The notes under the pieces: model-generated | Database searches by the model: none | What the model saw: only the letters and a program-made list of their open reading frames with translations | Told to the model about the DNA's origin: nothing | Shown here: in pieces, positions 1-64,000 of the stretch | Layout of the letters: every line of letters starts with the position of its first letter | Position numbering within the stretch: position 1 is the stretch's first letter | Assembly: GCA_944372055.1 (NCBI GenBank) | Contig: CALVYF010000003.1 | Span: forward strand, 8,435-72,434 | Source of the DNA: an uncultured Bacilli bacterium | Lineage (GTDB): Bacteria > Bacillota_I > Bacilli_A > RF39 > UBA660 | Length of the DNA stretch: 64,000 nucleotides | Direction of reading: 5' to 3' | Translations under genes and position numbers: made by a program

Positions 1-1
1 T

Positions 2-277
2 CACACAACAGAAGGAATAGCATACATGAGATTTCTAGCTCCTATTTGCCTATTTCAATATATCCAGTCCCCACTTTCTTCCGCACTAGATGCCATGGGC
101 AAAAGCCGGGATGCTATGATAGCAACAGCAATAGGAGTAATCATAAGATCAACGCTTTTAGTAATACTATCCTTATTAAAAATAGGATTATGGGGACTAA
201 TCATTGCAATCTCAATCAATGTTTTAGCAGTAACTTTCTACTCATTAAAAAAAGTAAGACAACATCTTACTATTTAG
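2..277 (+). CDS. 3' end of a MOP-superfamily flippase (SpoVB/MurJ-like); 5' end lies outside the window
   Basis: The frame is open from the window edge. The hydrophobic C-terminal helices (AIGVIIRSTLLVILSLLKIGLWGLIIAISINVLAVTFY) resemble SpoVB/MurJ C-termini. TAG stop at 275-277. Confidence 0.5.
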   Translation, partial: HTTEGIAYMRFLAPICLFQYIQSPLSSALDAMGKSRDAMIATAIGVIIRSTLLVILSLLKIGLWGLIIAISINVLAVTFYSLKKVRQHLTI

Positions 278-542
278 TTTTATTTGAATGATTATTTTTG
301 CTCTTAGAAAAAACACGAACGGAAGAAAGACTCTGATCATAAAAAGTAATATTACCCTGAGTAGTACCACTCAACTTTTCAAATAATTCTGTATCAGAGA
401 TTCCCAAATCCTCTGTTAGCACATCAACCAAGGAAGGATCATCCGACAAGTTAGCAAGAATTTCATGAGAATAAGCCAACTTAGTCTGTTCCAAATTTCT
501 TAATCCCTGTGCATTCTTTATTTGTTTAGTAAAATTATCCAT
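270..542 (-). CDS. Small 90-aa protein, possible HigA/XRE-like antitoxin partner
   Basis: Its ATG overlaps the upstream stop in a TAATG junction at 540-544, which indicates translational coupling. The segment LTEDLGISDTELFEKLSGTTQGNITFYDQSL looks like a degenerate helix-turn-helix. Confidence 0.4.
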   Translation of the reverse strand: MDNFTKQIKNAQGLRNLEQTKLAYSHEILANLSDDPSLVDVLTEDLGISDTELFEKLSGTTQGNITFYDQSLSSVRVFSKSKNNHSNKTK

Positions 543-1318
543 TATTTTTTATCCCCCTTACCATCTCGCTTACCAGCTTTTAATTCTGATAAAATTTCAT
601 TTCGAATAACTTCATGTTCCATAATCAACAACTCTCTCTCATGAGAATCTTGAATTTTTTCTTTCAAAGCTTGAAATTCATCATTCGTATTACGACTACG
701 ATAAATCAAATCTTTTTGATCTAAAGAAGAATTATCATCCTTCTTCATTCTTGTCTGCATAACATAAACCATATCACCATCTAACACTCGGTAAACCAAT
801 CTAACTTTAAATTCTTTAATTTCATATAACCCAAATAACTTTTTATTATTAGTTAACTGTCTAACCTTTTCAGTATTAGACCCAAAATCTCCAAACTCTA
901 AAGTATCTAAAGTGTCTAATACTTTATCATAATATTCATTAGGAATTTCTTTCAAATCTTTTTGTAAAAATGTAGAACCAAAAGAAGTTTTAGCAAAAAT
1001 CAAATGACGTTTAGAACAAGTAGCCTGACTTTCTAAACCATCTTCACTCACTTGTTTCTTTACTGATTCTACTCTATGTTTACAAATATCAATCTTTTTC
1101 TTTAATAGTTCCACTTCTTCCAAAATATCAGGATCATTTCCTAAACTTTGAAACTCCTTACATTCAGCTACAAGCTTAGATATCAATCCTTCCATTAAAG
1201 GAAAAAAGCTTTGAAATTCAGGAGCCGGTAAAGCATCCATAATATCTTTTTCATCCTGCAATAAAAGAATAGATTCATAAAAAGAACTTCTCAACTGTTC
1301 TAACTTATCATCAGTCAT
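542..1318 (-). CDS. 258-aa protein with a central RelE/ParE(HigB/Gp49)-like toxin-fold segment flanked by helical extensions
   Basis: Residues ~103-195 (FLQKDLKEIPNEYYDKVLDTLDTLE...KKLFGLYEIKEFKVRLVYRVLDGDMVYVMQTRMKKDD) follow the RelE/ParE pattern. The N-terminal ~100 aa and C-terminal ~60 aa are charged and helical. Confidence 0.5.
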   Translation of the reverse strand: MTDDKLEQLRSSFYESILLLQDEKDIMDALPAPEFQSFFPLMEGLISKLVAECKEFQSLGNDPDILEEVELLKKKIDICKHRVESVKKQVSEDGLESQATCSKRHLIFAKTSFGSTFLQKDLKEIPNEYYDKVLDTLDTLEFGDFGSNTEKVRQLTNNKKLFGLYEIKEFKVRLVYRVLDGDMVYVMQTRMKKDDNSSLDQKDLIYRSRNTNDEFQALKEKIQDSHERELLIMEHEVIRNEILSELKAGKRDGKGDKK

Positions 1319-1445
1319 AAAATCTCTCCCACTACCTCAAATTATAATATAAATAGCTTATTTTGGCAAAAAAATCTTTTTTCTTTTATTTTTCACGCAA
1401 ATTACACATTATTTAGTATAATATTACTACAGGGAGGGATTTCAA

Positions 1446-2120
1446 ATGAAAATATTAGTTGTAGATGACGAAACTATGATTCGTGAAGTCATCAAAGAAT
1501 ATTGTACTGCTAATCACTTTACTACAGAGGAAGCAGCAAGTGGAAAAGAAGCTTTAAAAAAATTAGAACACAATACTTATGATTTAATGGTATTAGATAT
1601 TATGATGCCAGAAATGGACGGTTATACTTTGCTAGAAGAACTTCCTAAAGAAAAGAAAATCCCTACTCTTGTACTATCAGCAAGAGGAGAAGAAATAGAT
1701 AAACTTCGTGGATTTGAATTAGGAATTGACGACTATTTAACAAAACCATTCTCACCAAAGGAGTTAATAGCTCGTATCAAAGCAATATATAACCGAACAA
1801 ACCAAAATTTACCCAATATATATAAACTCAATACTCTCGAACTTAACTTTTCCGCCCACACTTTAAAAATAGATAATAAACTAATAAATATTACTCCAAA
1901 AGAATTTGAAATCCTTACCTATTTAATTAAAAATAAAGAGATTGCCATATCTAGAGAACAATTATTGTCAAAACTCTGGGGCTACGACTTCTTCGGAGAT
2001 GATCGTACAGTAGATACACACATCAAAATGCTTCGTAACAACCTAGGAAACTATAGAAATCATATCATCACAGTAAGAGGCACTGGATATAAATTTGTAG
2101 AAACAAATGAAAAAGAATAG
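1446..2120 (+). CDS. OmpR-family response regulator
   Basis: Receiver domain (MKILVVDDE...DLMVLDIMMPEMDG...KPF) plus a winged-helix C-terminus (TPKEFEIL...VDTHIKMLR...TVRGTGYKF). SD GGAGGG lies upstream. Confidence 0.92.
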   Translation: MKILVVDDETMIREVIKEYCTANHFTTEEAASGKEALKKLEHNTYDLMVLDIMMPEMDGYTLLEELPKEKKIPTLVLSARGEEIDKLRGFELGIDDYLTKPFSPKELIARIKAIYNRTNQNLPNIYKLNTLELNFSAHTLKIDNKLINITPKEFEILTYLIKNKEIAISREQLLSKLWGYDFFGDDRTVDTHIKMLRNNLGNYRNHIITVRGTGYKFVETNEKE

Positions 2121-3504
2121 TCTACATATAAAAATATGGCAATACTTTTTAATATTTTCGCTACTAATATTGGGATTCCTATGGGCATTCCAAGTTCTTT
2201 TTTTAAATCAATTTTATCGAATAAGTAAAACAAAAGATATCGCAGAGGTTGCGAATACACTGATTAAATATAAAAACAATGAAAATGTTGCGGATATTAT
2301 TGATCAACAAGCTATGGATAAAAGTGTTTGTATCGAAGTAGTAAATGAAAAAATAAATACCGTATACACTTCTATGTATTTTGGAAAAGGCTGTATTTCT
2401 AGTAAAGAACAAACTTTAAAATATAAAAATGATTTCATAAAAAGTAATAAAGTAAGACAAACCTATGAACTAATTAATCCAATGTATGATAACAGAACTC
2501 TCGTACAAGCAATTAAATTAGACTCTGAAAACTACGCCTTCATCAACACCTCTATGGACCCTATTGATGGAACTGTAGATATTCTACAAACACAATTAAT
2601 ATATGTAACAATTATTGTTTTAATATTATCATTTATCATTGCATACTTTATTTCAAAGCATATTTCTGAACCCATTGTTGAAATAAATAAAACCGCCAAA
2701 GGATTAGCAGAAGGAAAATTCGATGTATCCTTTCATACAGAAGAAGACATCTTAGAATTAAATGAACTTACAACAACACTAAATTATGCAAAAGATGAAT
2801 TAGAAAAAACAGACGAGTTAAGGCAAGATTTAATGGCCAACGTCTCCCACGACTTAAAAACCCCATTAACAATGATTAAAGCCTATGCTGAAATGAGTAA
2901 AGATCTTCACATAAAAGATAAAAAGAAACAAAAAGAAGACATGGATATTATTATAAGTGAAGTTGATCGCCTAACAATATTAGTAAATGATATATTAGAG
3001 CTATCTAAAATGCAATCAAATATCAATGAACTACAAAAAGAAGAATTTGACTTAATAGATTTAACAAAAGAAATTATTCATCAATACAAAATATTACAAG
3101 AAACAGAAAATTATAAGTTTACGTTTAACTATAACAAAAAAGAAATTATAATTAATGCTGATAAAAAGAAAATAGAACAAGTAATATATAATCTCATCAA
3201 TAATGCGATTAACTATACAGGAGAAGATAATACTGTCTTTATTAATATAGTAAAAGAAGAAAAAGATATCCTCGTAGAAATAAAAGATACTGGTAAAGGA
3301 ATCAAAGAAGAAGACTTACCTTATATCTGGGATAAATATTATAAAAATAAAAAGAAACACAAACGAAACTTAGTTGGTACTGGTCTAGGATTATCTATTG
3401 TAAAAAATGCTCTCCAATTACATAACTATGAATTTGGAGTTACCTCAGAGAAAAATAAAGGATCTTGTTTCTATTTTAAAATTCCCATAACAAAAGAAAG
3501 ATAA
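2107..3504 (+). CDS. Sensor histidine kinase (2 TM, HAMP, HisKA, HATPase_c)
   Basis: H-box SHDLKTPLT, N-box NLINNAINYT, G-boxes DTGKGI and GTGLGLSIV. Overlaps the response regulator gene by 14 nt. Confidence 0.92.
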   Translation: MKKNSLHIKIWQYFLIFSLLILGFLWAFQVLFLNQFYRISKTKDIAEVANTLIKYKNNENVADIIDQQAMDKSVCIEVVNEKINTVYTSMYFGKGCISSKEQTLKYKNDFIKSNKVRQTYELINPMYDNRTLVQAIKLDSENYAFINTSMDPIDGTVDILQTQLIYVTIIVLILSFIIAYFISKHISEPIVEINKTAKGLAEGKFDVSFHTEEDILELNELTTTLNYAKDELEKTDELRQDLMANVSHDLKTPLTMIKAYAEMSKDLHIKDKKKQKEDMDIIISEVDRLTILVNDILELSKMQSNINELQKEEFDLIDLTKEIIHQYKILQETENYKFTFNYNKKEIIINADKKKIEQVIYNLINNAINYTGEDNTVFINIVKEEKDILVEIKDTGKGIKEEDLPYIWDKYYKNKKKHKRNLVGTGLGLSIVKNALQLHNYEFGVTSEKNKGSCFYFKIPITKER

Positions 3505-3543
3505 AAAGCTCAGCTGAATAAACAGACTCAACTGAGCTTTTTA
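3505..3543 (+). terminator. Rho-independent terminator of the RR/HK operon
   Basis: Stem AAAGCTCAG (3505-3513) pairs with CTGAGCTTT (3532-3540), followed by a T-run. Confidence 0.7.
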
Positions 3544-3778
3544 TATACTAAATAGACAATGAAATCACAACAGTAGAAAACAGTCTAGGAAAAATCATTA
3601 CAATATATAAAATAAAAGATAGAAATCAAATAGATGATTTAAATCTATTCGTCATACCTCTTGAACAATTTTGTATTGTTTTTGAAAAATGTACATTAAT
3701 AATAACGATAGGTAAAATTGATTAATAAAGAAAATAATAATATATGAAAAAAAGAACTTTGAACTTTGTCAACACTAT

Positions 3779-3816
3779 GAAAAACATAAAGAAAATTAAT
3801 TCTTTATGTTTTTTTT
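3779..3816 (-). terminator. AT-rich hairpin terminator enclosing the stop codon of the 529-aa gene (could act in both directions)
   Basis: Stem AACATAAAGAA (3783-3793) pairs with TTCTTTATGTT (3800-3810). T-runs flank it on both strands. Confidence 0.5.
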
Positions 3817-5385
3817 AGTCGAATTTTCCTTCCTAATTCTCCATAACTCATCTGGTAAAATAGTATGTTGATTAACTTCAGCGTCAACAATACTATTATT
3901 ATACAAAACTATAGATTGCTTTATCATAGTACCTGACAAATTAACTCCAGTAAAATTAGTAGAATAATCAAACAATGCACCATATATAGAATCTGTTGAA
4001 GATTCAAAGAAACAACCTGATAAATCTCTATGATAAACTGTTTGAGGATCAAACTTACTACTCCTAATATTAGTATTTCTAAAATCCACTCCTCTAACAT
4101 CTACATTATCAAAAGATATACCACTTAAATCATAATACTCTAAATCATCTCTAAATTCCGAACGTATTACCCAGTGACCATCCTCATCATCTTCTACCAT
4201 CTTACATAAAATATCTTTTGTAATTGGCTGACGTTCTCCAAGTCTTTCATATAACTCTTGATTATCCTTCATCAATTTTACTATTTTTAAATTATTATGT
4301 ACCAACAATTGTTTTGTCCTATCAACAACTTTAAGTTCTTTAACTCTTTCTTTTTCTTTTCTTTTATCAAAGCGTTTCTTTCCTTCAATTAAATAATCTG
4401 TACCCTTATACTTTTCTAAATAATCAGCAAAGAAATCTGGCAAATCTTTTAAATATACTTTAAGATTAGGAAAGGTTTCAGAAATCATAAACTCCATTTC
4501 GGGAAAAAGCCTACTATCACTATCTTTAGTAACAATTTTTGAATCTTCGCAATTTAAAAAATCCCAATCAAGATAAAGAAAAGCATCCTGCAAGTGATAA
4601 TCTAAATCAAAACTAATAAAAAGATGCCCATAATAGTTCAAAGACTTTAAAGGAAAAAGAGGGACTTTATGCACAATAAGATTTATAGGAGATTCCTCAC
4701 TATAATAATTCAAGAAATGAGCCCATTCACCACTTATATCAGGGTCGTCTGAAACTTTTCTACTTTCCATGCGATAAAAAGGAAGAAAAGAAATTTCTAC
4801 AAAAGATTTTTCTGTTTCACTAGCACGAACTTTTTCAAGAAAAGGAACAGAAGAAACAGAACTATAATATAGACTCATTAATTTTTTTAAATCTTTTTGA
4901 TATTTGGGGTAAATATCATTAAAGACTCCTAATTTTTTATTTTTTAAATAAGAATTATGCATAAAATCTACGTATACTTCTTCTAATAAAAGTTGTTCTT
5001 GATGGTCGAACAATACTTTGGTAGAAACAGTTTCTTTACAACAATCTTTATATTCTCTTTGATACCAATACTTCTTCATATTTTCTGGTGTATTTATATC
5101 TTGACGCCACCTATCTTCAACCAAAGATAAAGATAACCGAACAGGATAAGATAATTCTCTAGATAACTTTCTCTCCAACTCATCTTTCGCATCATAAAAT
5201 TCCTTAAAATAATCGCTCAAATAAGATTGATATAAAATAATTACATCACGCAACGATAAACTAACTTCACCACGGACAAAATCTTTCGCTTCTTGAAATA
5301 CATTTCTTCTTTTAGAAAGAAAAATTAAATCTTGTATTTCTTTTTGAAGTTTTTGAAATGAAATTTCTTTTTTTTCATCAACCAT
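3796..5385 (-). CDS. 529-aa protein with a C-terminal pentapeptide-repeat domain; N-terminal ~400 aa unassigned
   Basis: The C-terminal run DLSGISFDNVDVRGVDFRNTNIRSSKFD...DLSGCFF...FTGVNLSGTMI fits the A(D/N)LXX pentapeptide pattern. SD AGGGGGA precedes the ATG. Confidence 0.6.
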   Translation of the reverse strand: MVDEKKEISFQKLQKEIQDLIFLSKRRNVFQEAKDFVRGEVSLSLRDVIILYQSYLSDYFKEFYDAKDELERKLSRELSYPVRLSLSLVEDRWRQDINTPENMKKYWYQREYKDCCKETVSTKVLFDHQEQLLLEEVYVDFMHNSYLKNKKLGVFNDIYPKYQKDLKKLMSLYYSSVSSVPFLEKVRASETEKSFVEISFLPFYRMESRKVSDDPDISGEWAHFLNYYSEESPINLIVHKVPLFPLKSLNYYGHLFISFDLDYHLQDAFLYLDWDFLNCEDSKIVTKDSDSRLFPEMEFMISETFPNLKVYLKDLPDFFADYLEKYKGTDYLIEGKKRFDKRKEKERVKELKVVDRTKQLLVHNNLKIVKLMKDNQELYERLGERQPITKDILCKMVEDDEDGHWVIRSEFRDDLEYYDLSGISFDNVDVRGVDFRNTNIRSSKFDPQTVYHRDLSGCFFESSTDSIYGALFDYSTNFTGVNLSGTMIKQSIVLYNNSIVDAEVNQHTILPDELWRIRKENSTKKNIKN

Positions 5386-5446
5386 AAAATCCCCCTACAC
5401 TTTTTCCATATTATAAACGAAAACAGAAAAAAAGACAATTAACTTT

Positions 5447-6364
5447 TTACAATTCGCCATTTAACATAGCCTCATCCATATCATCTAATAAATTTACTAA
5501 TTTATCAGCAAATACTTTACTCTCCATAAATTCTACACTAGTAGATGAATATAAAGACATAAAAGCAGTCTTTTCAAGAATAGGAACCAAAAATATTTGA
5601 TCACTAACAGTAACACGCAACACCATTTCATAGCAACTATTTTTATTCGCAGTAAGTCTTCCTCTCCTGTTACTTTTCTTCTCCCTGACTACCATATCAT
5701 CCAATAATAGTTCATAATTTTTAATGTCGGAAATATTATATTTATAATGAAACTCTTTCGTATGAAATACGATTTCACGATTTTGACCAATACTAATACC
5801 AGAACCAATATGATTGAGATAGAAAACAGTAGGAACAGTACCACAAAAAATCCCCAATTTCTTCTGTATTAATTCCTCACGATAATTTGCATCTTGAAAT
5901 AATTTAACAAAATCCAAAAGAACTTCATGAATACCATGAACATTAAAAAGCATATTACCAAGCAGTAAAGTTTTGGACAGCATCCCATTTTTAATAACAT
6001 CAACAGTCAAATCCTGATAATGATATTTCAAATACCCACCTTTATTAATAAGCCATAAATATTTTGTTGTTGCGACAAAATAAAACTTAATTCCAGTTTT
6101 GCACTCAGAAGCATAAAGACAAGAAAGACAAATCTCATCGATAGGAAGAAGGCCACGAATAAGTACAGCATCCCCTTCATTTAGATCTGAACACATATTC
6201 ATAAGATGCTTACAACTAATCGTTAATTTCTTCCTATCAACCGGAGTATAAGGATAAAACTTAGGAAGAAGAAACACTTTACCTAATAGTTCTTGATATC
6301 TAGCCCCCTCTTCCTGCATCTGTTGATACTTATCTTGAACTCCCTGAAAAAATTGTTTAAGCAT
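5447..6364 (-). CDS. Hypothetical 305-aa protein (possibly two PH-like/YokE-like halves)
   Basis: Long ORF with SD GAGGTGAGG. No catalytic motif recognised, and the PH-like assignment is only an impression. Confidence 0.5.
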   Translation of the reverse strand: MLKQFFQGVQDKYQQMQEEGARYQELLGKVFLLPKFYPYTPVDRKKLTISCKHLMNMCSDLNEGDAVLIRGLLPIDEICLSCLYASECKTGIKFYFVATTKYLWLINKGGYLKYHYQDLTVDVIKNGMLSKTLLLGNMLFNVHGIHEVLLDFVKLFQDANYREELIQKKLGIFCGTVPTVFYLNHIGSGISIGQNREIVFHTKEFHYKYNISDIKNYELLLDDMVVREKKSNRRGRLTANKNSCYEMVLRVTVSDQIFLVPILEKTAFMSLYSSTSVEFMESKVFADKLVNLLDDMDEAMLNGEL

Positions 6365-6446
6365 AATGCCTCACCTCAGACAAAACTTACGTTTCTCATT
6401 CTTAAACATAATACCATATGCAAAACTTTTTGTAAATTTAAAACAA

Positions 6447-8477
6447 CTAATTATAAATATATAATTCATGTTGTGCCCTAGTACAAGCCACATATAATAA
6501 ATTACGTTCATTACTCTTATATGAATTTTCTCGGTCATTATATAAAATTACACTATCAAATTCTAATCCCTTAGCTAAATATGCAGGAACCAAAATTAAG
6601 TCTCTTTTAAAGTTTTTAGTATCAAGTTTTACATAAGAAACAGATACATCATCTTTAATAAGATTAAAAATCTTTTCTGCTTCTTTATCATCTTTAGTTA
6701 TAATCGCAACACTAGAATAACTATTTTTTAAAGTATGGATATCTGAAATTAATTGTTCTTTTAAACTATCTAAATGTCTTCTAAAAACAACTGGTTTATG
6801 AGTATTCCTACGAATAACATTAACATGATTTAAATTTAAAATTTTATTTGTATACTCAATAATCTCTGGGGAAGAACGATAAGTTTTTAAAAGTTCCAAA
6901 TACTTACTATCATTTTTAAATATAGGTTTTAACTCCTCTAAAGAATCATAATGATAATAAGGATTAATATTTTGATTAACATCCCCTAAAATCGTAAAAT
7001 CACTTCTCGCAAAAATCTTGGAAATAATAATATATTGTAACTTATTATAATCCTGTGCTTCATCAATAACTACTTGCTTAATTTGTTGCTCATAAGGAAA
7101 GCCATCTAACACTCCTTTAATATAAGCAAATAATAAGGAATCTTCATAATATAAAGTTTTACGCTTAATAAATTTATCTATTTCTGTCTCTGTTAAGGTA
7201 ACCCTACAATAAGGACTAAGATAAAATCCTTTATAAATTTCTTTAAAATCACGCTTAAAATTAGCATGCTCTTTTAACAATTTACGAAAAGTGCCATTCT
7301 TCTTGCCACTACCACGATAAAAATTAGAAGACAACTTTTTAGCAATTTCATCTACTCTTTCAAATAAAGGTAATCTATCATACTTATAATGAAGTAAATG
7401 ATTAATTTCATCTTTATCTACATAATGGATTTCATCTTCATAAAAGGATTCTACAAACTCAGCATGTTCAATATAATCATTCAAATATAAATCTAAATCT
7501 TCAATAATTTCATCACTTTGTTTATATTTAATTAAATCAACATTAGGAACTTGATAAGTATAATACCTCGCAACAAAATCAGTAAATGCTTCCACTTCTT
7601 TGTATTCAGTAATGCTATAAGATAAATAATCATTAAAAGTTGTTTGAAGTGTATTATCTTCTCCTAAAGAAGGTAATACATCAGAAATATATTCCGTAAA
7701 AATAGGATTAGGAGAAAATATTAAAATGTTATTACTAGTCAAATTTTCCAAACGATATAATAAAAATGCAATTCTATGTAAAGCAACCGTTGTTTTTCCA
7801 CTTCCCGCAATTCCTTGAACAATTAGATTATGATCTTCTAAATTACGAATCACTTGATTTTGTTCTTGTTGGATTGTATTAACTACATTTTTCATCTTAT
7901 CACTAGACTCATGAGCCAACACTTCCTGTAACACCTCATCATCAATATTTAAAGAGTTATCAAAGACACCAACCAATTTACAATTTTCTATTTTATATTG
8001 CCTTTTTCTTTTTAATTCCCCAAAATATTCTCCTCCAGGTGCAATATAAGAACAAGGACCAACTTCATAGTCATAAAATAAACTACAAATTGGACTACGC
8101 CAATCATATAAAATATTATTAAAATTATCATCTTTTAAATAGGTAAGAGAAATATAAATATTCCAAATTTTGCCACGCTCATCTTTAAAAACAATAGATG
8201 CAAAATAAGGTTTCGTTTTAATCTGACATAATTTCTTAAAATAACGTTGCTTCTGTAATACTTTTTCGGCTTCTTGTTCAGTTGCTGCCATAACCTGACT
8301 CATTTCACCATCATCAAAACTACTAGAATTCTCCCACATCATCTTTTTAAATTCGACAAAGTCTTCCTCATCTTGATATACATCTTTTCCTAAGTCATCT
8401 AAAGTATCACCTAATAATTGTTGCACTTTAGATAAAATTTTTTCTTCTTTTAAATACTCATCTTTAGAAATTCCCAT
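6447..8477 (-). CDS. helD: HelD-type UvrD-like helicase (RNA polymerase recycling ATPase)
   Basis: N-terminal HelD signature (KPYFASIVF...IYISL...DWRSPICSLFYDYE). Walker A QGIAGSGKTTVALHRIAFLLY, Walker B VIDEAQDY, C-terminal GLEFDSVILY...LYVACTRAQHEL. SD AGGAGG. Confidence 0.8.
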   Translation of the reverse strand: MGISKDEYLKEEKILSKVQQLLGDTLDDLGKDVYQDEEDFVEFKKMMWENSSSFDDGEMSQVMAATEQEAEKVLQKQRYFKKLCQIKTKPYFASIVFKDERGKIWNIYISLTYLKDDNFNNILYDWRSPICSLFYDYEVGPCSYIAPGGEYFGELKRKRQYKIENCKLVGVFDNSLNIDDEVLQEVLAHESSDKMKNVVNTIQQEQNQVIRNLEDHNLIVQGIAGSGKTTVALHRIAFLLYRLENLTSNNILIFSPNPIFTEYISDVLPSLGEDNTLQTTFNDYLSYSITEYKEVEAFTDFVARYYTYQVPNVDLIKYKQSDEIIEDLDLYLNDYIEHAEFVESFYEDEIHYVDKDEINHLLHYKYDRLPLFERVDEIAKKLSSNFYRGSGKKNGTFRKLLKEHANFKRDFKEIYKGFYLSPYCRVTLTETEIDKFIKRKTLYYEDSLLFAYIKGVLDGFPYEQQIKQVVIDEAQDYNKLQYIIISKIFARSDFTILGDVNQNINPYYHYDSLEELKPIFKNDSKYLELLKTYRSSPEIIEYTNKILNLNHVNVIRRNTHKPVVFRRHLDSLKEQLISDIHTLKNSYSSVAIITKDDKEAEKIFNLIKDDVSVSYVKLDTKNFKRDLILVPAYLAKGLEFDSVILYNDRENSYKSNERNLLYVACTRAQHELYIYN

Positions 8478-8624
8478 ACTACCTCCTATTTATTCTTTAA
8501 AAACTAAGAAACGCCAAAAAACTACATAATCTATGCAGTCCCCCACTACTATGTAATTTTTAAGCAAACGTCTATTTCAATATAACATAATAAGATTGCT
8601 AATTCAAGAAAAAAACAAATAATC

Positions 8625-9104
8625 TTAATTTTTTCCAATTTGCTTACCTATTTTTTTATTACTAGATACAAATTGATTTCTAATTTCTAAACAAGATGAA
8701 ACAAAATCTAATGTAGCAGCAAACATATCACTAGATTCTTCAAATACATGAACTCTAGAATTATATGGAGCAACACGTTTACGACCAGACGGAGTCATAT
8801 AAGTAACCATTTTTCCCATAGGACATTCATCTACAAGATTTTGTGGATAAAACAACTGATATTCATTAGGAAACCTCAAAACTCTGCTCACTGGCTCAAA
8901 TGTTCCCAATATAAAGTGATATTCATCTAACTTTCTTTTTCCAGCCTCACGATATTCTAACGTAACTGTTGCTGAAATAGGATCCCCTTTGACAAGTTTA
9001 ATTTCTCCTACATCAAAAATATTAAAATACATATCTCCAACTATTTCTGGTATTTCTTTATTTTGTCTAAAAACAACATTGATTACTGGATAATCTTTTT
9101 CCAT
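8625..9104 (-). CDS. Hypothetical 159-aa protein
   Basis: ORF trimmed to the ATG at 9104 (MEKDYPVINVV...), with GGGAG 9 nt upstream. No motif recognised. Confidence 0.5.
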   Translation of the reverse strand: MEKDYPVINVVFRQNKEIPEIVGDMYFNIFDVGEIKLVKGDPISATVTLEYREAGKRKLDEYHFILGTFEPVSRVLRFPNEYQLFYPQNLVDECPMGKMVTYMTPSGRKRVAPYNSRVHVFEESSDMFAATLDFVSSCLEIRNQFVSSNKKIGKQIGKN

Positions 9105-9160
9105 AAAACAAAACTCCCAACACACGATTATAAAAATAATGAATAAATTAGGAATCCAGA

Positions 9161-18132: not shown

Positions 18133-19752
18133 TTAGTTTTCAAATATTTCCATAATAAGTGGAACAACATGTTTTTTACGTGAAACACAGTTATCAACAA
18201 AATATCCTTCAGGAAGATTTTCTTTACCATATACTACATCAACAACTTCCTGACCCTTAGTATTAAAGATAACGTAACTTCCATTTTTAATAATATCTGT
18301 TACATATAAAGCTACAAAATCATAATTATTAGCTTCTGCTACTTCATTTAATGTATGAATATATTCATCAAGTTCTTTCTTCATTTCATCAAAATTCATA
18401 GTAAAGAACTGCCCTATAGCAAAAGTCTTCTCATTTACAGTATATAATTTAAAATCATTATATAACACATCTTCCTTTGTCATACCATCTAAAGAAGTCC
18501 CTGCTTTTAACATATTCATACCATATTCTTGATAATCAACCTCAGCAATACGCGAAAGTTCTTCCACAGCTTCTCTATCTCTAGGAGTAGCTGTTGGACT
18601 CTTGAGAATTAAAGTATCAGACAAAATCCCAGATAACAATGCACCTGCAATTTCTCTAGGAATTTCTACTCCTTTTTCCTGATACAAAGTATAAACAATA
18701 GTACAAGTAGAACCTACTGCCATATTACGGAAATTAATTGGAGAATTCGTTGTAATACTTCCCAAATTATGATGATCAAAAATCTCTAAAATATTAGCTT
18801 CATCCAAACCTTCAACACTTTGTAGTTTTTCATTATGATCAACTAAAATAACATTCTTAGGATGTTTCTCATTTAAATCTATAATTTTTAATAATCCTAA
18901 ACATCTATTCTTCCTGTCAACCACTGGATAATTAGTATGTTTTAACTTATTATTAATATCTAATACAGTATCAACATACTCCCCTTCTTCAAACTTAGCA
19001 GGATTATAACTACGAATCATAGTCTTAATATAATTAGTCAAAGGTAAAAGTCTCGTAATATGATAAGAGTCATATGGAGTACGAATAATATTAACTTTAT
19101 TTTTCCTAGCAATTTCAATATGTTTGTCTTTAATTTCAGAATCTCCAGATAAGACAACTAATTTTACACCGGACTCAACAGCATATTCAATAACACTATG
19201 ACGATCACCAACAATCAATACATCATCAGAAGAAAGAGAAATTTGATTAATAAAAGTTGTACTTCGATAAGCCGCAACTAATATATTACCAACAATTTCT
19301 TCATCAAACTTTAAAATTTCTTCCCCTTTTAATACCTTCATAATATTACTATAAGAAGTATATAACTCTTCAAAGTTAGCATTAACTACCATATGAGATA
19401 AATCTTTAATAGTAATTAATCCTAAAAAACTATTCTTTTGTTGAACAACAGGAATTCCAGTCAATCCTTCTTTCAACATTTTTTGATAACCATCATAAAT
19501 AGAATCTGTATCTTTAATTAAAAATCCTTTATGATAATTAACATCTTTAATTTGTAATTTAACATCATTTAAATACTCAGGTTCTTTTAACCCAAAATAA
19601 TCAAGAGCATACTTAGTCTCTTTGTTGACATTTCCTAAAATTCTTGGTTCTGTACTCTCTCCTAATTTATTTTTTAAATAAGAAAGACCTATAGCAGACA
19701 TAACAGAATCTGAATCAGGTTTTTTATGTCCAAAAATAAATGTTTTTTGCAT
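18133..19752 (-). CDS. CBS-domain-containing family II (DHH/DHHA2) inorganic pyrophosphatase
   Basis: GHKKPDSDSV, a CBS pair insertion, VDHNE, DHHNLGS and a DHHA2-type C-terminus. Trimmed from a TTG at 19773 to the ATG at 19752. Confidence 0.8.
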   Translation of the reverse strand: MQKTFIFGHKKPDSDSVMSAIGLSYLKNKLGESTEPRILGNVNKETKYALDYFGLKEPEYLNDVKLQIKDVNYHKGFLIKDTDSIYDGYQKMLKEGLTGIPVVQQKNSFLGLITIKDLSHMVVNANFEELYTSYSNIMKVLKGEEILKFDEEIVGNILVAAYRSTTFINQISLSSDDVLIVGDRHSVIEYAVESGVKLVVLSGDSEIKDKHIEIARKNKVNIIRTPYDSYHITRLLPLTNYIKTMIRSYNPAKFEEGEYVDTVLDINNKLKHTNYPVVDRKNRCLGLLKIIDLNEKHPKNVILVDHNEKLQSVEGLDEANILEIFDHHNLGSITTNSPINFRNMAVGSTCTIVYTLYQEKGVEIPREIAGALLSGILSDTLILKSPTATPRDREAVEELSRIAEVDYQEYGMNMLKAGTSLDGMTKEDVLYNDFKLYTVNEKTFAIGQFFTMNFDEMKKELDEYIHTLNEVAEANNYDFVALYVTDIIKNGSYVIFNTKGQEVVDVVYGKENLPEGYFVDNCVSRKKHVVPLIMEIFEN

Positions 19753-19794
19753 ACTATCACTTCTTTCTTGCAAAAGTATACCATAAAATAAAAA

Positions 19795-19826
19795 TAAAAA
19801 AAAGAGATAACTCTGAAGATTATCTC
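19795..19826 (-). terminator. Rho-independent terminator after the HD-domain gene
   Basis: Stem GAGATAA (19804-19810) pairs with TTATCTC (19820-19826). A run of 9 T follows on the minus strand. Confidence 0.6.
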
Positions 19827-20320
19827 ATTTTGACAAAATTCACTACTAAAAACATAAACAAAAACATAGAGGTGCGTAATTCACGATGCATACAATAACC
19901 TTTTTCATAAAATGCTGCTATATCATCAGCAAAATCTACAATCCAACTTTCTATATATTTCGGTGGAGCAAATGTAACCGGAAACATATGTGTACTAATA
20001 ATATCAATTTGCCTCTCAGTTAAATCAAAATATTTAGAAGCATTTTTCACTGCATATTCTGGATGAAGTCTTAATTTCTGAGCATTATTCTCATGTTCCA
20101 CTTCATCTAAAAAGAAATCATGAAGAAGAGCTGCAATCGTTACTTCTTTATAATCCAAATGTAATGCTTTACAAATTTTATAAGATAAATATGCCACTCT
20201 CACAGAATGATCATATCTAGTAATTCCATGATGTGTAATAAATTTCAATTGATTAAATTCTTCTATTTCAAGAACCGGACTGATAATACGTTCGAATTCC
20301 AAATCTGTATATCTACTCAT
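19820..20320 (-). CDS. HD-domain phosphohydrolase
   Basis: TRYDHSVRVAYLS...AALLHDFF. Trimmed to the ATG at 20320 (MSRYTDLEF...), with AAGGA upstream. Confidence 0.7.
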   Translation of the reverse strand: MSRYTDLEFERIISPVLEIEEFNQLKFITHHGITRYDHSVRVAYLSYKICKALHLDYKEVTIAALLHDFFLDEVEHENNAQKLRLHPEYAVKNASKYFDLTERQIDIISTHMFPVTFAPPKYIESWIVDFADDIAAFYEKGYCMHRELRTSMFLFMFLVVNFVKMR

Positions 20321-20527
20321 ATAAACATCCTTTTCCCATACCATATATTTTATGCTTACTCTTACTCTAACATGATAACATAAAACCAATAAAGAGTGCA
20401 AGAAACACAAAATTTATGATTGTCAATTTACAATAATTTATAGCGACTCATAAAGTATATCACAAGACTGATAAAATTGCAAACTGCTCTTATCGCAGAT
20501 GGTATTTAAAAAAGTATAAGAATATTC

Positions 20528-21832
20528 TTACACTAGTTCTTTTAAAATTTGATTTAACTCTTCTTCCTCCTCAGGTGTAGTCTCTTCATTTTCTAAGGTC
20601 TTATCAAACCAAGCTGGAAGACTGGTTTCCTTTTTAACCTTTGCAGAAGCCTTAGTTTTTGACTTCTCAGCAAGCTTCTTTAATTTTTTATGCTCTTTTT
20701 CGGCAATTCTCATAGCATCTTCTACAGTTTCAATATTAAGCCTCTTCCATTGTCCAGCAATAGTTTCTACATAACTCTTTTTTAATTGCTCATGATTAAT
20801 TTTTAACACATAAGAAATAAGCACATTAACAACACCAGGATTCAATTTTTGGTCAATTAATAAATTTTCAATTAACCTTTTATCCCTATCCGTTGGTTCT
20901 GCTCCCTTATACTTGGCTTTCAAAAACTGATATGGTGTTAAATTTTCAAACGCATAAACCATCTTTGCCCACTTAGAATGGTCTCCCATAGGTTTTTTCA
21001 AATACTCAGGCTGTTTATTATAAATCACCGTCGGTAAGTCACCCGCATGCTCAAACTGATAATATTCCCGTGCATTTTTACGAAGTAAAGCCTTATCGAT
21101 AAAACCTTTTTCATTTAAAGAATCCCGAACCAAGCCTTGCATTGCTAGAGTATCTAATTGATAAGTAAAACTAAGTGAATTAATCAATTCTTTTGCCTCT
21201 TTAGAAAAACATCTCTCATGAACCATACTACTAGGAATACTAGAAATAAGCATATTAAAATCAATACTCTTTTCTAAAGAAGGATAACCACTTTCTTTTC
21301 TTCTAATTTCATTATTCCCATCAATCGCACTGCCATGAACAGAAGTAAAAACTTGATCAAAACTCGAAGTAATATCTTCATACTCTTTTAAATTGATATG
21401 AGGAACTTTAAAATAGCTAACGATCCTTTCATATTCTTTTTTACCAAGATTATTGTACAAAACGACATTTAAAATAGGATGAGTTAAAAACTCATGAGCA
21501 GACATAGGAGAATAAATTAAATAAACATATTGATTAATATTTCCAGCCTTAAAATAAGTTTTTAAAAGACCACAAGCTTCAAGTTTCTCTCTAGCAACAA
21601 CAATATCATCTAATTTAAGTTGCATAGTTGCCATTAAATGATGATGTGTTAAGTCATGACTCATAAGCTCAGACTTATCTAAATCATCAAGTAAGGTAAA
21701 ATATAACGATACTGCCGTATATCCGATAATTGGCTGATACAACATACTAACAAGTTTACGATCACCATCATGAATTACTGTTTTATTAATCACAGTATAT
21801 GTATCCGCTGGTAAAATTGTTTTACTTTTCAC
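20528..21832 (-). CDS. DnaB/DnaD-family replication initiation/helicase-loading protein (Bacillus-type DnaB, not the helicase)
   Basis: Length, the N-terminal YQPIIG..A.SLY.TL motif, and C-terminal DnaB_2-like repeats (NPGVVNVLISYVL...). GTG start with AGGTGA upstream. Confidence 0.65.
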   Translation of the reverse strand: MKSKTILPADTYTVINKTVIHDGDRKLVSMLYQPIIGYTAVSLYFTLLDDLDKSELMSHDLTHHHLMATMQLKLDDIVVAREKLEACGLLKTYFKAGNINQYVYLIYSPMSAHEFLTHPILNVVLYNNLGKKEYERIVSYFKVPHINLKEYEDITSSFDQVFTSVHGSAIDGNNEIRRKESGYPSLEKSIDFNMLISSIPSSMVHERCFSKEAKELINSLSFTYQLDTLAMQGLVRDSLNEKGFIDKALLRKNAREYYQFEHAGDLPTVIYNKQPEYLKKPMGDHSKWAKMVYAFENLTPYQFLKAKYKGAEPTDRDKRLIENLLIDQKLNPGVVNVLISYVLKINHEQLKKSYVETIAGQWKRLNIETVEDAMRIAEKEHKKLKKLAEKSKTKASAKVKKETSLPAWFDKTLENEETTPEEEEELNQILKELV

Positions 21833-21894
21833 TCATCCATCACCTACCTAACTATCGTACAATACTTTCAAAAAAAAAGAAAGTTTTTTCTTTC

Positions 21895-22656
21895 TTAAAG
21901 TCCAATCCATTGAACCAAGATATCTGGAGTAATCTTTGTAAAATACAAGAAAGTTAATGCCAGTAGCAAAAACGGTCCAAAAGGAATCACCTTTTCATGA
22001 TTTTTATATAATAGAAAAAGTGACATTGGCAAAGCAAAAAGGCTTCCTAAAAATATTGCAACAGTACCTAATAGAGGATCTAAAACAAGACCAAACAAAA
22101 ACATCATTTTAACGTCTCCACCGCCAAGACTTTCCTTTTTTAGTAATTTTTCACCCAACCACATAATAACATACATAAGAACAAATAAGAAAATACCAGT
22201 TAAGATATGTTCCACTACACCAAATGCTCCTAAAGAAAAGAATTGAATAATGACGAAGTAAAGAATAAAGAAGACTAGCACCTCATCAGGAATAATTAAA
22301 TAGTTTAAATCACTAACTGTAACAATAATAAGTAAAGAAATAATCCCTAGAGCAATTAAAAACTCATATGAAAAACCAAAACTAAAATAAGCTACCGCAA
22401 ATAATATTCCAGTAAACAGTTCCATCAAAGGTTCCATAGCATCAATCTTTTTACCACAATATCTGCATTTTCTTCTTAAAACAAAATAAGAAATCAGAGG
22501 AATACTCTCTAATATAGAAAGTCTATGTTTACAATGATTACAACGATACGGAAAAAAATGATAATCTTCCTCTGCTAAACGTCCTCCTAAGACTGTATAA
22601 AAGCCACCGAAAACTATTCCTAAAATAAAAAAGATAATTAAATATAAACTATCCAT
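21895..22656 (-). CDS. pilD: Prepilin peptidase (A24 family, PilD/ComC)
   Basis: N-terminal Cys cluster CNHCKHRL...CRYCGKK. Catalytic Asp motifs SDLNYLIIPDE and GGGDVKMM. Trimmed to the ATG at 22656, with AAGGAGGA upstream. Confidence 0.88.
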   Translation of the reverse strand: MDSLYLIIFFILGIVFGGFYTVLGGRLAEEDYHFFPYRCNHCKHRLSILESIPLISYFVLRRKCRYCGKKIDAMEPLMELFTGILFAVAYFSFGFSYEFLIALGIISLLIIVTVSDLNYLIIPDEVLVFFILYFVIIQFFSLGAFGVVEHILTGIFLFVLMYVIMWLGEKLLKKESLGGGDVKMMFLFGLVLDPLLGTVAIFLGSLFALPMSLFLLYKNHEKVIPFGPFLLLALTFLYFTKITPDILVQWIGL

Positions 22657-22667
22657 AATTATCCTCC

Positions 22668-24185
22668 TTACTCCATTTGTCCATAAATTGAGAACATTGG
22701 TTGTACGATAGATAATAATATAATACCAACAACAACAGCCAATGCGCAAATCATTAATGGCTCCATCAAACTCTTCAACTGATCAATAACCGATTTATGT
22801 AATGCTTGAAAGTGATCAGCAACTTTTTCCATCATAAGGCCTAATTGTCCAGTCGACTCTCCAGTAACTAACATTTCATAGGCAACTACAGGAAATGCCC
22901 ATTCTCCTCTAAAAGAAGCAGAAATAGAGTCACCTTTTCCTAAATTATGTAAAGTTTTATCAATGATTCTTTTATAAACTTCATTATTTGTAATCTTAGA
23001 TAAGATTTCCATACTATCCGTAATAAATACGCCGTGATTAAGTAAAGAAGCAAATGTCTTAGTGAAATTAGCAACTTCATTATAGATAATAATACTCTTT
23101 ACGACTGGTATATGCATTAAAAAGATTTGTACCCCGGTACGAAAACTAACGACTTTTTTATAAGCAACAATAAAAGAAATAACAATTCCAAGAATACCCA
23201 AAATTAAAAAAATCCAATTTTCCTTGATAAAATCACTCGCTCCTAAGATAGCCAAAGTTAGTGCTGGAAGTTCAGCATCATTACTTTCAAACATAGTAGC
23301 AAACTGTGGAACTAAATAAGTCAACATAAAAATAAGAACACCAAATGCGATAGCCAAAACAACACAAGGATAAGTCATAGCACTAACCATCTGCTTACGA
23401 GTTCTCTCCATAGAAGTATAATAATCTGCCATATCATCCAAAATAGATGGCAAATCACCCGTCATTTCTGCTGTTTTTACCATGTTAACTAACAATTTAG
23501 GGAAAACCTTATTTTGCTTTAGCATCGCAGTCGACAGATTCTCACCTTTTAACAATTCATACACTAATCTTTGATAAGCCTTCTTTGTTGCTGGCTTACT
23601 AGCTTGCTTTGCTAAAATTTTAACTGCATCAACAAGTGGAATACCAGACTTAATATAAGTAGATAACTGAGTTAATCCGAAAGATAAATCAGCAACTTTT
23701 ATTTTAGCATGATCATTAATATCAATATCATATGGAGGACGAACTTTAATAGATACAATTTCATAATCCTGAGAGATTAAAAAACTACGAACCTCATTTT
23801 CGCTTTCAGCCTCAAAAGTTCCATTTTCCTTTTTTCCCATAGCATTAATAACAACATAACGGTATTTAATCAAAGGCCTCTCAGGAGCATTATCATCTCT
23901 CTTACGAATCCCTGTATCTTCAATAACTTCTTCTGTTTTTGAAGAAGAATCTGGATTCTCTAATTCTTCATTCATCTTATTAGCTTTTTGACTTTCTTTT
24001 TTTGAAAAAAAAGGCTTCCTCTTTTTCTTCTTTTCCACATCAACAACGTTATTTTCTTTTTTAATACTATTAAGTTGCGCTTGTTCAACAGCTTCTTCTG
24101 TCTTATGAAATAACTTTTTAGGCATACGTCCAAGAGCTTGGATGCCGTGATAAATTGCAATAAATGGTTTTAATAAAATATCCAC
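22668..24185 (-). CDS. pilC: Type IV pilus/T2SS platform protein (GspF/PilC/ComGB family) with a ~100-aa charged N-terminal extension
   Basis: Two GspF repeats (...LSTYIKSGIPLVDAV... and ...LLNHGVFITDSM...) and 3 TM segments. GTG start with GGGAGTG 5 nt upstream. Confidence 0.85.
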   Translation of the reverse strand: MDILLKPFIAIYHGIQALGRMPKKLFHKTEEAVEQAQLNSIKKENNVVDVEKKKKRKPFFSKKESQKANKMNEELENPDSSSKTEEVIEDTGIRKRDDNAPERPLIKYRYVVINAMGKKENGTFEAESENEVRSFLISQDYEIVSIKVRPPYDIDINDHAKIKVADLSFGLTQLSTYIKSGIPLVDAVKILAKQASKPATKKAYQRLVYELLKGENLSTAMLKQNKVFPKLLVNMVKTAEMTGDLPSILDDMADYYTSMERTRKQMVSAMTYPCVVLAIAFGVLIFMLTYLVPQFATMFESNDAELPALTLAILGASDFIKENWIFLILGILGIVISFIVAYKKVVSFRTGVQIFLMHIPVVKSIIIYNEVANFTKTFASLLNHGVFITDSMEILSKITNNEVYKRIIDKTLHNLGKGDSISASFRGEWAFPVVAYEMLVTGESTGQLGLMMEKVADHFQALHKSVIDQLKSLMEPLMICALAVVVGIILLSIVQPMFSIYGQME

Positions 24186-24295
24186 ACTGCTTCACTCCCT
24201 ATCCTTACATAAGTATATCATAACAATTTTTTTTTGAAAATAATTAAATGAACTTTTCTATCATATTGACATATATTAAAATAAGAGGTGATGAT

Positions 24296-24601
24296 ATGTA
24301 CCCAAACCCTTATATGATAAATGGAACAACAAAAGTAGGTATACTTTCAAAAGGAATAAATTCTCTAAAGACGATTAACTGGGGGAGTCTATTAGAAGGA
24401 ACACAAAAAACATTAGGAGTAATCAATCAAGCAATTCCTGTAGTCTATCAAATGAAGCCCATTGTAAACAATGCAAAAACTCTTTTTAAAATCGCTGGAT
24501 CAATGAGAGAAGAAAACACCCCTATACCACCTACTGATACAACAGCCCAGCAACCAAGAAAAGAATCAAAACAAAAAAATATCCCTATATTCTATATATA
24601 A
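24296..24601 (+). CDS. YqfQ/VrrA-like small protein (101 aa)
   Basis: Trimmed to the ATG at 24296, with AAGAGGTGA upstream. The core LLEGTQKTLGVINQAIPVVYQMKPIVNNAKTLFKI resembles the YqfQ family core as I recall it. Confidence 0.45.
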   Translation: MYPNPYMINGTTKVGILSKGINSLKTINWGSLLEGTQKTLGVINQAIPVVYQMKPIVNNAKTLFKIAGSMREENTPIPPTDTTAQQPRKESKQKNIPIFYI

Positions 24602-24630
24602 AAAATAAAAACTAGACCTTAAAGTCTAGT
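24598..24630 (-). terminator. Rho-independent terminator downstream of tRNA-Met
   Basis: Stem AACTAGAC (24609-24616) pairs with GTCTAGTT (24623-24630). On the minus strand it is followed by TTTTTATTTTTT. Confidence 0.65.
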
Positions 24631-24640
24631 TAGATACAAC

Positions 24641-24717
24641 TTGGTAGCGACGGAGGGAATCGAACCCCCGACCTTCTGGGTATGAACCAGACGCTCTAGC
24701 CAGCTGAGCTACATCGC
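24641..24717 (-). tRNA. tRNA-Met (anticodon CAT), elongator type, CCA encoded
   Basis: The reverse complement GGCGATGTAGCTCAGCTGGCTAGAGCGTCTGGTTCATACCCAGAAGGTCGGGGGTTCGATTCCCTCCGTCGCTACCA folds as a cloverleaf. Anticodon loop is TTCATAC. It lacks the three G-C pairs typical of initiator anticodon stems. Confidence 0.88.
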
Positions 24718-24737
24718 CATAAATGAAGAACAATATA

Positions 24738-24766
24738 ATAGTAACATATTCATTTGAATTTGGCAA
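24738..24766 (-). promoter_or_regulatory. Candidate sigma-A promoter for tRNA-Met
   Basis: On the minus strand, TTGCCA (24761-24766), a 17-nt spacer and TACTAT (24738-24743), about 20 nt upstream of the tRNA 5' end. Confidence 0.4.
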
Positions 24767-24841
24767 CAATATTTTTTATTTTTTCTAATAAACTTCCTTT
24801 TTTTCACATACAGTGATATGATTAACAAGAGGGATAACATT

Positions 24842-25525
24842 ATGATAAAAATAATCTACATTTATATTTTATTCTTTTTTGTTTATTCGTTTTTAGGGTG
24901 GTGCTTAGAAGTAATATGTAAACTAATATCAGAAAAAAGATTCATTAATCGAGGGATTTTAATAGGTCCCATTTGCCCTATCTACGGTTATGGTGCTTTA
25001 ATTATGACACTCTTTTTTAGAAAGTATTTAAATGATCCTATCACATTATTTATATTAATTATCGTGAGTTGTTCTATACTAGAATATTTTACCAGTTACT
25101 TTTTAGAGAAAGTATACCATACCCGTTGGTGGGATTATTCAACAAAAAAATTTAACATTAATGGTCGTATCTGCCTAGAAACTATGATTCCTTTTGGTAT
25201 CTTAGGATTACTCATTATGAACTATATGAACCCTGTTATCTTTAGCTTTTTAAATATACTACCCAATTATCTTATTTATATACTAGGTACTATTTTTCTA
25301 ATTACATATATAATAGATAACATTATATCATGCAAAATAATTTATAATATTCAAAAACTAAGTAAAGAAATACAATCAAAACAAATAATAAAAAAAGACG
25401 ATACAGAAAGAATTACAAAATTAGTTCGTAAACAAATCGAAAAATCTATGAAATTATTAGATAGACGACTAATTCATGCCTTTCCTCATCTAGAAATGCT
25501 AAAATTTAAGAAAAAGAAAAAATAA
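24842..25525 (+). CDS. DUF1113/putative ABC-transporter type IV family membrane protein (paralog of 15791-16528)
   Basis: Motifs GWCLEV...NRGILIGPICPIYGYG...ILEYFTSYFLEKVYHTRWWDYS...NINGRICL. Trimmed to the ATG at 24842, with AGAGGG upstream. Confidence 0.7.
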   Translation: MIKIIYIYILFFFVYSFLGWCLEVICKLISEKRFINRGILIGPICPIYGYGALIMTLFFRKYLNDPITLFILIIVSCSILEYFTSYFLEKVYHTRWWDYSTKKFNINGRICLETMIPFGILGLLIMNYMNPVIFSFLNILPNYLIYILGTIFLITYIIDNIISCKIIYNIQKLSKEIQSKQIIKKDDTERITKLVRKQIEKSMKLLDRRLIHAFPHLEMLKFKKKKK

Positions 25526-25585
25526 AACTTATAATTGAGAAAAAAATAAAATTTATGTATAATATAACTACTAAGGAGAGGACTA

Positions 25586-25939
25586 ATGAAAAAGCAATAT
25601 TATAGTATTAATATTAATGGATTAAAAGTAGGAAGTCTAGACCCACTAAAGTTCGAGCATATAATAGTAAAAAAGAGGGTACCCTTCTATCAAGCTGGAA
25701 TATTAGGAAGATTAATTACAGTAGAAGGAAACAATCCAACGAACACACTGGAAGAAGCAGAAGCTTGGTTAACAGATATAGCAAAAAGGCAACCAAGTCT
25801 AGAATCTTTACAACAAGAAATAGTTCCATATATAGACATGAACACAATTACTCCATTAGACAAAGAAGAAATCAAAAGCTTAGGTTTAGGAAAAGATAGA
25901 CAAAAAAAGTTTCTTTTTCATCCAAACAACAAAAAATAA
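25586..25939 (+). CDS. Hypothetical 117-aa protein
   Basis: ORF with SD AAGGAGAGG. No motif recognised. Its 3' end overlaps the convergent SDR gene by 22 nt. Confidence 0.5.
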   Translation: MKKQYYSININGLKVGSLDPLKFEHIIVKKRVPFYQAGILGRLITVEGNNPTNTLEEAEAWLTDIAKRQPSLESLQQEIVPYIDMNTITPLDKEEIKSLGLGKDRQKKFLFHPNNKK

Positions 25940-26691
25940 AGTTTGAACAAGATAGCTTGTATCCACGGAATCCGAAGAATTTTCTTCGGATTTTCTTTTT
26001 CCATTTCACTAACTATCTTATTAGAAAGACCACGAATATTTTTAGATTCTATCAAAGAAAAAAACTTTCTTTGATAATCATGAATAGACAAAAATTTAGA
26101 ATGCAAATTTTGATACTTCTCCACATTATCAATCATCACTTGATTAAACCCAGTAGCATAAGCACCAGGCTCCACCAAGCAAAAAGAAATAGAATACTTT
26201 AATACTCTACTTTCTTGCTGTAAAGCTTTCACAAGAGAAGAAATTGCAGATTTACTCGAACTATATACTCCGAAAAAAGGTAAAGGATAAATACCAAGTA
26301 AAGAAGAAGTAACAAATATTTTACCACTAATATGCCTTCTTATCATATGCTGAGATACCATTTTTAAAAACAAAAAAGAACGGAAAACGTTCACTTCATA
26401 TACATCTCGAAGTGCATTCTCATCCATAGTTAAAACACTTCCAGAAGAACCAATACCAGCATGATTAAAAAGGCAATCAACATCTAGCGAATTAGCTAAA
26501 TAAATATCATCAGTAAGAAGATCCAATTTCAAACAGATAGCAGACACATTTTCTCTTATCAATCTTTCCCTTAACCAAAACACTTCTTTTACCGTCCGAC
26601 AAGCCATATAAACTAAGTGCCCTCTTCTAGCAAGTCTAACACCTACTTCATAACCAATACCAGAGCTAGCACCAGTAATCAAAACACGCAT
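25918..26691 (-). CDS. Short-chain dehydrogenase/reductase (SDR) family oxidoreductase
   Basis: TGASSGIGYEVG cofactor motif, NHAG, and S...YSSSK catalytic motif. Trimmed from a TTG to the ATG at 26691, with AGGTGA upstream. Confidence 0.85.
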   Translation of the reverse strand: MRVLITGASSGIGYEVGVRLARRGHLVYMACRTVKEVFWLRERLIRENVSAICLKLDLLTDDIYLANSLDVDCLFNHAGIGSSGSVLTMDENALRDVYEVNVFRSFLFLKMVSQHMIRRHISGKIFVTSSLLGIYPLPFFGVYSSSKSAISSLVKALQQESRVLKYSISFCLVEPGAYATGFNQVMIDNVEKYQNLHSKFLSIHDYQRKFFSLIESKNIRGLSNKIVSEMEKENPKKILRIPWIQAILFKLYFLLFG

Positions 26692-26735
26692 AATATCACC
26701 TAATATTACTATAACCAAAAAAAGAAATTCTATAG

Positions 26736-28010
26736 TTAAGAATTTCTTTTAATAATAAAGGATACACCTTTTTTTTCATTTTTGATTGTAATATCATAAT
26801 TCATAATATTTAATGTTTTTTTAACAATCGAAAGTCCTAAACCAAACTCTCCTTTGATTCCCTTTCGGAACGGAGTAAAGATTCCTTCAAGAAAATCTTC
26901 GGCAATATGTTCGCCATCATTATATAGGATAAGTTTGTTTTGTTTTGCAGTAATTTTTATAGTAGTATTGGTATATCTCATAAAATTCGAAAGCAAATTA
27001 TCAATAATAGTTTCCCAATGTTCCATAGTACCATAATATTTAGACTTTTTATCTATATCGACCACAAAATTGATATCTTTTCTATGAAACTTAAATTTAT
27101 TAACTTCAAGCTGAATAATCTGCCCCATATCAACTAACTCATTTTCAACATTTTTAGAATTTTTGAGATAATCAAGTTTATTTAAGTAAAGAAGTGAGTG
27201 TACTTTGTTTTCTAATTTTTCAGTCTGTTGTTTAATAACTTGAAGTGCGGTATTACTGTCTTCAACTTTATCTTCAACAGCTTCAATATATGATTTTATA
27301 ACGGTGAGAGGTGTCTTAAAATCATGTGATATATTTTGATACATTTGATTACGATATTCTTCTTGGTTAATTAAAGAAATTCGCATATCTTCGATTGCTA
27401 AAGCAAGTGATTTAATCTCGTCATCAATTTCAAAATTAATATTATGATTATAATCAGCGTTATCAATATGATCTATCTTGTCTTTCAATTTTTCTATCTT
27501 TTTAACTATAAAAGAAGACCACATGACAAGTAGTAAACCAATTAACAAACACGTAGATAAAACTATTGGAAAGATAGTTTTTAAAATAGCTTCTTTTGTT
27601 TCGTTGATATAACTATCATTAGAGATAGCAACTTTTGTAATTTCGTCTTTGGTAATTGTATAGTAGTAGTAAGTATCATGATTATAGTTAAATTTACCAT
27701 AATCATCTTTAATATAGGATAATAATTTTTTTATATCTTTGATGTTGATTACTTGCTGTATATTTTCACTGGCTGCAACATTATCGTCGACAATATAAAT
27801 ATACGCAACTTCGGTATTAAGTAATGATTTGTCAATACGATTGTTACCTACAAATTTTAAAGGTTCACTTAAATAAGTATAAATATTCTTTTCAGCTACT
27901 GGAATTAACATCTTAGGAAGAATTACACCTAGGGAAATAAATAAAATAACAAACGCCAAGCCAATAAGGGCAATCAGTTGATGACTTAATTTAGTTTTAC
28001 GAAATTTCAT
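26736..28010 (-). CDS. Sensor histidine kinase
   Basis: Two TM segments, H-box SHDFKTPLT, and an HATPase region (NLLSNFMRYT...GLGLSIVK). ATGA overlap with the upstream response regulator gene. Confidence 0.9.
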   Translation of the reverse strand: MKFRKTKLSHQLIALIGLAFVILFISLGVILPKMLIPVAEKNIYTYLSEPLKFVGNNRIDKSLLNTEVAYIYIVDDNVAASENIQQVINIKDIKKLLSYIKDDYGKFNYNHDTYYYYTITKDEITKVAISNDSYINETKEAILKTIFPIVLSTCLLIGLLLVMWSSFIVKKIEKLKDKIDHIDNADYNHNINFEIDDEIKSLALAIEDMRISLINQEEYRNQMYQNISHDFKTPLTVIKSYIEAVEDKVEDSNTALQVIKQQTEKLENKVHSLLYLNKLDYLKNSKNVENELVDMGQIIQLEVNKFKFHRKDINFVVDIDKKSKYYGTMEHWETIIDNLLSNFMRYTNTTIKITAKQNKLILYNDGEHIAEDFLEGIFTPFRKGIKGEFGLGLSIVKKTLNIMNYDITIKNEKKGVSFIIKRNS

Positions 28011-28669
28011 GACAATCGATACCCATAACCATAAACAGCATTAACATTAAGTTTAGGCATCTTCTTTCTAAGTCTACGAACCAAATCATCTACTACTCGG
28101 TCTGTTCCAAAATAATCATTCCCCCAAACAGTATCTAATATTTCTTCCCTAGAAAAACATTTATTTCTATTTTGAATAAGAAGTAACAACAAGTCAAACT
28201 CCAAAGTTGTAAGTTTAATTTCTTTTTCTTTTTCACCTAAAACAACACGTTTATCGATATCTATTTTATAACATTCATAAGTTATAATTTGTGACTTAGT
28301 ATCTTTATATACTCTTTTTAGAATCTTATCTACACGTAAGACTAATTCCTTACTAGAATACGGTTTCGTAATATAATCATCACTACCAAGTTCAAGACCT
28401 AAAATTTTATCTAAATCTTGATCTCTTGCGGAAGTAAATATAACAGGTACATTTTCATCTTGCTCCCGGATAGCTTTGATTATATCATAGCCATTGACAT
28501 CATCTCCTAACATAATATCCAGTATCCAAAGATCTACTTTATTTCCGATATAATCGATAGCTTCTTGACCTTTTGTAAATGTAACAACATTGTAGCCAGA
28601 ACGTTCTAAATAGGTCTGAATAAGGTTTGATAAGTCAACTTCATCTTCAACAAAACAAATCGTATACAT
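28007..28669 (-). CDS. OmpR-family response regulator
   Basis: Receiver domain (VEDE...DLWILDIMLGD...KPY) plus a winged-helix C-terminus (TTLEFDLL...VDDLVRRLRKK...YGYGYRL). Confidence 0.9.
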   Translation of the reverse strand: MYTICFVEDEVDLSNLIQTYLERSGYNVVTFTKGQEAIDYIGNKVDLWILDIMLGDDVNGYDIIKAIREQDENVPVIFTSARDQDLDKILGLELGSDDYITKPYSSKELVLRVDKILKRVYKDTKSQIITYECYKIDIDKRVVLGEKEKEIKLTTLEFDLLLLLIQNRNKCFSREEILDTVWGNDYFGTDRVVDDLVRRLRKKMPKLNVNAVYGYGYRLS

Positions 28670-28902
28670 TTTTTACCACCTACCAATAGTATAACACTAT
28701 TCCCTGAAATCTTCTATAACCTTATGGGCATCCCCTCCTTTAGTAAGTAGAATATTGCTTCTAGTATAAGCGTCATCCTCCTTCCATCTATATAAAACAA
28801 CTTGTATAAAATCTTTTTATGAATTTATTTTCTTTATCCTTGTCTATCTTCCTCCCTTCGACAATTTAACTATATCGCATAAATGTGTAAGAATTATTAA
28901 AT

Positions 28903-28922
28903 AATTATGGGAAATTATGGGA
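28903..28922. promoter_or_regulatory. Perfect tandem 10-bp direct repeat AATTATGGGA x2 upstream of the RR/HK/SDR operon; candidate response-regulator box
   Basis: AATTATGGGA occurs at 28903-28912 and again at 28913-28922. Related TTATGGGC copies lie at 28722-28729 and 29020-29027. Confidence 0.3.
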
Positions 28923-29110
28923 ATTCAATTTCCAATAAAGAATATTTAGCATCAGTCCTCCTTTCTTGCTATCAGTATATAAAACAAATATGAAATTCAT
29001 TTGATAAAAAAATGAAAAATTATGGGCAAAAAAAAAAGACTATCACTAATCTTTAAAACGAATGCCACTAAAAATATCTTGAACACGTTTCATCAGTAAA
29101 ACAATGTAAA

Positions 29111-29521
29111 TTAATCGATATAAAAATAATCAATAGTAGCCTTTGCCACTTTAACATCCTTATCATCATAAATAGAAGCTTCATAAACAGAAACACTTTT
29201 ACCAACTTTAACTGCTTCTACTACTGCCTTAATTTTAGTTCCGTGACAAGCATGCAAATACTCGATATGAGAACTCAAAGTAACTGCTTTCCTGCCACTA
29301 GATCTAGCAGCAACTCCAGCAGCAGTATCAGCAAGCCCAAACAAAAATCCTCCATGAACCATACCATAAGGATTCAAGCTTTCTTCTTGAATCAAAGCTT
29401 CCATAACACAATAATCTTTCTTTATATCAACTAAAGCATAATGATTATTTTTAATGAATCCCCCTATACTTTCCATATACTTTTTACCATATGCTAATAA
29501 TTCATCTTCACTCATATGCAT
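29111..29521 (-). CDS. PaaI-family hotdog-fold thioesterase
   Basis: NPYGMVHGGFLFGLADTAAGVAA motif in a 136-aa protein. SD AGGAGG 7 nt upstream. Confidence 0.8.
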   Translation of the reverse strand: MHMSEDELLAYGKKYMESIGGFIKNNHYALVDIKKDYCVMEALIQEESLNPYGMVHGGFLFGLADTAAGVAARSSGRKAVTLSSHIEYLHACHGTKIKAVVEAVKVGKSVSVYEASIYDDKDVKVAKATIDYFYID

Positions 29522-29532
29522 AATAAAACCTC

Positions 29533-30543
29533 CTATAAATCTTTTAATTTTTTTATAGCATCATCAATATTTTTAACTGATATCAACTTAATATCTAAAT
29601 TTTCATCTTTTTTCATCTTTTTACAATCTTGATAATTCTCTCCCGCAGGAACCAAAAATACTTGGGCACCGCCACGAGCTGCACCTAATAATTTATATTC
29701 AACTTCTCCAATTTGACCAATAGAACCATCAGCTTCAATTGTACCAGTTCCCGCAATTAATTTACCCTTTGTCAAATCTCCTTTTGTAAGTTGATCATAA
29801 ATAGATAACGTAGTAATAAGGCCTGCAGAAGGTCCTGATTCATTTTTTTCAAATTGAAACTCTACTTCTGGATCAACATCATATGTAGTAACAGATTGTA
29901 ATCCTACTCCTAAAACTTTTCTATTCTCTTCTTCATACAATTTAGAAGTAAGTTCCATTTCTTTTCCATCCCTAAAAACAGTAAGAGAAACACTATTACC
30001 TTCTACTTTCTGAATAGCTTCTTGAAATTCTACTAAATTAGCACAAAGAACACCATTAACTTTTAAAAGCTTATCTCCTACTTCCAAGGGATTATCATAC
30101 TCCGGAAACTTAACAATAACATAAACATCCGTTTTAACAACTTCGCAAGGTTTATCCGCCAACTTATAAGCATAATAAATAGCATTACTATTAGACGATA
30201 ACAAATCTAATTCACTACGAAATTCAATAGCCTGGTAATCCTCATCGGTAGTATATTTATAATCATCCATACTAACCCTCTTCCAATGAGGCATAACATA
30301 ACTAAGTAAATAACTAAGAGTTGTACCTTTAAGCTCAGAAACATAAGATAAATTAAAACTGCCATCACTAGAATCACCATTTTCAACAACAACTCTATCA
30401 GAAACATCACTAATTCCTCCGCCTATAACAATATAGTAATTAACAGGCCAAGTACATATAACAACAAAAACAATTAAAAACAATATAAATTTATATTCTG
30501 TTTTAATAAACTCTTTCACTTTTTCATAAAATTTTTTAAGCAT
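29533..30543 (-). CDS. YlbL/SepM-like membrane-anchored PDZ + Lon-protease-C-terminal (S16) domain protein
   Basis: N-terminal TM segment, PDZ region (VGDKLLKVNG), and Lon-like GPSAGLITTLSIYD...IAGTGTIEADGSIGQIG...KLLGAARGGAQVFLVP. Confidence 0.8.
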   Translation of the reverse strand: MLKKFYEKVKEFIKTEYKFILFLIVFVVICTWPVNYYIVIGGGISDVSDRVVVENGDSSDGSFNLSYVSELKGTTLSYLLSYVMPHWKRVSMDDYKYTTDEDYQAIEFRSELDLLSSNSNAIYYAYKLADKPCEVVKTDVYVIVKFPEYDNPLEVGDKLLKVNGVLCANLVEFQEAIQKVEGNSVSLTVFRDGKEMELTSKLYEEENRKVLGVGLQSVTTYDVDPEVEFQFEKNESGPSAGLITTLSIYDQLTKGDLTKGKLIAGTGTIEADGSIGQIGEVEYKLLGAARGGAQVFLVPAGENYQDCKKMKKDENLDIKLISVKNIDDAIKKLKDL

Positions 30544-30586
30544 GAAATTACCTCCATGTTACATTATAACAAAGAAATGAGGAAAT

Positions 30587-31471
30587 ATGAAAAAAATTAA
30601 ACCATCAAACATCATTTTACTTGTATTAATCTGTCTAACACTCTTATATTTAGCTAATTCCGTATTCATTACAAAACAGATTCTAATCTATACAAAACTC
30701 TTTATAGAAAAACTTTTTCCTGCAAGTTTTTTATTCTTTACTTTATCTACTTTACTAATAGAATATAATGCTATTGAAACCTTAACAAAATTAATACATA
30801 AAAATGGAGCTACTCTATATGTTACACTAATGAGTTTAATTAGTGGTTTTCCCAGTGGGAGTATCTATACAACTGAATTATTAAAAAAAGGAATAATCAC
30901 AGAAAAAACAGCAAACTATCTAATCAAATTTACTCATTTCCCAAATCCTGTATTTATTTTAGGACCAGTATCTTTATTATTTCCAAATAAAACTTATACT
31001 TATAAAATACTAATTAGTATCATACTAGCAAATTTTATAATAGCTTTTATTACAAGAACAAAAGAAAAAGAAATAATAAAATACACCTCGAAAACTCCTA
31101 CAGATTTTTCAAAAACACTAACGAAAGCCACTCTAACCTCACTTAAGACAATTATTTTAATTTATGGAACTTCACTATTTCTATACCTAATCATAACTAT
31201 AATTAATCATTATTATAAATTACCATTAATCAGCTATGTATTATTAAATGGTATATTCGATTTAACAAATGGAGTATTTTTAACAAGTTTGATTACAAAT
31301 CCTATAACAAAAAGCATCATTATTATATTCTTCTTTTGTTTTGGTGGAATATCAGTACACATGCAAACAAAAAGTATCATTGCTGATACTTTAACAAAAT
31401 ATAAAAACTTCATTATAGGGCGATTACTGCAAACAGTAATAGCCATACTTATATTTTTATTGATTACTTAG
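30587..31471 (+). CDS. YlbJ-like nucleoside-recognition-domain integral membrane protein
   Basis: Polytopic protein divergent from the ylbL-like gene, as in Bacillus. The assignment rests on family resemblance only. Confidence 0.55.
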   Translation: MKKIKPSNIILLVLICLTLLYLANSVFITKQILIYTKLFIEKLFPASFLFFTLSTLLIEYNAIETLTKLIHKNGATLYVTLMSLISGFPSGSIYTTELLKKGIITEKTANYLIKFTHFPNPVFILGPVSLLFPNKTYTYKILISIILANFIIAFITRTKEKEIIKYTSKTPTDFSKTLTKATLTSLKTIILIYGTSLFLYLIITIINHYYKLPLISYVLLNGIFDLTNGVFLTSLITNPITKSIIIIFFFCFGGISVHMQTKSIIADTLTKYKNFIIGRLLQTVIAILIFLLIT

Positions 31472-33111
31472 TCAAAATTACATTTAACATCATTTTCAAT
31501 ACATTCCAAATAACGATCAATTAAACTAGTATATTTGTCCTTATTCATTCCAACAACAATAAATGCATGTGGAGCAGATTCTACTTTCCAATAATGATGT
31601 AAAGCAGTATTAGCAGCAGTAGCTTTTTCTAAAACAACCTCAGAATTACTTGGCAATACCGTGGTATCACTTTGTCCATGAATAATTAAAACTTTATCAC
31701 TAGCTTGAAAATTTCTATTACCAGCAAAAGAATCTTGATAAATATCAAAATCATCATCAGTCAATCCAACATCAACTAAGTCTATAATTAAAAACTTTAC
31801 TAAATTGTCAACAAGACCATCATCAGTTTCTTTTTTCTGAATATTAGGAAATAACTGTTGATACCAAGTAGAAGAACTAAAATCAATATTGTTTTTAGAC
31901 ATTTCATTCATAATGTTTTGATAAGATTGTTTAACACACTCTTCATAAGATAATCCAGAACAAGCAGACGAACTAGTAGAATTAACAACTTGTCCTGCTA
32001 TCTGATAATAATCAGGATATTTTTCTTGTAATGTAGACTCTAACTGATCATAAGAAATATTTCCTGAAATAAAGTTACTGATTTCTGTATCAGATACTGG
32101 CATTTGCAAATCATTTAACATTCCTTTTAACTTATCTTTAAACTCTTGTAAAGAAGAACCTACTTTCTCTAATGTAGATGTAAGATTTGAAATATTAGCC
32201 ATCTGAAGAGGCCCTTTAATAACATTCATCATAGAAGTATATCCACAATCATCTACAAATCCCTTAACATGATACTCTTTTCTTAAACTATCAGAAAAAT
32301 CTGGATTAGTAGCAAGTTGTAATGTTGTAGCACCACCTAAAGAAACACCATGAACAACTAAATTATCAACATCATAGTTTTCGTTCAAATAACGAATCCA
32401 ATCATAACTATCCAAACTTTCAAGATATCCCATGGCAACTTTACCATCACTATCTCCCTGTCCACGAAAATCAGGAGCAATAATATTATAACCATTTTCT
32501 GTATACATACTACCCATGCTTTGATACATAAATTTACCACTTAACGTATTACCATGAAGTAAAATAACCCAGTTACTACTATTTTTATCTTTAACATAAA
32601 TATTAGCACTCAATTTTTTACTTGTACCATCTAAACAATATTCACTATCATCTCCATACTTACTACACACACTACTAGAACGAATAGTAACAACTTCACT
32701 AGATACAGATGAATCAGTCTTAAGACCTAATCCTGCGAAAAAGTCATCAGCAGAATTTAATAACTTTTCAAGTTCTGCTTTTAACTCTGCAGTAGTAGTA
32801 GCACTACTATCAGAAATAGTATTTAAAATATCCAAAGATAAAACTCCTACGGCATTTCCATCCTTATATAAATCTGACATATCCATAACAGTAGATGACA
32901 AATCTTGTTTAAAATCACTCAAAGATAAATCCCCATCTACTCGCTTCAAATAATCAGTATACCCATCAACAAACTTCACAGAAGTAGCATCCATTTTATC
33001 TATTTGTACAGTTTTATGACTAGTAAAAAAGTATATAGCTAAAACTGCAACAACTAAAACAAGAGCTACTATCACAACTATTTTTAATATTCTTTTTAAA
33101 TTATCACTCAT
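31468..33111 (-). CDS. Membrane-anchored alpha/beta-fold hydrolase (third gene of the FHA-ABC/kinase operon)
   Basis: N-terminal TM segment, LLHGNT oxyanion region, nucleophile elbow HGVSLGG, later IIHGQSDT and APHAF. ATGA overlap with the kinase stop at 33108-33111. Confidence 0.8.
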   Translation of the reverse strand: MSDNLKRILKIVVIVALVLVVAVLAIYFFTSHKTVQIDKMDATSVKFVDGYTDYLKRVDGDLSLSDFKQDLSSTVMDMSDLYKDGNAVGVLSLDILNTISDSSATTTAELKAELEKLLNSADDFFAGLGLKTDSSVSSEVVTIRSSSVCSKYGDDSEYCLDGTSKKLSANIYVKDKNSSNWVILLHGNTLSGKFMYQSMGSMYTENGYNIIAPDFRGQGDSDGKVAMGYLESLDSYDWIRYLNENYDVDNLVVHGVSLGGATTLQLATNPDFSDSLRKEYHVKGFVDDCGYTSMMNVIKGPLQMANISNLTSTLEKVGSSLQEFKDKLKGMLNDLQMPVSDTEISNFISGNISYDQLESTLQEKYPDYYQIAGQVVNSTSSSACSGLSYEECVKQSYQNIMNEMSKNNIDFSSSTWYQQLFPNIQKKETDDGLVDNLVKFLIIDLVDVGLTDDDFDIYQDSFAGNRNFQASDKVLIIHGQSDTTVLPSNSEVVLEKATAANTALHHYWKVESAPHAFIVVGMNKDKYTSLIDRYLECIENDVKCNFD

Positions 33112-35108
33112 TTTTCATCCTCCTCATAAATAGCTTGAGCTTTTTTTTCTTCATATTTTTGACATTTTTTCTCATTTAACTTATATAATCTTGAACATGT
33201 ATAGCGGACCGTTGGTTTTTTAAAATCATCTTTCAAGCAGGTAGTACCCCCAAGGACATAACCATCAGGGCAATGATAAATTCCAAGTGCATCTGAAGAT
33301 ATAGTACCATAGCACATATTTCCTTTCAAAACCGTATCTGTAGTACACATATATTTAGGTGTAGCATCAATAGTAGCAGAAGATGTGCACATATTGCCAA
33401 CCGATAAATAACCAGGTGGACAATTATAAGTAGCAATAGCATTAACAGTTTCATTAGCACTGCGAATACAATTACCTTTACCATCAGAAGTTCCAGTAGT
33501 ACAAGTATAGCTAGCACTTGCAGCATAAGTATAATGACATTTTCCATCAGAATAGCTATAAGTTCCTCTAGTACAACTAGTTCGATATCCACCCCACCAA
33601 CCGCCACTAGTAGTTGGATTAGATACAATATCACAAGTAGTACCACTCAGTGTTCCTCCTAAAGAACAACCATAAGTAACAATAGCCTTAGAAGAAGTAG
33701 TTTTTGTAGTAGTACACTTATCACCCTTCCTGACATAAGAAGAATCAGGGCAACTATAACTAACAGATGCTTCCTTACTATTAGCAGTTACACATTTAGT
33801 ACCAGCCAAAACATAATTATCTGGACAATAATATATAAGTGCTGCCTCTGCACTCTCTTCTCTAACACATTTACTACCAGACAACGTAAACCCATCTGCA
33901 CACTTATACGCAAATGTTGGACTCTTAGTATTTTGATTTACACAAACGCCTTCATTCAAAATATATCCATCCTCACAATAATAGTTCTCTCTAGCAGCAA
34001 TTTCTTCTACAATTTTGACACATTTCTTTCCCTTTAAAGAATAGTTTTTAGGACACTGATAATACCCTTTAACACATATTCCTCCCTTATTTACATAGCC
34101 ATTATCACAACTACGATTAAAAAGATAAACTATAGAAGAAGAGATTATGCAAAGTAACAAAACAACGCCAAGAAGAAGTCCCTTTATAATATCCTTCTTA
34201 GTATATCTCCGACGAATCCCATCAATATTGGTATACAACTTATTGCTAAGTGCTAGATGATGAACATCTAACGTGGAGTCCAAATGGAACAATTCAACTT
34301 TTGCCTTCACAGAATTCTTAACGCCAGTTAAGGCATTCAAATCTTTTAGGACCTCATCAACACTTTGATATCTTTTTTCAAGATCAAATTCCAACAAATG
34401 TAAAACAATTTTCATAAGGCCTCGATGAACTCCTTTAATTCTAGGAATCTTAGCTCCTTGATTTCTCTTCTCTATTGCCTGATATATATTAATTTTATGG
34501 TTTTCAAAAGGTAATTTACCACCATTCAATAATACATACATAACAAGGCCCAGAGAATAAAGATCAGACCTACCATCCACTTTACCTTCTAACACTTCAG
34601 GTGCCATATAACTAGGGGTTCCAAGGAAATGTTTCTCATCCTTAGAAACACTAAGACCAAAATCCCCTAACTTATATTCACTATTAGAGTCCACAAATAT
34701 ATTACTCAACTTAACATCTCTATGAACTAAATTATTTTCATGAAAAACCTTCAAAGCATTACAAATATCTTTACCTAATCGAACGACTTCGCTTTCTGAA
34801 ATAGTCTTATCCTGATAATAAGATTTAATATCCTTCAACAATTCCATAATAATAAAAATAGAATTGCTCTTCTCTTCATTATAAAATTCATAGTAACAAA
34901 CAATATTTTTATGGTTATTAACCACTTGAATAATATGAATTTCATTCTTAAGTTGCTCAACTAAAGCTACATTAGTCGAAAAATCACTATAGTCAATATA
35001 TTTTAATACACATTCTCGCTCAACATCTTGAATTTTTTTGCGAATTAAGTATACTTTCGAATACTGTCCTTCACCTATTTTTCTAATAATTTGCCATTGA
35101 TTATTCAT
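33108..35108 (-). CDS. Hanks-type Ser/Thr protein kinase with one TM segment and a Cys-hairpin-repeat ectodomain
   Basis: Kinase motifs GEGQYSKVY, VLK, HRDVKLSNIF, DFG, GTPSYMAPE. TM segment LLLGVVLLLCIISSSIVYLF. The ~335-aa ectodomain carries about 14 repeats of C-x2-G-[YF]-x-L-x-G-x2-C. Confidence 0.88.
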   Translation of the reverse strand: MNNQWQIIRKIGEGQYSKVYLIRKKIQDVERECVLKYIDYSDFSTNVALVEQLKNEIHIIQVVNNHKNIVCYYEFYNEEKSNSIFIIMELLKDIKSYYQDKTISESEVVRLGKDICNALKVFHENNLVHRDVKLSNIFVDSNSEYKLGDFGLSVSKDEKHFLGTPSYMAPEVLEGKVDGRSDLYSLGLVMYVLLNGGKLPFENHKINIYQAIEKRNQGAKIPRIKGVHRGLMKIVLHLLEFDLEKRYQSVDEVLKDLNALTGVKNSVKAKVELFHLDSTLDVHHLALSNKLYTNIDGIRRRYTKKDIIKGLLLGVVLLLCIISSSIVYLFNRSCDNGYVNKGGICVKGYYQCPKNYSLKGKKCVKIVEEIAARENYYCEDGYILNEGVCVNQNTKSPTFAYKCADGFTLSGSKCVREESAEAALIYYCPDNYVLAGTKCVTANSKEASVSYSCPDSSYVRKGDKCTTTKTTSSKAIVTYGCSLGGTLSGTTCDIVSNPTTSGGWWGGYRTSCTRGTYSYSDGKCHYTYAASASYTCTTGTSDGKGNCIRSANETVNAIATYNCPPGYLSVGNMCTSSATIDATPKYMCTTDTVLKGNMCYGTISSDALGIYHCPDGYVLGGTTCLKDDFKKPTVRYTCSRLYKLNEKKCQKYEEKKAQAIYEEDEK

Positions 35109-35109
35109 A

Positions 35110-37488
35110 TTACTTCTTCACCTCGAGCTGCTTTTTCAAAATAAAATAACAAATACCAATAAGTACTAAAGCCATCACACAAATAATGATAATATCTTCA
35201 TAGAAATGTTTAGAAGTAAACTCAAAAAACAATTCAGCTTCTCTCTTATATCCTGGAACAACATCTTGAATCAAACTAACCATATTATTCATATCATTCG
35301 TTGTACCTAATAATTCTAAAGACCAACGACATAACATAAAATAAGAAAGAAATTCAGTAATTCCATCAAGTTCAAATAACATTCCACTAAATAGCATCTG
35401 TGGTACAAGTAAAATAGGAATATACGCCATCGCAGCACTAGGATTACTAGCTAAAGTGGAAACCACTAAACCAATAGTAGATGCTGCAAATATAGTAAGA
35501 CTAGATTCAATTACCATTTCTAAGTCCCATCGAAAAACAACACCATCAACAGGTACTGCAATAAACAGTTTCAAAGAGAATATAAGTAAAAATGCCTGGA
35601 TAATAGATAAAAACAAAAGAACAATCACTTTAGACGATAAATAAGCCGAGAGTCGCAAATTTGCCATATATTCTTTTTTTAAAATTACTCGTTCTTTACA
35701 AATTTCTTGAATAGAATTACCTAAACCAATATAAGTACCAGCAAGCGAAATAGAAAATAAAATAGATTTAGTAACATCATAGTACTCAAACAAATCATTA
35801 GTAATAATCAAAGAAAGTAAAAACGAAATAACCGGAGCTTGAAATAATAATAAAAACGTTTGAAATCTATTATTAAATATTGTTTTTAAATATCTCCTGA
35901 CCAATGTAGAACACTGCGAAAAGAAATGCTTTTTAGAAACTTTTACTTTCTCTGTCTTCTCTTCATTTTCTTTTATTCTAATTTCCTCCTGAGAATCAGT
36001 AAATTTTTGATGCCAATGAGAAACATCTTCTTCAATCAGATTATATATATCAACAAAATCATCTACTCCAAAGAATTCTTTAGCACCATTAGGAGAACCA
36101 TCATAGCAAACTCTCCCACCCCTTCCAAAAAACACAACTTTGTCGCACAAATGTAAATTCAAAGTATTATGCGTAACTAAAATAACTGTACGACCATCCT
36201 CACTCATCTTCCTCAAAGTTTTCATAATACTTCTTTCAGTTCCCGGATCAAGTCCACTAGTTGGTTCATCTAAAAAGAAAAGTCTAGGATCTGCAAGCAA
36301 TTCAATCGCAATACTAGTTCTCTTCCTTTGACCACCAGATAATCGCTTAATTTTAACGTTTTTTGCATCAGTCAAATCAACGATTTCTAAAACTTCTTGA
36401 ATTCTTCTCTCTTTCTCAATAGAACCAACCTCGTCAGGCATCCTCAAATTAGCTGAATAAGATAACATATCAGATAAAGTTAAATCCGTAAAAACAATAT
36501 CATCTTGAGGAACGTAACCAATAATATTTTTTAATGTCTCATAATTTTGATAGAGATCCACTCCATTGATTAAAACTTTTCCTTTCGTAGGTTTCATAAG
36601 ACCAGAAATACAAGACATAAAGGTAGACTTCCCTGCTCCACTTCCTCCGACAAAAGCAACAAATTCTCCAGGATTAATCTGCATATTAATATGTTGAGCT
36701 ATATCTTTTTTCTTTCCTCTTACTCGAACTGTCTTACAAACATCTTGTGCAATTACTTTAACACCTTTTTCAAAAGACTGATATAATATCTTAGCTTGAA
36801 AATAAATAATAGAAACCCCTTCAAAAGAGATAACACTATGATCAGTCAACACAACTTCACCATGAATTAAACGACCATTAACACAAACCTCTTTCTCTAA
36901 AGGAAAAAGACTAAAATGTTTATCTTTCTTCTTGATAATGACATAATCAGGAGTCAAATTATTATAAGTCAATAAAATATCACATTCATTTTTATTACCA
37001 ACTAAAACATCAGATTTAGTATCAATAGAATAACTACTCCAGTTCCTTAAAACATCATCAAACCTAACAAGAATCAAGGCACCTCCCTCAACTCTACTTT
37101 CTTCATTGTCAATACGTATAATATCATTGACTTCAATTTTCTTTTTCTGATACACTTCATCATTGATGAGAATACCATTTTTACTATCATTATCAACAAT
37201 CCACAAATCATCACCAATTAACTCAAAATACCCATGAAATTTAGAAACAAATAAAGAAGAAATAACAATATCATTAGTTTCATCTCGACCAAAAGTAATC
37301 TTATTCTTTTTAAAATCAGACACAACAAAATTACTAGCTTCTCCATGAACAAATACAGAAATCGTCTTAATAGAACTAGTTGCTTCATTGGAAATCTCAC
37401 TAGTAGCTTTCGGCACTGCATTACGTATTAAATTTTTCTTTCCCACATTATAAAAATCAAATAATGTATTCTTTACGTTAACTCCCAT
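35110..37488 (-). CDS. FHA-domain(s) + ABC ATPase + ABC-2 permease fusion (Rv1747-like exporter architecture)
   Basis: FHA-1 is ITFGRDETNDIVISSLFVSKFHGYF...DNDSKNGILIN, followed by a second degenerate FHA-like segment. Walker A GGSGAGKST, signature LSGGQRKR, Walker B FFLDEPTSGLD. Six C-terminal TM helices. Confidence 0.85.
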   Translation of the reverse strand: MGVNVKNTLFDFYNVGKKNLIRNAVPKATSEISNEATSSIKTISVFVHGEASNFVVSDFKKNKITFGRDETNDIVISSLFVSKFHGYFELIGDDLWIVDNDSKNGILINDEVYQKKKIEVNDIIRIDNEESRVEGGALILVRFDDVLRNWSSYSIDTKSDVLVGNKNECDILLTYNNLTPDYVIIKKKDKHFSLFPLEKEVCVNGRLIHGEVVLTDHSVISFEGVSIIYFQAKILYQSFEKGVKVIAQDVCKTVRVRGKKKDIAQHINMQINPGEFVAFVGGSGAGKSTFMSCISGLMKPTKGKVLINGVDLYQNYETLKNIIGYVPQDDIVFTDLTLSDMLSYSANLRMPDEVGSIEKERRIQEVLEIVDLTDAKNVKIKRLSGGQRKRTSIAIELLADPRLFFLDEPTSGLDPGTERSIMKTLRKMSEDGRTVILVTHNTLNLHLCDKVVFFGRGGRVCYDGSPNGAKEFFGVDDFVDIYNLIEEDVSHWHQKFTDSQEEIRIKENEEKTEKVKVSKKHFFSQCSTLVRRYLKTIFNNRFQTFLLLFQAPVISFLLSLIITNDLFEYYDVTKSILFSISLAGTYIGLGNSIQEICKERVILKKEYMANLRLSAYLSSKVIVLLFLSIIQAFLLIFSLKLFIAVPVDGVVFRWDLEMVIESSLTIFAASTIGLVVSTLASNPSAAMAYIPILLVPQMLFSGMLFELDGITEFLSYFMLCRWSLELLGTTNDMNNMVSLIQDVVPGYKREAELFFEFTSKHFYEDIIIICVMALVLIGICYFILKKQLEVKK

Positions 37489-37603
37489 ATCAATACCTAC
37501 TTTTATCTTAAAATAAGTATACCAAAAACAACAAAAAAAAACTACTAAAATTTTAAATTGATTTATTTCCTATCTTAAAAGCAAGTAAAAAACAGTTCAT
37601 TTC

Positions 37604-37635
37604 AAAGAAAAAAACTAAGAAAAATTTTCTTAGTT
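37604..37635 (-). terminator. Rho-independent terminator ending the minor-pilin transcription unit
   Basis: Stem AACTAAGAAAA (37613-37623) pairs with TTTTCTTAGTT (37625-37635). A long T-run follows on the minus strand. Confidence 0.65.
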
Positions 37636-37645
37636 AAAGCTATAA

Positions 37646-38065
37646 TTACATATTTATTAACTGATCACAAGATTTAACTGAACCACCGTTTAGAGTTTGA
37701 CCTTTCTTAGAAATAAGATAATTATAGCAAGCAGAGCCTTCCCAGCAACGGAACCCTCCATATAATTCAGCGTTATTGAACCAAGGCCATCCTTTATTAC
37801 TTCCCGTCCAACATTGCCAATTAACCCTTGATGTTGTCCACCAAATAGTAACATCAAAGTCATAAGCAGAATTAGCAAACGAACTTGCAAAGTTCTCAGC
37901 ACTCGATCCCATTCCAACAAACCAACAGATAGAATCTCCACCTCTTTCGCAAGCAGCTCCAGATTTAACTTCACCAGAATCCGGTGCAGGCTCTGGATCA
38001 GGTGTAGGTTCTGGATCAGGATCAGGAGCAGGATCAGGTTCAACAGAAGAACCAGAAGAAGAACC
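37646..38065 (-). other. In-frame continuation of pilin gene 38066-38692 beyond its TAG: Gly/Ser + Pro/Asp linker and a Trp/Cys-rich ~110-aa module (track ORF 37646-37912 is its distal part)
   Basis: The 153 nt between the TAG (38066-38068) and the ATG at 37912 are 51 sense codons in the pilin frame, encoding GSSSGSSVEPDPAPDPDPEPTPDPEPAPDSGEVKSGAACERGGDSICWFVG. There is no convincing SD before the ATG at 37912. Confidence 0.55.
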
Positions 38066-38692
38066 CTAACGATAATTAATTGGTGAAACGATATCAATAG
38101 AATATCTAGACCCCAAATCTGGATGATGTAATGTTATTCGCAAAGAAAATACTCGATTTGCAGTAGAAATATCAACTTCATTAATACGAAGTGCAGAAAT
38201 AGTATGTGTACCACTGCTATGAAGGTTAGGAATTGCCTCATTTCCTAAATCTGGCAATGGATATTCGACAACATCTCCCGGAAGACCATAACTAATACTA
38301 AACGAATCACTTGCATCTTTTGCGATACCCGCCTTAACGCAAAGCTCATCTTCTTCTCCAGTATCTGCAGCGTTACACCCAAATACCTGCTTTACTTCCA
38401 AAACACGTTTACTTCCATCTCGAAGTGTAAATGTAACACGATACCCTGTACCATCACTCATAGAACTAATTTCAGCCCCAGCTAATCCTATTTTAATAAG
38501 ATCATCCTGAATATCCTTAGTAAGTAAATCTCGATAAGTAACTAAGCTTAACTTATATGAAGAAATAGTCTCTTTATCTTTTAAAGCAACAATTCCATCA
38601 TATAAAGAAACTACAATCACCGCAACAATCAAAAAGGTAACTAAAATTTCAATAGCCGTCATACCCTTATTGTTTAGTTTGCGCCTTACCAT
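38066..38692 (-). CDS. Type IV (minor) pilin-like protein, 208 aa as annotated to the TAG
   Basis: Class III signal MVRRKLNNKG|MTAIEILVTFLIVAVIVVSLY with Glu at +5. SD GGAGGTGG. Its start overlaps the upstream pilin stop (ATGGTAA). Confidence 0.8.
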   Translation of the reverse strand: MVRRKLNNKGMTAIEILVTFLIVAVIVVSLYDGIVALKDKETISSYKLSLVTYRDLLTKDIQDDLIKIGLAGAEISSMSDGTGYRVTFTLRDGSKRVLEVKQVFGCNAADTGEEDELCVKAGIAKDASDSFSISYGLPGDVVEYPLPDLGNEAIPNLHSSGTHTISALRINEVDISTANRVFSLRITLHHPDLGSRYSIDIVSPINYR

Positions 38693-39288
38693 CTTACCAC
38701 CTCCATATTAGCATAAGTATAATAAGTCTCCGCATCTTCTGAACTATCAGTCGAACGTTTAAATTCTACTAACACTCGATACTTAGCTCGATTTACTGAT
38801 GGTACAATATAGTCTGGTAAAAATTCTATATAAGCATGAAAAGATTCTCCAAACTCAGAAATGGAAGAAGCAATCGGTTTAAAGTTTTTAATACCACTAG
38901 AGTTTTGATCTAATTGATAATTAGTAACAATAACTTTATTTACATGCAATCGTTGCCACATCGTAGTACAAAAATTCCTATCCTCACTATTTGCCGGAAA
39001 ATTACCACAGAAAGTAGAGCCATCTTCTCCTTCATAAAAATCATAACCTCTACTATTTAAAAAATTAGAAATAGAAGAGAATGAATAATTATCATCTTGA
39101 AGAAAGGATTTTATCCAATAAGCGCCATATTTACTATCTAAATCATCATAAAAATCTCTTCTCTCATACTCTCCAATCAAAGGATAAAAATTAATATAAA
39201 TAACAGAAAACACCGCCGCCACAAACACTGTAACCACTAAAGTTTCCACTAACACAAATCCCTTATTATTTTTTTTCATTTTCCCCAT
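38686..39288 (-). CDS. Type IV (minor) pilin-like protein, 200 aa
   Basis: Class III signal MGKMKKNNKG|FVLVETLVVTVFVAAVFSVIY with Glu at +5. Confidence 0.75.
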   Translation of the reverse strand: MGKMKKNNKGFVLVETLVVTVFVAAVFSVIYINFYPLIGEYERRDFYDDLDSKYGAYWIKSFLQDDNYSFSSISNFLNSRGYDFYEGEDGSTFCGNFPANSEDRNFCTTMWQRLHVNKVIVTNYQLDQNSSGIKNFKPIASSISEFGESFHAYIEFLPDYIVPSVNRAKYRVLVEFKRSTDSSEDAETYYTYANMEVVRW

Positions 39289-39296
39289 CTACTTTC

Positions 39297-39325
39297 TTGC
39301 TATTATACTAAAAGTATTATATAAT
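39297..39325 (+). promoter_or_regulatory. Near-consensus sigma-A promoter for the pilus ATPase gene
   Basis: TTGCTA (39297-39302), a 17-nt spacer and TATAAT (39320-39325), 45 nt upstream of the ATG. Confidence 0.55.
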
Positions 39326-39370
39326 AAAATAAGATAAAATACCATAGTAAAAACAAAAGGGGTTGACACT

Positions 39371-41221
39371 ATGATTAAATTTGACTTTAATAAAACGCCT
39401 ATTACTCAAATCGCGGATTATATAATAATTTCATCTGCTAAATCAAATGCATCAGATATCCATTTTGATCCAAGAGAAGATGGTATGATGGTAAGAATGC
39501 GTATAGATGGAGATTTACAAAATTTTACATTTATCCCAAAGGCATATGAAAGAAATTTAACTACAAGATTAAAGTTATTAGCAAACATGAATATTACAGA
39601 ATCTCGTCTTCCACAAGATGGAGCCATCAAAGGAAACTTTGGTGGCACTTATTTGGATATGCGTGTATCTTGTCTACCCCTAAATGAAGGAGAAAAAATC
39701 GTTATTCGTATCTTAGACTATACAAGAAGTTTACAAGGATTAGATTCCCTTGGATTTAACGAGCAAAACCTTGCAAGACTAAAACGTATGATTAAAGTAC
39801 CAAATGGTATTATTTTGATTACCGGTGAAACTGGTTCTGGTAAATCTACAACTGTATACTCTATTCTAGAAACTCTAAATCGTGAAGAAACTAATATTAT
39901 TACAGTAGAAGACCCTATTGAAATGAATATCGAAGGACTAAATCAAGTACAAGTAAATGCCGAAATTGGAATGACTTTCGCAGCTGCCCTAAGATCTATT
40001 TTACGTCAAGATCCAAACATTATTCTAATTGGAGAAATTCGTGATAGTGAAACAGCACAAATTGCTGTACGTTCCGCAATTACAGGGCACCTAGTTCTAT
40101 CAACCATCCATACCAACAACACTCTAGCAACAGTAGAACGTCTATTAGATATGAATGTAGAGCGATACTTATTATCTACTGCATTAACAGGAATCATATC
40201 TCAAAGATTAGCTAAAAAAATCTGTACAAAATGTAGAATTGAAAGAGAGACAACTGATTTTGAAAAAATGATATTTAAAAAATATTTACATAAAGATGTC
40301 GATAAAATATGGGATGCTAATCATGAAGGTTGTGATGCTTGCCGTAAAGGATATAAAGGTCGTATTGCTATCCAAGAAGTACTGGAATTAAATGATGAAT
40401 TACGTAGTGACTTAAATAATGAAAACATTTCTAAAGAAGAATTATCTAAATTAGTTTATAATGATAAAATCATTACTATGTTACAAGATGCTCTAGGAAA
40501 AGTACTAGATGGAACAACTAGTTTCGAAGAAGTACTACGTGTAATTGAAATAGAAGATGCAGAAGATTTCTTTGAAAACGATACCAAAGAAAAATTAAAA
40601 GAAAAAGAAATGGAAAAAGAAAAAGAAATCAAAAAAGAACTAGAAGAACAAGAAGAAAAACAACAGAAAGAACAAGAAGAAAAAGAACAGAAAGAACAAG
40701 AAGAAAAAGAACAAAAAGAAATAAATAAACACCACCTAGAAGAAGTATCTATCAATAATACTACTCCATCATCAGGAACTCACGCAACACCTCGAACAAT
40801 TCCTACGAATATAGAAGAAATACCAAAGGTATCTATTGTAAAAACAACAAGTGGAAGTACGCCTATCAACTCCTTAGAAAAAATAGAAGCAATAGAGAAA
40901 CAAAAAAACATTCAAGAAATTACCAACAATCTAAAAACAGAGGTAAATAAACCTACACCATTTACAGAACCAAACATTACAACTATCACACAAAATAAAC
41001 CAATAATACCACAAATACAAATAACCCCTGCCAAAAATCAAGAAATAGAACCACAAAATAAAGAAAATCCTGTAATAATTCCAACCATAACCACGGTAGG
41101 GCCAATAACAAACCAGCAACCACAATCGCAAAATCCTAGTCCAGTACAACAATCAACAACACTTGTTCTACCAATACAACCTATAATACAGCAACCGCAA
41201 AATACAAATACACAACAATAA
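39371..41221 (+). CDS. pilB: GspE/PilB/ComGA-family secretion ATPase with a ~220-aa low-complexity C-terminal tail
   Basis: Walker A GETGSGKSTT, Asp box, Walker B ILIGEIRD, His box, and the tetracysteine motif CTKC...CDAC. It lacks the long N-terminal domain of PilB, so it is ComGA-like. The tail is E/K-rich and then P/Q/T/N-rich. Confidence 0.85.
   Translation: MIKFDFNKTPITQIADYIIISSAKSNASDIHFDPREDGMMVRMRIDGDLQNFTFIPKAYERNLTTRLKLLANMNITESRLPQDGAIKGNFGGTYLDMRVSCLPLNEGEKIVIRILDYTRSLQGLDSLGFNEQNLARLKRMIKVPNGIILITGETGSGKSTTVYSILETLNREETNIITVEDPIEMNIEGLNQVQVNAEIGMTFAAALRSILRQDPNIILIGEIRDSETAQIAVRSAITGHLVLSTIHTNNTLATVERLLDMNVERYLLSTALTGIISQRLAKKICTKCRIERETTDFEKMIFKKYLHKDVDKIWDANHEGCDACRKGYKGRIAIQEVLELNDELRSDLNNENISKEELSKLVYNDKIITMLQDALGKVLDGTTSFEEVLRVIEIEDAEDFFENDTKEKLKEKEMEKEKEIKKELEEQEEKQQKEQEEKEQKEQEEKEQKEINKHHLEEVSINNTTPSSGTHATPRTIPTNIEEIPKVSIVKTTSGSTPINSLEKIEAIEKQKNIQEITNNLKTEVNKPTPFTEPNITTITQNKPIIPQIQITPAKNQEIEPQNKENPVIIPTITTVGPITNQQPQSQNPSPVQQSTTLVLPIQPIIQQPQNTNTQQ
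40646..40717 (+). repeat. Three tandem 24-nt coding repeats (GAACAAGAAGAAAAAGAACAGAAA-like) inside the ATPase tail
   Basis: Units at 40646-40669, 40670-40693 and 40694-40717 encode EQEEKQQK/EQEEKEQK/EQEEKEQK. Confidence 0.85.
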
Positions 41222-41256
41222 AAAATCTAGAATAAATCATCTAGATTTTTTTATTT
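41222..41256. terminator. Bidirectional terminator between convergent pilB and tmk
   Basis: Stem AAAATCTAG (41222-41230) pairs with CTAGATTTT (41241-41249). A T-run follows on the plus strand and TTTTTATTG on the minus strand. Confidence 0.6.
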
Positions 41257-41263
41257 TGAAAAA

Positions 41264-41929
41264 TTACCCCTCTAAATATTCTATAATTTCTTGATTAATA
41301 TCTTCAACATCACGAATATTACCGTCTTTTACACATTCTATTCTTTTCCAATTATACATTTCAGAAAGTTCAATATAACTCTCTTCTGCATTTTTTAAAT
41401 GCTCAGCAGAACGCTCATGTTCATCTAAACTCTTTCTATTTTTTTTCAACTCTAAAGAATATTGATAAGGCATATGCAAAAAGATAGTTTTATCAGGCTT
41501 TGGTAATTGTAATAACCAATATTCTAACTTATCAATCCATTGATACATTAAAAAACGTTCCTCTTTATCATGAATCTTACTTCCTTGATGAGCTAAATTA
41601 GAAGTAGTATATCGATCTAAAATAACATAATAACCTTCTTCTAAGTATGGCAAAATCTTACTCATATTATACTTTCTATCAGCAGCATAATAAAGTGATG
41701 CAATATGAGGATCTACTTGATCAGCTCCCTCTGGAAAAAAGCCTGAAGAAATATCTGGATTCCCTAAATATGGTCCACCGACAATCCTACCTGTAGGTGT
41801 ATCATACATTGGAAATCCAAAATGAACACACTTTTTACCCTGCTCATTTAACTTTTTCTCCAATAAAATAGATTGAGTTTCTTTTCCAGAACAATCCGTC
41901 CCTTCTATAACTATAATTTTACCTTTCAT
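41264..41929 (-). CDS. tmk: Thymidylate kinase family protein
   Basis: P-loop IIVIEGTDCSGKETQ, DRY motif (ILDRYTTSN), and a lid region. Trimmed to the ATG at 41929, with AAGAGGA upstream. Confidence 0.75.
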   Translation of the reverse strand: MKGKIIVIEGTDCSGKETQSILLEKKLNEQGKKCVHFGFPMYDTPTGRIVGGPYLGNPDISSGFFPEGADQVDPHIASLYYAADRKYNMSKILPYLEEGYYVILDRYTTSNLAHQGSKIHDKEERFLMYQWIDKLEYWLLQLPKPDKTIFLHMPYQYSLELKKNRKSLDEHERSAEHLKNAEESYIELSEMYNWKRIECVKDGNIRDVEDINQEIIEYLEG

Positions 41930-42008
41930 ACTTATCCTCTTTTCTATCATACTTCCCTTCTATCATATCAAAAAAATAAAAATCTATCAACAAAAAATAA
42001 GTGTACTT

Positions 42009-42590
42009 TTAGACACTTATTCTATCATTGTCATCAAAAGGAACTAATAAAAATTTACGACTTGCCAAATAATCACACATATGAACAAAATTTTGATACT
42101 TAGTTTTAGGAGCTTCCAACACTTCTTCTCCATTATAATCCTTCGTCCAAGGTCCCATATGTGTCTTAATAACAGAACAAAGAAGATCTAACTCTTCATC
42201 ACTCATAAGTAAATCCGCTTTATGTTCCATAATATAATTTGCCATTAAAATAGGATGATCAAAGCAACTATATTGTTCTTTAGGTATACCACGCTTAATT
42301 CCATCATGAAGTAAAAGACCCATTAACATAATATCTTTTTCAATACTAGTATACTTATCCCCAATAGATGGATCTTGCAACAACTCATACCCTATTCTAA
42401 CAGCAGCTTTCGTATGACGTAAAAGACCACCCTTACCTAACGAATAACTAGGATGATATTTTCCAGTAGAAGACGCAGCCACCTCAAAGAAATAATCAGG
42501 CAACAATTCAATCATGGTACGACAGTCCTCTTGTATAGTCTCGTCTTTTATATATCCTAATTCTACTTCAAATACATCTACTTTATTCAT
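42009..42590 (-). CDS. HD-domain phosphohydrolase
   Basis: LLRHTKAAVRIG...GLLLHDGIK. Overlaps hemW by 8 nt. Confidence 0.7.
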   Translation of the reverse strand: MNKVDVFEVELGYIKDETIQEDCRTMIELLPDYFFEVAASSTGKYHPSYSLGKGGLLRHTKAAVRIGYELLQDPSIGDKYTSIEKDIMLMGLLLHDGIKRGIPKEQYSCFDHPILMANYIMEHKADLLMSDEELDLLCSVIKTHMGPWTKDYNGEEVLEAPKTKYQNFVHMCDYLASRKFLLVPFDDNDRISV

Positions 42591-43686
42591 AACTACACTC
42601 CTCTAATAATCTAACAATAATTTCATTACTCAAATACCAATATTTTGAAGGAATAAATATTGAACTCTCTGTCTCAGTTAAATATCCATCTAAAACCAAG
42701 TTAGAATAATCATATACATCAACAAGTCGCTTATGATATCGAATAAAAAACTGTTCTTTAGAAATACCAACTTTCGTTCGTAAATTCAAAATTATCTCAT
42801 ATTCCATTTTATCATAAATAGATAATTTTTCTTCCTCATATCGATATTTTTTCTGTAAATAATGTGTAATACTACGAGTATTACTATAACGTATATCACC
42901 AAGATATCCACTAGCACCAAGTCCAAACCCATAATAACAATTATTTTTCCAATAACATAAATTATGCCTAGAACAAAAATCATCTTTCGCAAAATTACTA
43001 ATTTCATAATGATTAAAATCAGATAATTTAGAACAAATAACCTCATACATTTTAGCATCTAACTCATCAGAAATATTCTTCTCATGATCTAAATATAATT
43101 TAGTATGCTCTTCTAAAATCAAAGAATAAGTAGAAATATGAGAAACATCCAAAGATAAAATAAAATCAATATCTTCTTCTAATTCTTGTAAAGTTTCTCC
43201 TGGAAAAGCATACATTAAATCAACATTAATATTAGTAATACCTACTCTTTTACAATAAGAAATAATATGACGAACATATTCTAAATCTAAAGTACGATTC
43301 ATTTTCTTTAATATCCAATCATGCGTAGTCTCCAGCCCAAAACTAATACGATTGATGCCATACTTTTTAAATAAATCTATTTTCTCTTCTGTAATACTAT
43401 CAAAATTAGCTTCAATAGTAACTTCACAAGAAGAAGACTTTTTAAAAACTGATAAAATAGAAAACAAATTCTCTAATTCTAAAACAGATAAACTACTAGG
43501 AGTACCTCCACCAATATAAAGAGTATCTAATACTTCTCCCTGATAAAATTCCAGAATTTCATTTTTTAATGCTTCTAAATAAGAAGAAACATATCCCGTA
43601 TTGTAAAACACTTTACAAAAATCACAATAACTACAAATCTTCTTACAAAATGGAATATGAATATAACAATATCTCACATTACTCAT
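42583..43686 (-). CDS. hemW: Radical SAM heme chaperone HemW (oxygen-independent coproporphyrinogen oxidase-like)
   Basis: YIHIPFCKKICSYCDF radical SAM cluster motif, GGGTPS, a HemN_C-like C-terminus, and position downstream of lepA. Confidence 0.85.
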   Translation of the reverse strand: MSNVRYCYIHIPFCKKICSYCDFCKVFYNTGYVSSYLEALKNEILEFYQGEVLDTLYIGGGTPSSLSVLELENLFSILSVFKKSSSCEVTIEANFDSITEEKIDLFKKYGINRISFGLETTHDWILKKMNRTLDLEYVRHIISYCKRVGITNINVDLMYAFPGETLQELEEDIDFILSLDVSHISTYSLILEEHTKLYLDHEKNISDELDAKMYEVICSKLSDFNHYEISNFAKDDFCSRHNLCYWKNNCYYGFGLGASGYLGDIRYSNTRSITHYLQKKYRYEEEKLSIYDKMEYEIILNLRTKVGISKEQFFIRYHKRLVDVYDYSNLVLDGYLTETESSIFIPSKYWYLSNEIIVRLLEECSYE

Positions 43687-44182
43687 ACTGTCCCTGTAAC
43701 CTACGAATAGTTTCTAATTTTTTTACTTTTTCCTTTGTTCTAACAACACCATGAACTTCCTTACTAGAAATATCTTCATAAATTTCACCTAACCATGAAA
43801 CATAAATAGCATCCATATTCTCTAACTCTTTTTCTGATTTTTGTAATAATTTTCTAGATATCGTAGGATCCATCATAGAAAGAAGGAAAGAAAAAGGTAA
43901 AAGATTACGATAATTTTCTACAAGTTCCTCTTCTTCTATCCAAGGAATCATTACATAATATCTTTTTCCCTGTCGTTCAATAACTTGCATTTCCTCATAA
44001 AATCTTTGATTATATTCCCCGTCCCTTTTGATAACAGAAAGACCACTATCATCAAAATTTTCCCCTAATATCTTTTGATAACATAAAACCTCTTCTTCAT
44101 CAATAATTCTTCTACCTTCTTTACGATGAATCTCAATCATCGCATTAACAATAAAATCATCTTCTGTAAAATAAATTCCCAT
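43679..44182 (-). CDS. Hypothetical 167-aa protein between lepA and hemW
   Basis: Trimmed to the ATG at 44182 (MGIYFTEDDF...), with GGGGGA 5 nt upstream. No motif recognised. Confidence 0.5.
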   Translation of the reverse strand: MGIYFTEDDFIVNAMIEIHRKEGRRIIDEEEVLCYQKILGENFDDSGLSVIKRDGEYNQRFYEEMQVIERQGKRYYVMIPWIEEEELVENYRNLLPFSFLLSMMDPTISRKLLQKSEKELENMDAIYVSWLGEIYEDISSKEVHGVVRTKEKVKKLETIRRLQGQYE

Positions 44183-44213
44183 ATATTCCCCCATATCTAT
44201 TTTTCATAATATA

Positions 44214-46010
44214 TTATCTATCGCTAGTAGCTAAAATAGACAAAAATGCCTCTTGTGGAACCTCAACACTACCAATCTGTTTCATTCTCTTTTTGCCTTC
44301 TTTTTGTTTCTCTAATAATTTCTTCTTACGAGTAACATCTCCACCATAACATTTAGCTAAAACATTTTTACGTAACGCTTTAATATCAGTACGAGCAATA
44401 ACATGAGTACCAATGGCAGCTTGAATTGGAACTTCAAACATCTGTCTTGGAATAATCTCTTTTAATTTTTCTACTACAACCTTGCCACGATTATAGGCAA
44501 AGTCTTTATGAACAATCACAGACAAAGCATCCACTATCTCACCATTAAGTAAAATATCCATTTTTACTAAATTACTTTCTTTATATCCAACAAGCTCATA
44601 ATCAAAAGAAGCATACCCTTTAGTATAAGACTTTAACTTATCAAAAAAATCATAAACAATTTCAGAAAGTGGAATTTCATAATGAATGGTAACCCTAGTT
44701 TGATCCAAATACTCCATATTAATAAAAGTACCTCGTTTATCTTGACACAACTCCATGATTGGACCTATATAATCACTTGGTGTAAAAATACTTGTTTTTA
44801 CGTACGGTTCCAAAGTTTTAGAAACCACTTCTCTTTTTGGCATCTTCGTAGGAGAGTCTACCATAATCTTAGAACCATCAGTAAGTAAAACTTCATAGAC
44901 AACAGAAGGAGAAGTAGCAATTAAATCGATTCCAAACTCCCTTTCTATTCTCTCTTCAATAATTTCCATATGTAAAAGACCTAAGAAACCACAACGAAAT
45001 CCAAAACCTAAAGCTTTAGAAGTTTCAGGATCAAAAGTTAATGATGCATCATTTAATTTCAATTTTTCTAACGCTTCTCTTAAATCTTCAAACTTACTAG
45101 ATTCAATAGGATATAATCCACAATAAACCATAGGTTTCATCGGTTTATATCCAGGCAATGCCTCTTTTGCAGGATTACTATCCGAAGTAATAGTATCACC
45201 TACTAAAACATCACTAATGCTTTTAATAGAAGCATATAAATAACCAACCTCACCAGCTTTTAAAGACTTCACCTGTCTTTCTTTAGGGGTATTAATAGAA
45301 AGGCCAACGACATCATAAACAGCTCCCGTTTCCATCATTTTAATCATATCTCCGACTTTTACTTTGCCTTCCATAACTCGAATACTAATAATAACACCAC
45401 GATAAGCATCAAACAAACTATCAAAAATTAAAGCTTTTAAAGGCTTATTATCATCTCCATTAGGTGCAGGTATTTTTTTTATAATAGCTTCCAGCAATTC
45501 ATCAATTCCAATCCCAGTTTTCGCACTAGTTAAAACAATCTCATCACGAGAAAAACCAATATTTTCAAGTTCTGTTACTACTTTATCAATATCTGCATTA
45601 GGTAAATCAATCTTATTAACAACAGGAATTACGGTTAAATTATTATCGATTGCTAGATAAAGATTAGCAAGAGTTTGAGCCTCCACTCCCTGCGCCGCAT
45701 CAACAACAAGCAAAGCACCTTCACAAGCAGCTAAACTCCGCGACACTTCATAAGAAAAGTCAACATGTCCAGGAGTATCTATCAAATGAAAGTAATACTC
45801 TTCGCCATCATGCCGATAAGTAAGTTGTACAGCATTTAATTTAATAGTAATACCACGTTCTCTTTCAATATCCATAGAATCTAACATCTGACTTTTTAAT
45901 TCTCTTTCTGATATTGCTCCAGTCTTTTCCAAAATACGATCGGCAAGTGTACTCTTCCCATGATCAATATGTGCAATAATACAAAAATTTCTAATATTTT
46001 CCTGTTTCAT
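44214..46010 (-). CDS. lepA: Translation elongation factor 4 (LepA)
   Basis: [30 protein letters not shown], and the LepA-specific C-terminus. SD GGAGG. Confidence 0.95.
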
Positions 46011-46070
46011 AAACTTGCCTCCAGTCCTTTTATTATATCAAATATATTTTCTTTTTTCTATGCTTCAAAA

Positions 46071-46095
46071 GAAAAAAGCTACCAAGTTAGTAGCT
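46071..46095 (-). terminator. Rho-independent terminator after the 309-aa gene
   Basis: Stem AGCTAC (46077-46082) pairs with GTAGCT (46090-46095). TTTTTT follows on the minus strand. Confidence 0.5.
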
Positions 46096-47023
46096 ATTGT
46101 TCTATTTTACTTTGATAAAAATAATATTCCCCATTAGTTTCTTTAAATTTATAAGTAATGATATTTCCACTTTGCATATAATCTTCAATAGATAATGGAT
46201 TCTCTTGATACTTTTCAACTGGAATATTATCTTGCGAATCAATCAACATCGTATGATTATAATCACGATATACTTGATAACTAACTAAATTATTATTAAC
46301 ACTGCTCGTAATATAAACAACTCTCTCCACTAAAGTAATCATACCATCATCAGAACGCGTTGCACTTTCTAATCCATAGAATGCAACAGGAATGAATCTA
46401 GCAGGAGTAGCATCAGTTTTAGCAAGTGTTGTTTCATATCTTTCTTTATTAATATTATATGTTAAAGACAAAGTATTACCAACATCAAAGCCAGGAGATA
46501 AAATAATTGGCAAAGTTCCTTGCTTTAAATATTCTACTTTATCACCAAAATAAGACTTCATTAACTGACCCATATCAATATCATCAATATAATACTGTTT
46601 CTGCACTGTTGTATCACTACTTTTAATTTCTTGTAATTCTTTCTCCTTTAAAAGGGAAAGTGCATAATAGAACTTCTCATAATTACTAAAATCTTTCAAG
46701 GTAACAAACTGCTCTTTCAAATATTTATTTAATGTATTACTATCTCTTCCATAAGTAACCAAATCATAAATGTCTTCAACCTTTGGATCATCTATACTCA
46801 AAGTATCAGAAATACCAACACTTGGTTCATTCTTATGATTCCCTTTAAAAAATAAACTACTTATAAAATAAACACTAAGGCCAAGCACAATAACAATGAC
46901 AACTAAAACAGCAATTTTAATCATTTGAGAACGATTCGATTTTTTATTATCATCTTGTGATGGTCTAGGTGGCGCATAGTTTTCTCCATCAACAATATAA
47001 TTATCATCATCTGGTACGTACAT
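46094..47023 (-). CDS. Hypothetical membrane-anchored 309-aa protein
   Basis: A cytoplasmic Pro-rich N-terminus, one TM segment (IAVLVVIVIVLGLSVYFISSLFF), then an extracytoplasmic domain. SD AGGGAG. Confidence 0.55.
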   Translation of the reverse strand: MYVPDDDNYIVDGENYAPPRPSQDDNKKSNRSQMIKIAVLVVIVIVLGLSVYFISSLFFKGNHKNEPSVGISDTLSIDDPKVEDIYDLVTYGRDSNTLNKYLKEQFVTLKDFSNYEKFYYALSLLKEKELQEIKSSDTTVQKQYYIDDIDMGQLMKSYFGDKVEYLKQGTLPIILSPGFDVGNTLSLTYNINKERYETTLAKTDATPARFIPVAFYGLESATRSDDGMITLVERVVYITSSVNNNLVSYQVYRDYNHTMLIDSQDNIPVEKYQENPLSIEDYMQSGNIITYKFKETNGEYYFYQSKIEQ

Positions 47024-47070
47024 AAACTCAACTCCCTATCCTCTATTATTATTTTATCAAAAATACACAG

Positions 47071-47098
47071 AAAAAAAAGTAGTTTCATATAAAACTAC
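47071..47098 (-). terminator. Rho-independent terminator after the flavoprotein pair
   Basis: Stem GTAGTTT (47079-47085) pairs with AAACTAC (47092-47098). A run of 8 T follows on the minus strand. Confidence 0.6.
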
Positions 47099-47103
47099 AA
47101 AAT

Positions 47104-48687
47104 TTACTGTAAATTATGATATCGGCCAATAATCCATTCAGCTACTTTAACACCATCCATAGCAGCAGTAGTAATTCCGCCAGCATAACCACTCCCCTCA
47201 CCACTTGGATAAAGCCCTTGAATATTAGCTTCCCCATTATCATCACGAAGAATTCTAACAGGAGAAGAGGTTCTACTTTCAACTCCTGCTAAAATAGCAT
47301 CACCCCGATTAAATCCAGCGATTCTTCTTCCAAAAACAGGCATAGCTTCACAAATAGAATCAGTTACAAACGATGGTAAAATTTCATTTAAATCTCCAAA
47401 TGTATAACTACCTTTCATGACTGGCAAAAAATCTCCAAATTGTGTAGAAAAAATCCCGCTACGAAAGTCATCATATAATTGTACAGGTATTTTACCAGAA
47501 CCATATAAATAAGCCTTCTCTTCTAACTCTCGTTGAAAAGAAACACCATCTAATGGATGCGTACCAAAGTCATCTGGAGTAACATTAACAACTAAAGCAC
47601 TATTAGCATTTTCACTATCCCTAGCATGATAACTCATACCATTAATTGCTAGTCTTCCTTCTTCACTAGAAGCATTCACAACATAGCCTCCAGGACACAT
47701 ACAAAAAGAATAAACACCTCTTCCTTTCTTAGTCGTATAAGTAAGCTTGTAATCAGCAACAGGAAGCCTAGAATCCATCGTACCATACTGACTCATTTGA
47801 ATCATATTTTGAGGATGTTGAATACGTACACCTACCGCAAAAGGTTTAGCTTTCATTTCAACTCCTCTACGATAAAGCATAGAAAAAGTATCTCTAGCAC
47901 TATGTCCAATAGCTAAAACTAGTAGAGAACAGCTAACCTGCTCCTTACCATTAATTTCAATACCAACTACTTTACCATCTTGAACAAATATATCAGTAAG
48001 ACAGGCAGAATAACGAAACTCCCCACCTAAACGTATAATAGAATTCCTAATATTTTTAACAACGTCCTGTAACAAATCAGTACCAATATGAGGTTTTTGT
48101 AAATACATAATTTCAGGAGGAGCACCATGTTCTACAAAAATAGAAAACACTTTTTTACCACGAAATGACTTATCCTTAACCATAGTATTTAACTTACCAT
48201 CAGAAAAAGTACCTGCGCCACCTTCACCAAACTGAACATTAGAATTAGGATTTAAAACACCTGTATCCCAAAATTTAGAAACAGATTCCATCCTATCTTC
48301 CATCTTCTCACCACGTTCAATAACAATTGGCTGATATCCTTCGCTTGCTAAAATATAAGCACAAATTAACCCACAAGGACCACTACCTACTATTATCGGA
48401 CGATTAGAAAGTTTTTCTTGTCCCATTGGAGGAAGCTGATACTCCTCTATTGGAGCTAAAAATATATCTTTAGAATGATTCTTATTTAAAATTTTAGAAG
48501 GAGAAAAAACTTCCACATCAACTTCATAAACATAATGAATATCATCTTTTCGTCTAGCATCTAATGACTTCTTTACAATTGTAACATTTAATATCTCACT
48601 AGTCTTTACATGCAACTTTTTAGCAACTTCTCTAATCAAATTATCTTCTTCCCCTAATTTTATTTTAACTTGACGAACTCGAATCAT
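47104..48687 (-). CDS. FAD-dependent oxidoreductase (COG2509-like uncharacterised dehydrogenase)
   Basis: Dinucleotide motif IIVGSGPCGL in a 527-aa protein with a C-terminal GEGSGYAGGITTAAMDG motif. Confidence 0.7.
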   Translation of the reverse strand: MIRVRQVKIKLGEEDNLIREVAKKLHVKTSEILNVTIVKKSLDARRKDDIHYVYEVDVEVFSPSKILNKNHSKDIFLAPIEEYQLPPMGQEKLSNRPIIVGSGPCGLICAYILASEGYQPIVIERGEKMEDRMESVSKFWDTGVLNPNSNVQFGEGGAGTFSDGKLNTMVKDKSFRGKKVFSIFVEHGAPPEIMYLQKPHIGTDLLQDVVKNIRNSIIRLGGEFRYSACLTDIFVQDGKVVGIEINGKEQVSCSLLVLAIGHSARDTFSMLYRRGVEMKAKPFAVGVRIQHPQNMIQMSQYGTMDSRLPVADYKLTYTTKKGRGVYSFCMCPGGYVVNASSEEGRLAINGMSYHARDSENANSALVVNVTPDDFGTHPLDGVSFQRELEEKAYLYGSGKIPVQLYDDFRSGIFSTQFGDFLPVMKGSYTFGDLNEILPSFVTDSICEAMPVFGRRIAGFNRGDAILAGVESRTSSPVRILRDDNGEANIQGLYPSGEGSGYAGGITTAAMDGVKVAEWIIGRYHNLQ

Positions 48688-49916
48688 TCTACTCCACCTC
48701 GTAATATTCTACCTACAATCATTCCGGTCATAAACCCAAAACCTAAATTATAACCACCACAATCACCATCAACATCTAAAACTTCACCTATAAAATATAA
48801 ATGATTTACTTTTTTAGATTCTAAAGAAGAACTAACTTCAGTAAGTGGTACTCCTCCACTACATACTTGAGAAGAAGAAAAATCCTTAGTACCTACAACA
48901 ACAACAGAAAATTCCAAAATCATACGAATAAGACATTCTTTCTCATTAACATCTAAACTATTCCAAGTACTTTTATGCGAGATACCACATCTTTTTAAAA
49001 TAACGAATAACAATTTATATGGAAGAATACCTTCTAAAAATTCAATTAAACGATAGTCACCAAGAGTATTTCCACGAAAAGTAAACCAAGAGAAAATTTC
49101 ATCTTTACTCTTTCCATCTAAAAATGGTAAAAAATTAAGAGCTAATCTAAACTGATGTTTTTCAAGTATCCCACGAGAAATATAACGACTTAAATTAAAA
49201 ATACAAATACCACTAACTCCGTAATCAGTAAGTTGAATTTCACCCGATTCTTTTTTAATAAACCTATCGTCTTGATACAAAGAAACTGTACAAAGTGCCC
49301 GAACTCCAGACCAATCTTTCAAAAAATCTCCTTCGGTAACAACTTGTACTAAAGCAGGACAGACTGGAATAATACTATGTCCAAATTTCCGAGCCAAAAA
49401 ATAGCCATCACCCGTAGAACCAGTTTTAGGACTAGCCTTAGAACCCGTGGCAATTACTAAATCATCAAAATATTCACGACCATCTTTCAATACAACAACA
49501 AATTTTCCATCTTCCTTATAAACATCCAAAACTTCAGTATCAAGAGCAAATTCTACTCCAACATGCTTAGCATAACTTTCTAATAAATCTCGAATGCTAC
49601 TTGCTTGATTAGAATAAGGATAGTAATACCCATCTCTAATACTGGGAACAACACCTAAAGAATCAAAAAAGTCTAAAACTTCTTTTTGTACACGAGATGT
49701 AATGATATTAGATAAAAACTCAGGATTACTAGTATGATAATGTTCTAAATTCTGATCACAATTCCAATAATTACAACGACCATTACCTGTTGCTAGAAGT
49801 TTCTTACCAACAATTGAATTTTTATCAAATAAAACAACACTAACATCTTTACTAACTGCTTGAATTGCACATACAAGACCACTAGCACCAGCACCAATAA
49901 TTCCAACCTTTTTCAC
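48684..49916 (-). CDS. HI0933/YtfP-like flavoprotein (aminoacetone oxidase family)
   Basis: GIIGAGASGL...TGNGRCN...GGYNL motifs. GTG start with AGAGGTGA upstream. 4-nt overlap with the downstream gene. Confidence 0.75.
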   Translation of the reverse strand: MKKVGIIGAGASGLVCAIQAVSKDVSVVLFDKNSIVGKKLLATGNGRCNYWNCDQNLEHYHTSNPEFLSNIITSRVQKEVLDFFDSLGVVPSIRDGYYYPYSNQASSIRDLLESYAKHVGVEFALDTEVLDVYKEDGKFVVVLKDGREYFDDLVIATGSKASPKTGSTGDGYFLARKFGHSIIPVCPALVQVVTEGDFLKDWSGVRALCTVSLYQDDRFIKKESGEIQLTDYGVSGICIFNLSRYISRGILEKHQFRLALNFLPFLDGKSKDEIFSWFTFRGNTLGDYRLIEFLEGILPYKLLFVILKRCGISHKSTWNSLDVNEKECLIRMILEFSVVVVGTKDFSSSQVCSGGVPLTEVSSSLESKKVNHLYFIGEVLDVDGDCGGYNLGFGFMTGMIVGRILRGGVE

Positions 49917-49949
49917 AAAGCTTCACCTCTAAATACATTATACCATAAG

Positions 49950-49973
49950 AAAAAGATTGAATACATCAATCTT
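49950..49973 (-). terminator. Rho-independent terminator after the GH25/LysM gene
   Basis: Stem AAGATTG (49953-49959) pairs with CAATCTT (49967-49973). A T-run follows on the minus strand. Confidence 0.5.
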
Positions 49974-49977
49974 TTAA

Positions 49978-51720
49978 TTAGCGCCTTTTTGCTTTTTTAG
50001 TATTAACTCCTTTTTTTATTTTACCAGCAACAATTCCAACACCCAAAATAGCACCTGCTCCTAAAACACCAAGGCCTACTTCTCTAATTGGTAAATGATC
50101 AAATTCTTTTACCTCCAATAAACCATCAACTTTATCAAATAAAGGATCAGAATAATCTTTAACAGAAAAGTTAATATCCAAATGTCCCCTACCATTACCA
50201 GCACCAGCATTAATAGCACTATCAGTTGCTTGAGCCATAGAGATAGCTTTGTTTTCTTCTAAAATAGAAGACGGACGCACTTCCTCTAAAGGAACATCTT
50301 GTTTTCCAGCAGTATATTGATCTCCACCAGCAACCCATAATTCAAAATGATCTTCTAATGGATAATTAACCATAGATTGTAAATTTTTAAGACCAGATTG
50401 ATTACAATAAAGTCCCGGTGTATAACCTGCTTGAGTCATTCTTTCTACCCATGAATTCAACATAGCACTAACATACTCAGAATTAAATCTCTCTTCCCAA
50501 GTAGCACCACTTGGTAGTTCAACATCTAAATATACAGGATAACTAACATTTTTATCTTTCAATGCTTCAATAACTATATCAGTCTGTTCTTTTTGTTTTG
50601 CTAAAAAATCATTCATGGAAGTAGTATTTGTCATATCATAAGCATTATAGCAATATACACCAGCAGGAATTCCATAAACATTAGCTTGAGACATATTTTG
50701 TTCAAAATATGGATCTATTTCTGTTCCCTCGGAACATTTAAAAATCAAAAATTCAAAATTTCGAGCCATCTTATCCCAATTAACATTATCTCCTTGAGCA
50801 TAAGATAAATCAGCACCTCGCAACGGACTATCAACACTGACAAATCCTTTTGGAACACCATCATAAAGTGAACTTGGAATACGTATCTTACTTCCGACAG
50901 ATATCTCATCAAAAGAAACATCATTAAATTTTAAAACGTCATCAACACTCAAACCATATTGAAAAGCAACATCTAAAATATCTTCTCCATCAGCCATAGT
51001 ATGTAGCTTATCATATTGAAATCCGTCAATAGTATTATTACCATTTTGATTAATAACTGTTGCTAAATCTGTAAAAGCTTTGATATTACCATCTAAATCT
51101 TTAACTACATTATAAGTACCATCATACTTTACTTCTTCTCCATCTTGAATGACATAAGCATCATAAGAACTGATTCCTGTATATTCTTTAAACCGACACA
51201 AATTACTATCAGTACCATAAACACCAACATAAATACCATTAGCACTACACTTTTTTAAAAATGCTTCTGCATATTTAGTCATAGTAGTACTGTCCAAACT
51301 AGTATCATCCATAATAGTATCAACATTTAAATATACTGGAAAAGAAATATTATACTTAGAAATAAGACTCTTAACATATTCAACATCATCATAAACACTA
51401 GATAGACAATCCATATTAGGTCGAATAATAACACCACAAGAAATATCATTTTCATCACAATAATTCAACTTTGCATCTTGAAAGAACACACCATCATACC
51501 GATGATTACCCGCATCTAAAACAACAAAGTCACTACTATCAACAGAAAGATATGGTAATGGAATCAAATCATCATGACCGACTTCATTTTCAATACGAAC
51601 TTCATCCGGCTCTTCATTAAAATGATGAATAGTACCAACGGCACTCCCAGCAAAAACTGTACCAGCAAGTAAAAATGCAACTACTTTACCCTTCTTGTTT
51701 ACCTTTAACTTGCCTTTCAT
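49978..51720 (-). CDS. Cell-wall hydrolase-like protein: degenerate GH25-like domain, LysM, GH25-like muramidase domain, C-terminal hydrophobic anchor
   Basis: LysM is DILDVAFQYGLSVDDVLKFNDVS...SVGSKIRIP. The GH25 pattern is GADLSYAQGDNVNWDKM...FLIFKCSEGTEIDPYF...GIPAGVYCY...PVYLDVE...LWVAG. N-terminal and C-terminal TM segments. Confidence 0.65.
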   Translation of the reverse strand: MKGKLKVNKKGKVVAFLLAGTVFAGSAVGTIHHFNEEPDEVRIENEVGHDDLIPLPYLSVDSSDFVVLDAGNHRYDGVFFQDAKLNYCDENDISCGVIIRPNMDCLSSVYDDVEYVKSLISKYNISFPVYLNVDTIMDDTSLDSTTMTKYAEAFLKKCSANGIYVGVYGTDSNLCRFKEYTGISSYDAYVIQDGEEVKYDGTYNVVKDLDGNIKAFTDLATVINQNGNNTIDGFQYDKLHTMADGEDILDVAFQYGLSVDDVLKFNDVSFDEISVGSKIRIPSSLYDGVPKGFVSVDSPLRGADLSYAQGDNVNWDKMARNFEFLIFKCSEGTEIDPYFEQNMSQANVYGIPAGVYCYNAYDMTNTTSMNDFLAKQKEQTDIVIEALKDKNVSYPVYLDVELPSGATWEERFNSEYVSAMLNSWVERMTQAGYTPGLYCNQSGLKNLQSMVNYPLEDHFELWVAGGDQYTAGKQDVPLEEVRPSSILEENKAISMAQATDSAINAGAGNGRGHLDINFSVKDYSDPLFDKVDGLLEVKEFDHLPIREVGLGVLGAGAILGVGIVAGKIKKGVNTKKAKRR

Positions 51721-51813
51721 GAAATAACCCCCTTCAATTTACGTAGGTAGATTATACCACAAATTATCCATTCTGTCAATCAGTTTACACCAATCACTAA
51801 CACATACTATATC

Positions 51814-51839
51814 AAAAAAACTTGCTAAAACGCAAGTTT
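51814..51839 (-). terminator. Rho-independent terminator after the M16 peptidase pair
   Basis: Stem AAACTTGC (51818-51825) pairs with GCAAGTTT (51832-51839). TTTTTGAT follows on the minus strand. Confidence 0.6.
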
Positions 51840-53118
51840 ATAATACTTCTTCTTGAGCATTCATAATAACAACACTCAAATTATCAAAATCAATTTTAGA
51901 AACAATTTTTTCTAATGTTTTTATATTCATCTTCCGAATAATATCTACTTTATTAGGAATAACTTTATGATAACGAATCATATCATCAAAAATATTATTA
52001 ACTGTAGAATCAATATAATCAGCCATCTTAACCTCATTCGCAATCCATACTTTTTTCATTCTATCAAACATCGCTTCATCTAATTCATGATTAGCTAACT
52101 CTTCTTTTATTTCTTGCACTAAACTTTCAGGATGATTGGTAGAAGAAAGAATCATATACGTTTTATACTGTTCTGTATTATCCCAGTCGCTATAGAAGTT
52201 ATTTAAAAGTTTCTCATTACGTGCACGTTCTCTAAATAAAGAAGAAGAGCCAAAAAGCATAGTAGTAAACATCGTTAAATATAAATCTAATTCTAAATCA
52301 TCATAAGTTCCCAAATCAGCAATTGGAACTTTTAATCCCACCGCAATTTTTGGAACTTGAATATTGCCAACAAAACAATCTTCCTTTTTACGTACACTTT
52401 TCTTCTCTTTGATAGTTGTAATTTCTGCTTTTTCCAAATTTTCCCTAGTATCTAGTTCTTGATGAATAACACTCATCGCTTCATCCATAGGAAATTTACC
52501 AACAACAAGTATAAACATATTATTTGGACTATAAAAATTATGATAACATAGATATAAATCTTCTTTTGTTATCTTATAAATTTCATCAACAGTACCACCT
52601 ATATCAACTCGTCTTGGATGAACATGATAAACATTTTCTCGTAATTTAGTCTCTAACTGTACATCTGGTAAATCAGCATACATCTTTAACTCTTCTGCGA
52701 TAATCCCTTTCTCTTTTTCTACATTTTCATCTGTATAGTAAGGAGCATTAACATACTGTATTAGATAACGTAAATTATCAATAAAATTTTTGGTACCATA
52801 ACAAATATATTGAGTATTATCATAAGAAGTAGAAGCATTAGCCCCAGTACCACTTTTAGAAAAATAAGCAAATGGGTCTTCACCAGACTCCTGTTCAAAC
52901 ATCTTATGCTCTAAAAAGTGAGCAATACCATCTGGTACCTTAATAGATTTCTTTTCTCCGGCAGGTGTAAAACTAGTGATTTCAGAACCAAATCTAGTTG
53001 CATAACTAATATAATAATTAGATTTTTTCTCAAATGGAACAAAAATAACATCCAGTCCATTAGAAAGAGTTTCGGTGTAAACAACTAAATCTAGCCCTTT
53101 TAAATTAATTTTCTTCAT
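51838..53118 (-). CDS. M16 (pitrilysin/insulinase) family zinc peptidase, catalytic subunit
   Basis: HxxEH motif GIAHFLEHKMFE. Trimmed from a GTG to the ATG at 53118, with GAGGGTGA upstream. Overlaps the upstream partner gene. Confidence 0.85.
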   Translation of the reverse strand: MKKINLKGLDLVVYTETLSNGLDVIFVPFEKKSNYYISYATRFGSEITSFTPAGEKKSIKVPDGIAHFLEHKMFEQESGEDPFAYFSKSGTGANASTSYDNTQYICYGTKNFIDNLRYLIQYVNAPYYTDENVEKEKGIIAEELKMYADLPDVQLETKLRENVYHVHPRRVDIGGTVDEIYKITKEDLYLCYHNFYSPNNMFILVVGKFPMDEAMSVIHQELDTRENLEKAEITTIKEKKSVRKKEDCFVGNIQVPKIAVGLKVPIADLGTYDDLELDLYLTMFTTMLFGSSSLFRERARNEKLLNNFYSDWDNTEQYKTYMILSSTNHPESLVQEIKEELANHELDEAMFDRMKKVWIANEVKMADYIDSTVNNIFDDMIRYHKVIPNKVDIIRKMNIKTLEKIVSKIDFDNLSVVIMNAQEEVL

Positions 53119-54376
53119 GACTATCACCCTCTAATAAAAACACAGTATCCATCTTAATCTTTTTCGCAACCTTCACAATATCAGCCTTACTAACACTCAT
53201 AATCTTACGACGTTTTTCTTCCAAATCATCAGTACCAATCAATTCCATCATATAATAATTATCTAAAATACGACCAGGATTATCTTCCATTTCATCTAAA
53301 GCTGTACAAAAATATTCTTTCGCAACATCAATATCATGCTCACTAAAATTACCTTTACGCATATCTTGCAAAATTTGATCAATAAGCTCCAACGTTCTAG
53401 AATAATTTTCTTTATCAATACCAGCTCGAATTAAAATTAAATGATCAAGTTTGTTTGGAACAGAATTAATAACATAGCATAAAGAATTTTTCTCTCTTAC
53501 TTCTTGAAATAATTTAGAATCACTACTTCCACCAAAAATAATATTATATAAAGTAAGTACATAATTTCTCTCATAAGAAGAAAGTCCATACGAACGACAC
53601 CCTATAGCCAATTTAGATTGAGAAGCATTAGTAATTTCTCTTGCATAAATTTTTCTACTTCTAGGCTTCACCTCTGATAACAGATAAGGAATTTTTTGAC
53701 GTTTCACAGTTTTAACAGGAATAACTTCACGAATCATTTTAGTCATTTCTTTAAAATCAATATCACCAATAACAAAAACATCAACCATATCACTACGAAT
53801 AGTCTTTTGATAATATTGATACAAAGCATCAGGAGTAATTTTATCTAAATCCTCCAAATATCCAACCATTCGATAAGAAGAAACTCGTCCCTTATCCATA
53901 ACTTCAAACAAACGAAGCAAACTATAACTAGCCCCGTCTTCTTTTAAAGAAGATAAATTACTACGCATCGTACTTTTAACAATTTCCAACTTTTCGGAAG
54001 AAAATTTTTGTGCCTTTACATCAGGATGGAAAATAATTTCATTTAAAAATTCTAATGCCTTCTTAAAATTTCCCTCTTCCGTATATCTATCATGTAACAC
54101 AGACAAATAAATATCCAAATTATTATAATTACCAAACCTAGAATTATGTGTTTGAATATCAGCTGCGTATAATTCTTGTGCTTCAATCGTCAAATCCCTT
54201 TTACTAGGATATTTACTGCTAGACTGCAAAAACATATCACATAAAACATTTCGTAAAGTAATTTCTTCCTTCACAACAGGACTATGAAAAGCAACTCTTA
54301 CAGTAATTGTTTTAAATCGATTTGTCTTAACCATATGTAATTTATAAGAACCTAAATCTTTTTTTACGTATTCCAT
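53105..54376 (-). CDS. M16 family peptidase-like protein lacking the HxxEH motif (non-catalytic partner)
   Basis: M16 length and fold pattern, but I found no HxxEH. Adjacent to and overlapping the catalytic paralog. Confidence 0.75.
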   Translation of the reverse strand: MEYVKKDLGSYKLHMVKTNRFKTITVRVAFHSPVVKEEITLRNVLCDMFLQSSSKYPSKRDLTIEAQELYAADIQTHNSRFGNYNNLDIYLSVLHDRYTEEGNFKKALEFLNEIIFHPDVKAQKFSSEKLEIVKSTMRSNLSSLKEDGASYSLLRLFEVMDKGRVSSYRMVGYLEDLDKITPDALYQYYQKTIRSDMVDVFVIGDIDFKEMTKMIREVIPVKTVKRQKIPYLLSEVKPRSRKIYAREITNASQSKLAIGCRSYGLSSYERNYVLTLYNIIFGGSSDSKLFQEVREKNSLCYVINSVPNKLDHLILIRAGIDKENYSRTLELIDQILQDMRKGNFSEHDIDVAKEYFCTALDEMEDNPGRILDNYYMMELIGTDDLEEKRRKIMSVSKADIVKVAKKIKMDTVFLLEGDSHEEN

Positions 54377-54395
54377 ACTTCACCCCATTTCTAAA

Positions 54396-55112
54396 TTATA
54401 ATATAACAGCATCAAGCGCTAACTTTATCATCTGATTTAAAGACTGCTCTCTTTCTTCACTAGAAAGACTTCTTTTATCATAGAAAGAATCAACAACAGT
54501 CATTAAGCAACTAGCTTCTCTTCCTAATTTTCGAGCAATATAAAATAAACCAAAAGCTTCCATCTCAACAGACAAATAGTCATTACCAGGAAAATTGGCT
54601 TTAAATACATCTTCACTATCAGAATATAAATCAAATACATCACTAGTAATAGTTTTACCAATTTTAATAGGAATATGTGCATCATTCGCAACTTTTTCAA
54701 TATCTTGATTTAATAAATGGCTAGCTTCAACAAAATTAACGTCCTGATTATCAAGCAATTGATCAAAATAACTTTTACAATAAGCCCCGGTAGATAAAAC
54801 TACATCAAGTATTTTTACATCAGGATGAAAAGAACCACTAGTACCAATACGAACAATCTTTTTAACATTATAAAACTTATAAAGTTCATAAGAATAAATC
54901 CCAATACTAGGAACTCCCATTCCAGAAGCAAAAACAGTAACTCTTTTTCCTTTATAATACCCCGTGTATCCGAACATATTTCGAACAGTATTAATTAGTT
55001 TAGCATCCTCTAAAAAATTTTCAGCAATATATTTAGCCCTAAGAGGATCTCCAGGCATTAAAACTACTTCTGCAATATCTTCTAATTTACTTTCTATATG
55101 TGGCGTTGCCAT
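54396..55112 (-). CDS. deoD: Purine nucleoside phosphorylase, DeoD type
   Basis: MATPHIESKLEDIAEVVLMPGDPLRAKYIAENFL...GMGVPSIGIYSYEL...VEMEA. Trimmed to the ATG at 55112. Confidence 0.9.
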   Translation of the reverse strand: MATPHIESKLEDIAEVVLMPGDPLRAKYIAENFLEDAKLINTVRNMFGYTGYYKGKRVTVFASGMGVPSIGIYSYELYKFYNVKKIVRIGTSGSFHPDVKILDVVLSTGAYCKSYFDQLLDNQDVNFVEASHLLNQDIEKVANDAHIPIKIGKTITSDVFDLYSDSEDVFKANFPGNDYLSVEMEAFGLFYIARKLGREASCLMTVVDSFYDKRSLSSEEREQSLNQMIKLALDAVIL

Positions 55113-55203
55113 AATATACCTTCTTTCTACATTATTTATTATACCAAGAATATATGAAAATGAAAACAAAAGAAGTAAGATTACTGATCACTCCTTTAGA
55201 AAT

Positions 55204-55233
55204 AAAAAAGAAAAGATGATTCTGTCTTTTCTT
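55204..55233 (-). terminator. Rho-independent terminator closing the ftsK transcription unit
   Basis: Stem AAGAAAAGA (55208-55216) pairs with TCTTTTCTT (55225-55233). TTTTATTT follows on the minus strand. Confidence 0.6.
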
Positions 55234-55258
55234 ATACGTGATTAAAGTTATGATAAAA

Positions 55259-55408
55259 TTATAAAGTCATAAGGAAAGCATTGAAAAAGGAAAGAAAAAA
55301 AGGAAAAACACCAAGTCCTATAAACACAATGGATACAAAAGACATAGTAGAAGGAAGTTTTTCTGCATAGTCCCAGTTAGGAGAATCAGGATTATAATAA
55401 ACAACCAT
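55259..55408 (-). CDS. Candidate small membrane protein (49 aa), below the ORF-track cutoff
   Basis: MVVYYNPDSPNWDYAEKLPSTMSFVSIVFIGLGVFPFFLSFFNAFLMTL. SD AGGAAGTGAT lies directly upstream. It sits between ftsK and the terminator. Confidence 0.4.
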   Translation of the reverse strand: MVVYYNPDSPNWDYAEKLPSTMSFVSIVFIGLGVFPFFLSFFNAFLMTL

Positions 55409-55476
55409 ATCACTTCCTATAGGTCATAATTCGGAAGCCATCTTACGAAAATTAGTAATCGCACTCCTTGGTACTA

Positions 55477-55557
55477 CTAAATAATCCCTACAACTAATAT
55501 AAGCCCTATTCCACCAACAAAAAATATCTCCAACAAGATAACTTGGCCGTTACCCAT
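55477..55557 (-). CDS. Candidate 26-aa hydrophobic peptide coupled to the ftsK stop
   Basis: MGNGQVILLEIFFVGGIGLILVVGII. The ATG lies 2 nt after the ftsK TAA, and the sequence GAAGGAGAG in the last ftsK codons could serve as its SD. Confidence 0.3.
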   Translation of the reverse strand: MGNGQVILLEIFFVGGIGLILVVGII

Positions 55558-55559
55558 AA

Positions 55560-57845
55560 TTACTCTCCTTCTACATCTTCCCCAGTATTATCTAATTGAA
55601 CTAAAACTTCTCTAGGTTTAGAACCATTCGCTGGTCCAATAATACCACGCTCTTCTAACAAGTCAACAAGTCTAGCTGCACGGTTATAGCCAAGTTTAAA
55701 TCGTCTTTGCAAAAGAGAAGCACTTGCTTTTTGACTTTCAATGACAAATTGAACAATATCGTTATATAGTGGATCTTCATCATTCGCTGCATCGCCAAAC
55801 TCTTGTCCACTAACATTACTTACATTATGATCAATAGATTCCAAATTCATTAGCGCCTCATCATATTGAGCTTTTTGTTGTTCCACGGTGAAATCAATAA
55901 TTCGCTTAATCTCATCATCCGTAATAAAAGAACCTTGAATACGGGTTGGAGAATTAACACCAATTGGTAAGAACAACATATCTCCTTTACCAAGTAATTT
56001 TTCAGCTCCAGTTTGATCCAAGATGGTACGAGAATCAATTCCTGAACCTACCGCAAAAGAAATACGAGATGGAATATTTGCTTTAATTAGACCAGTAATA
56101 ACATCCGTAGATGGTCTTTGAGTTGCAACAATCAAATGAATTCCTGCCGCACGCGCTTTTTGTGTAATTCTAAGGATAGAATCCTCAACTTCTTTTGCAG
56201 CAACCATCATCAAATCAGCAAGCTCATCAATAATAACAACAATATATGGAAGCTTTGCTTTAGTAACTCCGTCGGCTTGATGATCTTTATTCCATTTATC
56301 AATATAAGCATTATAACTTTCGATATTTTTAGTTTTTGTTTCACTAAAAGTCTCATAACGTCTTTCCATTTCAGCAACCATCTTTGCTAAAGCAACAGCC
56401 GCTTTCTTAGGATCAGAAACAACAGGACACATCAAATGTGGCACGCCATTATAAACAGATAATTCAACAACTTTAGGGTCAACCATAACAAGTTTAACTT
56501 CATCTGGACGAGCACGCATCAAAATAGAACAAATAATTCCATTAATACATACCGATTTACCACTACCAGTAGTACCAGCAACTAACATATGTGGCATTTT
56601 ATTAATTTCACAAACACCAATATCACCCATGATACTTTTACCAAGAGGAACCATAAGTTTCTTATCCATAGCATTCATCATCTGTTTACTACTAATAATT
56701 TCATAAAAACTAACAGGAGTCGCAACATCATTAGCAAACTCAATACCTACAGTATTTTTACCAGGAATAGGAGCTTCAATTCTAACATCCTTTTTAGCAA
56801 GAGCTAAAGCAATCTCACGATTAATACTAGTAATCTTATTAACTCTAGTACCACTAGCAATCTCTAATTCGTATTGAGCAACCGTAGGACCTATATGTAC
56901 TTCAACTACTTTACCAACAATTTTAAAGTCTTTTAATACCTTCTCTAAAATCTCAATATTCTTTTCAATAGAAGCTTCATCCGTTTCCTTCTGTTTCTTT
57001 TTCGGTTGATTTAATAAACTAATTGGTGGTAACTGATACTCATGATTAGTAGTAGGAACTTCTTTACTAACATCAGCCTCTTTAACACCTACTTCTTCTT
57101 TTACAGGAACTTTCTTTAACTCATCAATACTAGTAATCTTAATATGCTTATCTTTCTCTTCAAGAGTATCTTCTTCCTCTTCTTCTCCATTACTAATAAT
57201 AACAGCCTTCTTATCTTCTTTTTCCCCATTAAGAGCCTTACGTTCTTTTGCTTCTCGAAGCTTCTCTTTCTGAGATGATACTTTATCTCTAACAAAATCA
57301 ACAATAGAAAATCCAGTAAATAAACAAAATCCAACAACAATAAACACCCAGGAAACAATCTGCATACCTGTATAAGAGAACAACTTATCAAAGATAATCG
57401 CAAAAATACAACCAATAATGCCTCCACCAACAGAATACCAATTCTCTAACATTCCTGTATTCATAATCCCATGAAAAGAAGCAACCAACTGATCCATAGT
57501 AGTCTTAAAAATAAGCATCACATTGCCATCATGTTCTAAAACAAAATCTTGATGCATAATTACTAAAAAGCCAATAGTAAGAATATAAAGACCTATAAGC
57601 TTTGTAGAAAAAAAATCAGGCCATTCTCTTTTTATAAGTAAATATCCGCCAACAATAAAAACAACAGCCAATAAAACCATATAAATAGAACCTACTAAAA
57701 ACAAAGCAAAAGAAGCAACAAATTCACCAGCTACTCCTAACTTGCCAATTCCCAAAACAGATAAAACAAGTAAAATAAGTCCTATTAACTCAGATTTATA
57801 TTCAAATGTTTTCTTTGTTTGTTTTTTTCGTTTCTTTTTTGCCAT
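55560..57845 (-). CDS. ftsK: DNA translocase FtsK/SpoIIIE
   Basis: N-terminal TM helices and an acidic linker. Motor domain with Walker A AGTTGSGKSV and Walker B VVIIDELADL. Gamma domain LLQRRFKLGYNRAARLVDLLE. Confidence 0.95.
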   Translation of the reverse strand: MAKKKRKKQTKKTFEYKSELIGLILLVLSVLGIGKLGVAGEFVASFALFLVGSIYMVLLAVVFIVGGYLLIKREWPDFFSTKLIGLYILTIGFLVIMHQDFVLEHDGNVMLIFKTTMDQLVASFHGIMNTGMLENWYSVGGGIIGCIFAIIFDKLFSYTGMQIVSWVFIVVGFCLFTGFSIVDFVRDKVSSQKEKLREAKERKALNGEKEDKKAVIISNGEEEEEDTLEEKDKHIKITSIDELKKVPVKEEVGVKEADVSKEVPTTNHEYQLPPISLLNQPKKKQKETDEASIEKNIEILEKVLKDFKIVGKVVEVHIGPTVAQYELEIASGTRVNKITSINREIALALAKKDVRIEAPIPGKNTVGIEFANDVATPVSFYEIISSKQMMNAMDKKLMVPLGKSIMGDIGVCEINKMPHMLVAGTTGSGKSVCINGIICSILMRARPDEVKLVMVDPKVVELSVYNGVPHLMCPVVSDPKKAAVALAKMVAEMERRYETFSETKTKNIESYNAYIDKWNKDHQADGVTKAKLPYIVVIIDELADLMMVAAKEVEDSILRITQKARAAGIHLIVATQRPSTDVITGLIKANIPSRISFAVGSGIDSRTILDQTGAEKLLGKGDMLFLPIGVNSPTRIQGSFITDDEIKRIIDFTVEQQKAQYDEALMNLESIDHNVSNVSGQEFGDAANDEDPLYNDIVQFVIESQKASASLLQRRFKLGYNRAARLVDLLEERGIIGPANGSKPREVLVQLDNTGEDVEGE

Positions 57846-57949
57846 ACTCTATACTCCTTACATTATGTATCTACTCATTCAAATTATACTACAAATAAAC
57901 AAAATACTAAATACAAAAATAAAAATTTAACAGTAAAGAAGAAAAAGTA

Positions 57950-59020
57950 TTACAACATCTTTTGTATAATCTTATTTTTTTCATGAAAGTTCCAATGCAC
58001 TCCTTCTTCACTTGTAATATGATAATTATTATCACTATGCAAAAAAGAAACATCCATGGAACTAACTTCTTCATTTTCATAATGCACCTCTGCCAAATAT
58101 GCAACAACACCATTTAAATTATATTTACTAGTAGAAGGAGCTCCTAAAAAAAGTTGTTGTTTATAATCAGAAACATCAGTAGTATAGACAAAGGCATGGT
58201 GCAAGTGTCCAGACCACAAAACATCATACACTTCATCTAGCCATCTACTTTCCTGTTTCATATCACAAAGTTCAAACAATTTAACTTCTCTACGAATACC
58301 ACTAACATAAAGCCTATGACCAAAATGCATAGAAACATTAGAAAAATCAGTTTTCCAACTTGGCTTAGGAATAATATAAAAACTAGGATGATAAGCATTT
58401 AAATAACGTAAATCAAAAATACTAGAATATGGATGCTCACGACTGAGTTGAAAAAATCCATGAAGAAATTCATCATGATTTCCAATATTAGCATAAGTCA
58501 TCATTTCTTGACTAGTTGGATTAGGATAATCACAAATAAACTCCCGGATTTGTTTTAACATATCTTCAACTGAAAAATCCCCATAAAGAGGTCCATGAAA
58601 AATATCCCCTAAATGAAAACACTTAGAAGCACCATTTGCAATTGCATAATTATATACCGCATCTAAAAGACGAAAATCTGCAAATTCCGGATGTCCAATA
58701 TGAGTATCTGAAATAACCAAAAATTTTTTATCATGAATATTATCATCCACCGTAAAAGAATAGTGGCGTCTAGAATAACTAGATTTATGTAGATGTTCAT
58801 TCTCAATATATCGATAAACTGCTCCCTTATTCCATGTATCATCACGTAAAATACAACCATAGTCAACCAACAAATCAGAAACAATGCCAAAAAAATCTTC
58901 ATCAGCAAGCTCTACTTTCTTAGCTTGTAATAAAGATTTTAATTCATTTTCTGTAATACCATCAGATTCTCTAATACTATCACATACACAAGTTTGTAAT
59001 TTTTCCGTATTCAAATACAT
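57950..59020 (-). CDS. Calcineurin-like metallophosphoesterase with a ~100-aa N-terminal extra domain
   Basis: VISDTHIGH, GDIFHG, GNHDE and GHLHH motifs. Trimmed to the ATG at 59020, with GGTGA upstream. Confidence 0.75.
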   Translation of the reverse strand: MYLNTEKLQTCVCDSIRESDGITENELKSLLQAKKVELADEDFFGIVSDLLVDYGCILRDDTWNKGAVYRYIENEHLHKSSYSRRHYSFTVDDNIHDKKFLVISDTHIGHPEFADFRLLDAVYNYAIANGASKCFHLGDIFHGPLYGDFSVEDMLKQIREFICDYPNPTSQEMMTYANIGNHDEFLHGFFQLSREHPYSSIFDLRYLNAYHPSFYIIPKPSWKTDFSNVSMHFGHRLYVSGIRREVKLFELCDMKQESRWLDEVYDVLWSGHLHHAFVYTTDVSDYKQQLFLGAPSTSKYNLNGVVAYLAEVHYENEEVSSMDVSFLHSDNNYHITSEEGVHWNFHEKNKIIQKML

Positions 59021-59097
59021 ATAATCACCAATTAGCATTATATTATAATGGATAAAAGAAAAATATACAAGATTTTAAAATTGTCTAATAAACGATA

Positions 59098-59628
59098 CTA
59101 AACTTTCTTCTTACAATACCCTTGCCCTATCTCTTCGGCACAAGAGAAAGCAACAAAATCACTTAAATGTTCGCAAGAATCTAAATAATAAACATTAGAA
59201 AAATTTTCAATATATTCCATATCTCGATCCCATTCCGAAAGCATCCTAGAAATATATCTATCAGTGTTATTTCGCTCAACATACCTTTTTCTATACTCTT
59301 CTTTTAACTCTCTCCTAGGAGCAACAATAGTAAATGGTAACTGACAATCCGAAAGTAAAGAAAGAATTTCTGTTTTAAACACTACCAAAATATAAGAATA
59401 TTCATCTTTATGATATAAATCACTAATAGCATCAATATAATTATAGGGCCAAGAAAGATTAAGTCTTTTCTCCGTACAATCCTTTCTTTTTTCTAAATCA
59501 CGGGCTACTTTAGGATTGTCATAAATCCAATGATAATCCGAAGAATCTATATCAACAACATCACTAAAGGTTTTTCCTAAATATGTTTTACCAACCCCGG
59601 GATATCCAACAATTATTTTTGTTTTCAT
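59098..59628 (-). CDS. Small P-loop NTPase/kinase-like protein (176 aa)
   Basis: Walker A GYPGVGKTYLGK. Trimmed to the ATG at 59628, with GAGGAGA upstream. Confidence 0.6.
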   Translation of the reverse strand: MKTKIIVGYPGVGKTYLGKTFSDVVDIDSSDYHWIYDNPKVARDLEKRKDCTEKRLNLSWPYNYIDAISDLYHKDEYSYILVVFKTEILSLLSDCQLPFTIVAPRRELKEEYRKRYVERNNTDRYISRMLSEWDRDMEYIENFSNVYYLDSCEHLSDFVAFSCAEEIGQGYCKKKV

Positions 59629-59749
59629 AAATTTCTCCTCTTCTAAATTAATGCAATATTTACTTGAATTATAAGTCAAAACAAAATATAATAAAAATAC
59701 TTTTTACTCATATCAGAAATAACTACAAGTTATGAAAGGAACAAAATTT

Positions 59750-60640
59750 ATGAATATTAATTTTGAATTATATAAAACATTTTATAGTGTTGCGAAAAAC
59801 AAAAACATCACAAAAGCTTCCCATGAATTAATGATTAGCCAACCAGCAGTAAGTAAAGCTATAAAATCACTAGAGGAACAATTAAACTGTTCTTTGTTTA
59901 TTAGAAATAAATATGGTGTAACCCTAACAGAAGAAGGAAAAGATTTTTTTGAAAACATAAAACTAGCCATAGAGATGATAGAAAATGCAGAAGAAAATCT
60001 TCAGGAAACACTAAACCTAGAATGTGGAACTTTATCCATCGGCGTAAGTAATACCCTAACACAAAAGTACTTACTTCCTTATATTGAAAAATACCACAAT
60101 CTTCATCCTAAAATCAAAATTAAAATAGTAACAAATCCAACATTCCAATTAATTACACAAGCAAGAAGTGGTCTAATTGATTTAATCATTTTAAATTTAC
60201 CATATGAATTACCTACTGATTTTAAAGAAATAAAATTAAAAAAAGTAAGGGATTGTTTCTTTGCAAATAATAACTGGAAAAATCTAAAAAGCACCACCAT
60301 ACCATTAAAATCATTAGAAAAATACCCATTAATTTTAATCGCAAAAGGATCAAATACTAGAACATTCTTAGATAATTTTTGTGAAAAAAACAATGTAACT
60401 TTAACACCAGAAATGGAACTAACTAGTCATCATCTAGTAACATCATTCGCCAAAATAGGATTAGGTATAGGATATGGAACCAAGGAGTTTATACAAAAAG
60501 AACTAACAAACAAAGAATTATTTGAAATAAAAACTTCACCAAAAATACCAGAACGATATATAGGAGCAAGCTACTTAAAACAAAAAGAATTAAATAAAGC
60601 TTCACAGACATTCTTAAATTTATTAAAAGAAAAAAGTTAG
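59750..60640 (+). CDS. LysR-family transcriptional regulator
   Basis: N-terminal HTH FYSVAKNKNITKASHELMISQPAVSKAIKSLEEQL plus a LysR substrate-binding domain of the expected length. Confidence 0.88.
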   Translation: MNINFELYKTFYSVAKNKNITKASHELMISQPAVSKAIKSLEEQLNCSLFIRNKYGVTLTEEGKDFFENIKLAIEMIENAEENLQETLNLECGTLSIGVSNTLTQKYLLPYIEKYHNLHPKIKIKIVTNPTFQLITQARSGLIDLIILNLPYELPTDFKEIKLKKVRDCFFANNNWKNLKSTTIPLKSLEKYPLILIAKGSNTRTFLDNFCEKNNVTLTPEMELTSHHLVTSFAKIGLGIGYGTKEFIQKELTNKELFEIKTSPKIPERYIGASYLKQKELNKASQTFLNLLKEKS

Positions 60641-60659
60641 AAAATTCTAACTTTTTTTT
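60635..60659 (+). terminator. Rho-independent terminator of the LysR gene
   Basis: Stem AGTTAGAA (60635-60642) pairs with TTCTAACT (60645-60652), followed by a run of 7 T. Confidence 0.6.
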
Positions 60660-60661
60660 AA

Positions 60662-60683
60662 TAAAAAAAGAGCTTAAGCTCTT
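60662..60683 (-). terminator. Rho-independent terminator of efp
   Basis: Stem AAGAGC (60668-60673) pairs with GCTCTT (60678-60683). The stop codon sits in the loop, and a T-run follows on the minus strand. Confidence 0.5.
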
Positions 60684-61231
60684 GATACATATTTACCATC
60701 ACTAGTAGATACGATGATTTTTTCTCCTTCTTCAATAAATAAAGGAACACGCACAATATAACCAGTTTCAACTTCAGCATCTTTTAATGCATTATTTGTA
60801 GTATTACCTTTAACTGCTGCCTCAGTATGAGTAATTGTTAATTCTACTTTATCAGGTAAATCAATACCTAATACTTCACCTTCAAACATAGTAATATATA
60901 CTTCTAAGTTTTCTTTTAAGAATTTAGCATTATCACCAACAATATCTTTAGATAATTCTAATTGCTCATAAGTATCCATATTCATGAAATAATAAACATC
61001 ACTCATAGTATATAAATATTGCATTAATTGTTTATCAATATGTGCAGTAGCAACTTTTACACCAGCATTAAAAGTCTTTTCAAAGATAGCACCCGTTCTT
61101 AAATTTTTAAGCTTAGCTTTAACAATAGCTGCTCCTTTTCCAGGTTTAACATGTTGTGTATCCATAACAACATAAATTGCGCCATCTACTTCAATTGTAA
61201 TACCGTTTTTTAAATCATTTGTACTAATCAT
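60674..61231 (-). CDS. efp: Translation elongation factor P
   Basis: MISTNDLKNGITIEVDG...VKPGKGAAIVKAKLKNLRTG. Trimmed from a GTG to the ATG at 61231, with GGGAG upstream. Confidence 0.93.
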   Translation of the reverse strand: MISTNDLKNGITIEVDGAIYVVMDTQHVKPGKGAAIVKAKLKNLRTGAIFEKTFNAGVKVATAHIDKQLMQYLYTMSDVYYFMNMDTYEQLELSKDIVGDNAKFLKENLEVYITMFEGEVLGIDLPDKVELTITHTEAAVKGNTTNNALKDAEVETGYIVRVPLFIEEGEKIIVSTSDGKYVSRA

Positions 61232-61277
61232 AAAACTCACTCCCTATATAAAATTAAAAATAAGTGGTTAACTTATT

Positions 61278-61442
61278 TTATTTCTTTTCCTTATGTGTTG
61301 TATGTTTTCTACATTTAGGACAATACTTACTAATTTCAAGACGTTCTGTAGTATTTTGTACATTTCTAGGTTTTCTATAGTTCTCTTCTTTACATTCAGT
61401 ACAAACAAGAGTCTTCATTTGTCTTTTTCCTTCTTTAGCCAT
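61278..61442 (-). CDS. rpmG: 50S ribosomal protein L33 (54 aa, zinc-ribbon C+ form); missed by the ORF track
   Basis: My own translation is MAKEGKRQMKTLVCTECKEENYRKPRNVQNTTERLEISKYCPKCRKHTTHKEKK, with CxxC...CxxC. SD GGAGGG lies 6 nt upstream. Confidence 0.88.
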   Translation of the reverse strand: MAKEGKRQMKTLVCTECKEENYRKPRNVQNTTERLEISKYCPKCRKHTTHKEKK

Positions 61443-61589
61443 TTCTATCCCTCCTTACACGCCTATAGGTATTATATCAAAAAAACCTTAAATTGCAAAA
61501 GTTTTTTTACAATAATTACTTATTTTTTATTTCTTTTCTAAAAACTTTAGGATATCCCACATGAAAATCAGAAGAAAAAGAAACTCAAT

Positions 61590-63653
61590 TTACCTATAAT
61601 ATAATTCAAAAAATTTATTAGTAACTTCTTTAGTAATATGTAGGGTTACTAAACTAGCATAATCAGTATTAGAATTAGGATGAGAAGAATTAGGAGAAGT
61701 TACCATAATTGTCATCACTGGATCATTCGCAGGTGCATATCCAACAAAGGAAGATGTAATAGTTTCTGTATCGATAATACCGTTACCATCGGTATCTATA
61801 AAACTTTGAGAAGTTCCTGTCTTACCAGCAGCATCCCACTTATCATCAATATAACCTCGTCCATAACCGCTAGCAGAATGCATAACTGCATAAAAGCCTT
61901 CTTTAACGCGTGCCATATATTCAGGTTTTGTATCTATAGTATTTAATACTTTTTTCTCAACAGTTAACATAGTCTCTCCCAAACTAGAATCCTCTGTAGA
62001 TTTATGAACTTCTTTTAATAAATGTGGAACAAGTCTACTACCACCATTCGCAATCGTTGTAACATATTGTGATAACTGAAGCGGAGTATAAGATTCATAC
62101 TGTCCCATAACAAAATCCAGTAAATTACCAGAATTAGTATCTTCCTTAGCATCATACCCTATCCCCTCAGAAGGTAAATCAATTTCTGTTGCTACTCCAA
62201 GTCCAAAGGAATGATACATATTCCGATAAGTATCAAAAGCTTTTTGATTAAAATTAAGCTTCATCCCACGAGAGTATTCTTGTCCATTCACACGAATAGC
62301 CGCTTTAAACTGATAGACATTACTACTCTTAGCCAAAGCTGTAATATCATTAATAGTTCCTAAATTATTAACCGAAGAACATTTCTCGGGAGCACCAGCG
62401 ACTTTAACACATTCATCAACCATATACTCTCCAATTTTAACCGCACCAGTATTATAGGCAACTAACATAGAGGCACCTTTCACAACAGAACCTGGAGTAA
62501 TAGGAAGCATAAAAACACTAGTCGTATTATCAACAACGTTATCTCCTGCCAAACGTTTGGAAGCCATAGCTAAAATCTCCCCTGTCTCAGGATCTTGAAT
62601 AACGACACTAGAATGATCATAATATTCTGTATTAGGTTCAGATTTTGTCTTTAAAATTTGTTCAGTCAGAATTCTTTCTACTTCTTGCTGTAGTTCTATA
62701 TCAATAGATAAAACAATATCATTACCACGTTTACCCTCTTTAGTTAGTTTTAATTCATGAGAATTAACCACTTGATATTCAGCCTTCTCACCTCGTAAAT
62801 ACTCTTCATATTGTTTCTCAATATAACTAAGTCCAACACGGTCATTTAAAGCATATCCCTTAGATAAATATTCATTTTTCTCTTCGGCAGGCAACCCCTG
62901 AGTAGTAGTAGATACAGTACCTAAAACACTACGAAAAGTATCTCCGTAAGGATAAACTCTCTCCCAATCTAAAACTGTATTAAACCCATCTAATTCACCA
63001 TTATGTTCAGCGATATAAGCATACTCTGCATCCGTAGCTTCTTCTTTAATAATCTTTTCATCATACGTATATCCTTTATTCATTAAATAATATAAATAAG
63101 CAGCTTTTAAATCAGCATCAGTAAATGTTGCTAACTCAGAATCTGTAATACGGTCAATCTTTAACTCCTCTAAATCATTAGTACTAAGCTCCCCAGTCTT
63201 AACTTTCTCTTTTTCTTTTTTAGTAATCTTTTTAGCACACACATCAGGATATTTAGCTAAGTAAAATTCTCTTTTAGACCTATCAGTTAAGCTAGAATAA
63301 GAAAGTTCTAAATGCGGTGAAACCGTGTAAGCAAGTTCAATCATTCTACTAGTAGAAATATCTTTATCTTTCTTATAAGTAATACTCTGAATCGCTTTAT
63401 TATCTACAATAATTTTATGATTCCTATCATAAATTCTTCCTCTAGGTGCACTAGTACCTTCTACTTTAGTATAAGAAAGTTCTTTTAAAGACTTTTTATA
63501 ATCTTCAGAATCAATAATCATAACTGTATATAATTTGATTCCTAAAACACCAAACATTATAAGAAGAACAACAAAAAAAACTAAAAAACGTTTAGAAATA
63601 ATTCGATTATAATTTATTTTCTTTTCAGGCCGATTCAAATTAAGTTTTTTCAT
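61590..63653 (-). CDS. Class B penicillin-binding protein (PBP2B/FtsI/SpoVD-like transpeptidase)
   Basis: N-terminal TM segment and dimerisation domain. Transpeptidase motifs SVVK, SSN and KTGT. Confidence 0.9.
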   Translation of the reverse strand: MKKLNLNRPEKKINYNRIISKRFLVFFVVLLIMFGVLGIKLYTVMIIDSEDYKKSLKELSYTKVEGTSAPRGRIYDRNHKIIVDNKAIQSITYKKDKDISTSRMIELAYTVSPHLELSYSSLTDRSKREFYLAKYPDVCAKKITKKEKEKVKTGELSTNDLEELKIDRITDSELATFTDADLKAAYLYYLMNKGYTYDEKIIKEEATDAEYAYIAEHNGELDGFNTVLDWERVYPYGDTFRSVLGTVSTTTQGLPAEEKNEYLSKGYALNDRVGLSYIEKQYEEYLRGEKAEYQVVNSHELKLTKEGKRGNDIVLSIDIELQQEVERILTEQILKTKSEPNTEYYDHSSVVIQDPETGEILAMASKRLAGDNVVDNTTSVFMLPITPGSVVKGASMLVAYNTGAVKIGEYMVDECVKVAGAPEKCSSVNNLGTINDITALAKSSNVYQFKAAIRVNGQEYSRGMKLNFNQKAFDTYRNMYHSFGLGVATEIDLPSEGIGYDAKEDTNSGNLLDFVMGQYESYTPLQLSQYVTTIANGGSRLVPHLLKEVHKSTEDSSLGETMLTVEKKVLNTIDTKPEYMARVKEGFYAVMHSASGYGRGYIDDKWDAAGKTGTSQSFIDTDGNGIIDTETITSSFVGYAPANDPVMTIMVTSPNSSHPNSNTDYASLVTLHITKEVTNKFFELYYR

Positions 63654-63729
63654 ATCATCCCTCTTTTCACTAATATATATTCTACCACATTTTTATAAAC
63701 TTATTTCATATATTTTAATGAGGTGAATT

Positions 63730-63981
63730 ATGTATAAAGAATTAATAAAAAAATGGATACCCAATATTACTCCAACCATAATAAAAGAATATGGAGAAAA
63801 AATAGGTATTAAACTAAAAGACTCCGAAACAACTATATTATATCAATTTATCAAAAAAAATTATAGCGAAATTTTGGATGGAAATGAAAATAGTTTTAAA
63901 GAATTAAAAGAGCAATTAAATCCTAACATATATCAAAAATTATTAAATCTATATCAACAAGCTAAAGAAAAATACTTGTAA
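63730..63981 (+). CDS. Small DUF2624-like protein (83 aa)
   Basis: SD GAGGTGA. The family resemblance (N-terminal ...ITPTIIKEYGEKIGIKL...) is tentative. Confidence 0.4.
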   Translation: MYKELIKKWIPNITPTIIKEYGEKIGIKLKDSETTILYQFIKKNYSEILDGNENSFKELKEQLNPNIYQKLLNLYQQAKEKYL

Positions 63982-64000
63982 CGACTAATCACTCTATATA

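What the first reader, a model, noticed from the sequence alone, without database searches (positions are those of the whole stretch)
31468..37488. Tightly coupled FHA-FHA-ABC exporter / Ser-Thr kinase / membrane hydrolase operon, with PknF-Rv1747-like logic in a low-GC Gram-positive
The three genes are packed with a 1-nt gap (35108/35110) and an ATGA overlap (33108-33111). Gene 1 fuses a canonical FHA domain, a second degenerate FHA-like segment, an ABC ATPase and a six-helix ABC-2 permease. Gene 2 is a Hanks kinase with a large ectodomain. Gene 3 is a membrane-anchored alpha/beta hydrolase with a GxSxG motif (HGVSLGG). FHA domains bind phosphothreonine. In Mycobacterium tuberculosis, the double-FHA ABC exporter Rv1747 is encoded next to PknF and is regulated by it. 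The same arrangement here suggests a kinase-gated exporter. The ectodomain would sense a signal and the hydrolase could process the exported or sensed molecule. No cognate PP2C phosphatase is adjacent.
Basis: partly seen in the sequence, partly recalled or inferred. Interest (0 to 1): 0.6.

Follow-up and report, generated by a model that had tools for sequence, protein, structure and literature searches.

The report
Kinase-coupled FHA exporter with surface esterase
A small uncultured gut bacterium carries a conserved three-gene membrane module: a receptor-type protein kinase, an export pump with a phosphothreonine-reading domain, and a surface-anchored esterase; it looks like a new variant of the PknF/Rv1747 kinase-regulated exporter of Mycobacterium tuberculosis, and what it exports is unknown.

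Summary
Three minus-strand genes, 35110-37488, 33108-35108 and 31468-33111, are joined by TAA-t-ATG and by an ATGA overlap, each preceded by a ribosome-binding site. They encode an FHA-FHA-ABC exporter, a Hanks kinase and a membrane-anchored serine hydrolase.

All three genes are adjacent in 13 inspected loci from related uncultured Bacilli. The ABC and kinase genes always abut; the hydrolase lies on either side. Among 41 related genomes, the same four carry all three genes and the rest carry none.

- **FHA1:** it keeps the phosphothreonine-binding residues in 120 of 120 homologues.
- **FHA2:** it is a true FHA relic that has lost them (Arg to Asn and others) in this subclade.
- **Kinase:** every kinase keeps one juxtamembrane threonine in a T-[LIVM]-x-[IVLF] motif, a plausible FHA1 docking site.
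- **Ectodomain:** 13 Cys-x10/11-Cys hairpin repeats with no Pfam family and no PDB fold match. The same repeat occurs in some TraN-family and RHS-associated proteins.

The module differs from Rv1747: it has no long phospho-acceptor linker between the FHA domains, the gene order is reversed, and it has the extra ectodomain and hydrolase.

Verdict: a new variant of a known kind. Substrate and signal are unknown and nothing was tested biochemically. Interest 0.5.

The parts
35110..37488 (-). FHA-FHA-NBD-ABC2 half-transporter gene (792 aa)
   Evidence: ORF; Pfam FHA, ABC_tran and ABC2_membrane; Walker A, signature, Walker B and H-loop are invariant in the alignment.
37111..37299 (-). FHA1 (residues 64-126), canonical pThr reader with G67-R68, S82..H85 and N104-G105
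   Evidence: Pfam E 1.4e-14. It aligns to the GarA and Rv1747 FHA structures. The GR/S..H/NG residues are invariant in 120/120 homologues.
36775..37053 (-). FHA2 relic (residues about 146-238): FHA-derived but with the pThr-contact residues lost (G164-N165; T..Y; NG loop deleted)
   Evidence: Alignments. hhalign gives 99.5% to the canonical FHA2 profile and 91% to the FHA1 profile.
36064..36753 (-). ABC ATPase domain (residues about 246-475)
   Evidence: Pfam ABC_tran 6.8e-33. The best NCBIfam hit is the ABCG-type TIGR00955. PDB sequence hits are to ABCA, ABCB and ABCG NBDs.
35113..35916 (-). ABC-2 type membrane domain (residues about 525-792)
   Evidence: Pfam ABC2_membrane 1.2e-18. Five strong hydrophobic helices plus one weaker helix.
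35106..35126 (-). ABC/kinase junction: GAGGTG ribosome-binding site, TAA, 1 nt, ATG
   Evidence: Read directly from the sequence.
33108..35108 (-). Receptor-type Hanks Ser/Thr kinase gene (666 aa)
   Evidence: ORF. Pfam Pkinase 9.9e-46. G-loop GEGQYSKV, K36, E56, HRD, DFG and APE are all present.
34263..34274 (-). Juxtamembrane T279-L-D-V motif, proposed FHA1 docking phosphosite
   Evidence: The Thr is invariant in all kinases aligned (7/7, 33/33) within T-[LIVM]-x-[IVLF], in an otherwise variable linker. Its role is inferred.
34122..34178 (-). Kinase transmembrane helix (residues 311-329)
   Evidence: Hydrophobicity scan; predicted as a helix in the AF2 model.
33111..34112 (-). Ectodomain (residues 333-666): 13 tandem Cys-x10/11-Cys beta-hairpin repeats, 26 Cys
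   Evidence: Repeat list. The Cys are invariant across homologues. AF2 gives an all-beta model with pLDDT 88.8. No Pfam family and no PDB fold match. The same repeat occurs in TraN-family and RHS-associated proteins.
33108..33128 (-). Kinase/hydrolase junction: GAGGAGG ribosome-binding site and ATGA stop/start overlap
   Evidence: Read directly from the sequence.
31468..33111 (-). Membrane-anchored extracytoplasmic alpha/beta serine hydrolase gene (547 aa)
   Evidence: ORF; Pfam. S257, D482 and H515 are invariant in 35 sequences. AF2 pLDDT 88.1 and pTM 0.84. Fold matches are to esterases and lipases.
33034..33090 (-). Hydrolase N-terminal signal-anchor helix (residues 8-26)
   Evidence: Hydrophobicity scan; AF2 helix 3-30.
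32332..32352 (-). Nucleophile elbow H-G-V-S257-L-G-G
   Evidence: Invariant in alignment A4.
37489..37645 (-). Upstream intergenic region. It holds an AT-rich hairpin (CTAAGAAA-att-TTTCTTAG, 37615-37633) followed by a T-run that ends the pilin-like genes, and a weak promoter-like site at 37550-37578.
   Evidence: Sequence read. The promoter scan found no more sites than chance, so this is only suggestive.

Best explanation
This is a self-contained accessory three-gene envelope module. It consists of a single-pass receptor kinase, an ABCG-like (NBD then ABC-2 TMD) half-transporter with an N-terminal FHA reader, and a type-II membrane-anchored extracellular serine esterase/lipase.

Proposed mechanism:
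1. The 13-repeat Cys-hairpin ectodomain engages an extracellular ligand or surface. (Inferred.)
2. The kinase autophosphorylates, or is phosphorylated, on the invariant juxtamembrane Thr279 in the T-L-D-V motif. (Inferred.)
3. FHA1 of the exporter, which keeps every pThr-binding residue, docks on this site. Tight translational coupling of the two genes would supply the partners together. (Inferred from the anatomy.)
4. Docking, and possibly further phosphorylation, switches the exporter on. This follows the model of PknF positively regulating Rv1747. (By analogy.)
5. The exporter moves an amphipathic or lipid-linked envelope molecule. The co-inherited extracellular hydrolase de-esterifies that molecule, or generates the ligand. 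(Weakest step, inferred only from co-inheritance and fold.)

FHA2 is a structural relic in this subclade. Dephosphorylation would be done in trans by one of the two PP2C phosphatases encoded elsewhere.
For: - **Gene anatomy and coupling:**
- **Adjacency:** all three genes are adjacent in 13 inspected loci with varying flanking genes. The ABC and kinase genes always abut (4-nt overlap to 3-nt gap). The hydrolase lies downstream in 5 loci and upstream in 8.
- **Co-occurrence:** all three genes have identical presence and absence in 41 related genomes. Only G000, G003, G006 and G013 carry them.
- **FHA domains:** the FHA1 GR/S..H/NG residues are kept in 120/120 homologues. FHA2 is degenerate in 13/120, including the window.
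- **Candidate docking site:** the juxtamembrane Thr is invariant, with an aliphatic or aromatic residue at +3.
- **Kinase:** the window kinase has the complete catalytic motifs.
- **Hydrolase:** the Ser-Asp-His triad is invariant, conserved Cys pairs and an N-terminal anchor fit an outside location, and fold matches are to esterases and lipases.
- **Other phyla:** adjacent kinase plus FHA-ABC pairs occur in other phyla.
- **Precedent:** PknF phosphorylation activates Rv1747; FHA-1 is essential and FHA-2 is dispensable (PMC3138270).
- **Phosphatases:** a PASTA kinase/PP2C pair and a second PP2C lie elsewhere in the genome.
Against: - No biochemical or expression data exist.
- The Rv1747-type phospho-acceptor linker is absent, so the target of the kinase is a guess.
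- One related lineage (L101; P0138, P0139) has HNN in place of HRD and lacks the APE motif; P0139 (L101) also lacks DFG. It is a pseudokinase, yet it keeps the Thr motif and the ectodomain. Kinase activity of the partner is therefore not universally required.
- L021/L022 keep the ABC and hydrolase genes without an adjacent kinase, L023 lacks the hydrolase, and L112 has the hydrolase alone.
- Nothing indicates the substrate. Hydrolase fold hits are generic.
- No Dsb-type oxidase was found to form the 13 putative disulfides.
Confidence: 0.55

Rival explanations
1. Scaffold model. The three proteins form a constitutive membrane complex. The receptor acts mainly as an extracellular binding or positioning subunit. 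FHA1 reads a phosphothreonine written by another kinase, such as the housekeeping PASTA kinase, or one on another protein, as Rv2623 does for Rv1747. The adjacent kinase's own catalysis is secondary.
For: The pseudokinase lineage retains the ectodomain (51% identity) and the Thr motif. Most family kinases are non-RD. A second, PASTA-type kinase with a PP2C exists in the genome. For Rv1747, other kinases substitute for PknF, and Rv2623 binds FHA-1 (PMC3138270; PMC5549992).
Against: 42 of the 44 family kinase clusters with a kinase domain, including the window's, keep the catalytic Asp, Lys, Asn and the Asp-Phe of DFG. This argues for selection on catalysis.
Confidence: 0.2
2. Antimicrobial sensing and detoxification module, functionally analogous to Bce-type ABC/sensor pairs. 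The receptor kinase detects an envelope-active compound, the ABC pump removes it, and the extracellular esterase inactivates it, for example by opening an ester or lactone bond.
For: The module is accessory, patchy and mobile-looking: 3 of 20 congeners carry it, the flanks vary, and recombinases sit beside it in L102. ABC-2 pumps and esterases are typical resistance parts. L020 lies next to a bacteriocin-type C39 exporter.
Against: No family-level match to any resistance ABC or esterase reached a curated cut-off. The large repeat ectodomain suggests a macromolecular ligand rather than a small molecule. No consistent link to biosynthetic or immunity genes was seen.
Confidence: 0.12
3. Anti-phage defence system related to kinase/ATPase systems such as MADS or PD-T4-6.
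For: PADLOC domain-level hits: the kinase domain to mad6 (195 bits) and to PD-T4-6 models, and the ATPase to mad3 (104 bits). The distribution is patchy.
Against: The hits cover only the generic kinase and ABC-ATPase domains. The hydrolase has no PADLOC hit. Two of the three proteins are largely extracellular, and the ABC protein has a full ABC-2 permease. No methyltransferase or nuclease partners were seen.
Confidence: 0.03

Closest known systems
PknF / Rv1747 of Mycobacterium tuberculosis (kinase-activated FHA-FHA-ABC exporter)
   Same: One polypeptide with tandem N-terminal FHA domains, an NBD and an ABC-2 type TMD. A co-oriented Hanks kinase is adjacent. FHA-1 is canonical and apparently the important reader, while FHA-2 is dispensable: experimentally in Rv1747 (PMC3138270), and evolutionarily here, where it is degenerate in 13/120 homologues.
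   Different: Here the gene order is ABC then kinase. The linker between the FHA domains is about 10 residues, without the Thr-150/Thr-208-type acceptor sites or the disordered linker that drives Rv1747 clustering (PMC9312465). The kinase carries a 335-aa Cys-hairpin repeat ectodomain. A third, co-inherited extracellular hydrolase is present. The host is a low-GC uncultured Bacilli lineage. Sequence similarity to the Rv1747 FHA domain is only marginal (6cah, E 0.054).
PASTA-type Firmicute kinases (PrkC/StkP) with PrpC/PhpP phosphatase
   Same: Single-pass Hanks receptor kinase with a repeat ectodomain. A PP2C phosphatase is available in the cell.
   Different: There are no PASTA repeats and no adjacent PP2C. 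The genome has a separate PASTA kinase/PP2C pair on contig C1, so this is a second, accessory kinase.
Repeat arrays of some TraN-family (PF06986) mating-pair-stabilisation proteins and RHS-associated proteins
   Same: The same roughly 25-residue unit, [YF]-x-C-x2-G-[YF]-x-L-x-G-x2-C, in long tandem arrays. Region-only phmmer gives E values down to 1e-62, and pairwise BLAST against P0160 gives 1e-32. There are faint cEGF/Sushi-like matches.
   Different: The window protein lacks the TraN C-terminal domain. The repeats are fused to a kinase through a TM helix. Only the repeat type is shared, not the protein family.
Esterase/lipase-type alpha/beta hydrolases (for example thermophilic lipase TTL, Pf2001 esterase, cinnamoyl esterase LJ0536, S. 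aureus FphH)
   Same: Alpha/beta-hydrolase core with a Ser-Asp-His triad and a GxSxG elbow. Foldseek probability is 1.00 with E about 1e-8 to 1e-7.
   Different: It has an N-terminal membrane anchor, an extra N-terminal helical domain (residues 42-128), a roughly 140-residue helical cap insertion, a conserved DDCGY motif and conserved Cys pairs. No curated family threshold is reached.

Membership tests
PknF/Rv1747-type kinase-regulated FHA-ABC exporter | Single polypeptide: tandem N-terminal FHA domains + NBD + ABC-2 membrane domain | tested here: met
   Pfam hits. FHA2 is shown to be FHA-derived by hhalign. Relatives show two Pfam FHA hits.
PknF/Rv1747-type kinase-regulated FHA-ABC exporter | Hanks Ser/Thr kinase encoded in the same operon | tested here: met
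   1-nt gap with a ribosome-binding site. The two genes abut in 14 inspected loci: the 13 with all three genes, at a 4-nt overlap to a 3-nt gap, and L023, at 7 nt. The order is reversed relative to pknF-Rv1747.
PknF/Rv1747-type kinase-regulated FHA-ABC exporter | FHA-1 retains the pThr-contacting Arg and Ser (and the His and Asn-Gly) | tested here: met
   R68, S82, H85 and N104-G105 are present; invariant in 120/120 homologues. Aligned to GarA.
PknF/Rv1747-type kinase-regulated FHA-ABC exporter | FHA-2 competent for pThr binding | tested here: not met
   The window has G-N, T..Y and a deleted NG loop. FHA2 is canonical (GRSH) in 93 of 120 relatives, and the Arg is kept in 107.
PknF/Rv1747-type kinase-regulated FHA-ABC exporter | Long disordered linker between the FHA domains carrying the kinase's phospho-acceptor threonines | tested here: not met
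   The linker is about 10 residues with no conserved Thr. Compare Thr-150 and Thr-208 in Rv1747 (PMC3138270).
PknF/Rv1747-type kinase-regulated FHA-ABC exporter | Kinase phosphorylates the transporter, or FHA-1 binds the phosphorylated kinase | not testable with these tools
   There is only a candidate site: the invariant T279 in T-[LIVM]-x-[IVLF].
PknF/Rv1747-type kinase-regulated FHA-ABC exporter | Orthology to Rv1747 by sequence | tested here: inconclusive
   The Rv1747 FHA structure 6cah matches FHA1 at only E 0.054. The closest Actinomycetota FHA-ABC (L029) is 43% identical over the part of the core its contig covers (273 residues) and has an upstream kinase. Rv1747 itself was not compared at full length.
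Catalytically active Hanks-type kinase | G-loop, VAIK Lys, alphaC Glu, HRD Asp, Asn, DFG and APE | tested here: met
   GEGQYSKV, K36, E56, H129-R-D131, N136, D149-F-G and APE are present.
PASTA kinases (PrkC/StkP) | PASTA repeats in the ectodomain | tested here: not met
   The ectodomain has no PASTA hit even at E<=10. The genome's PASTA hits lie in other ORFs, including the other kinase on C1.
Alpha/beta-hydrolase serine hydrolases | Ser-Asp-His triad on an alpha/beta-hydrolase fold | tested here: met
   S257, D482 and H515 are invariant. AF2 model pLDDT 88. Foldseek probability 1.00 to esterases and lipases.
ABC-2 / ABCG-like (type V) exporters | NBD N-terminal to a six-helix ABC-2 membrane domain | tested here: inconclusive
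   The NBD-TMD order and the Pfam ABC2_membrane hit are met. The simple scan finds 5 strong helices plus 1 weaker helix. No topology predictor was available.
TraN (F-type T4SS mating-pair stabilisation, PF06986) | Conserved TraN C-terminal domain | tested here: not met
   The ectodomain has no PF06986 hit. The similarity lies only in the repeat array N-terminal to the TraN domain of P0160.
MADS / PD-T4-6 anti-phage kinase systems | Full-length match to system components and presence of partner genes | tested here: not met
   The PADLOC hits cover only the kinase domain (2-261 against 50-314 of 659) and part of the ATPase. The hydrolase has no hit.

The most novel reading that the evidence does not exclude
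The 13-unit Cys-hairpin array may be a cell-surface or contact receptor. The same repeat type forms the arrays of some TraN-family and RHS-associated surface proteins. Alternatively, since no Dsb-type oxidase was found, it may be a thiol/disulfide redox sensor. Either reading would make this a new class of bacterial receptor kinase that couples recognition of another cell or host surface, or exposure to oxidant, directly to an FHA-tethered exporter and a secreted-face esterase. It would not depend on the Rv1747-style linker phosphorylation.
Probability: 0.12. Interest if true: 0.75.

Novelty: new variant of a known kind. Interest (0 to 1): 0.5.

Why it matters
Rv1747/PknF is the only well-studied example of a Ser/Thr-kinase-gated ABC exporter, and its substrate is still uncertain. 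This module shows the same pairing in a distant, small-genome gut lineage, in a stripped-down form:
- one working FHA domain;
- no disordered linker;
- a single invariant candidate docking threonine on the kinase.

It also has two extra conserved extracellular parts: a new repeat ectodomain and an esterase.

The module gives a compact system, testable by heterologous expression, for asking how an FHA domain couples a receptor kinase to an ABC pump. It also provides natural 'mutants': a subclade with a dead FHA2 and a pseudokinase lineage. The uncurated Cys-hairpin repeat is flagged as a recurrent bacterial surface module.

Tried and rejected
- **Foldseek on the ectodomain model against PDB:** no match better than E 0.18, with TM about 0.1. 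No fold assignment was possible.
- **Pfam at E<=10 on the ectodomain:** only noise, such as the EB module at E 0.067.
- **Promoter/terminator scan:** it found as many promoter-like sites as in shuffled sequence (34 against 35.0), so it was uninformative.
- **Pattern-based scan of genome contigs:** most of the 80 returned loci were generic ABC ATPases. Only 11 were FHA-ABC relatives.
- **Class-wide search with the ectodomain:** two weak hits (G353, G395) turned out to be other repeat proteins with no kinase, ABC or hydrolase nearby.
- **NCBIfam:** no family reached its curated cut-off for any of the three proteins.
- **PADLOC:** only generic domain hits, so the defence reading was rejected.
- **Hydrolase fold and sequence hits:** these are generic. 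No substrate class could be assigned.
- **Chance adjacency:** rejected on the conservation evidence.


Full report
**1. The observation**

The window carries three minus-strand ORFs exactly as described: 35110-37488 (792 aa), 33108-35108 (666 aa) and 31468-33111 (547 aa).

- The first junction reads GAGGTGAAGAAG-TAA-t-ATG.
- The second junction reads GAGGAGGATGAAAA-ATGA.

Both downstream starts therefore sit on or next to the upstream stop and have a ribosome-binding site inside the upstream gene. This is the classic layout for translational coupling.

Upstream, a 157-bp intergenic region follows an AT-rich hairpin plus T-run that ends a pilin-like gene set. Downstream, the hydrolase stop overlaps the 3' end of a convergent ylbJ-like gene by 4 nt. 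The three genes therefore look like one unit. The promoter scan itself was uninformative.

**2. Domain content**

*Gene 1 (ABC exporter).*
- Pfam finds FHA (64-126), ABC_tran (265-411) and ABC2_membrane (525-720).
- The best NCBIfam similarity is to ABCG-type transporters, far below the cut-off.
- All ATPase motifs are conserved.

*Gene 2 (kinase).*
- It has a complete Hanks kinase domain: GEGQYSKV, K36, E56, HRD, N136, DFG and APE.
- It has one TM helix (311-329) and a 335-aa ectodomain.

*Gene 3 (hydrolase).*
- It has an N-terminal anchor helix and an alpha/beta-hydrolase core.
- S257 (in HGVSLGG), D482 and H515 are invariant in 35 sequences.
- The AF2 model is confident (pLDDT 88.1, pTM 0.84).
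- The model matches esterases and lipases generically.

**3. The two FHA domains**

FHA1 has the canonical G-R, S-x-x-H and N-G residues and aligns to the GarA and Rv1747 FHA structures. These six residues are identical in all 120 closest homologues.

The segment at 146-238 is not found by Pfam at normal thresholds. In congeners, however, the aligned segment is a clear second FHA domain. The window and 12 other sequences form a subclade in which three things have changed:
- Arg is replaced by Asn.
- The Ser..His pair is lost.
- The Asn-Gly loop is shortened.

Profile-profile comparison shows that the relic is still FHA-derived: 99.5% to canonical FHA2 and 91% to FHA1.

This fits the experimental finding that Rv1747 FHA-1 is essential while FHA-2 is dispensable. 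It also fits the finding that Arg and Ser are the two essential pThr contacts (PMC3138270).

**4. Is the linkage conserved?**

Yes.

*Adjacency.* All three genes are adjacent in 13 loci: the window, three congeners and nine metagenome or MAG contigs. Some of these are from closely related genomes, so they are not all independent.
- The ABC and kinase genes always abut, from a 4-nt overlap to a 3-nt gap.
- The hydrolase is downstream in 5 loci and upstream in 8.
- Flanking genes differ from locus to locus.

*Exceptions.*
- L023 has the ABC and kinase genes only.
- L021 and L022 have the ABC gene and a nearby divergent hydrolase, with no kinase.
- L112 has a stand-alone hydrolase.

*Co-occurrence.* Across the window's genome and its 40 sampled relatives (20 in the same genus), exactly the same four genomes carry the ABC orthologue, the kinase ectodomain and the hydrolase. 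The other 37 carry none.

*Wider sampling.* In an even sample of 400 Bacilli species the ectodomain type was found in no other kinase. Named homologues come from 'Bacilli bacterium' and 'Candidatus Coprovivens' MAGs.

*Within the genus.* The window's version is only about 50% identical to those of its congeners. It differs from them in gene order and in FHA2 status. This suggests an accessory, possibly horizontally moved, module.

**5. A candidate docking site**

The juxtamembrane linker of the kinase is poorly conserved, apart from one threonine (T279). That threonine is present in every homologue examined, always in the pattern T-[LIVM]-x-[IVLF].

From established knowledge of FHA specificity (not tested here), a pThr with an aliphatic residue at +3 is a classical FHA ligand. 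By contrast, the linker between FHA1 and FHA2 is only about 10 residues and has no conserved Thr. The Rv1747 mechanism, which phosphorylates Thr-150 and Thr-208 in a long disordered linker and drives clustering (PMC3138270; PMC9312465), therefore cannot be copied here.

My best model is that FHA1 docks on phospho-T279 of the kinase.

**6. The ectodomain**

The ectodomain consists of 13 units of [YF]-x-C-x2-G-[YF]-x-L-x-G-x2-C. All 26 Cys are invariant.
- AF2 gives a confident all-beta, elongated model (pLDDT 88.8, pTM 0.39).
- No PDB fold match was found.
- No Pfam family matches.

The same repeat type forms long arrays N-terminal to the TraN domain in some TraN-family proteins, and it occurs in RHS-associated proteins. 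This points to a role in surface or macromolecule binding, but that is inference.

The 93%-complete genome shows no DsbA-like, DsbB or VKOR gene. How the cysteines become oxidised is unexplained.

**7. Genomic context of signalling**

- The genome has a second kinase with PASTA repeats next to a PP2C, plus one further PP2C.
- Apart from the ABC protein, the only other FHA-containing ORF is a 1524-aa one.
- Dephosphorylation in trans is therefore feasible, and this kinase is an accessory one.

**8. Complications**

- In one related lineage (L101; P0138, P0139) the kinase has HNN in place of HRD and lacks the APE motif; P0139 (L101) also lacks DFG. It nevertheless keeps the Thr motif and a 51%-identical ectodomain. 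This keeps a scaffold model alive.
- Most family kinases are non-RD.
- Adjacent kinase plus FHA-ABC pairs, with the kinase upstream, also occur in Actinomycetota, Acidobacteriota and Clostridia MAGs. The pairing itself is therefore widespread and not new.

**9. Comparison and verdict**

The module works like PknF/Rv1747 in its general logic. It fails two of that system's mechanistic features: the phospho-acceptor linker and a competent FHA-2. It adds two conserved extracellular components.

No paper in the searched library describes such a pair in Firmicutes. I class it as a new variant of a known kind.

The exported substrate, the ligand and the actual phosphorylation events are all unknown. 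Rv1747's own substrate is only suggested to be PIMs (PMC5549992).

My count of 13 units and the absence of PASTA agree with it.

Noticed in passing
window 37646-38692 (-): The pseudopilin-like gene (N-terminal methylation motif) at 38066-38692 ends at an in-frame TAG. The same frame stays open for 139 more codons: a Gly/Ser and Pro-Asp-rich linker, then a Trp/Cys-rich C-terminal segment. This could be read-through, a pseudogene or an assembly error.
   Followed up: partly
whole genome G000: No DsbA-like (PF13462), DsbB (PF02600) or VKOR (PF07884) gene was found in the 93%-complete genome. Yet the kinase ectodomain has 26 invariant cysteines and the hydrolase has conserved Cys pairs.
   Followed up: partly
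L101:8355-10289 (+) and proteins P0138, P0139: In one lineage of the module the kinase is a pseudokinase. It has HNN in place of HRD and no APE; the L101/P0139 form also has GID in place of DFG and a degenerate G-loop. It keeps the juxtamembrane Thr motif and a 51%-identical ectodomain.
   Followed up: partly
L109 (G395:C6) 7856-10207 and L110 (G353:C1) 7399-9612; proteins P0158-P0237: The same Cys-hairpin repeat occurs in other, non-kinase proteins of the same bacterial family. It also occurs in TraN-family and RHS-associated proteins of Proteobacteria. It appears to be a widespread, uncurated extracellular repeat.
   Followed up: partly
window 31468-31471: The hydrolase gene and the convergent ylbJ-like sporulation membrane protein gene (30587-31471, +) overlap by 4 nt at their 3' ends.
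   Followed up: no
L013 12740-14383, L015 4924-6384, L023 5749-6891, L014 4229-5323: In several congener and related loci the module sits beside cell-envelope genes: an M15 D-Ala-D-Ala peptidase with SH3/Big_2 domains, a PBP5-type carboxypeptidase and UDP-galactopyranose mutase. This is a weak hint of an envelope role and is not consistent across loci.
   Followed up: no
G000:C16:20062-20241 (-): The only other FHA-containing ORF in the genome is 1524 aa long. It was not examined. An FtsK/EssC-like secretion ATPase is a guess based on the faint FtsK_SpoIIIE_N similarity of tandem FHA regions.
   Followed up: no

Follow-up and report, generated by a model that had tools for sequence, protein, structure and literature searches.

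Does the minus strand of the window (the whole 64,000-nt stretch of DNA analysed here, 30.4% GC) hold two small genes or one gene with a stop codon in its middle? A pilin ORF ends there in TAG, and the same frame runs on behind the stop through a linker and a domain rich in tryptophan and cysteine. The original prediction had set three readings side by side: a modular pilin that a nonsense mutation broke recently, a sequencing error, and regulated readthrough that yields a minority long form. Comparison with sister strains points to the first of these.

The pilin operon and the frame behind its stop

The features in question follow one another along the minus strand:

38686..39288, minus strand: pilin 1, 200 aa, KG/FVLVE; the upstream pilin gene, whose stop overlaps the start of pilin 2
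38066..38692, minus strand: pilin 2 core ORF, 208 codons plus TAG; class III prepilin signal KG/MTAIE, with Gly-1 and Glu+5
38066-38068, minus strand: premature TAG at codon 209, one base from TAT (Tyr), with G for T on the coding strand at 38066
37979..38065, minus strand: coding sequence of a 29-aa Gly/Ser and Pro/Asp/Glu linker, 3' of the stop in the window allele
37649..37978, minus strand: coding sequence of the 110-aa W/C-rich C-terminal module, with TAA at 37646-37648; intact, severed from the pilin by the TAG
37646..37912, minus strand: 88-aa ORF annotated by gene callers, starting at the ATG at 37912
~37606-37635, minus strand: AU-rich hairpin (10-bp stem, 3-nt loop) and U7 run, probably the operon's intrinsic terminator

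ORF calling and translation confirm the pilin frame as first described: pilin 2 has the N-terminus MVRRKLNNKG/MTAIEILVTF... and the 3' end ...ATT AAT TAT CGT TAG. Beyond the stop, 139 further codons remain open as far as the TAA at 37648-37646, encoding GSSSGSS, then VEPDPAPDPDPEPTPDPEPAPD, and then the module, which contains 8 Trp, 6 Cys, 4 Tyr and 6 Phe; the Trp and Cys counts given earlier are thus correct. This open frame is no product of chance: sister strains have an intact 348-aa gene whose 3' part matches it at 100% identity. Less firm is the terminator, which had been called strong and placed at 37604-37635. The hairpin and its U7 run are present, but the fold is worth only -7.8 kcal/mol (z-score -1.5), so that its strength had been overstated. 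The hairpin is not called by a consensus terminator scan, which requires at least three G-C pairs; a terminator function is plausible in a genome of 30% GC.

The prepilin signal of pilin 2 (MVRRKLNNKG/MTAIEILVTFLIVAVIVVSLY) comprises a basic leader ending in Gly, a hydrophobic stretch and a Glu at +5, and both G10 and E15 are invariant in an alignment of 26 homologs. The Pfam N_methyl model scores 20.5 bits (E 3.4e-4), 0.7 bit short of its cutoff of 21.2, and the motif is clear by eye. In the AlphaFold2 (AF2) model of the intact protein, an N-terminal helix of 55 residues (13-67) is followed by about nine beta-strands at pLDDT 84-94, a predicted arrangement that fits pilin architecture. The linker is modelled as disordered, with pLDDT below 50 at residues 209-220 and 40-60 up to about residue 240, and the module stands apart as a separate domain. 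A Foldseek search of the two-domain model against the PDB gave no significant pilin match, and phmmer of the core against the PDB returned spurious matches only.

Machinery for pilus assembly is encoded in the same window:

39371..41221, plus strand: PilB/GspE-type assembly ATPase, divergent from the pilin genes (Pfam T2SSE, E 1.4e-115)
22668..24191, minus strand: platform protein of the T2SSF/PilC family (Pfam T2SSF, E 2.3e-51)
21895..22782, minus strand: prepilin peptidase of the A24 family (Pfam A24_N_bact, E 7e-23; Peptidase_A24, E 9e-12)

The synteny of pilins and machinery is common to the related contigs L002, L014 and L017/L018. The ATPase at 39371-41221 carries a C-terminal tail of roughly 220 aa that is of low complexity and rich in Glu, Lys, Gln and Pro.

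Stop and tyrosine alleles at codon 209

Two database proteins carry the intact allele. P0001 is a protein of 348 aa, 99% identical over full coverage to the conceptually fused query, and reads ...SPINYRYGSSSGSS...; P0137 equals the conceptual product of the window except for Tyr209, and across codon 209 both proteins read ...SPINYRYGSSSG... P0137 occurs on six contigs, including that of the NCBI MAG GCA_949287315.1, and P0001 on one, which places the intact allele on seven contigs. The P0001 contig (L001) aligns to the window without gaps and has TAT where the window has TAG; TAT likewise occupies codon 209 in L009-L012. These last four contigs differ from the window at 2-5 positions, among them 38066, over the 8-11 kb from pilin 1 downstream. 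No differences separate the TAG and TAT haplotypes in the 417 nt 3' of the stop, so that linker and module DNA are 100% identical between the window and the intact alleles. The mutation must therefore be very recent, and the downstream frame is intact simply through lack of time for decay; its intactness is thus uninformative about selection.

The TAG allele was found on 19 contigs, from many samples and several assemblers, at coverages of 2.7-36x. Sources include the ENA sets BRZ_SD, BRZ_SM, BRZ_QL, ERZ24911193 and ONAT22 and the Logan set SRR32105369. The exact 208-aa product occurs on 12 contigs; the exact 88-aa product was counted on 13 contigs of NCBI, ENA and Logan in one comparison and on 19 in another. 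From the pilin genes downstream the TAG contigs are almost 100% identical to the window, their sole differences being a single SNP and a stretch of N within the L006 copy of the FHA-ABC gene, and the module sequence is identical in every one of them. A near-clonal TAG strain thus circulates beside near-identical TAT strains. Among assemblies on record the stop allele outnumbers the intact allele (19 versus 7 contigs), an excess that would be unexpected if loss of the module were deleterious but is compatible with neutrality, with clonal spread or with positive selection. In the pilB region, two backgrounds carry TAG haplotypes and one carries TAT haplotypes; the polarity of the SNPs, with L002 as outgroup, is mixed.

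Two further polymorphisms were observed in the neighbourhood. The 5' half of pilin 1 (38983-39283) differs from L001 by 31 SNPs in 300 nt, with only four in the next 2.7 kb, a cluster that looks like a recombination patch between otherwise near-identical strains. In the repeat region of the PilB ATPase (40690-40713), a 24-nt in-frame indel is polymorphic, and L003, L004 and L009 are without the 24 nt.

Turning to more distant relatives, the fused protein used as query matched 262 database proteins at E <= 0.01, and among the 120 matches listed most cover the core, about 58-61% of the query. The closest larger lineage (L002, about 93% nucleotide identity) has a short allele, a 208-aa pilin ending ...INYP; listed variants of this short allele (P0122-P0128 and P0136) occur on 11 to 101 contigs each. 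Its natural stop is also a TAG at codon 209 (...TAT CCA TAG AAA TAA...), and directly 3' of it lies the 3' end of a convergent gene for a 296-aa membrane protein. In a BLAST comparison of L002 with the window the alignment stops at 38071 and restarts at 31425, which defines a segment present in the window only:

31426..38070, no strand assigned: 6.6-kb segment absent from the L002 short-pilin lineage, with its left edge within pilin codon 208; it includes the coding sequence of linker and module
35110-37488: FHA-domain ABC transporter, within the segment
33108-35108: Ser/Thr kinase with a Cys-rich repeat ectodomain, within the segment
31468-33114: alpha/beta-hydrolase, within the segment

Each edge of this segment falls in the 3' end of one of two convergent genes. 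The ectodomain of the kinase consists of about ten Cys-rich repeats of ~35 aa.

What follows the pilin core varies from relative to relative. In L002 and L014, pilin 2 ends at a natural stop with nothing behind it. P0041 and P0143 have a sense codon and then the W/C module, and P0003, P0017, P0022 and P0030 have different modules. L017/L018, of the same synteny and without the 6.6-kb island, carry another module on pilin 2 (9001-10713), in which a core 90% identical to that of the window is joined to a different extension of 360 aa. This extension closes with repeats rich in Trp, Tyr and Gly (GWYYF..., WYYFYDG...), reminiscent of cell-wall or choline-binding repeats. Pilin 2 has a hot spot for module exchange at its C-terminal end. 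In L014 ('uncultured Mycoplasmatota bacterium') the W/C module is found on pilin 1 (347 aa, 7281-8324) beside a short pilin 2 (8356-8997), from which it follows that the module has moved between adjacent pilin genes; P0070, P0100 and P0140 are also carriers of the pilin 1 type. A fixed cassette of island plus module was considered and rejected, since L014 has the module and lacks the island. None of the relatives compared has a stop between the pilin core and the W/C module: each has either a sense codon there or no module.

A tryptophan- and cysteine-rich domain at pilin C-termini

The module had not been recognised as a member of any known family, and searches of Pfam, NCBIfam, the PDB and BFVD bear this out. 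Pfam and NCBIfam gave no match to the module, only low-complexity matches to the linker (PARP, ClfB and SslE); a sequence profile search of the PDB with the module gave nothing; and Foldseek of the modelled module against the PDB and BFVD gave best E values of 0.18 and 0.95, respectively, at TM scores below 0.5. The best of these structural matches share merely a loose RRM/ferredoxin-like topology.

A word-index search with the module alone returned no candidates, a limitation of the index, and its place was taken by a HMMER profile search run exhaustively over 1.84 billion representative proteins. This search gave 14 matches, three of which are repetitive junk and 11 true clusters. In ten of the 11 the module lies at the extreme C-terminus, nine of the proteins being full-length and starting as prepilins, the tenth (P0145) being a pilin fragment cut at its N-terminus; the eleventh cluster, P0144, is a 72-aa fragment without the first 49 profile positions. 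A complete stand-alone module protein was never found among the 1.84 billion proteins. The prepilin N-termini of the carriers include NKGMTAVE, NKGFVLVE, KGFTMIE, SGFTLIE and NNGFTLIE, and the module occurs on five or more mutually unrelated pilin scaffolds (326-690 aa), behind linkers that vary from Pro/Asp/Glu to Pro/Ser/Thr to Gly-rich.

When seven copies of the module (50-63% identity to that of the window) are aligned, 30 columns are invariant, which include all six Cys and the motifs CERxGxSxC, DFDV, TGxNKG and FRCWEGSxCY. AF2 confidently predicts a compact alpha/beta fold (pLDDT 82, pTM 0.78) for the module, which probably contains three disulfides. Judged by these sequence comparisons, the module constitutes a previously undescribed domain family that is rare, lineage-restricted and found only at pilin C-termini. 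The conserved aromatic residues, the disulfides, the exclusive occurrence in pilins, the grafting on many carriers and the analogy with modular pilins (PMC8179133) suggest a role in ligand binding or adhesion, like that of an adhesin or lectin.

A third, large prepilin of about 652 aa (11195-13153, minus strand; MDVNMNNNKG/FTLIE...) is also encoded in the window and contains repeated Cys-containing Ig-like segments. Its scaffold type is shared with P0074 and P0069, which end in the W/C module in other MAGs; the protein of the window has a different Cys-rich tail at its C-terminus.

Modular type IV pilins have been described in Streptococcus sanguinis, in which PilB joins a pilin to a vWA module and PilC joins a pilin to a lectin module; the pilin carrier displays the effector module grafted to it on the filament, probably at the tip (Raynaud et al. 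2021, PMC8179133). Like these proteins, the intact gene combines a pilin module bearing a class III signal, a linker and a C-terminal 'effector' module, adjoins pilus machinery and belongs to a monoderm-derived (Bacilli-related) lineage; in both systems one carrier takes various modules and one module is found on various carriers. The intact allele P0137/P0001 fits the definition of a modular pilin (348 aa, linker at 209-240, compact module), whereas the window allele, split by the TAG, does not. The two systems differ in that the present module matches no InterPro or Pfam signature and has no structural relative that could be detected, that the linker is not a short loop but a long stretch of 29 aa rich in Pro and Asp, and that a nonsense SNP interrupts the fusion in the window.

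Origin of the stop codon and its consequences

We propose that the locus of the window is a recently truncated modular type IV pilin gene, in which Tyr209 (TAT) has become TAG in an uncultured member of the Mycoplasmatota that uses genetic code 11, and we assign this reading a probability of about 0.86. The intact gene would encode a pilin module of ~208 aa, a disordered linker of 29 aa and a Trp- and aromatic-rich module of 110 aa, and such a bimodular pilin would be the ancestral state of the strain lineage. One T-to-G transversion would then have turned Tyr209 into TAG precisely at the boundary between core and linker. Translation would end after the pilin module and yield a 208-aa non-modular pilin equal in length to the short allele of the related lineage; the truncated product, matching a natural non-modular allele in length, should therefore still be processed and assembled. 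Linker and module would persist as an untranslated 3' remnant, intact only through the recency of the mutation. That the gene was broken recently by a nonsense mutation, the first reading of the original prediction, is what the TAT allele in strains only 2-5 SNPs apart over 8-11 kb indicates. By analogy with other modular pilins, we infer that the intact protein would sit at the pilus tip or surface with its module binding a ligand.

Each of the other readings can draw on part of the same evidence. An error of sequencing or assembly in the window record would look just like the one-base difference from the intact allele, but the same base recurs, at up to 36x, in 19 contigs that trace back to independent samples and assemblers, and 12 contigs across NCBI, ENA and Logan encode exactly the 208-aa product; the chance of an error is negligible. 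Scarcely more credible is an independent translation of the 88-aa ORF as a small W/C-rich protein. The ATG at 37912, as noted before, is the first and only canonical start (ATG, GTG or TTG) 3' of the TAG, and gene finders call it; the bases preceding it (TGGTTTGTTGGA), however, contain no Shine-Dalgarno sequence with proper spacing, the product lacks a signal peptide, and its start lies inside the domain, so that the first two of the six conserved Cys and, in the AF2 module model, the first strand and helix are missing. Nor did the exhaustive search ever find the module complete and on its own. Gene calling on a truncated gene accounts for the 88-aa ORF, which is not an independent gene.

Programmed or regulated readthrough of the UAG, giving mostly short pilin and a minority with the distal module, would account for a TAG allele that is common (19 contigs), for a stop exactly at a domain boundary and for the intact frame downstream, and for a subunit located at the tip, a small share of the long form would be biologically sensible. 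The same arrangement, an in-frame UAG followed by a long frame encoding a real domain, is seen in recoding of the kind known from pyrrolysine UAG decoding and viral leaky stops. Here, however, the stop is not conserved where the downstream frame is: the sister strains have TAT, and every other module-bearing relative has an uninterrupted frame with a sense codon at this site, an outcome that counts against readthrough by the first half of the refuting condition in the original prediction. Age alone, at 2-5 SNPs per 8-11 kb, explains why the frame is intact. No RNA structure was detected at or after the TAG (fold of 101 nt around and after the stop, z = -0.02), and no suppressor tRNA is encoded in the window, whose sole tRNA is a tRNA-Met. 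The stops of 50 long ORFs in the window are TAA in 34, TAG in 10 and TGA in 6; TAG is thus a normal terminator under the standard bacterial code, and an alternative code with TAG reassigned was rejected on this count. We know of no established case of programmed UAG readthrough in bacteria without Pyl machinery or a suppressor. Readthrough is unnecessary for any of the observations and without positive support, and we regard it as highly improbable. A reversed polarity, with TAG ancestral and the fusion formed by loss of the stop (TAG to TAT) and capture of a downstream module, gains from the natural TAG at codon 209 of the related short allele and from the two pilB-region backgrounds of the TAG haplotypes against one for TAT. 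An in-phase frame of 139 codons at 30% GC that encodes a proper linker and a conserved disulfide domain nevertheless implies arrival as a translated fusion; the same linker and module are fused to pilins in other species; and codon 208 (CGT) and the sequence past 209 match the long allele and not the short one (CCA ... AAA). This direction of change is accordingly very unlikely. Nor is the TAG likely to stem from gene conversion by the short allele, since flanking mismatches only 1-2 nt away were not co-converted (CGT versus CCA, GGT versus AAA).

Under the preferred reading of a recent nonsense mutation, the position of the stop deserves attention. Of 146 nonsense substitutions that the ORF allows, only two fall in codon 209 (two of 66 at or after that codon), and the agreement in position between the new stop and the stop codon native to the short allele hints at selection for a clean truncation. 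Together with the 19:7 excess, it fits removal of the module by selection, for example in escape from antibodies or phages, and fits chance plus clonal spread as well. The TAG allele may thus be a natural 'module-off' variant, either neutral or favoured. It is possible, if unlikely, that the allele is actively selected, through basal leakiness of UAG that supplies a few module-bearing subunits or as one side of a balanced TAT/TAG polymorphism. Basal stop leakiness of 1e-4 to 1e-2 is conceivable at this TAG; were it exploited, a few module-bearing subunits per cell would suffice for a tip pilin, and the leakiness would set the stoichiometry of short to long forms. Were the polymorphism balanced, host immunity, or phages directed against the module, could drive a 'module-on/module-off' alternation. 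In either case, the coincidence of the stops and the excess of TAG contigs would be signatures of selection.

A precedent for natural loss of part of a surface protein is inlA of Listeria monocytogenes, in which natural premature stop codons truncate a surface adhesin. There, too, one-base changes create premature stops in a surface-protein gene at appreciable natural frequency, and part of the protein is lost. Unlike in inlA, a complete and probably functional carrier pilin remains here and only the distal module is lost, and the stop falls where a non-modular allele has its natural one.

The locus is an ordinary gene truncation and gives no pointer to new translation biology. Two genes of 208 and 88 aa that would otherwise pass as hypothetical are a single modular pilin gene, sampled shortly after a nonsense mutation. 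Modular pilins as such are already established (PMC8179133); the new part is the W/C-rich domain family, with about 110 aa and six invariant Cys, at the C-termini of type IV pilins of uncultured Mycoplasmatota. Its shuffling among five or more pilin scaffolds, two of them encoded by neighbouring genes of one operon, provides a clean natural example of pilin grafting, and the module is a candidate adhesin or lectin of organisms that have so far escaped cultivation. Finally, the co-circulation of TAT and TAG alleles on a near-clonal background amounts to a natural experiment on the cost or benefit of the module.
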